A stretch of 64,000 nucleotides of DNA from Podospora anserina (GCA_017654855.1 CM030337.1:124001-188000), one strand, 5' to 3'. Positions 1 through 64,000 are shown, numbered from the stretch's first letter. A program made the numbers and translations. Notes: generated by a model from the letters alone, not told the origin.

Positions 1-660
1 GGACGGCAGCGGCAATGATGGTATCGCCCTGATCTTGCTGTTGGTCGGGATGCTGCCCCTGCCACGGGTCTTCTTCCTGTTGGATGTTTTGAAACTGCTG
101 GAGCTGCCGATGCTCTTGGGCGCTCTCTTGGACTTGAGCGGGTCCAGGCCCAGGAATGACGGGACTTGTGCTAGGGCTCTTGCGGCGGTTGCGCGCGCTT
201 CGAACTCGGCCCAAACCAGGAAGTAAGCGTGGCCTGATCCCTTCAGGTATTCATCTATTAGAAACTGCGTCGATTCAAAAGCGATTCAGAAGGAAAAAAA
301 CAAAAAAACAAAACGCCAAGGGGTCGTCTTACCTTCTCGGCTGAAGACCTCTCGGCAGTAAATCTCATCAGCCTCCTCAATGTCGGTGGGGATCCAGCGG
401 TTTGGGTCGGAAGGAACACGAGGCAGGCCACGCGAAGGGTTCTGGGCGTGGCCGAGATAGAGAAGTCGCTTAGCTTCATCATAATCCAGAATCTGGCGTT
501 CCCGGGACCAATAGTTGATTTGTCCCCAAACGGCCTGCGACGACGTGTTGTTGAAGTCGGCGAGAAGCGCGGCGCGCGAGAGCCTGTAGCGTTGGCACAG
601 AGTCTCCAGTGCCTGAATGGCCCTAGGGTTCATGGCCTCCTCGCCGCCCTGGGGTGCCAT
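1..660 (-). CDS. Hypothetical protein, 5' part; runs off the left window edge
   Basis: ORF 286..669 has ATG at 660 (MAPQGGEEAMNPRAIQALETL...) and a GTAAG donor near 332, followed by a T-rich intron-like stretch. No family recognised. Confidence 0.5.
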
Positions 661-1394
661 GACTAACAATGCTGCTGTACAGTGGCAGAATCGGCGTCAC
701 GCTTGGAGTCACGATGAAATGATGAACAATTACGAGGCAAGTTGAGTTTGCTACTATGCGTCTGCAGCGTTTCCCGCTGTTTTCCCGACACGCTAAGTTA
801 CTCGGTGCACCGTGCACGGCCCTGCCACACCAATCTTGGCAGCCCAGCTCTGTCCGGCCGTCGAAAACCTATCCATTGCCAATCTTGGCAGACTCGGCTG
901 CTTGCCAGAAGTGTCTCGCACTGGCAAACGCCAAGCCCCAGGTGGCTTTTGTTTGGCGACCGTTTGGAACAAACAAGACATCAGGTAGATAGGTAGGCAA
1001 GGCCCAGAGGTCATAATTAATAAGAGAAGTAAGGCTTTTTTATCTAGTCATGATCATCGCCCGGACCCTGCCGCCATAACAGCCACTGTTCGGGTGTTTA
1101 CGGCAGACCTTCCTTCTTCCATTCTTGAGGCCTTCAGCTGGATTCCTCCCATGGGCAACAAAAAGTGGGTCGTCGCACCACCATCGTGCCATCTGGTCTT
1201 GTGCCACACCACGCAGGCTGGAATCATCAGCACACTTTGGACTTGTCTGGTGCCAACATGGACTTATGCCTGGAACGAGTTGCTGTTCTCAGTCCATCTT
1301 GGCGATGTAGCTGACAATATTTCGTGGGAGTGGGAGCCAAACAGAAAATAGATTAAGAGCCTCTGTCTCCCGCTCTCAATTCAGTATTTGGGTC

Positions 1395-1430
1395 TCACAG
1401 CATCACAGCATCACAGCATCACAGCATCAC
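1395..1430. repeat. Tandem repeat (TCACAGCA)x4.5
   Basis: Read directly; about 50 bp upstream of the ATG at 1482. Confidence 0.9.
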
Positions 1431-1481
1431 CAAAGCTCAAAGACAATCAGAGACAAGTTACCTACATCAAGCAACTAAAAC

Positions 1482-1847
1482 ATGCCCGCCTTTCGTCCAA
1501 CTCCCCGCCTGTCGGCCGCTGCCCTTCCCAATCCTTCTTCCCTCCCCAGAGCAGTTCCCAAGGGAGTAGCAGCCAATGTTGTTGTTCCAGGCATCGTGGT
1601 GGCGGCATCAGGTAGCTCCCATCTCGCATCATTTCCCTTCCGAACGCTCGCTGACCCGGTTGGTTTTATAGTATACGGCGTAATCAGCTACATCAAAAAC
1701 CAACTGCAACATGAGTCATCCACCATCGACAAGATGTTTGCCCAAAAGAACACCCCCGCTGTGGAAGAATCGAGACGGAGAAGTCTCTTGGTGGATACGG
1801 AAGGCGACCCGAGGAGAACGCCCTACAACATTCTGAACTGGAAATAG
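1482..1847 (+). CDS. Small (~101 aa) single-TM hypothetical protein, possibly mitochondrial
   Basis: ATG 1482; probable 60-nt intron 1612-1671 (GTAGCT..GCTGAC..TATAG) whose removal gives the hydrophobic run VVVPGIVVAASVYGVISYI; N-terminus is Arg/Ala/Pro-rich with no acidic residues. Confidence 0.65.
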   Translation: MPAFRPTPRLSAAALPNPSSLPRAVPKGVAANVVVPGIVVAASGSSHLASFPFRTLADPVGFIVYGVISYIKNQLQHESSTIDKMFAQKNTPAVEESRRRSLLVDTEGDPRRTPYNILNWK

Positions 1848-2728
1848 AGGATGCGAGATTGTTTTGCTTTTAGTGACTGGAAGTGGCGCTGGTTGAATTT
1901 AGTCGGCATAGGTAGCCTGTGGCATTTTGGGTTTTGTGCAAAGGGAAGGTGGCTCAAATAATATGAAGTTTCTACCTATGACTAGGTACTGTACAACACC
2001 AACACATGCATATCCGTACACTCCCTTTCAGTGACTCTAATCTCTGCCGCACCAGGCCCAGCCAAGATACCTCGCCCCGTCTCTCCAGATTCCTGCCAAT
2101 CTCACCAAACCTCAATGCCACCCAGATCGCCCAGATTTCTGGTTCTCGGCCGATACTCCAAGCGCAGGCTCGGATCAACCCCAAGACCAAAGCCCAGTGT
2201 TCTTGGCTTTGGGGCTGCAGCTCCCTCGGGTAGTCGCCAGTCATATCTCAGCAACAAGTGAACAAGCGCAATCTTGACTTCATTCCCCGCGAAAAAGCGC
2301 CCAGGACAGGCATGCTGCCCGTGTCCAAAGCCCATGTGCTCAGGGCTGGTGCTAACCAACTGCGCAACATGCTCGCTGCCTGGAACAGATCGCATCTTCA
2401 GAAACCGGTTGCCATCCCACGAGTCAGCTCCAGGATAAGCAGCTGGATCCCACATGCGCTCTGCTGACACGGCAATCGTGGCACCCTTGGGAATGTAGGT
2501 GCTGTCTGACAAGGTGAGGGGCGCTGTAGCCACACGACGCATCGAGACAAGGCCGATTGGCTTGATCCGCTGGCTCTCTTTGATCACGCTGTCCAAAAGC
2601 TTCATGTTGTAAAGCGAGTTCTTGTTCCAGCCACCCTCCCGAAGAGCCGACTCGATCTCTTCGCGCAGAGGGTCAATCATGTCAGGATGCTGGACCAAAT
2701 CGGCCAAAACCTGCACTGTCAGATCGGT

Positions 2729-3028
2729 CAAAAAAGATTAGTAAAAAGACAATGAATAGTAAAAGATTTCAAGTAAATAGTTATTTTATTATCAAGGCTG
2801 CGCTATCCTTTGGATAGTGAAACAGCTAAAGCTCTTTATTATACTTTATTTTTATATTAAATTATAGTTCCATGAGTAATAATCTTTTTGTAATCTTTAT
2901 AGAAAAAAAAAGATTAAAGTGGTATATCCCGACAGGGATATAGAATAGTCTTTATGATTATTTGGCAATGTTAGTGAAAACGATCAAAGAAGTTTAAACT
3001 TCAAGATCGTCGGTTATATAAATGATCG
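2729..3028 (+). other. NUMT-like insertion: fragment resembling a mitochondrial group I intron (IC2-like)
   Basis: 300-bp very AT-rich block with sharp edges, no TSD and no GT-AG ends. It has hairpins (CTATCC-TTT-GGATAG; TATATCCC-GACA-GGGATATA) and the motifs GGCAATGTTAGTGAAAACGAT and TCAAGATCGTCGGTTATATAAATGATCGCG, which I recall from fungal mitochondrial group I intron cores. Confidence 0.75.
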
Positions 3029-3528
3029 CGTGGTATGGATGGCTGCCATGCTCATAACAAGCTGCGCAATGACAGGATCATACGGTTTGCCTTGTGCCTC
3101 GCGCTCGAACCTATTGTTGTACACACCAGTTAGCTCTAATAAGCAAAAGATTTCTCACAGAGCAAAGACAATCGCAGAACGTACCATTCAATAGCATCGT
3201 CGTCAAAATTGCCGTTGCCGGCCATTTTTTGTACTCTTCTCTTTTCCAGAACAGGCCCAATGATCCGTCTTGCCTCCTGGACATGCACTCTTGCTTTTTG
3301 GCAAGACGGCATAAACCAGTGCGCCAGAAACCGCACAGGCTTGGGGACGAAACGTAACTCAATAGCCGCGCGCATAGCATCAGCTGTGTAGTCGCGTGTG
3401 ACCTTGAGCCAGTCTTCATTTCGGCAGAGCTCGCTGCCTAGAAACACGCGAGAGGAGATGCGTGCAATGAGGTGTAGGATTGTATCGCGAATCTCGACGG
3501 GCTGCCATGTTGCACTCGCCATCGTATG

Positions 3529-3887
3529 TGTCACACGGCAAATGCCAACCACCAACCACCAACAACCATGAACAACAACAGCGCCCAATATCACCTCAAG
3601 GAGGGGTAACTGCAAGTTGTGAGCCTCTCGTTCAAAGTGAGGCAGACAATCAGAGGCATGGCGGTTATCAAAGGAAGTTCAATGGCCCAGTAGGATATTG
3701 GAGGACTTGGCGGAGGCCTGAGGCCAACAAAGGCACGGGCCACGCGAGGGAGGATAAGATACGCGTTCAGGATCACCAAGACTGTATTTCTTCTTCTTTT
3801 CAGTATCACAGACTTCGAGGCCATTGAAGATTATTAGCCTGAATTGAACCATGAGTTCCAAGCCCTGATACCACAGCCCTTGTCACA
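3529..3887. mobile_element. Solo LTR of an LTR retrotransposon (359 bp)
   Basis: Begins TGTCACA and ends TGTCACA (TG...CA). Flanked by the perfect 5-bp duplication GTATG (3524-3528 and 3888-3892). Removal restores P450 frame LLPHT-MASATWQ. Confidence 0.92.
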
Positions 3888-5651
3888 GTATGGGGTAGTA
3901 GCTCATCAAGCGTGAGTCTCGTTTCTTCTGCCAGAGGCTCGGTCACCTTGTCTGAAGGTAACCACAAGTCAGTCCTTGCCACCCCAATACCAAACAAAAA
4001 ATCCGATACACTTACTCAGGTGCTTTGTCAGATCGCGCACTATGACTGCCTGCACAATCCTCGAATCCCTGGCACCCTCTCTGAAGCCTTCAAACCCCGG
4101 AAGGCTCGCGTGGAACGAGTTGTAAATAAACTCTCCAAAGCTCAGCCGGGGGTCGTTTTTGATTTCATTGGCCAGTCGGGCGGGCAAGATGATGACATCG
4201 CCCACATCTGCCGTGACCCGGACTGCCTTGTCGGGGTTGGTGTGGAACCACTGACGAATGATGGTGTAGGATGTGGTGAAGAACTCCTTGCGGATGCGAG
4301 TTTTGGTCAGCTCCGTCACAGGCTTGGGGTTGAGGTGAGGAAATCGGGATAGATGGCGATTTCGAAGTGTGTCTCGAAGGAGGAAAGCACCAGTGAAGAG
4401 GACAAACAAGTAAAGGTAGTAATGAGCGTCGAGAAAGTCAGTTGGTGAAACCATCATGGCCATAATTCAAGCTGCCAGAACAGCAGCCGATGGTGTTTTG
4501 GCAGATGGAAAGGATAAAGACCTAGAACTCGGGAAAAAGCAGTCGAGCTCTGTATGAAATATATATAGTCCTGTTGAGAAAAAGCACAAACACTTATGGT
4601 TCTGGTGGAGACATGCCAAGTCTTTGCACAACTCACATCGTGATCCGGGCACCCGAATGGAACAAGGCAGCCTCCTATTGCATGCGAACAATCATTGCTA
4701 CATTGATCTGTTCGCCTGCATCCCTTCCTCGACAAATCTCAACGTCCACGTTTCCTTGATCCTGGTATCGTCGTAATCTGTGGGTTACTCCGGGATTACC
4801 CGTCCAAAAGAACGGCAATCATTGGCCTAAGAGGGTTACTGGATCGCCAAAGTCGCATCTGCCGCACAAGCCAGGATTCTACCTCCACCACGGGATGAAC
4901 ATCTGCCGTAAACAGCGGGAGCTTGGATAACCCGTGCACAACTTGCACAACTTGCTCTGCATAAATCGAGGTGGCGACATGCTAAAAGCATGGAGTTCTC
5001 TCGGCTACGGATTTTTTTCAGAATCTAGATTCGTAATGAAGCCACAAAATGACCGTAAAGTGCACTTCATGGTCATTGAATCTCTTTCTGAGAACATTGC
5101 ATGCCAGCATCACTGTCACGGTTGAAGCAATGATGAGTGTCCTTAGTACCGTGGTATAGGTGATGAATCACAAAGTACCTAGATAAATACATATGGAACA
5201 AGTACACGCGTCAACTGTGTAAATAGGCAGTTCCTCTTCATTGTAGGGTATTGGTATAGAGACTAGATAGACAGGTAGATAGGCAGGTAGGTAGGTATTC
5301 CCAAGAGCAGCAATGCAATAGTAAAGTGTATATGCCCAGTCCTGTATCCTGCTCTGCCCAGTGAGCCCGTCGCCGGGCAAAGAAAGTCATGAGAGAGAAT
5401 CTAACAAAAAGGATGTATAAAAAACTAAACAGAAAAAAATAAAGACGCTTCATGTCACTATTGCTTGGTCTTTGAGAGCTATCAAGGACATTTGCAGGGA
5501 AACAAGAAAACGCCAAAGAAGAAAAGTCAATTTTGTTTCGCCAGATGCCCTCGTCCATCCTCAATATTGCCCCGGCCGCTAACAATTCTTTGCAGCGAAA
5601 CTCCACCACGGTATTGCCATCCGTCGCCCAACCGCTACTCTTGCTGACGAA

Positions 5652-7340
5652 TTACATTGCTCTCCTGAATCTCATCGCCTTTCTCTGTGGTCTTGTGTAC
5701 ACCGTGGGCGTGGTGTGTGCTGGCTCATGCTCCATGACTGGGGTCATGGTGTGTGCCGGTGCCGCTGCCGAGGTAGCTGCTGGTGGCGGGTGGACAACAA
5801 CAGGTGGGTGCACCACCGGGATCGGTGAGTGCACCGGAGGCATGATGACCACGGGGATTACACCGGGGTGCGCGGGTCCCGGTGCTGGCATGGGATGAGC
5901 CTCCTGGGCCGGAGGAGGGTGAGGAGCCGGTGAGGCGATGGGCGCCACGGTTTCCTGACCTGCGCACTCCGAAGGCGTCACTGTCACGTGGACGGTCTGG
6001 GTGGTGGTGACTGGATGAGCCGCCACGGGTTGGTTCACCGTGACATGAACCGTCCTGGTGGTGGTGACGGGATGAGCCGCCACAGGTTGAACGACGGTGA
6101 CATGCTGAACTTGAGTACTGGTGACGGTGTGCATGACGGTCTGGTGGTGGACAGACGTCTGAGTAACCACTCTATCCCTGACTTCTGTTCTGACTTGGGT
6201 CTCGACCCGGGTGACAGGGACCGTGACATGAACTGGCACAGTCTGGGTGACATGAACCGGAACGGTCTGGGTGACATGAACTGGGACAGTCTGGGTGACA
6301 ACATGGCTCTGGACAGCGGTGCTGGTCACGACTCTCTCGCTGACCTGCACTGAAGTGACCAGTCTCTCGCTGACCTGGGTGACAGGCACGCTGACAACCT
6401 TCTCCTTGACCTCTGTCCGGGTTACCAGCTGGGTGACAGGCACACTGACGGTGTGGGTGGCCACCTGGGTGACAACAGATGTGACCAGCCTCTGGCTCAC
6501 CTGCACTGTCGTCACCAGCCTCTCGCTGACCTTGGTGTGCGTAACTGGCACGCTAACAACCTGGGTAACGGCCCGAGTCTCGGTCCTTGTTACCGGAATA
6601 GTCACGCTCACTGTGTGGGTGCTTGTCACCGCTCTCGTCTCGGTTCTGGTGACCGGCACACTGACAACATGGGTGACGGGAACGCTGACAAGCTTCTCCT
6701 TGGTGACAGGAACACTGACAACCGAGGTATGGGTGACCAGCCTCTCGCTGATATGAACGCTGGTGACGGTAACAAGCCTCTCGCTGACCGCCGTCTTGGT
6801 AACCAACCTCTCGCTGACCTCGGTGCGTGTGACCGGAACCGTGACTGGCCTATCCTGCGTCGCTGTGACAAGCTTCTCCTTCGTTTCGGTGCGGGTGTGA
6901 ACCAGAGTGCTCGTGGCGGTGTGGGTGACGGCAACTGTCTGGGTGACATGGACGGGGACGGTCTGAGTTACGTGGACTGGAACCGACTGGGTGACATGAA
7001 CGGTCGAGGTCTCTCTTATGGTGGTGGGAACAGTGACGTGCGATACGAGTGTCGAGGTGTAAGTCGTCGTGTGGGTGACGGGTACCGTGACGTGAACTGT
7101 TGTCGGGACTGTGACATGTACTGGCACCGATACATGTACTGTCGTCGGGACGGTGACGTGGGTTACAGAGACGACGGTGCTTGTGTGAACGACTGGTACC
7201 GTGACATGAACAGTCTCTTTTACTGTTTGTGTGTGAACGACGGTCTCGGTGACCACTTCGGGGACTGCTGCGGGAGCCCCGGCGGCAGCGAGGGAGACCA
7301 GAAGGGCCAGAGCCACTGGCAGAGGGTTGAAGAAGCCCAT
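5652..7340 (-). CDS. Secreted Val/Thr/His-rich repetitive protein (~562 aa)
   Basis: ATG 7340, signal peptide MGFFNPLPVALALLVSLAAA, about 450 aa of repeats (VPVHVTQT, VSERLVT, VVSVPVT), Pro/His-rich segment, basic C-terminus; intronless ORF. Confidence 0.85.
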   Translation of the reverse strand: MGFFNPLPVALALLVSLAAAGAPAAVPEVVTETVVHTQTVKETVHVTVPVVHTSTVVSVTHVTVPTTVHVSVPVHVTVPTTVHVTVPVTHTTTYTSTLVSHVTVPTTIRETSTVHVTQSVPVHVTQTVPVHVTQTVAVTHTATSTLVHTRTETKEKLVTATQDRPVTVPVTRTEVSERLVTKTAVSERLVTVTSVHISERLVTHTSVVSVPVTKEKLVSVPVTHVVSVPVTRTETRAVTSTHTVSVTIPVTRTETRAVTQVVSVPVTHTKVSERLVTTVQVSQRLVTSVVTQVATHTVSVPVTQLVTRTEVKEKVVSVPVTQVSERLVTSVQVSERVVTSTAVQSHVVTQTVPVHVTQTVPVHVTQTVPVHVTVPVTRVETQVRTEVRDRVVTQTSVHHQTVMHTVTSTQVQHVTVVQPVAAHPVTTTRTVHVTVNQPVAAHPVTTTQTVHVTVTPSECAGQETVAPIASPAPHPPPAQEAHPMPAPGPAHPGVIPVVIMPPVHSPIPVVHPPVVVHPPPAATSAAAPAHTMTPVMEHEPAHTTPTVYTRPQRKAMRFRRAM

Positions 7341-9923
7341 CTTTGTCCTCCTTCCAATATCTGATGTCAAAAAAAACTTAAAAATATACACAAATGGTTG
7401 GTGTTATGCTCCCGATGATCCGGATCGTGATGATGCGATGAAAATGATGACGGTCGTTAGAAATAAAGTGAACGGCTTGCGCTCCGACAAAATGAAGCAG
7501 TTGAGTCTGTAAAAGAATATCAAGTAATAGTAAAATGGTCGATGAGTATCCTGCTCCGTTGGTGAATCGAAAAATAGTAAAAAGAATGACAACAACACCG
7601 CTTCACCACATGCAACAACGCTTGCACTGTGGATGAGGGGGACGGGCTTGGCGATGGTTGAAGAGGAAAGGAATAAAGAGAGGGAAAGGTCGAGGTCAAG
7701 GAGAGGAGGGTGGGAAGAGGGAAGAGGAGGGTGGGAAGAGGGAAGAGGACGGACGGGAAGGAAAGGAAACACCTGGTCGATCCGTGCAGCAGTGAGCCAG
7801 GAAATCCAAGTAGTTTTAATCCGGTGTGGTGATGTTTCCTCGCCCCGACTTGGCATCAGACCCCCGGTGCCCGGGGGCTTGGGAGGCAGCGATGCCACGA
7901 CCAAGCCAGGAAGAAGCCAGGAGGTGTCTGCAAGGGGGTGTGAAGCACCCAGCATCGAGATATGACCCCTGAGGCTTCTCAGAGATCCATGCCAAGATGT
8001 TGTAGTTTGTACACTAAGGTAGACTAGTCCAAGACAAACTTTTGCTTTTGTAGTCCAGAGTCAGCTGTTGATAACTGCTGGCTTGTGTTTACAATGAAAA
8101 GGAAGGGGGCTGCTTCTTGAGTCCTGATGGCGACGGGAGACCAGCATTGATCATGATATTGGGGATCGAGAGATGTAAAACTCGAACCATAGTTTGCCGG
8201 AGCGACATCATCGAGGCCTCTGTGTCGGGCCCATGCTTGCATTCCCGTCTTTGGTGGGTGCGGGACATGCCGTGATGTCAACGGTTGTCAAGAATTCGGA
8301 TTTTTTAGAGGGAGGTTCAAAGAAGAGCGGCCGCGGTCCCTCGCTTGGCCAAGCGGGGGGGGGCTGTTGACTCCCCCGCACTAAACCCCTTTTTGCCTTG
8401 TCTGTGCCCACAAGAGGTCTGACGTCGCAGCGGACGCAGGGGACGCGACATTGGAGGAGCCTGGAACCTCGACACTCCGGCTTCTTGTTTCAAGAATTTG
8501 TTTCCTTCTCTTTTACGACTCCGCTGCCCATTGCAGCCAAGTACTCGCTTTGCGCAATTTTGTTGCAAAAAAGGCTTGGACGGCTTGGGACGACAAGACG
8601 GACCTGGAACTGGGAGAGCAGCTTCTTTTCTCTTCCGGGCTCAGCCCTCACTGTCCCCGGTGTTGTTGTGGTGATCACGCACCCGTGGGGATCTTTCTGC
8701 GATCCTCAGATCATGAACAGACCTTGATAAGATGACGGTGGTAGTATTCGTTTATGTGCATCTTGCTTTTTGGCCTGTCAGCTAGGTACGCACCACTTGC
8801 AAAATATCTATGAGGTACCCTTCCCAAAGTTCCGCTCTCTCCAGTCCGCTCCATGTCCTGTCTCCAAATGAGAGGTCACAAACCCCTGGGACGAAGCACG
8901 CATTCATACACACACCCGATCGATGAGGTAATCTGTCATCCCAAAGTCCTATCGTGTACACAGATGCGATGAGAGTCTTTTTGAGGTCAGTGTGTAAGAG
9001 CCGGGGTTGACTGTTCTGATGGAGCTGTTTGAGACTCGGAGCTGTTGTGAACCGGGAGGCTGACCCCACCTTGAACCTCAACTTGCGTGCCGGACCCGAA
9101 GCGAACTCAACTCGACTAGCTAAGTACCAAGCTTGTTAGGTACCTACCTACGAATACACATCTTAACAGAGTGAAGTTATGTGATACTATTCCGTGCAAG
9201 TACCTACCTAGGTGCCTTTGATGCTTAGGTCGACGAACTCACTGTGAGCTCCAGCATGTGAATATTCAACACAACACCGTGGCTTCGTATCTTCAGAAAG
9301 CCAAGTCGAAGACACCCTGTTGGGGAGGCTCGCATGAACAGGGGTGCCAGTCTTGGCAGGAGTGGGACGCTGCATGCCGAGTCCTTCCAGAGCCCCTGAG
9401 AATCCAGCGTCAGTGCGAGTTTGGTTGTCTCAGCTCCCTGTCCCCCAAGAGCAAGCATAAAACACCCATGACTTAGCATGAAACAGTCGTCTGTTTTTCT
9501 GGGCAGGTGCAAGGCAGGGCAACGTTCAGCTTTAAACGTACTTATGCAGCTGCACGCTCCTACCATCTTCACGGTTTCTTGCTTCGTCATCTGTACTTCA
9601 GATGGTTGTCACGTACATACTATCCGTTCCAATTACATCAGTCCGTGGCTGCTTTAATGGGGACTTCCTGGCACAATCTCAAAGTGCCACCAGGTTATCC
9701 TCAAGAATCGAAGGTCTCTGGCTAGGCATCTTAGGCGCAATCATCATTACAGGAATCAGATTGGCCTCTGGTGTATATGCATGTCCAAGTCTCTTTTAAA
9801 GTTCATGTAGAGTTGGCATCAAAGAGCAATCAACGTAACAAACATTGAGAAAAGTCTATTTCTCTAATGGCCAAATACAGATTCAGTAGTTCCTCCAAGC
9901 CTCTTAACCCAGCATATCTGTCC

Positions 9924-12103
9924 TCAGATCGTAACTGCACTCCATTGTATCCTGATGGCACTCTCAGAGTTGATATCCACCCTTCTCACTTTCTTCAACT
10001 TCACGGCCACCTCCAGCCCGCCAAAGCCAACCTTCTTGACCACCCTATCTTTGGGCCGCCTGCTGCTCAGGTTGAGATGATCGTCCTCCAGCCCTTGCCC
10101 ATTGGCACCGGTGGCATGGTTAGAGTGCGGAATGGCTGTTGCACTGGCACCTTGCCCGGGATGATGGCAAGCCCCGCAAGCAAACTGTATGTATCTGAGG
10201 GCATTAACCTCGTTCCACTTCCCATTTCTGACCAGAACACCCCACTTTGCCTGAAATTCCACATCATTCAGTGAAATCACATCGCACCAGCCGTTGCCTA
10301 TCACGATGCCAAAGGCGTTGCCGCTCTGATCTGACGTTTGGGAGGCGGGTAGCTCAAAAGCAAACAACCTGACGCTGTAGGGAGGGAGCTCAAAGGGTTG
10401 AAACAGGCTGGCAGAAGTAAATTTGCGGGGGACTTCGTAGTGTCCATGACCAGGGCCAGACCCGACGGCGTGGGAGTGACAAGATGTGATCTTCCAGGTT
10501 GCTTTCGTGCTGTCACCAGGTCGCAAGGCAGGTGGCTTGTCCAATATATACAGATTCTTGGACAAGGAGGAAATGCGGTGGTTGAGGTTGCCGAGGGCGT
10601 CGTCCAGAGAAGCGGTAGAAAGATAGATGGTTTGTCGGGAAAACTGCGCCAGATCGGCCGGATTGTCCAAGAGAACAAAAGCGCTGTCTGGGTCATCGGA
10701 GCCTGTGTAGACGTTGGAGGAAGAGGAGCAGGAGTGCTTGAGCTCTGGGCGGATCACGAGACAAACAGGAAGCAAAGGGTCGTTGATACTGGAGGTGCGT
10801 GAGGTTTTGCAGTTGATGTAAGCGTGGTACTCGCCAGCGTTGGCGGGTGTGGTGCTATTGCGACCGCCCTGAGGCTGGTGAGAGGCTTTTCTTGCAGGTC
10901 GAAGGAGAAGTGTGACACGAAGGCCACGACTCGTAATCAGCGGCGGGGTGTCGTCCATCAAGGCAGCCGAGCTTGGGTTTGACGTTCCGTAGTTGACATT
11001 ACTGTCAGGAATCAACCGGACATAGGTCCACAAGTTCCGATTGTGTTCCTCGAAATCAATCGGCCCATCGGCGAGGGGACGACGGGGATCCCCTTTGACC
11101 CCCTTCCAGTGGTGTTTGTTGCTCAGATACTTGGACAGCCCCCAGGCAAGCATCGTATAGTCTTCGGTCGTCTTCATGATTTCTTTTTGGAGCCGATAGA
11201 AGGCACGGTGGCCCTCTCCGTAGATCAGCGGCATATGAACCTTGAAGATACCGAGCAAGCAATATGCTGCATCTTCAATCCGCGTAGTCTGTCTGTTGGC
11301 AGCCCACGACATGCGCTCTGCAACGTGACACGTTGAGGGATCAGCACCCTCGAGGACCAAGATGGGAATGCCCGTGACTTTGGCGATAATGTTACGCAAC
11401 GAGAATTTTGTGCCAATCTCGTGCCAATCATGATCGTAGAATTCGACCAATGGCGGAGCGATGAGTTCTTGAAGCGTCCAACCCCGGGTGAACCATCTCG
11501 AGTGCTCAAAGGTCCTAGGCAGCTTGTCGTACTCTCTCAGAATGGATGGTATGGTGCGGAAGGCGGCTTTGGGCGGCGGAGACCCAACATCCCGCCTCAA
11601 GCTCGACACTGACGATGTGTCTGAGAAGAGCTGGTGGGAGGTCTCATCGGCCGCAACGTCAGCCATGTAGGCGTAACAGATGTCGCTCTCTGCATACCAC
11701 CTGTACATGGAGTTGATGGCTTCAGACAGCTCGGCACTGCTCGTCTTGTCGATGCTGGCTGGATATCAGACAGTGGGTTTGAGGCATGAATGGAGAGTGA
11801 CATACCAGCAGGTGTCTACCCATACATATTCATACTGGTCCTGAATGGCGCGGGCACAGCATCCTGCAATCTTGGCATATCCGGCCTTCTTGCGGAGTGC
11901 TGTCTTGGACAGCTGTGAGAGGTCTTGGAAAGTCACCTCATCCGGACCCCAGCTAAGACAGTTGAGTTGTATCAGCTCACGGCCATCTCATGACGGTATT
12001 AAAGAAAAAAGGCTCATTCCTACGTGTGCGACAAGATAACATAAGGCGGGACGCGGCCCACAAACTCGACAAGCTCCAAGGTATCTGTCCTCAGAAGCCT
12101 CAT
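9924..12103 (-). CDS. HET-domain (heterokaryon incompatibility, PF06985-type) protein
   Basis: Spliced N-terminus MRLL...PPYVILSHTWG..EVTFQD...GYAKI..CC...YVWVDTCCIDKTSSAELSEAINSMYRWY; also SRWFTRGWTLQELIAP and RMSWAANRQTTRIED. Introns 11953-12023 and about 11755-11805. Confidence 0.92.
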
Positions 12104-12475
12104 TGTTCATCCAGACGATGAAAACCGCCGTGGCGGGACCGGTGGAGCTATCGGGCAACGGAGTCGGGCGGGATGAACGAACAAACGGTGGGGGGAAGTG
12201 AAGGCAAGGTACAGGTAAGCACTGCACCCACTTCTGTTCACCGCCGACTCACATGGTTGGAAACCGCCGAGGGCCGATTGGTTGCATGGTCTAGTTCATG
12301 CTGATAATGTTACTTACCTACACAGCTAGGCAGCATATTGAACACCTGGTCTACTGTCCAAAGAATAGCTTGGTTGCTTGGTTGCTTGGTTGTTTGGTTG
12401 AAGCATTTTGCTAACAGCAGCTGCGAAAAGCTGTGGCAAGAGGTGGGCTGAAAGAAAAAAAAAAGCAAAGTTGAT

Positions 12476-12546
12476 TGCATCAGCCGTGAATCGAACACGG
12501 GGCCCATCGATGGCAACGATGGATTTTACCACTAAACCACTGATGC
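12476..12546 (-). tRNA. tRNA-Gly (GCC)
   Basis: Reverse complement GCATCAG-TGGTTTAGTGGTAAAA-TCCATCGTT-GCC-ATCGATGG-GCC-CCGTGTTCGATTCACGG-CTGATGC-A folds as a cloverleaf; a T-run Pol III terminator lies just downstream (A-run near 12455-12464 on +). Confidence 0.97.
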
Positions 12547-13018
12547 TCTTACGTAAGATGCTCTAGGTTTCAAAAATTTAACTCTTATTCTACTATTATC
12601 CCACCGTCATGAATGTGGATTTCGTGTCCGGTTCCTCTGTACGTGCTTGTTGCTCATCCATCCTCTACAAAGAGGGTTTCCACTCTTTGTTTAGGTATAA
12701 CCGAGTACCGATAGATTGGGCATCACTATTTACCTATGTACCACTGCCTTACCGAGCACGGCCCGGATCGGCACGAAACATGGCTTTCAGGGCACACGTC
12801 GACTTGTGACGTCATGGTCAAACATGCCAGCCCTGAGCCGCCCATGGGTTTCCATGTTTTTGTCCCTTCCAAAATGGGACGAACTGGAACTGCAGGACAT
12901 ATGAGGGTGACACCGACAGGATTCAGGAACATGCAACTCTAATAATAAACAACACCATCTCTACCCTCCCCCAAGGTAGGATTGCTTTCGCCTTGCGAAC
13001 CTCGAACGAACCCTCGAG

Positions 13019-15228
13019 ATGCAACCTGACAGGCCCTCCCCCTCCACCACCAACGTCGCCCATGTCAACAGTTACTTCAACGGCGCCAGCCCGGCTCCAG
13101 AAGCCCAACAGTCGACACAGGACTCTGGTGCTACCCCTCTGACCCCAATTACAGAGCAACCCCCTCAACATGTCACCCCGGCCAGACCCCCATCGGCACC
13201 GGCACGAAGCGTTGCCTTCCGACCTCTTGACCGTCAGCAATCAGCCATCCAACTCCGTCGTCTGCGACCGTCCGCCCTGGGATCCAGACTTACACCGACC
13301 ATGACCCACGAGCCCCATACGCAAGCACACGATTGGGAAGATGACCATGCAACGGATGTGGGCAGGAGTGGTGGTCGACGACTGTCAAGCTCCGAACCCC
13401 AGAGACCATCCATGCCGAGGGCCATCGAAACAGTTCCCCCGTTATCATCGGTACCCGAGAGCCCCTCCCAGAGCAATGCGCAGCAGGATGGGCTACCACA
13501 TACAGGGCGGTTGCACCGGGCCCTCGGTAGACGAAGACAGACTGTGCTGAATCCGCACCAAGTATCTGGCGGCTCAGGCGACGATGTGTATGAGTCGAGG
13601 GTTGTCGACTTTCTCGATGTCATTGGTGAGCTTCTCCCCCTCTCTGGCTGACCTCTCTAAGAAACATAATCTGATAGTTCAAACACAAAGACCCCGAGGT
13701 GGCGACTCTATCATCCATAACCAACATTCAAAACTCGCTCTTCTTGCCTTCACTGGGAAAGTGGGTGAACCGACGGCCGACATATGACCTCCCCCAACTA
13801 CCGCCAATGCCTGGTGCCTTCCCGCCTTCCAAGGAAAGTATAGCCTCTGCTGCTGCCGCTGTCCAGGGAGAACAACAAGGAGAACACGCAGGGCCTCGCT
13901 CACCAAGCCTCTCATCTGTCCTGACCTCGGAACCCCAATACGCAATTCTGCCCAACGATGCTTCGCTTCAGGGATGGAGGGAGGAGGACGTCAAGTTGCT
14001 GAACGACTATGTCAGGCACATGCTGCATTCTCGACGATCAAAGATCAAACAGAGGTTCAAGGCATTTGGAAAGTATGTTAGGCGGCCGTTGGGGTTCCTG
14101 ATCACACTCTACGCCACTCTCATCACACTGTTTGGGCTTGCCTGGGTTCTCTTTTTGATCGGATGGGTGTACGTTGGGGACTCGGAAAAGCAGTTGTATG
14201 CGATTGATGTGAGTTGCGATGCCGCCTTGCACATCTGGCTGATTGGAGCGATTCTCTAACAGACACCTTAGATTATCGACTATGTCCTCGTGGCCCTTTT
14301 CGCAATCGTTGGAGATGGTATGGCACCCTTCCGAGCCAAGGACACGTATCACATGTTTTTCGTTGCCAGATATCACCGAAAAACATGGAGGCGCCGCGAA
14401 AGATTGGCGTTGCCCGAGCTCAAGGATCACAACGATTTGCCCATTGCGGAAGAACACCGCATTGCAGATGATGATCTCGAAGCACAACAAACGCAACAGC
14501 GATCAAGCTCGACAGAAAAAATTACAAGAAAAGACAAGGACGAGTTCGTCCCAGTCTTGTCAGAAAAGCAGCAAGCACGCCTGATTCATCACCAGTCAAA
14601 GCTCGCCAAGTCACACACGTTTTTCAAACCTCACGAGACAGAAACCCACCACGCATTTCCTTTGCGACTGCTTATTGCCATCGTTCTGTTGCTGGATTTG
14701 CATTCTTTGTTACAGATTTCTCTAGGCGCCGTAACCTTTGGCATTCCTTCCCACCGGAGACCTGTGGCGGCCACGACGACCATTCTATGCTGTTCCATCG
14801 TCACAAATATCACGGCCGGGCTCTTGATTACCATTGGTGACCGCAGGACGAGGAAGAAGGATGTCTTGGAGAGGTTAATGAGGCAGGAGATGACGGGCGA
14901 GGTGATCAAGAAGATCGAGAAGAAGAAGGAAAAGGAGAGAAAACAGGAAGAGGAGCTGAAGCATGAACAAGAAACAGGAGAAAAACCCAGGAAAAGTCTG
15001 AGTTTAGCGTTGCCATGGAAAGACACTTCCGGGGACGAGGGAACGCAGACGGGCCACGAGAAAGAAAAACGAGCTAGGTCTCTGTCGGTTCCTCGAACCA
15101 AGAGGAAGAAAGAAAAAGAAGAAGTGGGGAGATTTAGCTCCGAAGTCGAAAGCACCCAGGGTGGAGGGAGCAAAGGCGCACAGGATACTGAAAGACTCAA
15201 AATGCCAGGGGCATTTGAAGAAGACTAA
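13019..15228 (+). CDS. Conserved fungal integral membrane protein (DUF2985-like)
   Basis: Three ORFs joined by introns 13626-13690 and 14209-14271; TM blocks GFLITLYATLITLFGLAWVLFLIGW, VLVALFAIVGDGMAPFR and LLIAIVLLLDLHSLLQI. Confidence 0.8.
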
Positions 15229-16086
15229 AGTCGGCTATCTTGGTTTCTCATCGGGGGGCGTTGGATAGTTACTTGGAACATGGCAAGGATGAGGTTGCAC
15301 ATGCAGAATTCGTACATGATACCCAGACAGGATAATGATAATGAGAGGTACAGCGTTCAATTTGAACTTTGGACCCCAGCGTGCCTAGGAGTGCATCATC
15401 TATCGGGGGAAGCTGCGTTGTCGCATTGCTAAATTTGGCATTTTTGATGTTGATCATGCCGAGAGACTGGCCTAACACCTTGGCATATTCTCTCCCCCGT
15501 CAACAAAGCTTCTCATTAGACTACAGTGCCACAAAGATAGGCACAGAACGGCATCCTTCCCAACGATAAGCAAGTGAGAAAAGGTGACGGCCTAGGGTCG
15601 CATCAGTATGCGGCTGTTGCAAAGCAGCCCTCCCACCAGACCTGGAATCTTTGCTCAGAATGGGGGCTGAGGCCAAGACGCCGATCGGACGGCCGTAAAA
15701 GACAGGCCGGGAAGGTGGCGATTATATCCTACCTACAAACGGCAGGACCAGATAGACGCGGGAGCATGGTCGGCTATTGCCCCGTCTTACTGGCCTTGAG
15801 GTGTGGACGGGTTACACGAGCAGGGCGATGATCAATCTCTAAATGACCTGCCTGTATTGTATCTAGGGTAGGCAGTTCAACGGCCGGAACCGCGGGGCCG
15901 CTGATTGTCGCCCCGATAGTAGGAGATAGATCGAAGACGATAAAAGGCAGCAGATATCCCATCATCGCTCAACTCAACTCTGCTGCTGGCACGCCGGCAG
16001 CACCCAGCACCGAGCACTTCCCGTCTTCCCTCTTCACCAAAGCAAAAACCTCGTTTTGGTTTCCAGCATCAACTCGTCGGGTCAAA

Positions 16087-16991
16087 ATGAAAGGCTCAAC
16101 CATCCCCTTGCTTTTTGCCGGAGTGACGTTGACAGCAGCGTATCCCATCACCGGCGACGTTGTCAACTGTCGTTCCGGGCCGGGCACCAGCTACTCGGTC
16201 GTGAAACAATACACGCAGGGCCAAGATGTCACGATTACCTGCCAGACCGAAGGTACCAACGTCAACGGCGTCACCATCTGGGACAAGACAGCAGATGGCA
16301 ACTGCTATGTGTCAGATTACTATGTGCAAACGGGGGTCAATGGTTATGTAACAGAGAGATGCAGCGGGGCTTGCACAGCTCCAAAGTCCAACCAGGCAAC
16401 GGTGGATCTCATTGCCGAATTTGAAGGCTTTGAGCCCAATGTTTGTATGTCTTCTTGGTTTGACTTGGCTGTTATCTTCAAGCATTCTGACATGAGAGGA
16501 CAGACATCGATCCTACTGGAAATCCAACCGTCGGCTATGGCCACCTCTGTCAGCAAGCTGGCTGCGCTGAGGTGCCGTATCCAATCCCGCTCTCCCAGGC
16601 TGATGGCAAGAGGCTCTTGGCGAGCGACATGGCGGTATGTTTTTGTCCTTGATATCCCGGCCATCGCTTGTCACAGAGCCCCTAACTCAAACAATTGCAG
16701 CGTTTCGAGCAATGCATCACAGCCATGATTACAGGAGCCACACTCAACCTGAACCAGTACGGCGCCCTCATTAGCTGGTCCTTCAACATGGGCTGTGGCG
16801 CTGCCCAAACATCGACTCTGGTGGCAAGGCTCAACAAGGGCGAAAATGTCAACACTGTTCTGGCACAAGAGTTGCCAAGATGGGTGTATGGGGGCGGAGT
16901 GGTGCTTCCTGGGCTCGTGAGAAGGCGAAATGCAGAAGTCGCGCTTGCACAGACGGCAGGGAGTGGACCAGCGTTGCCAGTGCAGTGTTAG
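16087..16991 (+). CDS. Secreted GH24 muramidase (phage-lysozyme family) with N-terminal SH3-like domain
   Basis: Signal peptide; SH3-like VNCRSGPGTSY...CYVSDYYV; catalytic region LIAEFEGF..YIDPTGNPTVGYGH; ALISWSFNMG and PGLVRRRNAE. Introns about 16446-16503 and 16634-16700. Confidence 0.92.
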
Positions 16992-17131
16992 ATATCTGTT
17001 TTGGGTACACGTAATGGGAAGAAATAAACGAACTGGTGGTAGATTTGTCAAGTGTCTATTTATCTACCCATGTACTACATTACAACAGCCATACATCTTA
17101 ACCTTGACCATGGAAGCTGTCACAGACCCTC

Positions 17132-19077
17132 TTAAAAGTGAGGGGTATTCAAGAACAAGCCCATCAGGACACCACCGATAGTGCCGGCGATAGGAATTGT
17201 CGCAATCCAGGAGAGCATCAGCAAGCCGACCCGCTGAAAGTTCACGGCCTTGAGGGTACCATTGCAGAGCCCGACTCCGACGGTGGCACCAGTGATGCAC
17301 ATTGACGTTGATACAGGAAGCGAGTACTGGCTGAACACGAGTACTGTGATGGCGGCTCCCATCTCCATGGAGCAGCCCCTGCTTGGGGAGTGATATGTGA
17401 TCTTGTTGCCCATGACTATGACAGCACATGTCAGCAACCAGAAACCTCACCCCTGACCGGGAGAAGAAGAAAAGAAAAAGACTGAGCACTTACCCTTCAT
17501 GATATTGTAGCCATATGTCAACAAGCCCACAGAGATGGTTGCTGACAAGACAGCCAGCTGCCAAATTGGCACCTCGGCTTTGCTGGCAGCGGCACTCCCA
17601 GTCGACCAGGCAGAGTAGATAACAGCCCAGGGGCCAACCGAGTTTCCAATGTCGTTGGCGCCATGAGCAAATGAAGCCGTGCAAGCCGTCAGAATCTGGA
17701 CAAAGCTATATGTGTGCTCAACCTCGTTCGGATACTTCTTGGCCTCGGCGTACACTCTGGCCATCCGTTCACCCTCGGGCGTGCCTGCGATGCCCGACTG
17801 AGCGGCGTGGATGTCGTAGTGAAGACCATACAATAGACCACAGACAACCATGGCCGGCAAGCGTTTCAGGAACATGCGGATGTTGTAAATCTCGTATATC
17901 CGGCCTGGTCCCATCGGGTTGTCGCGGAGGGTGCGCATGGCCCAGCCCATGGGACCCCTCTTCTTGAGCAACTTGGCGTGTAGCTTCCGCTCCCCTTGGG
18001 CTTGGATCTCTTTGTACGTCAACTGAACTGGGGCTTCCCCGAGCTCCGGGTCCTGATCCAGCTTCTTCTCCGGGTTGCTTCCGCTCTCCGTTGGGGTAGG
18101 TGAGGACTTGGAGGGAAGGGCCTGGGGCTGTTCCTCATCGCCCGAGTCCTCCTGGACAACGGCGTAATTTGGAACGTTGGCTCTGTCCATGACGGCAACT
18201 TCTGGTCTCTTGAACAGCAAAGGCCCGTAGATGAACATCCACCACTTGACTCCATGATCCTTCTTGATCACCTTGGCATCAACAAACGGCACAAAGAAAA
18301 TGGCCGCCAGTATCCCAACGCCGGTACCTGTACCCATGGTAACGGCCGCGACGTACCAGCCGGGTTTCTTGTTCAAGCCCAGATTCGGGGATCCCTTGTA
18401 GACAATGGACAGCGTGCAAACGGTGCCGGCAATCAGGAAGAAAAAGGGAGACGAGTACACAGCCCATGGAACGGGGTTCTTTCTCAGGTGCACTACCAGC
18501 TTGATGAGCATGAAAATGGTGGCCCCAAAGGCGGCTGAGATGGCGGGTGCCATGACGAGCCCAGAGAAGATGGCACCCAGGCCCTTGCCGTCGTTCCAGC
18601 CCCATTGCACCTGTTTTGCGCCGACTGTCGCAACGCCCACACCTGTTGACAGGCCTGTTAGCATGACCGGTTCGTGCTCACTCTGTGGGAAAAGTCTGCA
18701 AACTAACCGGCAACCGCGGAGACCAAAGAGTATGTCGAGGAGACATGAGCCGAGTGTCGGGTGCACCACATGACCCAGGTCGACGCACCAGCCAGGGCGC
18801 AGGTAAAGGCGAGCATCTGCACGCCGGCATTGTCTTGGAAGGCAGCGTGGGGGATAATGCCGTTCTTGATGGTCTCGGCCGTGCGGGCGCCGACGGTGAT
18901 GGCGCCCAACATCTCGAAAATGGTGCCAAAGATCATGGCCTGTCGATAGGAAATCGAACGGGAACTAACGGACGTGGCCCAGGCATTTGCCACGTCGTTG
19001 GCGCCGTTGTTGAAGGCATCCAACAGGGCAAAGAAGGTGCCAATGACAAAAACATAGGTAAACTGGTCGAGTGCCAT
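17132..19077 (-). CDS. pho89: Na+/phosphate symporter, PiT family (Pho89/PHO-4-like)
   Basis: Two PiT signatures GANDVANA and HGANDIGN; LPVSTSMCITGA; introns near 18645-18708 and 17420-17494. Confidence 0.93.
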
Positions 19078-19314
19078 GTTGGCTGTTGGTTGTTGAGAGT
19101 GCTTGAACTATCTGGCGAAGGTCTGTCGGAGTTCATGGTCGGCAACTCTGCCTTTTGCCTCTTCCATTTTAAGGTGATCAGTGTCCATTCGGCTGGCTTG
19201 TCCTCATCTGTTTACCGAAGCTGAACGCCATGAGGTGGTGACAGAACGAGGGCATTTTCAGTTCTGTCGTTCTTCTATGCATCTTGCTCGTCCAGTCAGC
19301 GTATTTCATATGCC

Positions 19315-19320
19315 CACGTG
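19315..19320. promoter_or_regulatory. CACGTG E-box, candidate NUC-1/Pho4 site
   Basis: About 240 bp upstream of the phosphate symporter ATG; matches the known PHO-regulon bHLH site. Confidence 0.55.
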
Positions 19321-20025
19321 AAGACGGGAAATGCTAGGAGTGGCCCGCAAAATGCTGGCTAAACCCACTTCAGAGGTTGTGTTACACGCGAGGTAGCAGA
19401 AGAAAGATGCAGGGTCTCTGGTATGTGGCCAATGAAGCGGGGGGAGCCAGCTAGGGGCTGAAGATCGGCGCCGGTCTCCGATGGATGACCGGAAGAAACT
19501 GAGGGTTGAGGAAAGAAACAACGCAGGTCATGACGCTTCTCAAGAGGCGTGCCACTCGAATGGTGGTGGAAAAGGAAGACGCATGCCCAGCTGGAACCCT
19601 TCCATTCGCTCGGGACCTTGGCTAAGGCTTGTTTAGGTCAAGCATTCTTAGCGCCAAGGCAGGGCAGGGGCCGAGGGGCTAGACCACGTTCCATGCAAAA
19701 TTCCTAAAGACTTCTACTCTGCCTCTGTCTCCTTGACTAAAATCCCAAACTGACTCGTGTTCGGGGGCTGGCTCGCACTTTTCGCACCTGCGCCGCTTTC
19801 ACACCTGTGGTGCTGCACTCTTCCCGCCGTTGAACCGTTGTTGGTGATGCTGTCGGTCAGACTGAGTCATCGCCGAAGGACTTGTGCCTCTGGATCAATC
19901 TCGACAGCCTCTGCGGAAGTCTGTCTGTGTTTTGATAACATGGAATCAATGTCCAACCGCAAGTCCAAAGTCCCTGGCAATGAATGTTCTTAGTACCTAG
20001 GTGGTCTCAATTTCCGTCATTCACA

Positions 20026-21105
20026 ATGAAGCTACGCCATCTCGGTCTTGTTTGCGCTTGCGTCCGCCTTATCTCTGGCCACCGCCTCGAGAAACCAGCA
20101 CCTCTACCACTCGCCACGCGGATTGTTACCCAGTTTCCCAATCCGACATGGATAGAAAACATCGCTGTCCGGTCGAATGGTGACCTCCTCATTACCGAGC
20201 TCCTTCCGAAACCCATTCTCTACACCATCGTAAATCCTGCCAGCTCAGCTCCACAGGTCCGCCTACTCCGTGACTTTTCTGCCGAAGAACCCCCTGTAGA
20301 AGGCTTGACAGGCATCGCCGAAGTATCGCATGACGTGTTCGTCTTTGTCGGTGGCAACACGACAAATCTTTCATTCCATGCTTGGAGCGTCAACTTCACT
20401 TCCGCAGCCCACAATCCCTCAACAACTACCGGTCCTATTATCAAGAAGATTGCCGAGCTCAAAGATGTCAAGCTTCCTAACGGCGTTGCCACCCTTCCCG
20501 GCTCCCCGTCTTCCGTGTTGATTGCAGACTCTTTGGCCGGTCTGGCGTGGCGCCTGGACATTCTGACAGGAAAGTCCATCGTCGCTGCACAGATTCTCGA
20601 GATGGGGGCTCCCTCAAACGAGACGGACCCCAGCAAGAGAGTTGGCATCAACGGCATCAAAGTGCATGGTGGATTTCTGTACTTCAGCAACAGCAACTCA
20701 AGATCCATCTACAGGGTCAAGATCAGGAAAGACGGCACACGAGACCCCAGCGCCCATGCGCAGCTAGTTGGCCGCTTACCGGAGAACGTGTCGTTCCTGG
20801 ATGATTTTGCAGTTACCAGTCATGGTGGAAAAGGGGCAACTGTATTTGGGACAACCTCTTCTGATAATCGGCTGTGGGCATTTGTGCAGGGGAAGAGTCC
20901 GGTGGTTGTTGCCGGTGAACTGGACAAGTTGACATTGGCGGGCTCGACAGCAGCCTCGTTCGGGAGAGGGAAACGTGATAGGGACATCCTGTATGTAGTC
21001 ACATCGGGAGGGGTGGGGAAGCCATTGAATGGAAGTCTGACAGAAGGGGGAAAGGTCGCGGCGGTAGACTTGAGGACCTTTTGTCCATCCATTATGATCG
21101 GGTAG
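20026..21105 (+). CDS. Secreted six-bladed beta-propeller protein (SMP-30/gluconolactonase-like fold)
   Basis: Signal peptide MKLRHLGLVCACVRLISG; motifs WIENIAVRSNG, LPNG, LIADS, GINGIK, YFSNS, DDF; intronless. Confidence 0.85.
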   Translation: MKLRHLGLVCACVRLISGHRLEKPAPLPLATRIVTQFPNPTWIENIAVRSNGDLLITELLPKPILYTIVNPASSAPQVRLLRDFSAEEPPVEGLTGIAEVSHDVFVFVGGNTTNLSFHAWSVNFTSAAHNPSTTTGPIIKKIAELKDVKLPNGVATLPGSPSSVLIADSLAGLAWRLDILTGKSIVAAQILEMGAPSNETDPSKRVGINGIKVHGGFLYFSNSNSRSIYRVKIRKDGTRDPSAHAQLVGRLPENVSFLDDFAVTSHGGKGATVFGTTSSDNRLWAFVQGKSPVVVAGELDKLTLAGSTAASFGRGKRDRDILYVVTSGGVGKPLNGSLTEGGKVAAVDLRTFCPSIMIG

Positions 21106-21393
21106 AGTAACCAGCAGCACCACTGCTCAGCGGCTTTGTGGGTTGATGCATCTGCCATTGTTGGAGACGTCAAAGAGGCCACTGCTTGAATAGGTAGACT
21201 GCCTACCAGCTTGCAAGAACTTATCACCAAGCATAAAATGAACCAGATTAGGACTCAACAGCAGTATGGCTGCTCTTCATTAGGTACTCCAGAACGCTAG
21301 GGGTATAAAATTTTAAAACTAATCACAATCAAAACCAGAAAACCCAAACCAGTCATTACTCAAACCCGTCTCTTCCGCCGGCTTCCCCCCTCA

Positions 21394-23129
21394 TCATTGC
21401 GTTTTGTCTATGGGTCTCTTGACAAACACGCTGCGCTCCCACCCGTCGATTTCATCATACAGCGTCACTCTGTCGAGCTCATAGCCGCCAATTTTGGGCA
21501 AAATCTTGGCCCAGATGACCCAGTACACCCCACCAGCGAAAATGATGCCAAAACCGACAACACAGTGAAGCCAGTATGGCAACTCGTCGTAAATGTTCTG
21601 ACCATCCTCGGGGGGTACAAATGGCGCAATGACAAGGTAAATGTTGCTGAGGAAAAAGAAGATGACAACGGGCAGGGTGGCCGAGATGGGAGGGTTCCAG
21701 TTCCACGCCTTCCGGTTGAGGTAGAGGTAGATCAGGCCAAGAGCGACAAAAGTGTTGATGATGGCCAAGGGGTACGAGATGAGGTTGAGAATGAAGTTGT
21801 AGGCATCGCCGGGAGGAGGGGCAAGCATGATGATGACCGAGACGGCCCAGTGCTCAAACAGACCCGCGGTGGGGGCGTTGAAAGGTCTGTTGCTGGCCCA
21901 GAAGCGGGAGTAGGGAAGGATACCCTCACGGCCGAGCTCCTGAACCAGACGCCCCTGAGAAAAGATGACAGACAGAACGTTGCCAAAGGCAGACAAGGCA
22001 ACAAAGACGGAAAGGGCGCGCTCGGCAGTGCCACCAAAAACATTTCTGAAGAGCGAAGCAGCCACCAGGCGCTGGGCAGCGAGAATCTCGTCCTTGGGGA
22101 CGGCGGCGAAGTAGGCAATGTTGACAAACATGTAGAGGACTGAGATGACGCCGATGGCCAGAGGAGCGGCGATCTTGAGGGTGCGGACTGGGTTCTTGGT
22201 CTCGGAGAGGGCGTAGTTGGCGTTGCTGTAGCCGATGTAACTCCAGATGACATTGTAGAGGGCCGTCACAACACCATAGGCAGATCCAGTGGTGCCCTCA
22301 AACGCATCCGTGAAGTTGTGAGGCTTCTCGTCTTCGGGAAGCTTGACATGGCCGGCGAGAGCGACCCAGCCTGCAACGACGATGATGAGGATGATGATGA
22401 CCTTGATGGTGCCGAGGAGGTTTTGCAGGCGGATCCCCCACTTGACGCTGGTGGCGTGGATCAGGAAGGCGGTGGTGATGCAAGCCAACCCGATGCCGCG
22501 CTGATTCCACCGATCGACTTCGACGCCGGCAGCATGGAGAATGTATTCGCTGAGAAGGAGAAGATTAGTCAGTTTCAAGTGCTCACATCACATCTTGCCA
22601 GGCGGGAGAGGTGGACATACCCAAAGACGACCGAGTTACCGCTGGCCCAACCAAGGAGAACAACGTAGCCAGTGTAGAGGCCAGTGGTGAGGAACTTTGG
22701 CTTGCGGAAAACGTATTCGAGGTAGTTCTTCTCGCCTCCGTTCTTGGGGATGGCAGTGCCGAACTCGAGATAGACAGCTGTGCCGGCAAGGGCAATCAGC
22801 ATGCCGGCAACCCAGATGAACAACGACAGACCGACACTGCCGGAAAGCTTCAAGATGGAGCCGGGCGTGGCAAAGATGCCAGTGCCGATAACCCGGTTGA
22901 CGATCAGAAAGACTGCAGAGACGATGCCAATCTGGCGTTTGGCTTCGCTGGCGCGCTGCAGTTGACCTGGACCACATGTGTTTGTTAGCTGCGTCGAACA
23001 GGATCAAAGAGAAGAGACAAATATCATGTACATACCCACTTCGCTGCCCCCTTCGGAGTTGGCGAGAGTGCCCGGCTCCTTGAAGTCATGGCTATCACCC
23101 TCGGGGGCGGATCCCGTGAACTTGGACAT
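21394..23129 (-). CDS. MUP1: High-affinity methionine permease (APC/LAT family)
   Basis: RQIGIVSAVFLIVNRVIGTGIFATP, EFGTAIPKNGGEKNYLE, SYIGYSNANYALSE, QELGREGILP; introns near 22965-23036 and 22552-22620. Confidence 0.9.
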
Positions 23130-26100
23130 GCTGCTGGCCCTGTGTGATTGGCGGGTGGGCTTGGAGGCTGGACGGAGCGGGTGGTTGTTCCAGAAAACAG
23201 CAGTTCGTCTGGTTGAAGCTATCGGTTTTATCTATTTTTGCTGGCCGTGTCCCAGAACTTCAGATGGCAGCGGCTGATCCGTGTCTCGGCAAGGCTTCAC
23301 AGGGATGGACCTGTCGCCACCGATGCTGGGCCTCGCTCGTCACCACAGACCTAGAGCCAAAGAGGCAGGAGATCAAGTCAGTTCTGCATCCCACGTCGAC
23401 GGATCCCTGACTATATGGAACGCACAGAGTGGGCACATTTTGCTGTGCAATGCCGCTCTCACTGGCTCCAACCCTGCTTGTACGTCATAGTATCCGCGGC
23501 GGCGATGTCGTGATTTGGCGTCATGGCACCAACCACGAAAATTTTTTATCCTCCTTCCCAACGGCCGCCCCCGGGACAAGCACGGTCAGCCCAAGAGCCC
23601 AAACCCATGTTTTCGATAGCCGGTTTCTGCAAGTCTGGCCGGGCCGAGGGTGCTACCGTGCCACCGGCCACGGGAAGTTTAATTTGTCTCTGCACCGTCT
23701 CTTTGGCCATGCCGCGCATCACGTCAATCCCAGCTCCACTTTGTGCCATCTGCTCGGTGAGGCTGTTTGTTGGACCATTGAACAATGGCGATGGCGACAT
23801 TTTAGCCCCCCTCCAAACAGGCAGGTCGACAGCTTGCCCTCTGCTGACCATCACACGTCCTCGCTTTGCCGCGGCCCATCGTCCCTGCTCCTTGTCGTGC
23901 CATTAAGTCCTTCGATGTCGATAAATGTCAGATGCCACTCATGCAGGCCGTGGCCTGTCAGGTTCGCTGGTCTCGGTGGAGATAGTTCACACCTAGCATG
24001 AACACCTCCTCATCGACAAACATGAAACCTGACATCCCCAACCTCCAGTTAGGCGACGGCATCCTCTGCTGGTCTCCATCTCTAATCGCCGCCCACTCTG
24101 GGGAAGACCCTCCCCTCCGTATACGGCCCGGAGGCGTCGCCGTGGACAACTCCAGACTCGGCTGACAAGGGAGTACCCTGATCAATCCCCATTGTTGTTT
24201 TGTCCCCGATCTCGGATACCAGTGCCACGCTTCAGACTCCACTTCATCCTCAGGTGTTGTAAGGAGCCTGCGATTGCGGATCGAGTAGGTTGATGTGATA
24301 TGTCTAACAGACGGCAGTTGTCAAACCGCAGCCATAGCCTTTGGACGACGTGCTATCGTTTAGCTGACAATGAAAGGGCGCTCGGCATCGTGGGAACTGG
24401 ACTGGTCGGCAGGTTGAATGTGGTAGACTGTCGAGGTCGGTCATGGAATGTTCAATTCGAAACGGATATCTTGGCATGCTGGTAGTGGAAAAGTCAGCAG
24501 ACATCTATAAGTCTGAGGGTGCAACACAGCTTACCATAGCTGGGCTGGATCAAGGGCTGACCAGGCAGTCTGATACCACCTGATCGGCCAGGTGTCGAAA
24601 GGCCGCCATGAGGGTTTCACAGTGGCGTGCAGTTTTCAACCTCAGGTTCGTGCGAGGTCGCTGCTGCCGGGCCTCAGAGGGGATGGCTTCCATTAATAGA
24701 CAGATATGAAAGAAGCTCAATGTCCGACATTCGCAGTGCCGGCATGCTAGCGGATGACGCAATTGCGGAATGGGCCAGTTTGTGACAGTCAAAAATCCCC
24801 AGAGCCGCCAATTGACTCCATCAGGTTGGCGAACGACATCCTGAGATTGGGTCAGTTTAGGAACACATCGATGACAGCCGGAGAGTGATCACGCAATCTC
24901 TCCACTACGCGCCCATCTCCAAGGCCTCGTGTGGATAACTTGCTGCTCTTTGGGGATTAGACACTCAAACTAAGGTAACTTAGTTGCCGTTGCGGGGGCA
25001 GATCATGGCGCTTTCCCGTTGATGCAACCAGGTACCGTATCATTGCAGCACGGCGTCTACTGCACCAAGTAGGCCCAGTTATCATGTGCACCTTCCATGC
25101 TCTCGATAAGGGTCCTGGCACATCCTGGGTGTTTGAACCATGGATGTTTTATGCAGCTCTGGTGATATTAGGCTGTGGGTTCGTTAACCCTGAATCCCTG
25201 AGAGTTTGAATGTTTACAACATCAAGCCTTGTCAAGTGGATGTGACATGAAATTGTTCTATAGGTAAATTATTCAGTGGAACAAAACAAATTCTGAAAAC
25301 CACGCAAGCTATTACTTCATGCGCAGCAGAAAGGACTTCGTCGAACTTCTGCAAGACCGAGGGCAGCATACCTTGGCTCCTTCTATTAGAGTCTTTTCCC
25401 TGATAAAATCAGCAAGAGCCTGTATATTGTATCATGAGTGAGCTTTCAACAGTGTGTTGGTCTAGAACAATACCTACCTGCTCTGTATGGCCCAAGGGTA
25501 GATTTACTGCCTGAGTTAGATGTGACATATGACAGACCTCCAGTACATTTTGAACATGTAGATCCCTGGTGCAGGGGTGCTCTATGTACACATAACAATT
25601 TCATGTTTGATTCAAACCCTATCTGCAATAACTGTGGGTAAGGTAAGGTACCTCTGTATGGTGTTGAACAGCCATGTTCTTGGCCCAATGGGAACCTGAA
25701 ACCAGGCTCAGGACACAAGTACCACTAGTATAAAAATTGAGGATCAACCCCGTAGAAAGCGAGCAATGATCCGTGGACCAACGGGAATAAACAAACACCA
25801 GAGGATACCGTCTAACCTCGGACTCCGAACGGCCGAAAACATTACCACCCCAAAACATATTCATTGCTCGCAGAGTGATTCATGAGACTGTTACAAAAGA
25901 TACTCCTCAAATGGCTTTAGCCAGCTTGTTGTTATTTCCTGGGAAGTATCATAATGTCTAGATGAAATTTAGTCCTGCTTAAGTCCACTAGGACTCATCC
26001 CTCCGGCAAATGCGAGCCGGCCATGCATGCCGAGTCAAGCAGACCGAGTTCAATGTAACATGCCTTGAACTAATCACAATAGCATTTGCTTAAACAGGAC

Positions 26101-26310
26101 TAATTGTATGGCCGAGCCGCAAAACTGCATGTATGGTCTAACCTGATGCATCCCAAACCGCGTCATCGTGTTCTCGATGTGATCCTTCGAATCAACCCCT
26201 TGGTCTTGGCGACAGGACGCACAAATTATCAGGTCGTCTTCCAGGAATCCTCTCAAAAATTTGCACAAAGGTTCTGGCTGCCTGTCTATGGTGCTCTGCA
26301 GATACGGATC

Positions 26311-27918
26311 ATGCAGACGCTTTCACTGAAGCGTGCTGCGGCGGTGGCTGGACACCCTTCCAGCCTCAAGCTCAACAAACGCCTTGCCCGCATTTCTATC
26401 CTTATTCTTAGCTTCACCCTATCTGTGGCTCTGTTTGCTTGGACCAAACAGCATGACCGGCACGCTCAGCGATCCTGGCTCTCAGGGCTGTTGCACAGAG
26501 CAAAGTATGGTGGACAACGGGAGACCCCCTTTTACCCTCACGACACAACAACCAGCTTTTCACCCGTGTCTTTCTCTGCGGATCAAGTCGAGAACTTGTC
26601 CACCAAAGACATGTGTGCTTCCTTCCCCCACTACCTCATCCGAGAACACATCCAGCCAGTCTTGAAGATGGGCCATGGCGAAAACCGCGACATGATCAAT
26701 GCCCAGCTCAACAGCGTATCCGCCTGCTTCCACCCTGATGAGCTCCTCATTTTCTCAGACCTCCCAGAGACGCTGCCAAATGGCCACCAGGCAGTCGACA
26801 TCCTCCGCAACCTTCCGCAGAGGTACAGGATGATCAACGACACCCCCGAAGCCCAGCCAGAGCCCGACTTTGCTGCCTACGAAGCCATGTACGACCTCTT
26901 CCGAGCCGGGAACCTGACTGCCGAAAACAATCCGACGATGAAGAATAAAAGGACCGGGTGGAGGTTGGACAAGTACAAGTTCCTGGCGCAGGTAGAGCGT
27001 GCCTGGACCGAGAGAAAGAACAAAGACTGGTATTTCTTTTACGAGAGCGACACGTTTGTCTCGTGGGACAATGTGTTCCGGTTCCTGTCAACGCTCGATC
27101 CCAACAAGGCGCTATACATGGGGAGCCCTTCTCCGGGCCGTCGCGATCCCAAGACAGATGAGGAGACTTGGTTTGCCAACGGAGGTCCGGGTTATGTGCT
27201 TTCGCGGGGCGCGATGAGGGTCCTGTTTGAGAAGAGACCTTCGTCGCGGGAAACGGGGGTGTGGACGGAAGAGCCGTTTCTCCTGAAATACATAAACGTT
27301 GTGAGGACAGACCCGTGTGGTGATGCCATTCTGGGTTGGGTGCTTTGGCTCGTAGGGATACGGCTCAGCGGCTTCTTTCCGTCGTTTAACACGTATGCAC
27401 TACACTCACTACCATACACACAGAGGTTGTGGTGTCAAAGCTTTTTGACTATGCACAAGCTAAGCCCAAAAGAGATGGTCCGGCTTTGGAGATGGGAGTA
27501 CGGAAACAGGAAGCTGGGTCGGCCGTTGATGTACGCCGACTTGTTCGAGAACTTCTTCCTGCCGGAGATTGAAGAGGCCGATGCGAGAAACAACTGGGAC
27601 AATACAAACTGGGATCGGCTGGCGCGTGGCAGTGATGTATACGTTAACAGTGTGGAGGAGTGCCGCGAGGCCTGCGAAAAGAAGACTAGCTGTCTCCAGT
27701 ACCACTGGAATGGCAAACAAGCCAGAAAGTGTGTGTTGATGCCCTTTGTCACACTGGGGCGAGCAAAGGATCCCGAGACAGTGGTGAAGAAAGAGGGCGG
27801 AGAAGAGCGATTCGTTTACACCAGTGGCTGGATAAAACCTCGCATCAAGAGCTGGGCCAAGGAGCATCCTTGCGCGATACCTGACTGGTTGAGTCCCAGT
27901 ACTGAAAGACATTATTGA
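26311..27918 (+). CDS. Glycosyltransferase family 31 with C-terminal Cys-rich PAN/apple-like segment
   Basis: Type II TM anchor; LIFSD, GWRLDKYKF, WYFFYESDTF, LYMGS, FANGGPGYVLS, CGD; C-terminal CREAC...CLQY...C...SGW. Confidence 0.88.
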   Translation: MQTLSLKRAAAVAGHPSSLKLNKRLARISILILSFTLSVALFAWTKQHDRHAQRSWLSGLLHRAKYGGQRETPFYPHDTTTSFSPVSFSADQVENLSTKDMCASFPHYLIREHIQPVLKMGHGENRDMINAQLNSVSACFHPDELLIFSDLPETLPNGHQAVDILRNLPQRYRMINDTPEAQPEPDFAAYEAMYDLFRAGNLTAENNPTMKNKRTGWRLDKYKFLAQVERAWTERKNKDWYFFYESDTFVSWDNVFRFLSTLDPNKALYMGSPSPGRRDPKTDEETWFANGGPGYVLSRGAMRVLFEKRPSSRETGVWTEEPFLLKYINVVRTDPCGDAILGWVLWLVGIRLSGFFPSFNTYALHSLPYTQRLWCQSFLTMHKLSPKEMVRLWRWEYGNRKLGRPLMYADLFENFFLPEIEEADARNNWDNTNWDRLARGSDVYVNSVEECREACEKKTSCLQYHWNGKQARKCVLMPFVTLGRAKDPETVVKKEGGEERFVYTSGWIKPRIKSWAKEHPCAIPDWLSPSTERHY

Positions 27919-28151
27919 TAAGCGTCACGGTATTTGTCTCCAACCGGAAGATTCATGGATGTTGAAAACAGTACATAAGAAGAAACAAAAGGCAAAACAA
28001 AATACACAGCAAAGAGGTATAGAGACAGCGTTGTCAAAATTCATTGGATATCGTTTTATCCGATCTTCCACCGTCGGTAGATACCTAAGTCATGACAACC
28101 CCGAAGTAAGCAGGGCAAGAGTATTTCATCCTAGACAAGCCTTCAAAATTC

Positions 28152-30233
28152 TTACCCTCCCCCGTCGATATCCATAACTCCATGTCTTCTGGCCGCCTCG
28201 ACAATAGCACACCGGCTGAGCCTGGACAGTTCAGTAATGAACTCTTCAACTAGTTTGAGCTGCAGTATCTCATTTTTGGCAACCTGCTTGATCCTCATAT
28301 TCCTGATCATTTCAGGCGCCGAGTCTAACAATGCGACATCAGCTTCCGCTTGTGGCTCCAGGGGGTTTAATAAGACGCTGCAGAAGATGTTGAGAACTGC
28401 CGACATGGGGTAGAACAGCATCATACAGAATACCTCTGGCGCCATCAGCACGGGAAGCGCACTCCTCAGGTAGAGCAACGTAGAACGGCTAGCTTCTACA
28501 CTCAGAGCCAGACTAGAGCTGACGCCCTTCATCTCCTCACCAGGCACCACCTCGCCATGAGCGCCCCAAGCCCGACATCTTCCCGTGGCGCGGTGGATGG
28601 TGGCTACCAGGTAATGATACTCAAAATTGATGACAATGGTTCGAACACTGTCGTGGGCTTCACTCAGGGCTTTGTTGACTCCCACATGGCGGGAAATCGA
28701 AAGGGCGGGCCTGTGTTTGAGCGGGACAGAGAGCCGCCACTTTTCCAGCTCATCGTCGAGTTCTCGTATATTCCGCAACAGCTCGGCGTCTGTCTTGCGG
28801 AGGGCTTCGGCCGAGTAGAGCAGCTGACATGTTTTTGACTTGATGAGCGTCAACCTCAAGTCGCCAGGCAAGCTTGGGATCATGGTCTCATCATCGTGGT
28901 CGACTTGCATATACCGGTCGAGGTACTGAGTCAGGGCATAGTTGGGCGGCAGCGACAGGTCGCAATGTTCGTCTGGGATGCAAGGCGGCTGGCCAGTACG
29001 CAGAGAGAGCTCCTTGTCAAAGTTGTAGGTCAACCAAAAGAGCTTGCGGAGAAGCTTTGATGCCCGCGACGCCGGCGAAGAGGATGACCAAGGGTTGGCG
29101 ATGGTGTGTGCGCCCAGCATAAACATGATGCGACAGGCGAGGGAGAGACATATGAGAGAGGACTGAACCCGGCCGGCAAAGAGCTGGTACATGGTCTAGT
29201 AAGCGGTCAGCAGGTGAGAAATCACGTAGCAGAATTGGAGCTTGAACACACTGACCAACATGATCATGGTCTGCAAACTAGTCAGAGTAAAATCGCGACG
29301 CAGCGCGGCTGGGAGCAAATGCTGAGCCTTTGCAGCCATCACGTCTCCTTCTATTGGCGGCACTACCGGCGATTCGGAGCCCACAAATAAGGTCACCATG
29401 CATAGAAAGGCAAAGACACAGGTTTTGGCAACAAGAAGCTCATGGGGACCGGGGCTTCCCAGGCCGTAGGCGGTGTCTATGATCTCCTCAAACAGAACAG
29501 TGTCCAACACAGGGAACACCAACCTGAAGTGAGAGGTGCCGAAGAAGGCGAGGTATCGATCGGTCACGGCCCTGTCCGGCAGGGACGGCGGCTCCTCGAT
29601 GGGCGGCAGCACATCCTCCTTGCCCAGCTGCGGCGCACCGTGGTCAACTTCATCGTCATCCCACACGGCAGGAAATACGGGGGCCTGGCCGGCACGGGAG
29701 TGAATCCACTCCCGGCCCGTGGTCGAGAAATGCGGAACTCCGTTGTACGAGCTGATCTCGCCAAGGTGGTACCCGGCAAAGTGCAGCTTGCCGAAACAGG
29801 GCCGGGAGCTAGATACGGGGGACGGTGGAGGCAGACCCTCGGGATCTCTGCACGGGGAGAAGGCGTTTGTGGAAGAGGACAGCGGCGCTGGAGCGGTCAG
29901 AGGGTCCGTCAACAGAGCCTTGAGCGGCTGCAGCTTGTGGGTCAGGATCTCTTCAGGTGCGTGAGGACTCGGCCTGTTATTTAATTTTGTGCTCGATGGC
30001 TTCTTGGACACGCCCCTCTTCCTCGGGCGTATCTCACGATCAAAGGTGCATTCGAGGTCATGGTGTTTACACCAGTCACAGGAGGGATGGGCAGGTTCAC
30101 ACTGAATCTACAGCAACAGGAAAAGAGACCAACGGGACACAGTCAGCAACTGGACGACAACGTGGATGTAATCCGATTCTGGGTTGCACACCTTTCTCTT
30201 GTGACACGCATCGCAAGCCCGCTTGCGCCCCAT
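28152..30233 (-). CDS. Zn(II)2Cys6 fungal-specific transcription factor
   Basis: MGRKRACDACHKRK / IQCEPAHPSCDWCKHHDLEC after splicing; middle homology region RKLFWLTYNFDKELSLRTGQPP; second intron about 29197-29253. Confidence 0.92.
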
Positions 30234-31438
30234 AGTCGGCAGCGGGAGCGGGAGAGTGGCCTTGACAGAGAGCGATAACGCGGGATTTGAGGCCGCTGAC
30301 AAAGCGCCCGGTCGGGTTTGATGCGGGTGTGGCAACTGGAGGAAATGGCAGCGGGCAGCGGGCAGCGGGAAGGATGACGCAGGGTGTGTCAATCAATCAG
30401 TGGAAGCGACGCGCGACATGGCAGCTGTCAAAAAGTTGCCATCGAAACCTAGTTTCAGACTCGTCAGTCCTCAGCTGGACCCAACATTCTGGTTTCCTGA
30501 TGACTTTTTGCACCGAGCTCAGCGAGCTGGGTTCAACGATGTCACTACTCACCGCTCACCGCTGTCTCTCTTTCGAACTCGAACTCGTCCCAAGAAAAAG
30601 AAACACCGTCCGTGCCCGCGGAAGCGGCATGTGCCGTGCCAAGCAGCCAAGGGCAAACCCCGCCCTGCTCGGAACATTGGTGGAAGCTTTCTTCACTTTC
30701 TGCCGAACCACCCGAGATTTCAAAGCACCGGGGCCGGGATTCGACCTCTGCGCGGCCTGCGCCTTGATCATTGCCTTATCTCCGTCTAATAACCCCCCGA
30801 GACCATCGGCAGGCAATGCACTCACCGTCCGAACCCCGTTCGATGTGGGCGCCTTGGCCCCCGATGGCCCCGTTGCCCCCGTCTCGCGATGCCGAGCATT
30901 CGTTACTGCCCATTGGCGATCCACATCCCGTTCGTTGAGATCGATCTTCATGTTTCCAGAACAGTCACCATATACGTAACATCGACACTCTTTTCGATGA
31001 CTCTAACGTTTGCTGACCAAGGAAGACGATGAACTTTTCGTATACCCGCTCAGGTGCCCCATTTTTGAGATTGGCACAGCTCCAGCTCATACTTCCCAGA
31101 CAACTCTACGCATTGTGACTAAGTGGTTCCATCCTTGGAGAGCTTGCGTTGCAGTCTCCACTCGTGTCAAGGCTTCAAAACCAACACCGGGATCAGGCCG
31201 TCACCAACTTCGTGATTCAGGAACAGAGTGGAGATGTGAGCATCCACACTCCTCCACCATCGCGGTGATGGGTTGGCCGCCCTGCCGATGCCGATGGCCG
31301 AAGCTGACTGAGAGGAAATGGGTGAAAAGAAAAAGTCAATTAAATAGCCCTGGGGGCCTCGTTTCTTGGCTCTGATTCTCTCTTGGTCCTCCATCCCATC
31401 GTACCGGTCCCTCTCAACCCCTTCGCCGGCAAGCCATC

Positions 31439-34400
31439 ATGGAGACGGCACCAGCTTCCAACCCCGACCCCACGGGAGTCATCCACGAATGGAAACTCAA
31501 GCACAAGGTCGAGGCCATCCGTGAACGCGACAGCCGCTCTGGCCTTCCCCTGAGAGAGCTTGGTGTCACTTGGAAAGATCTCACCGTCAGCGCCATTTCC
31601 TCCGACGCCGCCATCCACGAGAACGTTATCTCCCAGTTCAACATCCCCAAGAAGATCCAGGAATCACGCCACAAGCCGCCCCTCAAGACCATCCTAGACA
31701 AGACTCATGGCTGCGTCAAGCCAGGAGAGATGCTCCTGGTTTTGGGCCGTCCGGGCTCAGGGTGTACGACCTTGCTCAAAATGATTGCCAACCACAGGAA
31801 GGGCTATCAGAACGTGGAGGGAGATGTCAAGTATGGCAGTATGGACGCATCGGAAGCGGAAAAGTACCGTGGCCAGATCGTTATGAACACCGAGGAGGAG
31901 CTCTTCTTCCCCTCCCTCACCGTGGGGCAGACCATGGACTTTGCTACTCGTCTCAAGATCCCCTTCCAGCTGCCCGATGGCGTGCAGTCCAAGGAGGAGT
32001 ACCGCCAGGAAATGATGGAGTTTCTCCTGGAGAGCATGAGCATCACCCACACCAGAGGCACCAAGGTAGGCAATGAGTTCGTCAGAGGTGTTTCCGGAGG
32101 CGAGCGAAAGAGAGTGTCCATCATTGAAACGTTGGCTACAAGGGGCAGTGTCTTTTGCTGGGACAACAGCACAAGGGGTCTCGACGCGAGCACGTGAGTT
32201 TTCTCTGATGCATTTTATATACCCTGGGGTCATCAGCTGACACAAGGTTCAACCAACAGAGCTCTGGACTACACCAAGGCCATCCGTGCCCTGACTGACG
32301 TTCTCGGGTTGGCCTCGATTGTCACATTGTACCAAGCAGGCAACGGCATCTACGACCTCTTCGACAAAGTCCTCGTCCTCGACGCCGGGAAAGAGATCTA
32401 CTACGGCCCCATGAAGGATGCTCGCCCGTTCATGGAGCAGCTTGGTTTCGTGTGCCGCGACGGAGCCAATGTTGCTGACTACCTCACCGGTGTCACGGTC
32501 CCTACTGAACGCTTGATTGCCCCCGGCTACGAAAAGACCTTCCCCCGCAACCCCGACCAGCTGAGAAGCGAGTACGAAAAGTCCAACATCTACCAGAAGA
32601 TGATCGCCGAGTATAGCTACCCAGAGACAGAGGAGGCCAAGGAGAAGACCAAGCTGTTTCAGGGCGGCGTCGCAGCTGAAAGGGACAGCCACCTCCCCAA
32701 CAACAGCCCCTTGACCGTTTCCTTCCCTCAGCAAGTCCTTGCCTGCATCATCCGGCAATACCAGATCCTCTGGGGCGACAAGGCCACCATTGCCATCAAG
32801 CAGGGCTCGACACTGGCACAAGCCCTGATCTCCGGTTCTCTCTTCTACAACGCCCCCAACAACTCGTCCGGTATCTTCCTCAAGGGAGGTGCCTTGTTCT
32901 TCGCCCTTCTCCACAACTGTTTGCTCTCCATGTCTGAGGTTACCGATTCCTTCCATGGCCGCCCCGTGCTCGCGAAGCACAAGGCCTTTGCCTACTTCCA
33001 CCCTGCCGCCTTCTGTATCGCTCAAGTCACTGCCGACATTCCCGTTCTGCTGTTCCAGGTTTTCATTTTTGCCATCGTTCAGTACTTCATGGTCGGGCTC
33101 ACCATGACAGCCGGCGGTTGGTTCACATACTGGATTGTTGTCTTTGCTACCACCATGGTGAGTTTATTCCCGCCTCTGTCTCTCCTTTTGCCTCGCTAAC
33201 GGGGTATTTCTTCTAGTGCATGACCGCCTGCTTCCGCATGATTGGTGCTGCGTTTTCCAACTTTGATGCCGCCTCCAAGATCTCGGGCTTGGCCGTCAAG
33301 CTGCTCATCATGTACACGGGCTACATGATTATCCGGCCCAAGATGCACCCCTGGTTCGGCTGGATCTTCTGGATCAACCCCCTGGCTTACGCCTTTGACG
33401 CTCTCCTCTCCAACGAGTTCAAAGGCCAGATCATTCCTTGCGTCGGACCAAACCTCGTCCCCACTGGACCTGGATACATGGGCCTCGAGGTTGGCCAGCA
33501 GGCATGTGCTGGCGTGGGCGGCGCCCTGCCAGGTCGCAGCTACGTTCTCGGCGATGACTACTTGAGCTCCTTGGAGTACGGAAGCGGCCACATCTGGAGG
33601 AACTTTGGAATTGTCTGGGCTTTCTGGGCCTTGTTCGTCACCATCACGATTCTGGCCACCACCAACTGGAAGTCTGCGTCTGAGGGTGGGCCCTCCTTGT
33701 TGATTCCCAGGGAAAAGTCAAAGGTTGGGCTTCACGGCGCTCGCAGGAACAAGGCTGGCGACGAAGAAGCGGCCGTTGACGAAAAGGGCGGCTTCTCCTC
33801 GGGCAGCGGCAGCGAGACGGACGAGACACTTGCCGTCAAGGGTGCAGATGCGCAGATGCAAAAGCAGGAGGTAGATCTTGTTCGCAACACTTCGGTCTTC
33901 ACATGGAAGGATCTCTGTTACACTGTTTCTACCCCTGACGGCGATCGCCAGCTCTTGGACAACGTGCAAGGATGGGTCAAGCCTGGCATGCTGGGTGCCT
34001 TGATGGGCTCTTCTGGTGCTGGCAAGACCACTCTCTTGGATGTCCTTGCGCAGAGAAAGACCGAAGGTGTTATCAAGGGAAGCATCATGGTCGATGGTCG
34101 TGAGCTGCCTGTCTCTTTCCAGAGAAATGCGGGCTACTGTGAACAGCTTGACGTGCATGAGCCGTATGCTACCGTCCGGGAGGCGCTCGAGTTCAGCGCC
34201 CTTCTGCGGCAGCCTCGCGAGGTCCCCCGTGAGGAAAAGTTGCGCTACGTCGACACCATCATTGACCTCCTCGAGCTGCACGACCTGGCTGACACCCTGA
34301 TTGGCCGCGTCGGCATGGGTCTGTCTGTGGAACAGCGCAAGCGTGTCACTATCGGAGTCGAACTTGTCGCCAAGCCCTCGATCTTGATCTTCTTGGATGA

Positions 34401-35796
34401 GCCCACCTCGGGCCTCGACGGCCAGTCTGCCTACAACACGGTCCGCTTCCTCCGCAAGCTCGCCGACGTTGGTCAAGCCGTCTTGGTCACGATTCACCAG
34501 CCCTCGGCCCAGCTCTTTGCCCAGTTCGACACATTGCTTCTGTTGCAACGCGGCGGAAAGACGGTCTACTTTGGTGACATTGGCGACAACGCTGCTACTG
34601 TCAAGAACTATTTCGCCCGCTACGGTGCCCCCTGCCCCAAGGACGCCAACCCTGCCGAGCACATGATCGATGTGGTGTCTGGCCATCTCTCCCAGGGCCG
34701 TGACTGGAATGAGGTTTGGCTCTCGTCTCCCGAACACAGCGCAGTCGTCAAGGAGCTTGATGAGATCATATCCGAGGCCGCTTCCAAGCCTGCTGGCTAT
34801 GTGGACGACGGCCGCGAGTTTGCCACGCCCCTTTTGGAGCAAACCAAGGTTGTCACGAAGCGCATGAACATTTCCCTGTACCGCAACCGAGACTACGTCA
34901 ACAACAAGATCATGCTGCACGTCTCGGCCGCGCTTATCAACGGCTTCAGTTTCTGGATGATTGGCGACGACATTTCGGATTTGCAGATGATTCTCTTCAC
35001 CATCTTCCAGTTCATCTTCGTCGCCCCCGGTGTCATTGCCCAGCTGCAGCCGCTCTTCATCGACCGCCGCAACATCTTTGAGGCCCGCGAGAAGAAGAGC
35101 AAGATGTACTCTTGGATCGCCTTCGTCACGGGTCTGATCACGTCTGAGATTCCTTACCTCATGATTTGCGGCGTCTTGTATTACTGCTGCTGGTACTACA
35201 CAGTCGGCTTCCCTACCTCGTCCAAGCGTGCCGGCGCGACGCTGTTTGTCATGCTCATGTACGAATTTGTCTACACGGGGATGGGCCAGTTCATCGCAGC
35301 CTACGCCCCCAATGCCGTCTTTGCCTCGCTCGCCAACCCCTTCGTCATCGGAATCTTAGTCGCCTTCTGCGGTGTCTTGGTCCCCTATGCACAGATCCAG
35401 GTCTTTTGGAGGTATTGGATCTACTACCTCAACCCCTTCAACTACCTCATGGGGTCCATGCTGGTCTTTGCTGCCTGGGACTGGCCCATCAACTGCAACC
35501 CTCACGAGCTGGCCAGGTTCGATCCTCCCAACGGCACCACTTGTGGCGACTACCTGAGCACCTATCTTGAGAAGGGGTACGGCATGGCTGCGAACTTGTT
35601 AAACCCCGATGCTCTTTCCGAGTGCCAGGTCTGCCAGTTCAAGTCTGGAAGCGACTACCTTCGCACCATCAACCTGATGGAGTACAGCTACGGCTGGAGA
35701 GATGCCGGCATTGTCGTCATCTTTGTCATCAGCTCGTATGCTATGGTCTATGGCTTGATGAAGCTGAGAACAAAGACCAGCAAGAAGGCTGAGTGA
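31439..35796 (+). CDS. atrB: ABC-G (PDR-type) multidrug transporter, AtrB-like
   Basis: NBD1 GRPGSGCTT and [14 protein letters not shown]2 GSSGAGKTT and [11 protein letters not shown], two TMDs. N-terminal [11 protein letters not shown]...[15 protein letters not shown] resembles AtrB. Introns 32194-32260 and 33158-33215. Start codon uncertain. Confidence 0.9.
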
Positions 35797-35983
35797 AGAG
35801 CACTACTGGTTTTCTTTTATCCTGTTTTGGCCTTGTTCACGGGCTTTTGGTAAAACGTGTACATTTTTTGCATACTTTTCTTTTCCTTTTCTTTTCTTTT
35901 CTTTACACACTTTGATACCTTGATAGACATTTTGCATAGACAGACATTCACATAATTAATTTCAATACTGTTCCTGTTGACCA

Positions 35984-36989
35984 CTATGCCTTCATAGGTG
36001 CAAGCTCCCTCCCCACAAGCCTCTCTTGGCTATCCTCACCCGAGCTGTAGACATCATCTGGCACGGGGGGCGCAATGGAAGCGTCGCCCCTCTTGATTTC
36101 AATAATCGAAATGACGGGCAGCAGCAACATCAACATACCCAACAGCTGGCCGAAGCTCCACGTCTTTTCCCCCTCATCAGACAACAGGACATCTGGTGTG
36201 CCAAACGCTTGGGAGAGGAGGTAGGCCCGCGTGGTGGCCCCGAAAGCAATGCCTGCCATGGCAACAATGCCCATGGCTTGTACCACGCGAAAGGCGCGTG
36301 ACTTTTGCCTCCTGCTCTGAAGATACCAGGTGGCAAGCCCAAAGATCAGGCAGTTCAAGGCTACCACGACCACGGTAGCTACCACGTCCAGGCCGCCCAG
36401 TCTAGTCGTATCAGAAGGGCGAGTCCAAGCACATGCGATGGGCAGGGTATCCGGCAGATCCTTGATCTTGGCCTGCAGCAAAAAGACGCCGTACACGATG
36501 GAGAGGAGCAGGTTGAGGAACATTAAAAGCTGTCTCATCCATCTGAGCACCCAGTCTCTCTTGAAGTCGTTTACCAGAGACAACAGCGCGGCGTTGTGGG
36601 TGGCCATGGACAAAAGAGAGAGCATCCAGATGATGAAGAAGTGATACGGGGAAAGCTGCCACGACTTGACCAACCCGACAGACTGCAGGCCGATGCCCAC
36701 GAGAATCTGCTGATCAGAGTAGCCCGAGAGCAGCTTTCTTCGGACGATGGAGGGGTTCCGGATACACTTTCTTGGCCACCGAACATCCTGGAGAATGAGA
36801 CTTGCAGCCATGCCTATGACAAGGAAGGCGGTAATTGTGGATGATAGCAAGACCTGGGGCCCACATTTTGTTAGCTAACTTGATTCAGCCAGGTAGTTGG
36901 ACTCGACTTACACCAGCTCCCGCTACACCGGCATCGCTTGCAATGCTTTCTGGAATGACATTGCAACTTCTGCCTGCAAAAGCCGCCAT
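35984..36989 (-). CDS. Multi-pass membrane protein of unknown function
   Basis: Exon 1 MAAFAGRSCNVIPESIASDAGVAGAG, intron about 36855-36911, then SDQQILVGI and WSFGQ motifs with about 7 hydrophobic helices. Confidence 0.8.
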
Positions 36990-37435
36990 TTTGCTTTTCG
37001 GCGGTTTTTTTTGGTTTGTTTTTTTATATCTTTTTCGTTCTGTGGGTTGGTGAGGAGAAAAGGAAAAGGAAAAAGAAAAAGAGGATGGATACACAAGAGT
37101 TGCGAAGAGTGGCAATTTGCTAAAAAGAGCGGAGGTGAAAACAAGAATTAAGGTTATTATATGCGTGCTGGGTGAAACAGATCGGCGGCCGACTGGTGTA
37201 CATGTAGATGCCAATCAAGTAGTGCGCCCCTTTGCGCATTGTCGCAGAAAAGGCCTGCTTGCCAAAGTCGGCGGTTATGGCTGGCAGCCAATGGGAAGGC
37301 TCCAATCTATATATAGGATGACGCAGATAAAAGAATTGACATCAATCAGTCCCATTGTGAGCATTGTGAGCATTGTGAGCCGCCCACGACAAATCTATTT
37401 TATATCGCTACTTCTTTTTGTAGACGCGGACGGTT

Positions 37436-39049
37436 TCAAAGAAATTCGTTGATGGCCTCCCAGAAGTCGCTCGCCGCCTCAGACATGGGCAAATGCCCGG
37501 CGTTGGGAACAATCTTGAGCTCTGCCCCCTTCTCGCCAAGATTGGCCTTGAAACCCTCCATAGCCTTGACCAGAGCGCCCTTGCCATCGCCATCGCCCAC
37601 AACGAAGAGAGTGTTGACCTTGCATCCCTTCATTTCCTCTCTCATGTTGTAGCCCCAGAGTGCCTGGCAGCTGTACTTGAAGCCCTCGACGTTGTTTCCC
37701 GCCACCATGTCAGTCATCCACTTGGCAATCTCAGGCTTCTCAGTCATGGTGTGAGGATGGAACCATCTCTCCACCGTCACACCGGCCAGGTCCCGGATGT
37801 TCTTCTCAGCCACCACAATGCGGTCCTTCCAGGCAGCTGTGTTGGCATCAGAGCTGGCAACGTTGAAGTCGCAGGCCACGATTCTGTCCACCAGCTCGGG
37901 GTACTTGAGCGCAAACTTGAGCGTGGTGGCACCGCCCATAGAGACGCCGATCAAAGCATGCAGCTTTTCAATCCTGAGGCCCTTGAGAAGAGTCTGGAGG
38001 TCGTCGGCAAGCATGTCCAACGTCGCCGGAACAGGAGGCAAGGGAATCTCATGTCTGCCGCGGGTGTCATATCTCAGGATGCGCAAGTCGGGACGCGCAG
38101 CCTTCAGAATAGCCACCAACTCATCCCACATGTGGTAGTCTGTCAACAGAGAGTTGCTGAACGCCACGATGGGGGCCTTGGGCGAGACGTTGCCCTCTAA
38201 CCGGTAGCGGATCGTGAGCCCATCCTTGGCATACACATAGGCATTCACAGCCGCCGTATCCTTCCCAGGAACCGTCTCAATCTTGCCGTCTTCCCACTTG
38301 AAACCCTTGCTCTCGGGGAGCTTGCTCAGTGTCTCCAGCTCTCTTGGGCCCGGTCCAAACACGTAGAACAGCTCATACGTCCGCCTGTGCTTGGCCGCGA
38401 TCCACTTGTCAAACACCTCAGTCCGCCACTTGGTGTCCATGGACGCCTTGTGCTCCTCCCCTCCCAGCCCATTCACCTTTTCATATTCATGCAGCGTCAC
38501 AATTCTGACCTTGTCACCTCCCTCGATCAAGGAGGGAGTCCGGCACACCCTGCTCCTCAGCCAGCCCGGAATCTTGCTCAACATGGGAATGTGCTCCTCC
38601 AGGTACCACTTGGTGATCTCCTTCTCCCCTTGCTCCCCGCCCTTGACTTCAACCTCGACGGCGATCAGGACCTGTCCCTCGGCCTCCCGATCGCTCAAGT
38701 CCTCAATCTTGGTGAAGCCCTCCTTGGCCTGTTCTCCCAGCAGGTCGAAAAATCTCCTGTCGACGTCCACTTGGCCAATGGTCTCGCCTTCCCGCTTGGT
38801 TCTGTTCTCTCTCAGCTGCGTGTAGACGGGTGTTTCCAAATGGCGCATTTCGGTGACGTCGTAAATGGCCAGGAACTCGGGCTTCAGAGAGTCGGTGGCC
38901 CGGTAGCGGAAACCATTCGGGAAAATATGCGGCAGCCGGAGCCGGGTCGGGCCGTGCTCGTTTTGGTACCACTCATGGAACTGGTTGAGGAACTCCTCGT
39001 CGTGGCGACGGGGCTCCATGGTGACGTACAAGAGGCCGGGATTGGACAT
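37436..39049 (-). CDS. Two-part enzyme: duplicated EthD-like barrel plus 3-oxoadipate enol-lactonase-type alpha/beta hydrolase (probable carboxymuconolactone hydrolase/decarboxylase)
   Basis: N-terminal repeats FHEWYQNEHGP and KWYLEEHIPML; C-terminal FSNSL, LRYDTRG, nucleophile GVSMGG, AGHLP. Confidence 0.8.
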   Translation of the reverse strand: MSNPGLLYVTMEPRRHDEEFLNQFHEWYQNEHGPTRLRLPHIFPNGFRYRATDSLKPEFLAIYDVTEMRHLETPVYTQLRENRTKREGETIGQVDVDRRFFDLLGEQAKEGFTKIEDLSDREAEGQVLIAVEVEVKGGEQGEKEITKWYLEEHIPMLSKIPGWLRSRVCRTPSLIEGGDKVRIVTLHEYEKVNGLGGEEHKASMDTKWRTEVFDKWIAAKHRRTYELFYVFGPGPRELETLSKLPESKGFKWEDGKIETVPGKDTAAVNAYVYAKDGLTIRYRLEGNVSPKAPIVAFSNSLLTDYHMWDELVAILKAARPDLRILRYDTRGRHEIPLPPVPATLDMLADDLQTLLKGLRIEKLHALIGVSMGGATTLKFALKYPELVDRIVACDFNVASSDANTAAWKDRIVVAEKNIRDLAGVTVERWFHPHTMTEKPEIAKWMTDMVAGNNVEGFKYSCQALWGYNMREEMKGCKVNTLFVVGDGDGKGALVKAMEGFKANLGEKGAELKIVPNAGHLPMSEAASDFWEAINEFL

Positions 39050-39763
39050 TTTGTCTGTTGAAAATGCAGAACAACAAGTGAGGTGATGTTGACGGTGCAA
39101 AGTTGAATTGAAAAAAAGATCGATATATATATGTCAGTCACCAAATGCTTAAAGTATGTGCCAAGCGTGACGTTGACCCGACTCAATCACATCCTCGCTC
39201 ACTCACAGTTTCGGCAGTCAAAACGGAACGCGAACAGAGAAAGTGGAGTTTGCTGCTCTCGGCTCTTGTTCCCGGGGTTCCAAAAATACTGAGGCAAAGC
39301 GTTTTTCCGCTGCAGCTGTTTTTGCACTTGGGTGGGTGGGGCTGCAGCTTCCAGGATGACTGACGGCCAAGTGCATTGAGGAAAAAAGAAAAGGGGTTGA
39401 AAAGGGGGTTGATGATAAGAAATGGCGATTTTGTTTTACGCTTACTTCTGTATGACCTCAGAATACACTAGACTACAATCATATGACCCAATGGATGTTG
39501 ATATCCACGACTGACCAACCGACCGGGGCTTTTGTCTGCCCCATTGTGTTTTTTTTGCCAAACCCGATGCTCGCAGCCCTATGCTTCCATTCCCGGCTGC
39601 CACAATGTTGAAGATGCAAAGCCCTCGAACCAACTCAGGCACCTAGTTGGCTCAACCGTGAGTTCAAAAACCAAAAATGGCCCCGTCAGTACGCCTGCTC
39701 GATCCCACCTTCCCTTGCATTGTGTACATTGTTAAAAAAAAAAAGCACCCGCCGTGCACCATC

Positions 39764-41092
39764 TTACGCTTCTCCCCAAACCTCATCAGCAATCTGGCGA
39801 ACAAGTGCCAACTTCTTCTTCTCGTCCTCCTCGCTGAGGGGGTAGCCTGTCTCATGGGTACTGAAGCCGCACTGAGGGCTCAGGGCAATGCGCTTAAGAG
39901 CCTCCTCACGTGTCTGTCTACTGCCTTCAGCCACGAAGTCGGCGGCCTTGTAGATGCGCTGTTTGATTTCCTCCTTATCTTCCAGATCACGCAGCTTGGT
40001 GCTGATGGCACCAATGACCACATGTCGATCCTTGGGGAGGTACTTCAGAGGCTCAAAACCGCCAGCACGTTCGGTGTCGTACTCGAGGTAGAAAGTGTTG
40101 ACCTTGAGATCGGTGAACAACTTCTGGGCAATGATATCATAAGCGCCCTCGGCAAAGTGGCGGCCGCCGATAAAGTTGCCTCGGCAGAGATGCACACCGG
40201 TGTGAAAGTCAGCGGGGAGCTTGCTGATGGAGTCGTTGTAGAGCTTGATGTAAGCGTCCAAAAGATCATCCACCGTGCCAATGTTGTCCTTGTCCTCCTC
40301 CCATCCTTGACGGAACTTGTCGGAGCAAAAGTCTACACACATCCCAGCATTGTTAGTCTTTGGGCATGTGTCGAAGACTGGAGGGAAACTCACAAGCAAG
40401 GCCAGGGTCGTCAAACTGGACATTTCTGAGGCCAGCCTTGTACAGAACATCAAGCTCGGCCTGGTACACCTTTGCAACGTCATCAAAGTACTCGGCATCG
40501 TTAGCGTACGCCTCCTTGGTGTAGGCTCGGCCTTGCTTATATCTCATGTGGAACCTGAACACGTCTGTCAGTCGTCCATTTCCTAGTAACACCAACGCAT
40601 CCCAAAAGAAACCTACCAGGCAGGAGTGATCATTGTGAGCTTGATGTCGCCCCACTCGCTCTCGGGCACAAACTTTTGGACCAGGCGGAGCTCATGGAGG
40701 TTAGAGACCGACTTTGCTGGGTTGTAAGACAGCTTTGAGCCGGCAATGACCGAGTCTCCCGGCATGACCTTGCGGTCTTGCTCGATCAAGCTGACGACGT
40801 CTGGGTGATAGAGACGGAACATGGATGCCTCGGCGTCCTGGAGACGGATAGTGCCCTCAAACTCGTCCCACATGAGACCCCAAAACCTAGTGCGGTTGTA
40901 TTCACCACTCGTGACAGCCTTGAAGCCAAGGTCTTGCTGAAGCTTGACCACATGCCCGACCGCCTTCTCCTCGACGGTAGGAAGGCCAGCCTGCTCCTCA
41001 CTGAGCCCCTTCTCGCGGATGGCCTCTCGCACGTCGAGGAGCTCCTGAGGCCGCAGGAGCGAGCCCATATGTTCTGCACGGAAAGGCGCCAT
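39764..41092 (-). CDS. Single-barrel cobalamin-independent methionine synthase-like protein (MetE C-terminal/YxjH-like)
   Basis: PFRAEHMGSLLRP, TSGEYNR, VQFDDP, Zn ligands HLCRGN, YLEYD, LSPQCGF; introns near 40555-40616 and 40333-40395. Confidence 0.88.
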
Positions 41093-41655
41093 GTTACTGT
41101 GTCTGTGGGGGCTGGCTGAGAAGTAATTCCTGGGACGCTTCGGGGTTCACTCAAAAACACAAAAGGAGAAGAAAGGAGAAGAAAGGAGAAGAGGGAGGGG
41201 AAACCAGGAGGCCGTGAAGGAGGGGCGGGAAAGGTAGATGAGTGTGGACGGGAGCGGGGTTCCATATGGTCAGACTGTGACCTCCACTGGGGTTGATGGG
41301 TAGGGGCGAGGCGGATGATACAACAACGCGTGCATGGCTTCCGGCATATCCAATTCAGCCAGGCCGTGGCGCCTGTTTAACTGGCTGGCCATTCCACAGC
41401 CCCCATCTTTCCCATGCGAGAAGGGCAGCCCGGCTGGGTGGAAGAAACCGAGGGCGGGGTTTGGAGTAGGTGGAGAGGCGGGGTGGAGATCAGGGGTGGG
41501 CTCTTTGCCCCAACTATTGCGGGCCAAGATTGCAACCATTACAACTTCATGCTGAATCGGGATTGAATGGAAGCGCCGAGGGAGAGGGAAAGCAGAAGGG
41601 TGTGGTAATCGAGAGGTCGAGTTGCTGGTTCGTTGATCAGTTTTATAGCGTGTTT

Positions 41656-41707
41656 TGTGCCATGCTGGGATGTGCCATGCTGGGATGTGCCATGCTGGGA
41701 TGTGCCA
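41656..41707. repeat. Tandem 15-mer (TGTGCCATGCTGGGA)x3.5
   Basis: Read directly; lies in the divergent intergenic region between the MetE-like gene and the RdRP. Confidence 0.9.
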
Positions 41708-42398
41708 ATGCTTTGGCAGCAGTCGTCAGTGGGAGTGGGAATAACCTCAGTCAGAAGCATGCCATCACCAGTCAACATCTGATGAACGACCAGGTCACTA
41801 TCAACACCAACAGAAAATTCCACTGCGGATGTCAAAAAAAGCGCCGACTTGCATGAGCCAATGAGAGCAGCACATACCACTTTTGACCCACTGCTTCAAA
41901 CAGACAACCGAACTCCACGATCTCTTGTCTACGTGGAAGCACAGCCCCAAATACTTGCTGTAAAGAAGATGCCTCTCGACTATTTTCAAATCTCTCTCGC
42001 CTTGAAACTTTTCTGGATTAGATATCTTTAGATCCCTCTCAATTAAGTATCTTTGGATTCCTCTTATCCAACTTTAAAAGGCATAATGTTGTGTATATTT
42101 GGCCCCATTAACTATCTTTCAGGGCCGTTATCCATCATATTGGTCTTCATTCTTTTGTTTGTGGCGTGGCGAAGGGATAGCAAAAACATCTGCTGTCGGC
42201 CTCAGTGCATATGCAGTTGCCTGGAGGGGGAGCTGCACACTTGGACATGCAATGAAAGCAAACAACTCGAGGTCATTGGGCCATGGGCAGCAGCTACCCG
42301 TGTAAAAGTTCGAGGTCGCAAGCCATTGCTGCTCAATGCATTTCTCATTTTCTCCCTTTCTTCTCATCTTTTATCTGCTCAGTGAACCAGCAATTGCA

Positions 42399-45300
42399 AT
42401 GGAGATTCATATACCAAACATTCCCGCGGATTTGACTTTCAAGTCATTTCAGCGCCTCATTGAACCAATCCTCAACAGCCTTGGTATTGTCGATTACCTC
42501 TGTGAAAAGACACGTAACAAAAGGTACGCCAACATCACATTTCTCGAGCCGAGTGACGGGAACCGCTTCCTATCAATCTATGGCCCTCACGGAAAGCCCT
42601 TGTCGATGCTGGGCCATGCTGTTCGCTGTCGGTTGAGCAACAAGGGACCGGATCAAACGACATTGAAGGTAATCAGGCATGCGATAGACGAACGTCAAAG
42701 ACGCAAGTCAAAGGCCCATGTCCAGCCCCGGCCAAAGTCAGAACCGCTCCAGGCTTCATGTCTAAGCTGTGGCTTGCACACATTCGTCGATGGAAGATTC
42801 TCGTTTGTTTCGGAGTGGGATGCTCAGGAGGGCTGCTTGGTTCGCTTTACCAAGCGGCATCTCATCTTCAAACTGACAGATAGAGGCATCGATGTCCGCA
42901 TCCCACGCAATGCCATCGTTCAACTGGTCTGGTCGGAGAGCGGCAGAGCGTCTGTTACCCTGTCACAACCCCCTATTATCCTAGCCAAACGGTCCCCTGA
43001 GAAGTCAGACGTAATAGAGCTCGATGGCCTTGGTTCTATTCATCTTGATTTTAGCATATTCGCAGATATATTCTCTCGTCAACAGGCAAAGCCCGAGCCA
43101 CGACAGCGACTCACTGCTATTGACGATGGCCACAGCAATATTTCCGCATTTTGTCTCGTCTATCACTTCCAAATCACCGCAGCATCCATCGGCACACATG
43201 GCGCCGGCGAACACTTTCACAAAGAGATGTGGAACATTACAGAGAAGGAGCCCTATCAGGTCACGCGAGCTGATATCAAATTCTATCATGCATCTGACCT
43301 CCCGAGGCTGGGCCGCTTTAGTGAAGCTCTGACTCGTCTCAACAACCAGCTTGACTCGTACACGACAAGTAATGACTTGCCATTCGGTATTTTGTTTTTG
43401 CTCCAAGCTCTTGTCTATAACTGGTGTGTGGAACTGGCGCCGGCTATACGGTTGTGCACATAGGCAGTGACTGACATCTTGTAGTTATCTTCATCCAACA
43501 ACGGTGCAGGCCGTGGCTAGAGAACTTCTCGGCCGTTCCAACATCTCGATTGACGCCTTCAGGAAGCTTTTCGACTGGATCGACTACCCGGCACCTGAGA
43601 GCAATCCAAGACAGTTCGAAGTAGATGGGATCATTGAAAGCCTCGATGTCGCAGAAAGACAAGTCCACGAAGCCCAGCTCATGAGGGCGGAGCTGTTCAA
43701 CGACAATGAAAATTCGACACGCATATTTCGTGTTTCAATCTCTCCCATGCGTATAACCCTCCACGGGCCAGAACTGGAGACTAAAAACAGAATCCTCAGA
43801 AAATTTGACGGCAAGGCCAACTTCTTTTTCCGAGTCCAACTCTGCGATGAGAACGGCCAGGATTTGCTCTTCAACCCCACCATCTCACTTGACACTGTTT
43901 ACAGTCGGTTCAAGTCAATACTACGCAAAGGAATTGCAGTCGCCGGCAGGCAATACAAGTTTCTGGGCTTTTCCCACTCTTCGTTGAGAGCCCATTCACT
44001 GTGGTTCTCAGCCCCGTTCTACCACGAGGGTAAATTGCAAATCCCCGAACACATCATCGAGCAGCTGGGCGACTTTGCGCCCATTAGATCACCGGCTCGC
44101 TGTGCTGCTAGGATTGGTCAAGCGTTTACCGAAACGCCATACTCCGTGTCCCTTGTAGACAATGGGGTCCAAACGAGCGAAATCCCGGATGTGGAAAGAA
44201 ATGGCAGGGTGTTTTCCGACGGGGTGGGGGTGCTTTCACCCCAGGCAGCAGAGGCAATCCATGATGCTATCCCTGAATCCAAGGGCGAGCCGACCTGTTT
44301 CCAGATCCGATGGGCCGGGGCCAAAGGAATGCTTTCTCTGGACACGGAGCTCGAGGGCAGTCAGATCTGTATCCGGCCGTCCATGAAAAAGTTCGAGTCA
44401 CCCGACGAAGCAAACCTGGACATCTGCGACATGGCTTCCAAGCCAATACCAATGATGCTGAACCGCCAAATGATCAAGATACTGGAAGATATGGACGCAC
44501 CACCCTGGTGGTTTTTGGAGCTGCAGAGAAAGGAAGTTAACCATCTACGTGCCATCACGAGGACCGTTTCCAGTACGGCCAGCTTCCTGGCCATGAAGGA
44601 TATCGGGGAGAGTATTCGTCTCCCACACCTCCTCCGGCAGACCGAGGCCATGGGGGTTGACTACCACCAAGATCTGTTTCTTCGCAGTGTGGTGGAGATG
44701 GCCCTGCTGAAGGAGATCAAGTTGATCAAACACAAGGCACGCATCCCTGTCCCCAAAGGTATCACTCTGTTTGGTGTCATGGATGAGACGGGTTTTTTGC
44801 AGGAAGGCCAGGTGTATGTGAGCTTCGACACCATGCAAGGTCGGTACCACGAGCCTCCAGAGTGTCAAAAGGTTGTAATAACCAGATCCCCGGCACTGCA
44901 CCCCGGCGACATCCAGCTCGCCCACCACGTCATCCCTCCCGAGGGCCATCCTCTCCTGGAGCTCCGCAACTGTGTCGTGTTCAGCCAGCGGGGGGACAGA
45001 GATCTGCCCAGCATGCTCTCGGGGGGAGACCTCGACGGGGATATCTACAACATCATCTGGGATGAGGCAATTGTGAGCCAAGTCAGGTCATTTTCACCAG
45101 CCGACTACCCACGCCTACCGATCGTGGAGCTTGGCAGAAAGGTGGAAGCAGATGATATGATTGATTTCTTTGTCGACTTTATCAGCCAGGATTGCTTGGG
45201 TGTGATCGCAACACGGCACATGATACTTGCAGACCTCGCACCACAAGGCACGCGTGATAGCGACTGCGTTAAACTGGCCGAACTCCATTCCCAGGCCGTG

Positions 45301-46205
45301 GACTTTTCCAAGACAGGGAGGGCGGTCAATCTTCGCGAGCTTCCCAAAACCCCCAGACAAGGACGACCTCATTTGTGCGTGCATCACCAAAACTGTCTCG
45401 ATGTCTGCCTACATGAACAGGTTGTGCTGACGTGTATCAGTCTTGCCGCAGGGTCCCAAGTGCTCGTCCAAGAAAAAGTAGATGTTGAGTTGCTTGATGA
45501 ACAGGGAGGTGATGAGGATGATGACGACGACGAGGCCGATCAGGATGGGCCGCGTCATAGCTATTACCGCAGTGACAAGATCCTAGGGCAACTATACGAT
45601 GCCGTCGACGAGGAAAAGATATGGCACCAAGACATACAACTGCCACGTTTGAGCCCCAATGACAATGCATTCTGGCGCCAGATGCTGGTGGTCCTGGAAC
45701 AGCGCGTGGCAGCGGCTTCAAAGGTCAACTGCAAGTGGCGGAACCGCTTGGACGAGGCGCATGGAGTTCGCCATACGTCAGTATTTTTCTTCCCTGCGTA
45801 CATGATATGCTAACTGATTTCTACAGGTATGAGGATGCCATGTACGACATCATGGTGAATTATTCCGACCATCCATTCAAGCCCCTTCGTGAGACGGAAG
45901 TGTTTTCGGGATTTATTGTCAGCAAGACCGGGTCTGCAAGCCGCCGCCAACGCGACAGGTCCATCAAGATGAATGACGAGTTTGAGCGTGTGTCCAAGTT
46001 GGTTATGACGACCATGCACAAAGGGCCTGGTGCCCTGGAGCTGTGTCTGGCGTGTGTGCACGCTGGACTGGTGGTAAAGGAACCTCGAGGTAGGCAAGTC
46101 TGGCACCGAGGCTCATCTGATGATATCGTGAGCTTTCGGATTGTGGCGGCGTCGGCGTTGCTACAAGAGCTCAACGCCCTCGAGAGCAATGATTGTTTAG
46201 TTTGA
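42399..46205 (+). CDS. Eukaryotic RNA-dependent RNA polymerase of RNA silencing (RRP-3/SAD-1-like, not QDE-1-like)
   Basis: N-terminal RRM-like region; FLGFSHSSLR, ARIGQAF, FSDGVG, FQIRWAGAKG, RSPALHPGD, catalytic GGDLDGD, LHSQAVDFSKTG; three introns near 43424-43484, 45375-45440 and 45777-45826. Confidence 0.92.
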
Positions 46206-46428
46206 TATATTCCGCGAGTTAAAGTAGGTAGTCTGTTCTTTTCATATACAAGTTTGGAAAACAACTCAGCAGCACCGTGATATTATCATCTAAAGTCGGG
46301 CAGAATTCATGGGGTGATAGGTTCAAAGGCCGGAAGCATAATTATATTCTTATAGAAATAGCTGTCCCATCCATGGAGGTTTCATATTCATGCTCGTCAT
46401 CAAAACATTTCGATCCGTTGGCTTCATA

Positions 46429-47718
46429 TCACTCAGATGAAAGCCTATGCTCCACACTTGGAGGGTATGTCCACGCAACCGACCACAGCATGAGCTTATA
46501 AATGGCTCTTTTGAACAATCCAGCGTTTGGCTTTTTTCTTGGTGTCAGATCTGGGGTCGAACACAGAATCACGACATTGCCCATGACGTTGAATAATCGA
46601 AACACTCTGGAGTGTCACTCACCATTAGCAAACCAAGCTGTTTTCAGGGTTGGTGGGATCAAAACTTACAAGTTCAACCCAAACAAGGCCAGCGCCGCCT
46701 GCATTGCCGCATCAACGTCCCTCTCCGGGTGGTTCACGATCTGCATGCTGATGTAGTAAACGGGCGGGATCCAGCACCCCAAGATGGCAAGCTCCAACAA
46801 GAGGGTGTATCGGTATGCCCGCTTCCTGCTGCCTCGGAAAAACAGGAAGCCCATGACGATCCACAGCAGCAGAAACGACGTGACGGACGGTGCAAAAACC
46901 ATGACTGCCCCTCTCCAGTACCGCCAGCTCAGCCCGGCTCCCGTGATGCCGAGGGTTAGTTGAACCCAGCCCAGTATGAAGAAAAACAAGAGGCTGTTGT
47001 TGTAGCTACGATAACAGTTGCCCTTGTGAAAAGGACGGCCATCTCTCCTGATTCCTGGACTGTTTGGATCGGGAGGCCCGGCCACGCCTTCGTGATTCCG
47101 TATCGGTCTTCCACACCAACGGCATATCTGAACCACGTCCTCGGTGCCCAATTTCACCCTCTTCCCAATCTTTAATCTCTCATCGTTGGCCACCAAGGCG
47201 CAGTCGACGCACTGGGATGCCAAAGGCCACCCCTCATCCTCGTGACTACAAGAGAGCAGGTTAGAGCGGAAGGGGTCATGCACCAGGCACGTCTTGCAAT
47301 GCTGAAGGAGGAGGGTCGTCAGTTGCTCGCGGCCAAAGAGGATGCGCAGCTGGGGAGGTGAAGCGAGGGTGTGGAAAAAGCGACATGTCTTTCGGAGCTC
47401 CAGGATAGACACAAAGTTCAGATGGCGCAGAATGTTGTTCAGCAGCTCAGTGGGTAGGGCCAGCAGGTGGAGTGGAGGTTTCTCATGACTGTCTTTGCCG
47501 GCCGACGATGCTTGACTATCTGGCGGGTGAGGGGTAGAGTTTGGTTTGGGTTGGATGGCGATGAGACGAGTGATTTGAGCATGTCCATCCTCGGGCTTTC
47601 TGGCGTGCTGTTTTTCCTTGTTGGCGAGAGACGTCAGCGAGCGTCGGACCGTCGTGATGATGGATGAGAAGGGAGCTCCAGCTCCAGGCCCCACATCAGA
47701 CGTAGCTGTTGTGGCCAT
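46429..47718 (-). CDS. F-box protein with Cys/His-rich region and C-terminal TM helices
   Basis: F-box LLALPTELLNNILRHL...LRKTCRFFH; CKTC, CVDC, CRWC; four hydrophobic helices; intron about 46608-46669 adds a last exon ending ...HRLSSE*. Confidence 0.75.
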
Positions 47719-48148
47719 CCCGTCTCGGGCAAGCGTGAGCGTGCTTCGACGTTCCCAGATGCCCCCAAAAACAAAAGAATCCAAAATGAATCAAGATTCA
47801 TGGGTGGCCCCAAAGGGCGCTACAAATGGAATGTTTTGTTGATGAGTGAGGGGTGTTAAATCAGGCAAGCAGGCGGGCGGGCGGCACTGAGGCAGGACAT
47901 CAATGAAAGCCAGAAAAGTGGGACCACGGGGCAGGTGGGGCTTTGGGCTGAACACTTAGCATATCCGCCCACTGATACAGCCTGCCAGCCCAGGTTGACA
48001 CCAAAACACCAAACACCCCGACACCCGTACGTTACACAGAAGCAAGTGGCAAAAGTACAGAGATCTTCTTGGATTGGCCTTTCTACTCCGCATTTCCTAC
48101 ATTTTCTACATGACATCCAAATACCTTATTCCCAAACTCCGATCACTG

Positions 48149-50901
48149 TTAATGTGGATACTGTTGTCCCAGGTTTGTCTGACCTGGCCCCAGCTCATAA
48201 CTCCCAAAGAACCCTCCTGGCGATGAAGCTGTCACCGTCATGGCCGAGTGCGGGCTGATGGGTGACTTCCCCTGTCCCGGCATCTGCTGTGGCTGTAGCT
48301 GTAGCTGTAGCTGTAGCTGTTGCGCATGCGCATGCTGCATGTGATGCTGGTATGGCCCCTGCTGCTGCTGATACACCTGGTTCATATCAAGGCTAAGTGT
48401 GTTCGCGCTGCCTCCCTGGAAACCACCTGCGCGTCTGATGCCATGTTGGAATTGCTGCCGCACTGGAAGATTCGTGCTGCCAAAAAAGTGGTTCGGGACA
48501 AGATTGACACCCGGCTGCTGCCGCAAGAGATAGCCAGCTGCCGCAGCCGTGTCGAAGCTGATCCCCGAGTCCCCCGAAGGCACCCGCATATGGTGGGAGG
48601 CACTCCCATCTGTTCCTCCGGAGGTCCCCAGAAGCGGCGCGCCAAATGTTGGCCGCTGTACCTGCCGCGCTGTCGGAGCCGGCACAGTGATACCAAGCTG
48701 ACGCCTTGATACTTGTGCCGGGAGAAGGGATGCCACATTGGTGTCACTCAATCCTCCCGGACTGACGGCCTGTCCATAGCCTCCCGGTGACGGCGCATAC
48801 GACATCAACGGCGGCTGGCTGGGACTCGGCCAAGACGAATCGTTGTTGATGGGCGTGCCATGCGTCGAGGACGCCCCGCCGCTTTGGCCGTTACTCCCCA
48901 GTGTGTCTCTGCTCTGAATCGGATGGAGGGGTGCTGTGTGGCTAGCTCTTCTCGCCCGCTGAGGGCTTGCTGTTGGCTGTCGAGGGCCCTGGTTGCGGGT
49001 CCGTCTTGGCCGCCCAGAGAGTTGGCTTGTCCGTAAGCGGCAGGTGTCCACAACAGAGTCGATGTGCTCGTTGAAGAGGCTGAGCAGGAGGTCTGGGTCG
49101 TGGTGAGGAAACTCCGTCGCAAGCCGCTGCCTGAGTTCATCGCGGGAGGACGGCTTCCTGAATTCGGCATGCACCTCATCCAATTCTGTAGGGGGCACAA
49201 AATCTTACCAGGGGTTAGTAACTATATCACACCAAAATTGAGTAGTTGTGGATGCTTACTATGGTCAGGGATCCCTTCCTCCGTGCCAAACAACACGTCC
49301 CAGAGCGTATCCCAACAGTCCACCTTTGAGTTTGCTTTTCTCCCATTGAGAACCTCCTCCACCTGTGGCGTGATGCCGTCTTCGGGGTCCAGACTTGATG
49401 GCACATCCCGTACTTCACACATGAGATGTATCTTTACGGCCGAATGGGCGACCAAGTCCACGTGGCTTCCTAGATCCTCCTTGCATCGCGGACACATAAA
49501 CGGCGGTATCGAGTTTTGTCGGTGGAAGTTCTTGATGTGCCGTTTGAGCTGAGGGATGTCGGGGAAGGACTGTACCGCGCAGCTCTGAAAGTCTCGAACG
49601 TTGAATCTGATCGGGTTTCTCTTGCGGAACGGACAGCTAAAGTTTTGGCCGTGACCATGGTCCGTTATTCTTTGTCGCTTACCGCCACCGCCCTGGCGAT
49701 CATCTCCCTCGTCGCCATCCCCGTCTTCTTCTTCCTCTCCGCCTTCGAGGCCCCCACTGAGTCTTTTTTTCGTCCCGTTGTGGTTTTTACGACTGCCCTG
49801 GCCACTTGATTTGCCGCCATAGCCAGTTGTGTCGGCCGTGCCTTGGATAGGAGTGCTGTTGAAACCTGCATGACTGCGAGCTGCCTCGTTCACTGGCGGG
49901 ACGGCAGAGTCGGCGAAATGCCGGCTACCGGACCGGACAATATATGATAGTTCGTCGAGACAGTAACTCACCGATTGGTAGGCCGCTGACGCGGTGCCTT
50001 GGTTCAGTTCACAGAGCTCGACACCAAACACATGCTTGAGGGCTCTGTCGAGGAAATCCTGCACCGAGTTGTCGTCCACTTCTACGTCGCTCAGAGAATC
50101 TGGCGTATTTTCATCTGCCGAGGAATGGAATCCGTCCGGTGTGGACGGACAGCCTCCATCTGCTTCAGAAGACAACTCATCCCGTTGCTGTGCCGGCTCG
50201 TTGTTATCGCCGTCCTCCTTGCCAACTATGTCGCAAGCGGCCCTGAGGTCTGGATTCGCCGCGTCATCCGTAATCGATCCAGCTTGTTTCTCGAGAGGTG
50301 GAGGATGTGTGATATAGTCTGAACTCCTCCGGTATGGCCGATCCGAATGCACTTTCCGAGGTGATGGCGGAATGTCACTGACTGGCTGGCGTTGGCGAAA
50401 TGAAGAGGATCTGTCAGTATCGATAGGAGCCAGAGGCTTTGTCGGTAATGAAGAGCAAGCGATAGAGCGAGATGGAGAGCCGTGAGGGTAGGGAGGTGAT
50501 GATGCCAGCACCGATTCAACATCAAACGTTTCTTCGTCAATGGCATCAGGACTTTCGGGCTCGGTGATGTCGGTGACAGTTGAAGCGGCAGTTAATCCAG
50601 AGGCCACAGACCAGCCGGTGTTTGACCTTCGTTGTTGGAAGTTCAACTGAAACCTCTCACATGAGTCTCGCCTCTCCGGCTGACGGCGCTCGGCGATGGT
50701 GTCCTTGATGGTACGAATGGGAATGGGTTGATCCTCTTGAAAGCCTACCCGAAGCGGCCGGTCTGGAAGGGTTTCCTTGACTGAAGAATCTGCACCGGAT
50801 CTGATATTCTTTGCTGGTGCTGGTATTGCTGCTGCTGTGACGGAAGATGCGTCGTGGGTGGCGGTTGCAGCTCGTGTTGCTGGCGAGGTGAAAGATTCCA
50901 T
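48149..50901 (-). CDS. Fungal C2H2-like zinc-finger protein with low-complexity termini
   Basis: FSCPFRKRNP...C...LKRHIKNFH...CPRC...H motif; intron about 49204-49259 gives NFVPPTEL; Gln-rich C-terminus with a (CAGCTA)n QL repeat. Confidence 0.78.
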
Positions 50902-52835
50902 TATACGCAAAGGTGAAGGGCCGGGGCCCTATAGTGTGTAGAGTCTGGTTGACGATATGTCAGGTGTAGAATGCGGGCTTCCTCGTCGGAATGAACGTCG
51001 TCGTGCTATATCAGATTGTGTTGTTTGTGTGTGAACTGGGAACTGGTAGGACCCGGCTGCAGCTAATATTGCATCTGGCAACACAACCACACAGTCTGCC
51101 CGGGCATCGACGGGAGGAGCCCGTAACGACAACCCAGACATGATTCCTATTTGAACTTGTCTATCCAGCAAGCGCAAGGCTGTGGTGGGATGCCGCTCGC
51201 ACCCAGCGTGGTGAGGTCAGGGGCGGGCCTCCATGGGCTGCCGCTGATGCGCCACAGATGGGAATAACTGAAGAGGCACTGGCTGGCGGGTATGGGAAGC
51301 CGCTTGGAAGGGACCGGGGGTTTCTGCGGCCCAGCCTCGACCCAAACTACAGGGGGGAGTGCAACCCATCAAGGCAGAATGTATGGCAGCGTGGCAGTGC
51401 CTTTTAACTCCGCCGGGCGGGTGCATCATTGGCTCTGGTGCATTGGGTCTGGCGAACTTCAACCTCAGACTTGAAGTTTCCAGCCATGTTGTCGTCTGCT
51501 CCCAGTCGATTGGTTGTGATTGCCCTTTCTCAGGGTGCTGCTCAGGTGCTGTTGATTTTCCGATAAGAACACTAGTCCTGATCTTTACAAACCTCCTTGG
51601 CCGCATTCGTTGTTGCTGTGTAAAAGTAGGCGCAACGTGAGCCTTCTCGGGGTCGGGTAATCCAGCATCATGTTGCGCTGACTGGGGGAACATCAAACTC
51701 GATGGTCAGGTACCAGGTGGCCCATCCCGTAATGTCGCATAACCAAGCTGTCAGAAGTAGGAAGCGATCATGAAACCAAACAGAAGGGACCTGTGAGGGA
51801 GCAAGAAGGAAGAGGCAACCACAGAGATCAGCCACGGCCTGGCGGGGACTGTGCACAGCTTTCTTGGCGTGGAGGTGGCTGGAGGCTGGAGCGCAAGTAG
51901 GATGGTGGGTCCATCAACAACGACATCACATTGCAACGTCTTCAATGCCCGTCCCAAATCGACAGTCAGACCAAGTTTGAGCCGCCATTCCGATCACCGC
52001 CGCAACCCTCGCAGAGATTGCAGACACCTCGAGATGGTGCTCCTGACATGTTTCTTGGAGACTCTTTGTCTTTTTACCCCCTCCTGACTGACCAGCATGG
52101 TTGGTTCAACGGTCAACCTTGCGAGTGTCTGCCCAGTGCTAGCAAACAGCCAGGCACACACACTCCAGGTTCTCTGAGCGACACACAACCCAGCCCGACC
52201 GGACGCTTCTCTGCAGACTCGACCTGTAGGACACTGCGGTAGATTTCATGCCGTGGTGTCTCTGGAATGTCTTGAGCAGTCCCTGCTGTTCTCTCGCCAG
52301 TCCAGCACAGGCAGGCAGGCTTCCCCTTTTCCCCTCCCAAGAGGTAGATGCCCGGAACTTGCCGTTCAATGATCGGTCAGCTGCCGGACAGCTGGCAGCT
52401 GGTGGTAGTCACTGGAACAAACTTTGCACAAGAGCTGGTGTGCACAAAACAGAAGGCTGGAGGGGCGGGTCAGGTGCACAAGGCTCGCTTATTACCTTAG
52501 GTACCGTGGTAGCTGTAGTTTGCGGGAGCTTCTGCTGAACACTGGCAGCTACAGCACCTGGGGTAGCAAACAAACCAGCAACACATCAGAAGCATCATCA
52601 GCGACGGCCGGGAAAGCTTTTGATTTTTCGACTCGTCAACAACACCCGTCGCGAGAAAAACACCCGACAACAAATCCATCCACCAACCCCACGATCTTGT
52701 TGTTCCCATTTCCGTCCTGTTCTTCGATTACACAGCTCCCATCAATCAAAGCGCTACCGCCTATTTTTTTTGCCCGCCCATCTGCACACCGCACACCCCG
52801 CGCCTCGCAGCACATCACAACACTTCATCATCACC

Positions 52836-53712
52836 ATGGCTGGCGGAAAAGGAAAGTCCTCGGGTGGCAAGAGCTCTGGTGGCAAGACATCCGGTGTTGA
52901 GGGTTCCAAGAAGCAGCAGAGCCATTCTCAACGCGCCGGTCTGCAGGTATGTCGCGTCCCGCTGAAGCTGGCCTCTTTTTCTTCCATTTCGTCGTCGACC
53001 CCCTCCCGCTGCCCGCATTGGGACCTGCTCCGTGAGCTATCATGAGCACGCGTCTGCCGCGCATTCCGGACCTAGCTGTTGTTTTTGCCCTCCCCCATCG
53101 CCCAATGTCGCGTCCACCTTGTCCACCTCGGCGGTGCTCTGCGCATGCATTGCGCCTACCTGCCCGCTGCTGTCAGGTCAGGCACAAGGTCTACCATCAA
53201 AACCGGTGCCAGGCCTTGTCGCATTGCATTGATGCTTATGGCAATTTCTTTGTTGTTCTTGGGGGTTCCCCCGCCTCGCAGTTGACGCCAGCATGCTAAC
53301 ACCAGATTCTTTAGTTTCCCTGCGGCCGTGTGAAGCGCTTCTTGAAGCAAAACACCCAAAATAAGATGCGCGTCGGCGCCAAGGCTGCTGTCTACGTTAC
53401 TGCCGTACTGGAATACTTGACTGCCGAAGTTCTCGAGCTTGCTGGAGTACGTTGTCCCATCTCAACCCACCTCCTCGTCTGTCCGCCTCGAGCCTGGGCT
53501 AACTGTTATCTCTTTGAATTCAGAACGCTGCCAAGGATCTCAAGGTCAAGCGTATCACTCCCCGCCATCTCCAGCTCGCCATCCGTGGTGACGAAGAGCT
53601 CGACACCCTGATCCGTGCCACCATCGCCTTCGGTGGTGTTCTCCCACACATCAACCGCGCCCTTCTGCTCAAGGTGGAGCAGAAGAAGAAGGCCAAGGCC
53701 GCCGAGGCATAA
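52836..53712 (+). CDS. HTZ1: Histone H2A.Z
   Basis: [12 protein letters not shown]...[20 protein letters not shown]...[69 protein letters not shown]; introns 52947-53314 and about 53448-53523. Confidence 0.97.
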
Positions 53713-54540
53713 AAACAAGACCCTCTCGGACCCGACAAATTTTCTTTTGGGCACTGTATTTGCAAAACAAGTGCAACATACGTTTAACTGATGAACCGGC
53801 CGTTGTAGCAGCACGTGCGATGATAGGGTGGTGGCAATTTTGAGGGATGCGGGTTTAATTTGTTTGCTGCACCGGGATACTGATATCTGGTGGATTTTTA
53901 TTTTCCTTTAATGTCGGAAGCCTGCGGACACTAGCGACCGAGGTAGAGGGCTGGCTGCCAGCAGACTGTGCAATACAGGCAGGTCTCCCAGTGGTCTTTC
54001 CACGACACACAAGCCAACCTCGTTTGTCATCATTATCTGGGAACAGTGATGAGCCCTGACCCATGACAGGACGGGTGGGAAGGGGGAGGGAAATGCCAGT
54101 GGGAAACGGTGCTGATCCTTTGGTCCTGCATACACACACACACACGCGCGCGCGCTTGGGCAACACCTCGATATGCTACAACAATACAGAGCAGGATATT
54201 GGTGAGGAGAGGTTATCTTAGGTAGCGAAGCCAGGACCCTGGGGTCCACGTGGTGCCAGATGGATGCTTTTACTACGCCCCTGTCAGTATTTCATTTGTC
54301 ACTGCTATGTGAATGTCTGTTATTGGTCAAAATTTCTTTGCTCATGTGTCTTGATGCTAGGGTTGACGACGTCTGGAGGGTAATATAGGTAATTTGTACC
54401 ATTTAGGTGATTCCATCATCTTTTAGTTGCTGTGCTATGCTGACTCCGACAGCAGCATCACGGCATTGTACCCTGCTCCCGTTAGCCGTCTCGGCTGGTC
54501 TAGATCGCCACCTACTTCGCCTGTCTTGAGCTGGATTCTT

Positions 54541-55277
54541 TCAGAACAACGTCATTACCATATCGGTGTCTTGCTTCTCGGGCTCGGGACCCGGATCAAC
54601 AGCCTCCCACCTGTAACCATTTTCGTTGTCTCGAGTCAACGTTACCCTTCCCTGTTCATAAGCCTCAAAGATCATATGCCGGCACTCGGAAGGGTAGTCA
54701 CAGTGCAGGAAGCAGTTGTGCTTCTTGTTGACGTACAGGCGTTCTTTGGCCAGGACGACCCTTTGCCTGTGACTAGATGTCTTGATGGGGGACCACTGTA
54801 CCTTTTCCATTTCAGCGCCGTCTTCATCATCGTCATCCGAGGCAGGGGAGAAAAAAGACAGCGGGGTGGGCTGAAAGGTAACATGAGATTCCGCCGCCAG
54901 CTTTGCCGTTGTGCAGGAAGTTGAAGACGAGGGAGAAGACAAGGCCAGGCGACGCCAGGAGTTGTAACGCGCCCAGCCAGAATAGTCAAACGTGGAGGCA
55001 CAGGTTCGGTTGCCCCGTCGCTTTTGAAGCTGCTTCGGGCGCTTAGAATTGGGGTTGGGCTTGATGACGGGAGAGATGAGAGTGGTGCAGAAGTAATGCG
55101 AGCAAGCCAGGCAGCGGCGAGTGGTGGCAATACGGTACTTGGCGCCGCAGTTGTGACAGCGCCATTTCCATCTTTGGGCCTTGGAGGGGGAGGAAGGGAA
55201 GTGATGAAGTTGGTGACTGGTGGTGAGGGTATTCGAGGAGGGGGGGGCGGGAGGATTGCTGGGAGCATTTCAATCAT
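54541..55277 (-). CDS. Cys-motif (putative Zn-binding) protein, apparently frameshifted near its start
   Basis: Open frame WKWRCHNCGAKYRIATTRRCLACSHYFC...CASTFDYSGW...CFLHCDYPSECRH has no in-frame ATG. ATG 55277 reaches it only if the C8 run (G8 on +, 55240-55247) were C9. Confidence 0.65.
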
Positions 55278-57539
55278 CGTCTTTGATTTGAGACAAGCAC
55301 TAGTTCGTGAAAGCGGTGGGCGTGGGCTTGACAGGAGAGATGCTAGGCCTATTAGTTTTTCAGTGTCAAGACAAAATGGAAGTAACAAGTGAGGTTCTGG
55401 CTTGGGTTGGTTTCCAGCTCTGGTTTGAAAACGGGAGCCGCACCCGCTACTTGACACGCCGTGGATCAAAGAAATGGCCATGACTTTGAACAACAGAGAC
55501 AACAACATTCTAGTTTTGGCTGATTCCAAAAGTACTGCATGGCCTCTTTGTCTCGACACTTGGCCCAGCTGTATCAGAGCATCGACACCACTACCTACAC
55601 CACGTTAGAATCTAGATACTCGGCGCTGAAAGAACAAAGAGTCAAAGTCTTCTTTCAAGAAAACACTTAGGAATTGTCTTTGACAGCGGCGGCAGGCACT
55701 AATACAATGCTATTTTCGGATGGCCAGTCGCAGACACAAGGTTACTTGCAACCATGTGTGTGACGATGGCCTCTCGGCCGCCATCTGGCTCAGTCCCTGA
55801 CAGGGTGGCAGCTTGCAAAGTGAACCCACGTCACGGTGAGATGAGATGAGGTCACAACGGCCAGAGGTGTCAGTCGGCGGTGGTCGGCATCAGGGTCGTG
55901 TTGGCGAGATTAGGAGAGCAGGCGTCGGCTTGCACAGTAGATCCAAGCGTCGGGATACACTGTAGACGATACCCACAAGCAACACTGCGGGACCCTTCCG
56001 AGATGACGACTCCAGCGGCCCCGCAAGCAACGGCCAGCGCTAGAATCAGGAGAAAAGGGGTTCTTTTATTCTGCCGGGTTCAGCTCCGAGATCAGCCCCC
56101 TTGTTGAGTGTTGACAGGCACACAGGGGAGAAAGAGGACGGGAGGGAGTCGGTCGGCGTGGGAGGCATCATGTGACGGCCATGGATGCCCCGGGCATAAA
56201 ACATCGAGGATAGGAGGCACGCCCATACAGGCTCTCGACCAGTGGAAGGGCTTTGTTGCCTTGCATCCAATGACGAGCACTGGGGAGCCAATGGCAGGGC
56301 CACAAAACGCTCTGACAGAAGCATCCATCCATTCAGGACCCGGGCGGCAGAACCTGGAACTTGACGGCGGGGAGGGCGGCAAGGCACATCTTGTACGAGA
56401 GAAAGAAGCAACAAAAAATGGCGACGGGAGTGGATAGAGATGGGCATCTGGCATGGGGGGGAAAGAGAAGACAATCTGAATGAATCCAACCTGGAAGGGG
56501 GGAAAATGAAGAAGGTGCAAGCCATGGGGACGAGCTTGCGCTTGGCACGCTGGATGTGGTGGGGCCATAAAAAGGCGGGATGATTGTATCCATTCTCGCT
56601 CCCTCCCGCTGGCCTGGTCTCTTCACCCTTTTTAGCCTCTTGGGACTATTTTGTGGCCGACTGCCTCCCCACCCTTCTGGATCGCCTGTTTTTTGCATTC
56701 ACCGCCACAGAAAAAGAGGTCCCCAGCAACAGCGTCCGAGTTGACTTTTCTGACAAGCGCAGCTGCCACCATCTCGGGTCGCCTCTCCATCTCTTCCTCC
56801 AACCCAATCCGCCGCTCTCCAATCTTTTTTCGGTTTGGTCAACCCAGCGAAACCTACGACTACCACCGCCAGCAGACGACGTGATGACATAGACCTTTCC
56901 CGTTCCCTTTTTTCTTCGAGTTACGCTTCCACTGCTGTCGCCGTCTTCTTGCCCCGTCTGTTGTCGTCTGTCTCTGTTCCACTTTTGCCTCTCTAGGTGC
57001 CTCTGTCTCTGATCTAGCCCTGCTCGCTGCTGTCTGGCTGTCTGTCCGCTATTCCGCTGCTGCCCGCCGCACTGTGGGGTTTTTGAGAGAGAGGGAGAGG
57101 GAGACCAGACGAAAGTGGGTGAGAGAGAGCGATTTGCTTTTCACGAGTTTTTTCCCCCCCCTCCCATCGTCCCGACGGACGATCGAGTCTTTACCATCAC
57201 CTCGCCCGTGTCATTGCGAACCACAAAATCACCGCCCAAAACCACACCAAAAACTCCACCTGCAAAACTCTGCAGCCTTTTTGGCTTTTCGGTCTTCGGC
57301 TATCCCCTTCTTCACCCTTCGCATCGTCCGTCGAGCGAACCGATCCGATCGACCGCCCCGAGCCACGCTGGGTCTCTCGACTCGCAGTGTCAGAGCCCGA
57401 CGCTGTCCCATTCCCATCGTGTGCCGCATGAGGCCGAGCCTCGATCCCGCTGTCTCGCAAACGTCACCTTTTCCCAAGCTTGGCTTCTGTCTTGCTGGAT
57501 CTTCGCGCTAACTGTCGCGATTGCTAGTCTTCGGGCAAA

Positions 57540-59603
57540 ATGAGCGAACAGTCGGGCTACTACAGCGGCTATGCGCAGCAGCCAACACGGTCCTCCCCCA
57601 TCTCGTCCAGGACGGGCTTCAACACCGTCTCCGGACTCCCAAGCGCCATGCGACCTCAGCAGCGCCACCAGATAGACTCCTTCACCCAGGGGTCTGCCTC
57701 TCTATTTCCTGCCGAGGACCGCTTCAACCCCTACGAAAGCAACTCTTTCAGACAACAGCAACAACAACACAGAGCACCACCAACACCAGGCTTCCCGACC
57801 GACAACTATATTGGCAATGCCCAGGCATGGGCGTACAACGGTGCCAACACGGTGAACGGAGCAATGGGCGACAGCAGGCTTCGGCCGAGTGCCTCTCGCA
57901 GAGCAGCTCTGCCCACGGTTCGTCCAACTCACCAGCCACATCTCGCACGCGCAGCTAGATATTGTGATCTTTTTTACTGACTTTGCTTTTTTGTTTCCAC
58001 AGGAATGGACCATGAGCGGCGAGCAAGGTCTGGGGAGTCAGGCCCTCAACACCCCTTCAACACAGTATTCGGCCATGGCCAACTTTAACAACCAGAGCAT
58101 GGGGATGATTAGTGGTGATGGCTATGGCTCCGAGCGGCATGGCTTTGCGAATGGCATGTACGACCCTCGTCACGATGCCAAGTCCATGTCTAGCGACCTG
58201 ATTCCGACCGCCATTGTCATCAAGAACATCCCGTTCAATGTTCGCAAGGAAATGCTCACATCCATCATGTCGGACCTGGGACTACCCCAGCCATATGCCT
58301 TCAACTACCACTTTGACAACGGCATTTTCCGGGGACTGGCCTTTGCCAACTTCCAGAGCCCTCTCGACACACAGACTGTCATTGAGCAGCTGAACGGATA
58401 CGAGGTTCAGGGCCGCAAGCTGAGAGTCGAATACAAGAAGATGCTGCCAGAGCACGAAAGGGAGAGGATCGAACGCGAGAAGCGGGAGAAGAGAGGCCAG
58501 TTAGAGGAGCAGCACCAGCCCCTAACACTGCAACACCAGTCCTCGATGCACTCTCTAAATGCCGCCCACAGCACCCGATCCCGCACTTCGCCGCTGCGTA
58601 AGTCCACGACAAAATCAACAATGAAGCTCTCGGCATCAGCTAACCCAGCATCCATTGCAGGGGATGTGGACCTCAACAATCCAGACACTCTGCAGTTCTA
58701 CACGGAGCTTACCCTGTTCCGCAACGATCCCAACCGTGAAATCCTGGTTTTCCCCTCTACCATTACACCGCATCAGCGCCGAACCGTCCACATTCTCGCG
58801 CACAATATGGGGTTGGAGCATCGCTCGGTTGGCGAGGGGCCGCAGAGACAGTTGCACGTTCTCAAAGAGTCCGCGCCACCTGCGTCCCTCGTGCACAACC
58901 TGCCGGGTGTGTCGGCCGATGCCCACCGCCGTGGTCTGAGCCGTGCTGCTACCATCGACTTTGCTGAGACCCGGAACAGTGGACCAGGCCACTATGCCAC
59001 CATGGGCCGCTCTAGCCGTCATGGCCCGACATTGGAGCTTCCGGACAGCCCAGATGGTGGGTTAAATGCGCTCCGCGGCGTCAAGTCGTTTGCCGACCTG
59101 CGTTCGTACACGCCCAGCCCTTCCCTGTCCTCAACAGGGTTTCCTCAAGCTGGCAGTGTAGCTCAGTACGGAGAGTACAGCGCCAATCTTGCCGGTCAGA
59201 ACAGCTCATTGACCACACCCACGACTCCGGGTACCAACTCCAACAATGATCCCTCCATGTTGATCCCGGACCTCAGTGGCATGACATTGAGCGAGAACTT
59301 TGGCAGCAACAGACTGCGCCCTCGGGACGCACCTGGCGCCATCGGCAGCCAGCGGCCCGTGATGAACGGGTCCAGCACCCGCAGCATTCCCGAACGTCAG
59401 CCACTGGGCCCAAATGGAGATTGGGGTGAAGGCATGGCCGGTTTTGCTGCCCGCGGCCGGGCCAATGGCCACATGCAACGGGGAAGCGGTACGTGATCTT
59501 TGCTGGCCAGCTCTTTGAACACCACATTGACTAACTTTTTATTGCAGAGTCTTCAGATACCGCGGTGCGTTCGGCAACCACTTCCGCGGCCAGGTTCCAA
59601 TAG
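57540..59603 (+). CDS. PIN4: RRM plus R3H RNA-binding protein (PIN4/Cip2-like)
   Basis: IPTAIVIKNIPF...PYAFNYHFDNGIFRGLAFANF...GRKLRVEYKKMLP; R3H QRRTVHILAHNMGLEH; introns 57918-58002, 58598-58660 and 59489-59547. Confidence 0.9.
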
Positions 59604-61794
59604 GAGCGGAATCGTGCACCTGCCAGTTGTGTGTATGTTCGGCGTGCTGATCTGGAACGAGCCAACCGGGCGTCGTATCCCTCCGGCTTGCCCCCACAGC
59701 AGAGCCGACCGCAGGCCCAACAATTACCTCACATTCGCTATCCTTCCCATTTTCTTCCTGGGCCGCCGCTTCAGGATGGTCAGAGAGTTTTCGTGTTTCC
59801 ACCCTCGCCTCCCCTTTACTGATGGCATTGGAAGAAAACGATTAAGCAAAGTTCGTGTGGGTTGAATAGCTGCCACGGCTGTTGGATTAAAATAACTTGT
59901 TGGAATACGGACGGATGGGCGCCATCATTGCGACCTGCAACACACCAAAGCAAAACAGCAAAACAAAAAAAAAGACAACTATCCGCATCTACACATACAC
60001 TCGCAACAACCGCACAGAGTCACTTCTTCGCCCTTGCTGCCTCCGCCGAGCATACGCCTTGTAATATTGTTTCAGAAGCACGTCTTCGGCCCTTCCAAGA
60101 CTCTGGTTTTCCTCTTTTTTTCCCTCGACCTCCCTCAACTGTCCATGGTTCGTACCCAAGCTCCATGATGATTGGCGACGTTGTCGCTCCTTCGAGCCTT
60201 TGTGCTATGCTCTCCCGATAATGAACGACGATGGAAATACGAAAAGAGACGGGAAAATGAACGAATTGGGTATACAGAGAAGACTTTATACACCTCATCT
60301 GGGCGACCAATTTTGTGCCAATCTTTTGATTGGCATTAGGCAAACCTCCGCAAGGCAGCATTCCAGGATTACTTTTTCTTTGAGCTGCCTTGGTTCCTTG
60401 GACGCCCACCAAGGCTTTTCCCCTGACGCAAAGCGTCCTGGGTTTGCCCCACCAACCACTTGTTTTATGAATGTTATGGTTGTTACGACGTCACGTCCTA
60501 GATGGCTACGGCAAAGCTACACCACCCCTTTGCTTGGTGGGCAGGGCACTTGACTACTTGTTTCGACTCAATGTGCGGCCCGCCAAGAAGAGCACAAAAC
60601 CGGTGCTATGGCATACGAAAAAGCAAAAGGAACTCATCTAATAGACGGCACACTCAGGTGTGACTATCCACGCCCCTTTTTCTACCCTTTTTTGATGCAT
60701 ATAGGTGTGTCCCTGACAATGGACACGACATTGCATATGTCAGCATGATGTGGTGACCAGATGGTGATGAGCGCCGGTGGGGGGATGGTGGCGCACAAAT
60801 CTTCTACAGGTTGTCGTTGAAAATAACAAAAGTTTGACTTGGGCCATGTTATTTCAGCAAAGCTGCATTTGGGTTCCTGTTACTGTTGGTTTGACTTATT
60901 CGGTCTACTTTAATATATGTCTTTTGCCTCGATGTTTCTTTTCTCGTGGTTTGCGTTTGTCTTTGGTTTGGGTGGGCTGCTGCGAGAAAGACGATTCAAG
61001 AACGCACTTCAAGGGCTCTATGATCACACTATCCTTCCACCAGCGACAAACTTTTCTGGGCATGATATAATGGGTGGTGATGACGGTTGCTGATGGGACC
61101 GGGGCACGAATGAATTTGGCTGTCGCAGTTCAAGCCAAGAGACATGAAAATGGGGGCAAAAAAAGGGAACGGGATCACAAGCAAGAATGATGTGTATGGT
61201 TATGAAGTATGAGTACTTCTATTTGCTGGGAGCGAGATATTGGCGGCTTGGCTTATTTCCATCATTCTCATCAAATATGCGGATACCTTCACTCTTGGTG
61301 TTGGAGTCCTTGTGTAGATAGACCGTTGTGAGTTCTCCAATTGTTGAGGCGTCGGGCAATTACCGGGCCAGTCACCTAATATGAGGTTGGCTGTTCCTTT
61401 TTCTCTCTACATTGCTATCACGTGAAGGGTTTTTCAACAAAATGTAGAGACTGCCATCTACTCAGCAAGGGGATGTTCAAAGAAGGTTGGACCACTAATG
61501 TCACGGTTAACAAGCCTTGAAATTCGGTAGCCTTGAAAGCTTGGCAATGAGCTTTTAAACATTAGTAGGAGGAGGCCTTGGGGGCAGAATACTCGTTGAT
61601 TGACTTCAAATATATACCATAAGGTAAAGACCAATATGTCTCGACATGGTCAAGGCCCTTCTTATTTTTCGATGCAGTTCCTCGTGTTATGTCTGGGAAA
61701 GTGGGTCGGTCCCACATATAAGGGGGTGTCTTGCAAACATTCCCCTCTTTCGAGTCACGACATATCCTCACTCACACACATGCTCGCTCAAAAA

Positions 61795-62913
61795 ATGGAT
61801 TCGCCACTCCGCCACGAACTCAATCTCGCACTTGGCCTAGCTCGCCAAGCTGCCTTGATCAGCCGGACCGTCTTATCTGAGTTCCTTCTCACTCACCAGA
61901 AAAGCGAGGTTGATTCGGTAACAAAAAGCGACTTCAGCCCCGTTACTGTGGCCGACTTTGCCATTCAGGCCCTTCTGGCTGGCACCCTCAGTAAGGCATT
62001 CCCCGACGATGGGCTAGTGGGTGAGGAATCGGCAGACGAGCTGAGGAAAGACCCTCGACTGCTGCAAAAGGTTGCGGCCGTGTTAAAAGTCGTAAAAGGC
62101 TGGGAGGCAAGAGACGAGAATCATGTGTGTGATGTCATTGACCTCTGCAAAGGCGAGGGGAAGGGAAGGACGTGGGTATTTGATCCCATTGATGGCACCA
62201 AGACATTCCTCAAGGGACAGCAATATGCCATCAATATTGCCTTGTTGGCAGAAGGGGAAGGTTGGCGGGGCAGGGAGGAAGTCATGAGTGTGGTGGCTTG
62301 TCCGCTCTTGGACTGGACGCTGGGAGCCATGGGGGGGGCAACGGTGATAAATGACGCGTCTGTGGACAAAACAAGGAAAGGGGCAGTGATTTACTGTGTC
62401 AAAGGCCATGGGGTTTTCGTCGAACCATTGTTCAACAAGACAGACGACGAAAAGCCGAGACGGGTCCCTCAACATGCAGGCCAAGTCACGGCAATCGAGG
62501 AACTGAAGAGTGTGACCTGCTGGCAGAGTCTAGACTCGGGAGTTGACACGATGCATGAAAGGGTAGCTGAAAGACTGGGCATGGACTTTCCGGGGAACGA
62601 CCTTCTCGGATGGGTAAATCGATGGGTGTGCCTTGCGCTTGGCCTAGCAAACACCACGATATGGGTATACAAAAAGAGAGAGAGAAAGGCAAAAATATGG
62701 GATCATGCGGGTGCCATGCTTCTTTTTAAGGAGGTTGGTGGCAAAATTACGGATGTGGATGGGAAAGATATCGATTTGACCCAGGGGAGGCTGTTGAGCC
62801 AAAATTTCGGCTTCCTGGCGGCACCACAAAGGGTTCATGGATTGGTGTTGGCAGCAGTGAAAGAGGCCATGAGGGAAAGAGAAAATCTTAACACGGTGAG
62901 CGGATCTACCTGA
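61795..62913 (+). CDS. Inositol monophosphatase-family 3'(2'),5'-bisphosphate nucleotidase (HAL2/MET22-like)
   Basis: KSDFSPVTVADFAIQA, VGEES, WVFDPIDGTKTF, KIWDHAG, EVGGKITDVDG; alternative ATG at 61780. Confidence 0.88.
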   Translation: MDSPLRHELNLALGLARQAALISRTVLSEFLLTHQKSEVDSVTKSDFSPVTVADFAIQALLAGTLSKAFPDDGLVGEESADELRKDPRLLQKVAAVLKVVKGWEARDENHVCDVIDLCKGEGKGRTWVFDPIDGTKTFLKGQQYAINIALLAEGEGWRGREEVMSVVACPLLDWTLGAMGGATVINDASVDKTRKGAVIYCVKGHGVFVEPLFNKTDDEKPRRVPQHAGQVTAIEELKSVTCWQSLDSGVDTMHERVAERLGMDFPGNDLLGWVNRWVCLALGLANTTIWVYKKRERKAKIWDHAGAMLLFKEVGGKITDVDGKDIDLTQGRLLSQNFGFLAAPQRVHGLVLAAVKEAMRERENLNTVSGST

Positions 62914-64000
62914 TGCTGGCTTCTGCTGGTTTCCAGGCAAACGTTTCTTCATGATTCTAGCTGCATACATTTCGTCAACTGATCGGCAGTCATCATAACT
63001 CAGTAGTTTATGAGCAAGAGTAAATGGAACTAGAACTGGTCCCCGAATCTTCCAGTAGCAACTTTGCCACGTGGGAGAAAGTGTTGACTGCTCGCTTACA
63101 CGGACAGTCTTCCGGCGAGACTAGGACGTGAGTCTGACAAACTGTGAGACATTAAATCAAAAGCCACGTGGGGAATTCAAAGACTTGGGCACCGAGCTCA
63201 TTGTGCAAAGAGCGACTCGGGACCCAGAACCCAGCGACCAGCCGTTGGGTCCGCAGTAACAGTGGCGGTCTATCCATCTCTTCGAGTATGAATGTCATAC
63301 CCAGCTTGGGCTCATTTGCATATATCACTGGGGTTCCATAGAAGTCTAGATGGCTGTGGAGTTTGCCCTCGAGAATTGACAACTTGGTGCCGTGGCAGTG
63401 CCTGGGTAACTAATATCCCCACATTGGCAACAGACAAAACACAGAGAACAAAGCGGCAGTTTCTTTTCTTTCCTGTTGAACCAGCGAAATGCCCAGAATC
63501 TCGATGAGGAGGATGGCAGGCCATCCTCCTGCACCTCGGTTTTCCCGGATGGCCTGGTCGGAAGAAACCGAAGATTGAGTAGCACCGGCATCCAGACAAA
63601 CCCCCCAAAGGATAAAACTCAAGGGAAGGAAGAGAACGTGGCTTGTGGGGCAGAACATGGAAGGGTGTGACTGCTCGGTTGTCGGTTGACAGCGACTTGC
63701 CGCCTCGCCCGCCGCAGCACATGGCATATATACATACCATGTGTTTGATTACTTGACGCCAGGAAGGCCCGAAGCGGCCCAGAACAGACGAGAAAATGAA
63801 CGAATGGGACAAGTTTCCCCGCACCCCAGAAAATGGTGCCCACCCCCTTTTCCCTATCATCTCCATGTTTACCCCAGATGTATTTCACGTTATATTCCCA
63901 AACCCCATTTAGAAATGTTTGGTTCTGTCCTCCCATACGTCACTTGTCTGGTTCTTAATGTACCCAACACCAAGCGAGGGCGGCTGCGTGTGAGCAGCGT

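What the first reader, a model, noticed from the sequence alone, without database searches (positions are those of the whole stretch)
2729..3028. Mitochondrial group I intron-like fragment inserted in a nuclear P450 I-helix, possibly starting at the intron's own 5' end
Seen: a 300-bp AT-rich, hairpin-rich block sits between the ACG and ACC codons of AAIHTT|TDL. No host bases are lost, there is no TSD, and it adds an in-frame TAA five codons in. Recalled knowledge: GGCAATGTTAGTGAAAACGAT and AAGATCGTCGGTTATATAAATGATCGCG match core elements of fungal mitochondrial group I (IC2-like) introns, normally continuing ...ACAGACT, so the right junction would have a CG microhomology. Inference: the left junction is GGT|CAAAAAAGATT. 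The host flank ends in T like a group I 5' exon, and GGTC-AAAAAA-GATT could form a P1-like hairpin. If the insert starts exactly at intron nucleotide 1, capture may have used intron RNA/cDNA or exon microhomology rather than a random mtDNA break. The fragment is antisense to the P450.
Basis: partly seen in the sequence, partly recalled or inferred. Interest (0 to 1): 0.8.

Follow-up and report, generated by a model that had tools for sequence, protein, structure and literature searches.

The report
Mitochondrial intron fragment breaking a P450
A 300-base piece of the fungus's own mitochondrial DNA, taken from the middle of a cytochrome b intron, has been pasted into a nuclear cytochrome P450 gene and broken it; this is an ordinary, recent mitochondrial-to-nuclear DNA transfer.

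Summary
Window 2729/2730-3028/3029 is a 300-bp, 26% GC block (window 53%). It splits the I-helix codons AAIHTT|TDL of a minus-strand P450 and puts a TAA five codons in. There is no target-site duplication.

It is a NUMT, a nuclear copy of mitochondrial DNA. In another run of the same organism, a 301-base unitig at about 15 times nuclear depth matches 2730-3030 with one difference. That unitig runs on into high-depth contigs of 4 and 35 kb.

Related metagenome contigs place the source in the group I intron at cytochrome b position 393. In Podospora anserina this is cob intron 2, which encodes a GIY-YIG homing endonuclease.

The idea that the fragment starts at intron base 1 is refuted. It begins 45 bases before the stop codon of the intron's endonuclease gene, about 860 bases into a 1320-base intron in the best proxy. 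It ends in J6/7, just before P7. It therefore carries P3(5')-P4-P5-P6 but no complete catalytic core.

Five sibling species and one assembled relative have the uninterrupted protein. All 14 listed DNA-type runs of this organism appear to carry the insert.

The same P450 also holds a 359-bp LTR-like insertion.

Ordinary end-joining capture of mtDNA is the best explanation. Interest is low.

The parts
2730..3030 (+). Stretch identical to the organism's mitochondrial DNA (a NUMT), 301 bases. Net insertion is 300 bases; G3030, or C3029-G3030, is shared with the host.
   Evidence: run X13 has a 301-base unitig covering 2730-3030 at depth 772 (nuclear flanks 46-48) with 1 difference (2880 T>C). It is continued by contigs of 3993 and 34832 bases at depth 677-679; all 148 BLAST matches of the window to 113 fungal mitochondrial-type loci lie within 2730-3030.
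2732..2776 (+). Last 14 codons plus the stop (TAA 2774-2776) of the intron-encoded GIY-YIG/NUMOD homing endonuclease gene. It includes a TGA read as Trp in the mitochondrial code.
   Evidence: (table 4 translation) matches the C-terminus of the L006 intron ORF. In Pfam the L006 ORF matches Cytochrome_B (exon 1, above its cut-off) and NUMOD1 (36.6 bits, cut-off 22.8). GIY-YIG at 21.9 bits is just below its 22.6 cut-off, and NUMOD3 at 16.8 is below its 20.4 cut-off.
2795..2835 (+). Lineage-specific hairpin just after the ORF stop, present only in the closest relatives (L006, L008, L031 type).
   Evidence: Alignment columns 112-170; paired in the fold.
2870..2963 (+). Conserved helices between the ORF and P3 (the P2-region): 2870-2873/2919-2922, 2881-2888/2908-2915, 2923-2930/2935-2942, 2943-2950/2956-2963.
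   Evidence: helices 1-5 are 97-100% paired across 57 sequences, and 12 of their 27 pairs show compensatory changes.
2971..2976 (+). 5' strand of P3. Its partner lies beyond the NUMT's end and is absent from the nucleus.
   Evidence: helix 6 (columns 336-341 with 426-431): 100% paired; pair 336:431 is UA in 48 sequences and CG in 9.
2980..3010 (+). P4 (2980-2985/3005-3010) enclosing P5 (2989-2993/2998-3002).
   Evidence: helices 7 and 8. P5 has 3 pairs with compensatory changes. P4 is invariant, partly because loci were selected with the 28-base probe. The same hairpins appear in the window's own fold.
3011..3028 (+). P6 hairpin (3011-3017/3022-3028). The following C3029-G3030 are the start of J6/7. 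P7, P3', P8 and P9 are missing.
   Evidence: helix 9. In the mitochondrial copies the next bases are ACA and then the P7 5' strand.
2105..2728 (-). P450 exon after the insert (TDLTVQ... through the FGHGQHACPGR heme motif to the C-terminus; stop at 2102-2104).
   Evidence: Pfam p450, E = 3e-33, profile positions 285-452.
3029..3109 (-). P450 exon before the insert (FEREAQGKPYDPVIAQLVMSMAAIHTT).
   Evidence: 27 of 27 residues identical to P0002 residues 285-311.
3181..3523 (-). P450 exon (MASATWQPVEIRD ... DDAIEW).
   Evidence: 95% identity to P0002 residues 168-285.
3529..3887 (-). Second insertion in the same P450: 359 bases, ends TG...CA, flanked by a 5-base direct repeat CATAC (3524-3528 and 3888-3892). 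Probably a solo LTR.
   Evidence: Relatives read ...ELLPHT|MASATW... without a break. The annotated partial protein of P. anserina S mat+ (P0122) reads into this element exactly as the window does.
3888..4463 (-). N-terminal P450 exons (MAMMVSPTDFL... to ...DELLPHT), with a short intron near 3953-4010.

Best explanation
The block is a recent NUMT, a nuclear copy of mitochondrial DNA. A roughly 300-base double-stranded fragment of the fungus's own mtDNA was ligated into a chromosomal double-strand break inside the I-helix codons of a nuclear P450. The break lay in host GGTC|GTGG. The joining looks like non-homologous end joining: blunt on one side, with 1 shared base on the other. The alternative parse is 1 filler base plus 2 shared bases.

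The fragment comes from the interior of the group I intron at position 393 of cytochrome b. In Podospora anserina this is cob intron 2, probably subgroup ID. It covers the last 14 codons and the stop of the intron's GIY-YIG endonuclease gene, the P2-region helices, and P3(5')-P4-P5-P6. It stops in J6/7 before P7.

It has neither splice site, no complete ribozyme core and no complete gene, so it is inert. Its only effect is to cut the P450 with an in-frame stop.

Shown here: the mitochondrial identity, the position within the intron, the group I fold of the source, the presence of the insert in several runs of the organism, and its absence from relatives at protein level. Inferred: the end-joining mechanism and a DNA rather than RNA intermediate.
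For: 1. Mitochondrial origin. Run X13 holds a 301-base unitig over 2730-3030 at depth 772 against 46-48 for the nuclear flanks, with 1 difference. It is joined to contigs of 3993 and 34832 bases at depth 677-679. A TGA=Trp codon sits in the ORF tail.

2. Source locus. In L006 (93% identical over insert bases 2-300) the homologous stretch lies between cob exon 1 (...VTGFLG) and exon 2 (YVLPYGQMSLWG). It overlaps the last 47 bases, stop included, of an in-frame ORF that scores above the Pfam cut-off for NUMOD1 and just below it for GIY-YIG. Of 114 probe matches in 113 metagenome loci, 91 have the exon 2 motif 169-199 bases downstream. Yin et al. (PMC3492308, tables read) list P. anserina cob intron Pa2 at codon 131, phase 0, with a GIY-YIG ORF.

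3. Group I fold of the source. On 57 sequences less than 97% alike, 77 pairs in 13 helices, including the P3/P7 pseudoknot, are 98.6% paired, against 35-45% when slid by 1-3 columns. 21 pairs show compensatory changes, and 0 of 500 shuffles reach this. In L006, U precedes the 5' splice site; G ends the intron in 57 of 57 sequences.

4. Real insertion, not an assembly artefact. Eleven of the 14 listed organism-A runs hold at least 0.99 of the sampled words. By my own arithmetic, an empty site plus mtDNA would give at most about 0.91. In X13, nuclear-depth unitigs run from each flank 30 bases into the insert; an X2 contig of 2312 bases spans the whole stretch. A Logan protein that starts just after the insert is seen on 16 contigs.

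5. Recent origin. Identity to mtDNA is 300 of 301. Five sibling species (518-519 aa) and one Logan relative (P0131) have AAIHTTTDL uninterrupted.

6. The junction pattern fits NUMT capture by end joining as reviewed in PMC2820518 (passages read).
Against: - Rfam's group I model RF00028 does not hit the window (E up to 10) or the homologous intron in L006 (E up to 1). At gathering thresholds it also gave no hit on the homologous stretch in five other related loci, although it does find other introns nearby.
- The organism's own mitochondrial genome was not available. Position within the intron therefore rests on a 93%-identical metagenome proxy, 30 bases of flank on each side from X13, and a published table.
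- The X13 flank unitigs extend only 30 bases into the insert. This is one short of the tool's own criterion of 31 for bridging.
- X2 may be the source of the window, so it is not independent.
- Absence in sibling species is seen only at protein level. No sibling DNA could be read, so the exact pre-insertion sequence and the 1-base boundary choice are inferred.
- Because the fragment is purely intronic, it cannot by itself distinguish a DNA from an RNA intermediate.
Confidence: 0.93

Rival explanations
1. Splice-site-precise capture, the first reader's idea: the insert starts at intron nucleotide 1 and was captured through excised intron RNA, cDNA or exon microhomology.
For: The host flank ends in T. 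The fragment is intronic and in one piece. The excised or precursor RNA of this intron type turns up in RNA libraries: metatranscriptome contigs in X15 and X17 cover 2730-3030, although the tool warns that DNA can be present in such libraries.
Against: Base 2730 is 45 bases before the stop codon of the intron ORF, about 860 bases into the intron in L006. The mitochondrial base before it is G, not U, and the mitochondrial copy continues upstream as the same ORF (loose ends against L006). The 3' end also falls inside the core, in J6/7, about 144 bases before the 3' splice site. There is no poly(A) and no exon sequence.
Confidence: 0.02
2. Assembly chimaera: mitochondrial reads were mis-joined into a nuclear contig.
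For: The source is at about 15 times nuclear depth, and a 300-base identical repeat can confuse assemblers. The one contig that spans the whole stretch (X2) may come from the same data as the window.
Against: Runs from at least three other studies (P2, P3, P4) hold 0.93-0.99 of the words, including levels that require junction words. X13 shows nuclear-depth unitigs entering the insert from both sides. The insert is exactly 300 bases with no host base lost. It carries a private T at 2880 where every mitochondrial-type contig laid across that position has C. Independently annotated and assembled proteins of this species are cut at this point.
Confidence: 0.02
3. Active ectopic insertion of the intron into the nuclear gene by its own homing endonuclease or by reverse splicing.
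For: The source intron encodes a homing endonuclease. Group I introns can reverse-splice into RNA (established knowledge, recalled).
Against: Both intron ends are missing and the ORF is reduced to 14 codons. The host site shows no resemblance by eye to the cob-393 exon junction seen in L006. The fragment is antisense to the P450, so reverse splicing into its mRNA is excluded.
Confidence: 0.01
4. A degraded (RIP-mutated) transposon or MITE that is AT-rich by decay.
For: AT-rich, hairpin-rich, and sits beside another insertion in the same gene.
Against: Identity to high-depth mitochondrial sequence is 300 of 301. There is no other copy in the window, no terminal repeats and no target-site duplication.
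Confidence: 0.01

Closest known systems
NUMTs (nuclear copies of mitochondrial DNA) captured at double-strand breaks by non-homologous end joining
   Same: A short mtDNA fragment sits in nuclear DNA with 0-2 bases of junction microhomology, no target-site duplication and no host deletion. It is near-identical to the current mtDNA and is lineage-specific. The review PMC2820518 (passages read) describes exactly this pattern. Its table lists 3 numts totalling 0.455 kb for P. anserina.
   Different: It lies in a coding exon, in the catalytic I-helix, and destroys the gene. The source is purely intronic. I could not check whether this copy is one of the three counted in 2010, because supplements are closed.
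The group I intron at cytochrome b position 393 (cob_393; 'Pa2' of P. anserina, homologous to Neurospora crassa cob intron 1 according to PMC3492308)
   Same: The fragment matches this intron's ORF tail and its P2-P6 region. The source sits after codon 131 in phase 0 and carries a GIY-YIG-type ORF in frame with exon 1 (PMC3492308 tables).
   Different: The nuclear copy is only about a quarter of the intron. It lacks P1, P7, P3', P8, P9, both splice sites and nearly all of the ORF, so it cannot splice or move.
Group I subgroup ID (GI-D1/GI-D3) introns of Pezizomycotina (Cinget and Belanger 2020, PMC7595605)
   Same: That survey found a strong bias of GI-D introns to cob position 393: 60 GI-D1 and 13 GI-D3 among 216. 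It also reports GIY-YIG genes in GI-D introns in general. The weak performance of the general Rfam model on this intron would fit a rare subgroup.
   Different: Subgroup membership was not tested here, because no ID-specific model is on hand.

Membership tests
NUMT | Nuclear sequence on both sides | tested here: met
   P450 exons abut both ends in frame. The flanks are at nuclear depth, 46-48, in X13.
NUMT | Near-identity to the same organism's mitochondrial DNA | tested here: met
   300 of 301 bases match a unitig at depth 772 that is linked to contigs of 4 and 35 kb at depth about 678. The flanks of that copy are cob-intron sequence. The named mtDNA record itself could not be searched.
NUMT | Junctions supported by data independent of the assembly | tested here: inconclusive
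   Word shares of at least 0.99 in 11 of 14 runs imply junction words. X13 unitigs enter the insert by 30 bases, one short of the tool's bridging criterion. The only full-span contig (X2) may be the window's source. No raw or long reads were available.
NUMT | Empty site in relatives | tested here: met
   Tested at protein level only. Five sibling species and the Logan protein P0131 have AAIHTTTDL uninterrupted. The insert has no GT..AG ends that would let a gene caller splice out exactly 300 bases (read).
Group I intron (the mitochondrial source) | Lies between two exons of a gene at a recognised insertion site | tested here: met
   In L006 it lies between cob exon 1 (...GFLG) and exon 2 (YVLPYGQ...), that is nucleotide 393. 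91 of 114 probe matches have exon 2 at 169-199 bases downstream.
Group I intron (the mitochondrial source) | Conserved core P3-P9 with the P3/P7 pseudoknot, supported by covariation | tested here: met
   98.6% paired, 21 of 77 pairs compensatory, 0 of 500 shuffles as high, slid controls 35-45%. P3 and P8 covary. P4, P6 and P7 do not vary, and for P4' and P6 this is partly because the probe selected them.
Group I intron (the mitochondrial source) | U before the 5' splice site and G as the last intron base | tested here: met
   In L006 exon 1 ends ...GGT. The intron ends in G in 57 of 57 aligned sequences (column 611). The P1 pairing (exon UGGGU with GCCCA at intron bases 11-15) was read by eye in L006 only.
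Group I intron (the mitochondrial source) | Match to the curated family model (Rfam RF00028) | tested here: not met
   No hit on the window (E up to 10) or on the homologous intron in L006 (E up to 1). At gathering thresholds there was also no hit on the homologous stretch in L112, L008, L065, L031 or L103. The model did find other introns in the same loci.
Group I intron (the mitochondrial source) | Self-splicing or protein-assisted splicing | not testable with these tools
   Needs an in vitro splicing assay or RNA reads across the cob exon junction.
Functional group I intron or ribozyme (the nuclear copy itself) | Complete core and both splice sites | tested here: not met
   The copy ends in J6/7. 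P7, P3', P8 and P9 are absent, and so are the 5' roughly 860 bases with P1.
Splice-site-precise capture | The left end equals intron nucleotide 1 | tested here: not met
   The left end is 45 bases before the intron ORF's stop. The preceding mitochondrial base is G.
   No subgroup models are available. PMC7595605 (passages) assigns cob_393 introns to ID.
Solo LTR (the second insertion, 3529-3887) | TG...CA termini and a 4-6 base target-site duplication | tested here: met
   the ends are TG and CA, with CATAC on both sides.
Solo LTR (the second insertion, 3529-3887) | Similarity to the LTR of a known retrotransposon | not tested
   There is no other copy in the window, and no fungal repeat library is on hand.

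The most novel reading that the evidence does not exclude
The fragment might be a trace of the mtDNA fragmentation and amplification that Podospora undergoes during senescence, or of an intron-RNA/cDNA intermediate, reaching the germ line. If so, intron-rich regions of its mtDNA would be preferred donors of nuclear insertions, and this locus, hit by both a NUMT and an LTR element, would be a break-prone site. The data do not exclude this, because a purely intronic fragment says nothing about a DNA versus RNA origin. They give no positive sign of it either.
Probability: 0.05. Interest if true: 0.5.

Novelty: new member of a known kind. Interest (0 to 1): 0.2.

Why it matters
The finding matters mainly for annotation and as a marker.

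- It explains why this P450 is annotated only as fragments in the reference strain, while five sibling species have a full-length gene.
- It gives a clean, datable, lineage-specific presence/absence marker within the Podospora anserina species complex.
- It is a well-resolved example of a NUMT that knocks out a gene, with both junctions readable to the base.
- It warns that mitochondrial intron cores in nuclear DNA should not be read as intron mobility. Here both ends fall at arbitrary internal positions.
- It has no wider mechanistic consequence unless an RNA-mediated or senescence-linked origin is shown.

Tried and rejected
- **Own genome search.** No genome is held for this window, so the organism's mtDNA could not be searched directly.
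- **Rfam on the window and on related loci.** No group I hit on this intron. Only chance-level hits appeared (a CRISPR repeat at E = 0.14, a snoRNA at E = 4.1), which I discard. I replaced this test with a covariation test.
- **Viral contig scan with the 28-base probe.** 0 matches.
- **Spliceosomal intron reading.** The minus-strand ends are CG..TG or GC..TT, not GT..AG. The only plausible branch-site/acceptor combination would delete I-helix codons (read).
- **Another mitochondrial piece in the window.** Rejected: all 148 matches to the 113 loci fall in 2730-3030. The second AT-rich stretch, 35826-36001, is a T-rich simple region.
- **Organism-A runs guessed to be RNA (X21-X24).** Nothing can be said about expression of the P450 or the insert.
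- **Metatranscriptome cover in X15 and X17.** It shows only that near-identical intron sequence occurs in soil and biocrust RNA libraries. I draw no conclusion about transcription or habitat.
- **Literature.** A search for 'Podospora' with 'NUMT' found 8 papers, none describing this locus. A search for the locus tag found 0 papers. The genome paper's main text has no 'numt' or 'P450'. Supplements are closed, so the list behind the three numts counted in PMC2820518 could not be seen.

Full report
**What is in the window**

Bases 2701-3026 are the most AT-rich stretch of the 64-kb window. The 300-base block is 26.3% GC against 53.4% overall, and nothing else in the window resembles it.

On the minus strand, 3029-3130 ends ...VMSMAAIHTT and 2728 downward begins TDLTVQVLADL.... 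The frame then runs through the FGHGQHACPGR heme-binding motif to a stop at 2102-2104. Pfam calls this piece p450 at E = 3e-33. Reading on from TT into the block gives RSFI and then TAA. No direct repeat flanks the block. The block is strongly structured, with a fold z-score of -4.98 against 200 shuffles.

**Whose gene is it**

A search with the C-terminal piece returned 801 proteins at E <= 0.001 among 3930 candidates. The best is a 518-aa P450 of Podospora bellae-mahoneyi at 97% identity.

Its 90% cluster has 17 members, of which 15 were listed. They include full-length 518-519 aa proteins from five sibling species: P. bellae-mahoneyi, P. pseudocomata, P. pseudopauciseta, P. pseudoanserina and P. 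comata. For P. anserina S mat+ there is only a 'partial' 198-aa protein.

That partial protein is identical to the window's N-terminal exons. It also reads into a second insertion exactly as the window does. The window is therefore P. anserina or something indistinguishable from it.

In every full-length relative I examined, the I-helix is unbroken: AAIHTTTDL, or AIHTTSDL in Neurospora. A Logan-assembled relative, P0131, differs from the window's reading at three residues and also has the unbroken site. A Logan protein identical to the window's reading begins just after the block and was seen on 16 contigs.

**Where the block comes from**

Fourteen runs of the same organism hold 0.93-1.00 of the 70 sampled words, and 11 of them hold at least 0.99. 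Six soil-type metatranscriptomes hold 0.19-0.31.

I laid four runs:
- **X2** may be the window's own source. One 2312-base contig spans 2579-3178 without a difference.
- **X13** comes from another study. The nuclear flanks are at depth 46-48. A 301-base unitig covering exactly 2730-3030 is at depth 772. It is continued on both sides by contigs of 3993 and 34832 bases at depth 677-679. This is what multi-copy mtDNA looks like. The unitig differs from the window at one base: 2880 is T in the window and C in the mitochondrial copy. C also stands at 2880 in X15's full-length contig and in one of the two X17 contigs that cover the position.
- **X13 flank unitigs** at nuclear depth run from each flank 30 bases into the block. 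This is what a k=31 graph gives at a real junction, although it is one base short of the tool's own bridging criterion.

Before 2730 it has G preceded by A-rich sequence.

**Which mitochondrial locus**

A scan of metagenome contigs with the 28 bases 3003-3030 gave 113 loci; viral contigs gave none. All 113 align to the block. L006 and L112 are 93% identical over bases 2-300. L008 and L065 are 98.4-98.8% identical over bases 45-300.

L006 has the following layout:
- cob exon 1 is 131 codons and ends ...VTGFLG.
- Exon 1 runs in frame into an ORF that matches NUMOD1 above the Pfam cut-off. GIY-YIG (21.9 bits against a cut-off of 22.6) and NUMOD3 fall just below theirs.
- The ORF stops at 2674-2676.
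- The block's homologue is 2630-2946.
- Exon 2 (YVLPYGQMSLWG...) starts at 3091.
- The intron is therefore 1771-3090, 1320 bases, inserted after nucleotide 393.

Translated with the mitochondrial code, window 2732-2776 gives KRLVKRQWIVKDFK and a stop. This is identical to the end of the L006 ORF, and the X13 upstream flank continues the same frame.

Of the 114 probe matches, 91 have the exon 2 motif 169-199 bases downstream, 8 have it further away, and 15 have none within reach.

Two papers agree with this placement:
- Yin et al. (PMC3492308, tables and passages read) list three cob introns in P. anserina. The second, Pa2, lies at codon 131 in phase 0, carries a GIY-YIG ORF, and is homologous to Neurospora cob intron 1.
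- Cinget and Belanger (PMC7595605, passages read) class cob_393 introns as subgroup ID.

**Is the source a group I intron**

Rfam's general model does not see it, so I tested the fold directly.

Of 88 usable copies, 74 were distinct and 58 were less than 97% alike. I aligned 57 of these; I left out L024, which has a long extra 3' segment.

RNAalifold recovered P4, P5, P6, P7, P8 and two 3' helices. I added P3 as a pseudoknot. The counts on the full structure are:
- 77 pairs in 13 helices, 98.6% of cells paired, against 35-45% when partners are slid by 1-3 columns.
- 21 pairs with changes on both sides; 0 of 500 shuffles reach any of the five measures.
- P3 covaries (UA in 48 sequences, CG in 9), as does P8 (UA in 31, GC in 26).
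- P5 covaries at 3 pairs, and the four P2-region helices at 12 pairs.
- P4, P6 and P7 never vary and so say nothing either way. For P4' and P6 this is partly my own selection by the probe.

The intron follows a U in L006 and ends in G in 57 of 57 sequences. By eye, in L006, exon UGGGU can pair with GCCCA at intron bases 11-15 to form P1.

**What the nuclear copy contains**

In window coordinates:
- ORF tail: 2730-2776.
- A lineage-specific hairpin: about 2795-2835.
- P2-region helices: 2870-2963.
- P3 5' strand: 2971-2976.
- P4: 2980-2985 with 3005-3010.
- P5: 2989-2993 with 2998-3002.
- P6: 3011-3028.
- The first two bases of J6/7.

P7, P3', P8, P9 and the whole 5' part of about 860 bases with P1 are absent. 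The copy cannot fold into a ribozyme and encodes nothing.

Neither end coincides with an intron end. This refutes the splice-site-precise idea and gives no support to an RNA or cDNA route. Homing or reverse splicing is also out: the ends are internal, the copy is antisense to the P450, and the host site does not resemble the cob-393 junction.

**Junctions**

With relatives reading ACC-ACG-ACC-GAT across the site, the simplest parse is a break in host GGTC|GTGG. The left join is blunt, 300 mitochondrial bases (2730-3029) are inserted, and one base (G3030) is shared on the right. The alternative is one filler C on the left and CG shared on the right.

Both parses are ordinary for end-joining capture of mtDNA, as reviewed in PMC2820518 (passages read). 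That review also tabulates 3 numts totalling 0.455 kb for P. anserina. I could not check whether this one is among them, because supplements are closed.

**Age and spread**

With 300 of 301 bases still identical to mtDNA, and with the sibling species intact at this site, the insertion postdates the split of P. anserina from its closest listed relatives.

Word shares of at least 0.99 cannot be reached without junction words. By my own arithmetic on 31-base words, an empty site plus mtDNA would give about 0.91 or less. At least 11 of the 14 listed runs therefore carry the insert, and so does X13 at 0.93, which I laid. The listing favours holders, so a rare empty allele is not excluded.

**Second hit in the same gene**

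Between ...DELLPHT and MASATWQP..., which are contiguous in relatives, the window has 359 extra bases (3529-3887). They have TG...CA ends and a 5-base direct repeat CATAC on both sides. This is the signature of a solo LTR, although no other copy or known element was available to confirm it.

Apart from the two insertions, the exons are open and 95-100% identical to the sibling protein, apart from one short 26-residue match that runs into the second insertion. Both hits therefore look recent. Their order is unknown.

**Verdict**

This is a real, recent, gene-disrupting NUMT derived from the interior of the cob-393 group I intron.

Noticed in passing
window 3524-3892 (minus strand): A second insertion in the same P450: 359 bases (3529-3887) with TG...CA ends and a 5-base target duplication CATAC, between codons ...LLPHT and MASATW.... 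It is probably a solo LTR. The reference strain's annotated partial protein reads into it.
   Followed up: partly
window 5652-7403 (minus strand): A 583-codon open frame made of repetitive Thr/Val/His-rich units (VPVTHT, VSERLVT and similar), next to the broken P450. It may be a repetitive secreted or wall protein.
   Followed up: no
L006 3091-5321; also L103 and L036: In several metagenome relatives, cob exon 2 is cut again right after ...SLWGATV by a further intron, followed by an in-frame LAGLIDADG-type ORF after ...IPWIGQDIVE. Rfam's group I model hits those downstream introns but not the cob-393 one.
   Followed up: partly
L008 1-1904 and L065 1-827: The two metagenome copies closest to the window in the core (98.4-98.8%) lose similarity exactly at the ORF stop (insert base 45). 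No cob exon 1 motif was found in the sequence held upstream of the core (1904 bases in L008, 827 in L065). Their 5' intron part must differ, perhaps through a different or larger ORF module.
   Followed up: no
runs X15 and X17, laid on window 2730-3030: Biocrust and soil metatranscriptome contigs carry this intron stretch with 3-10 differences and the same mitochondrial flanks. Other X17 contigs carry diverged variants with replaced hairpins. The intron family seems common in soil fungi.
   Followed up: no
window 2880: The single difference from mtDNA is C to T in a CpA context. That is the dinucleotide favoured by RIP, but one change in a single-copy 300-base piece allows no inference.
   Followed up: no
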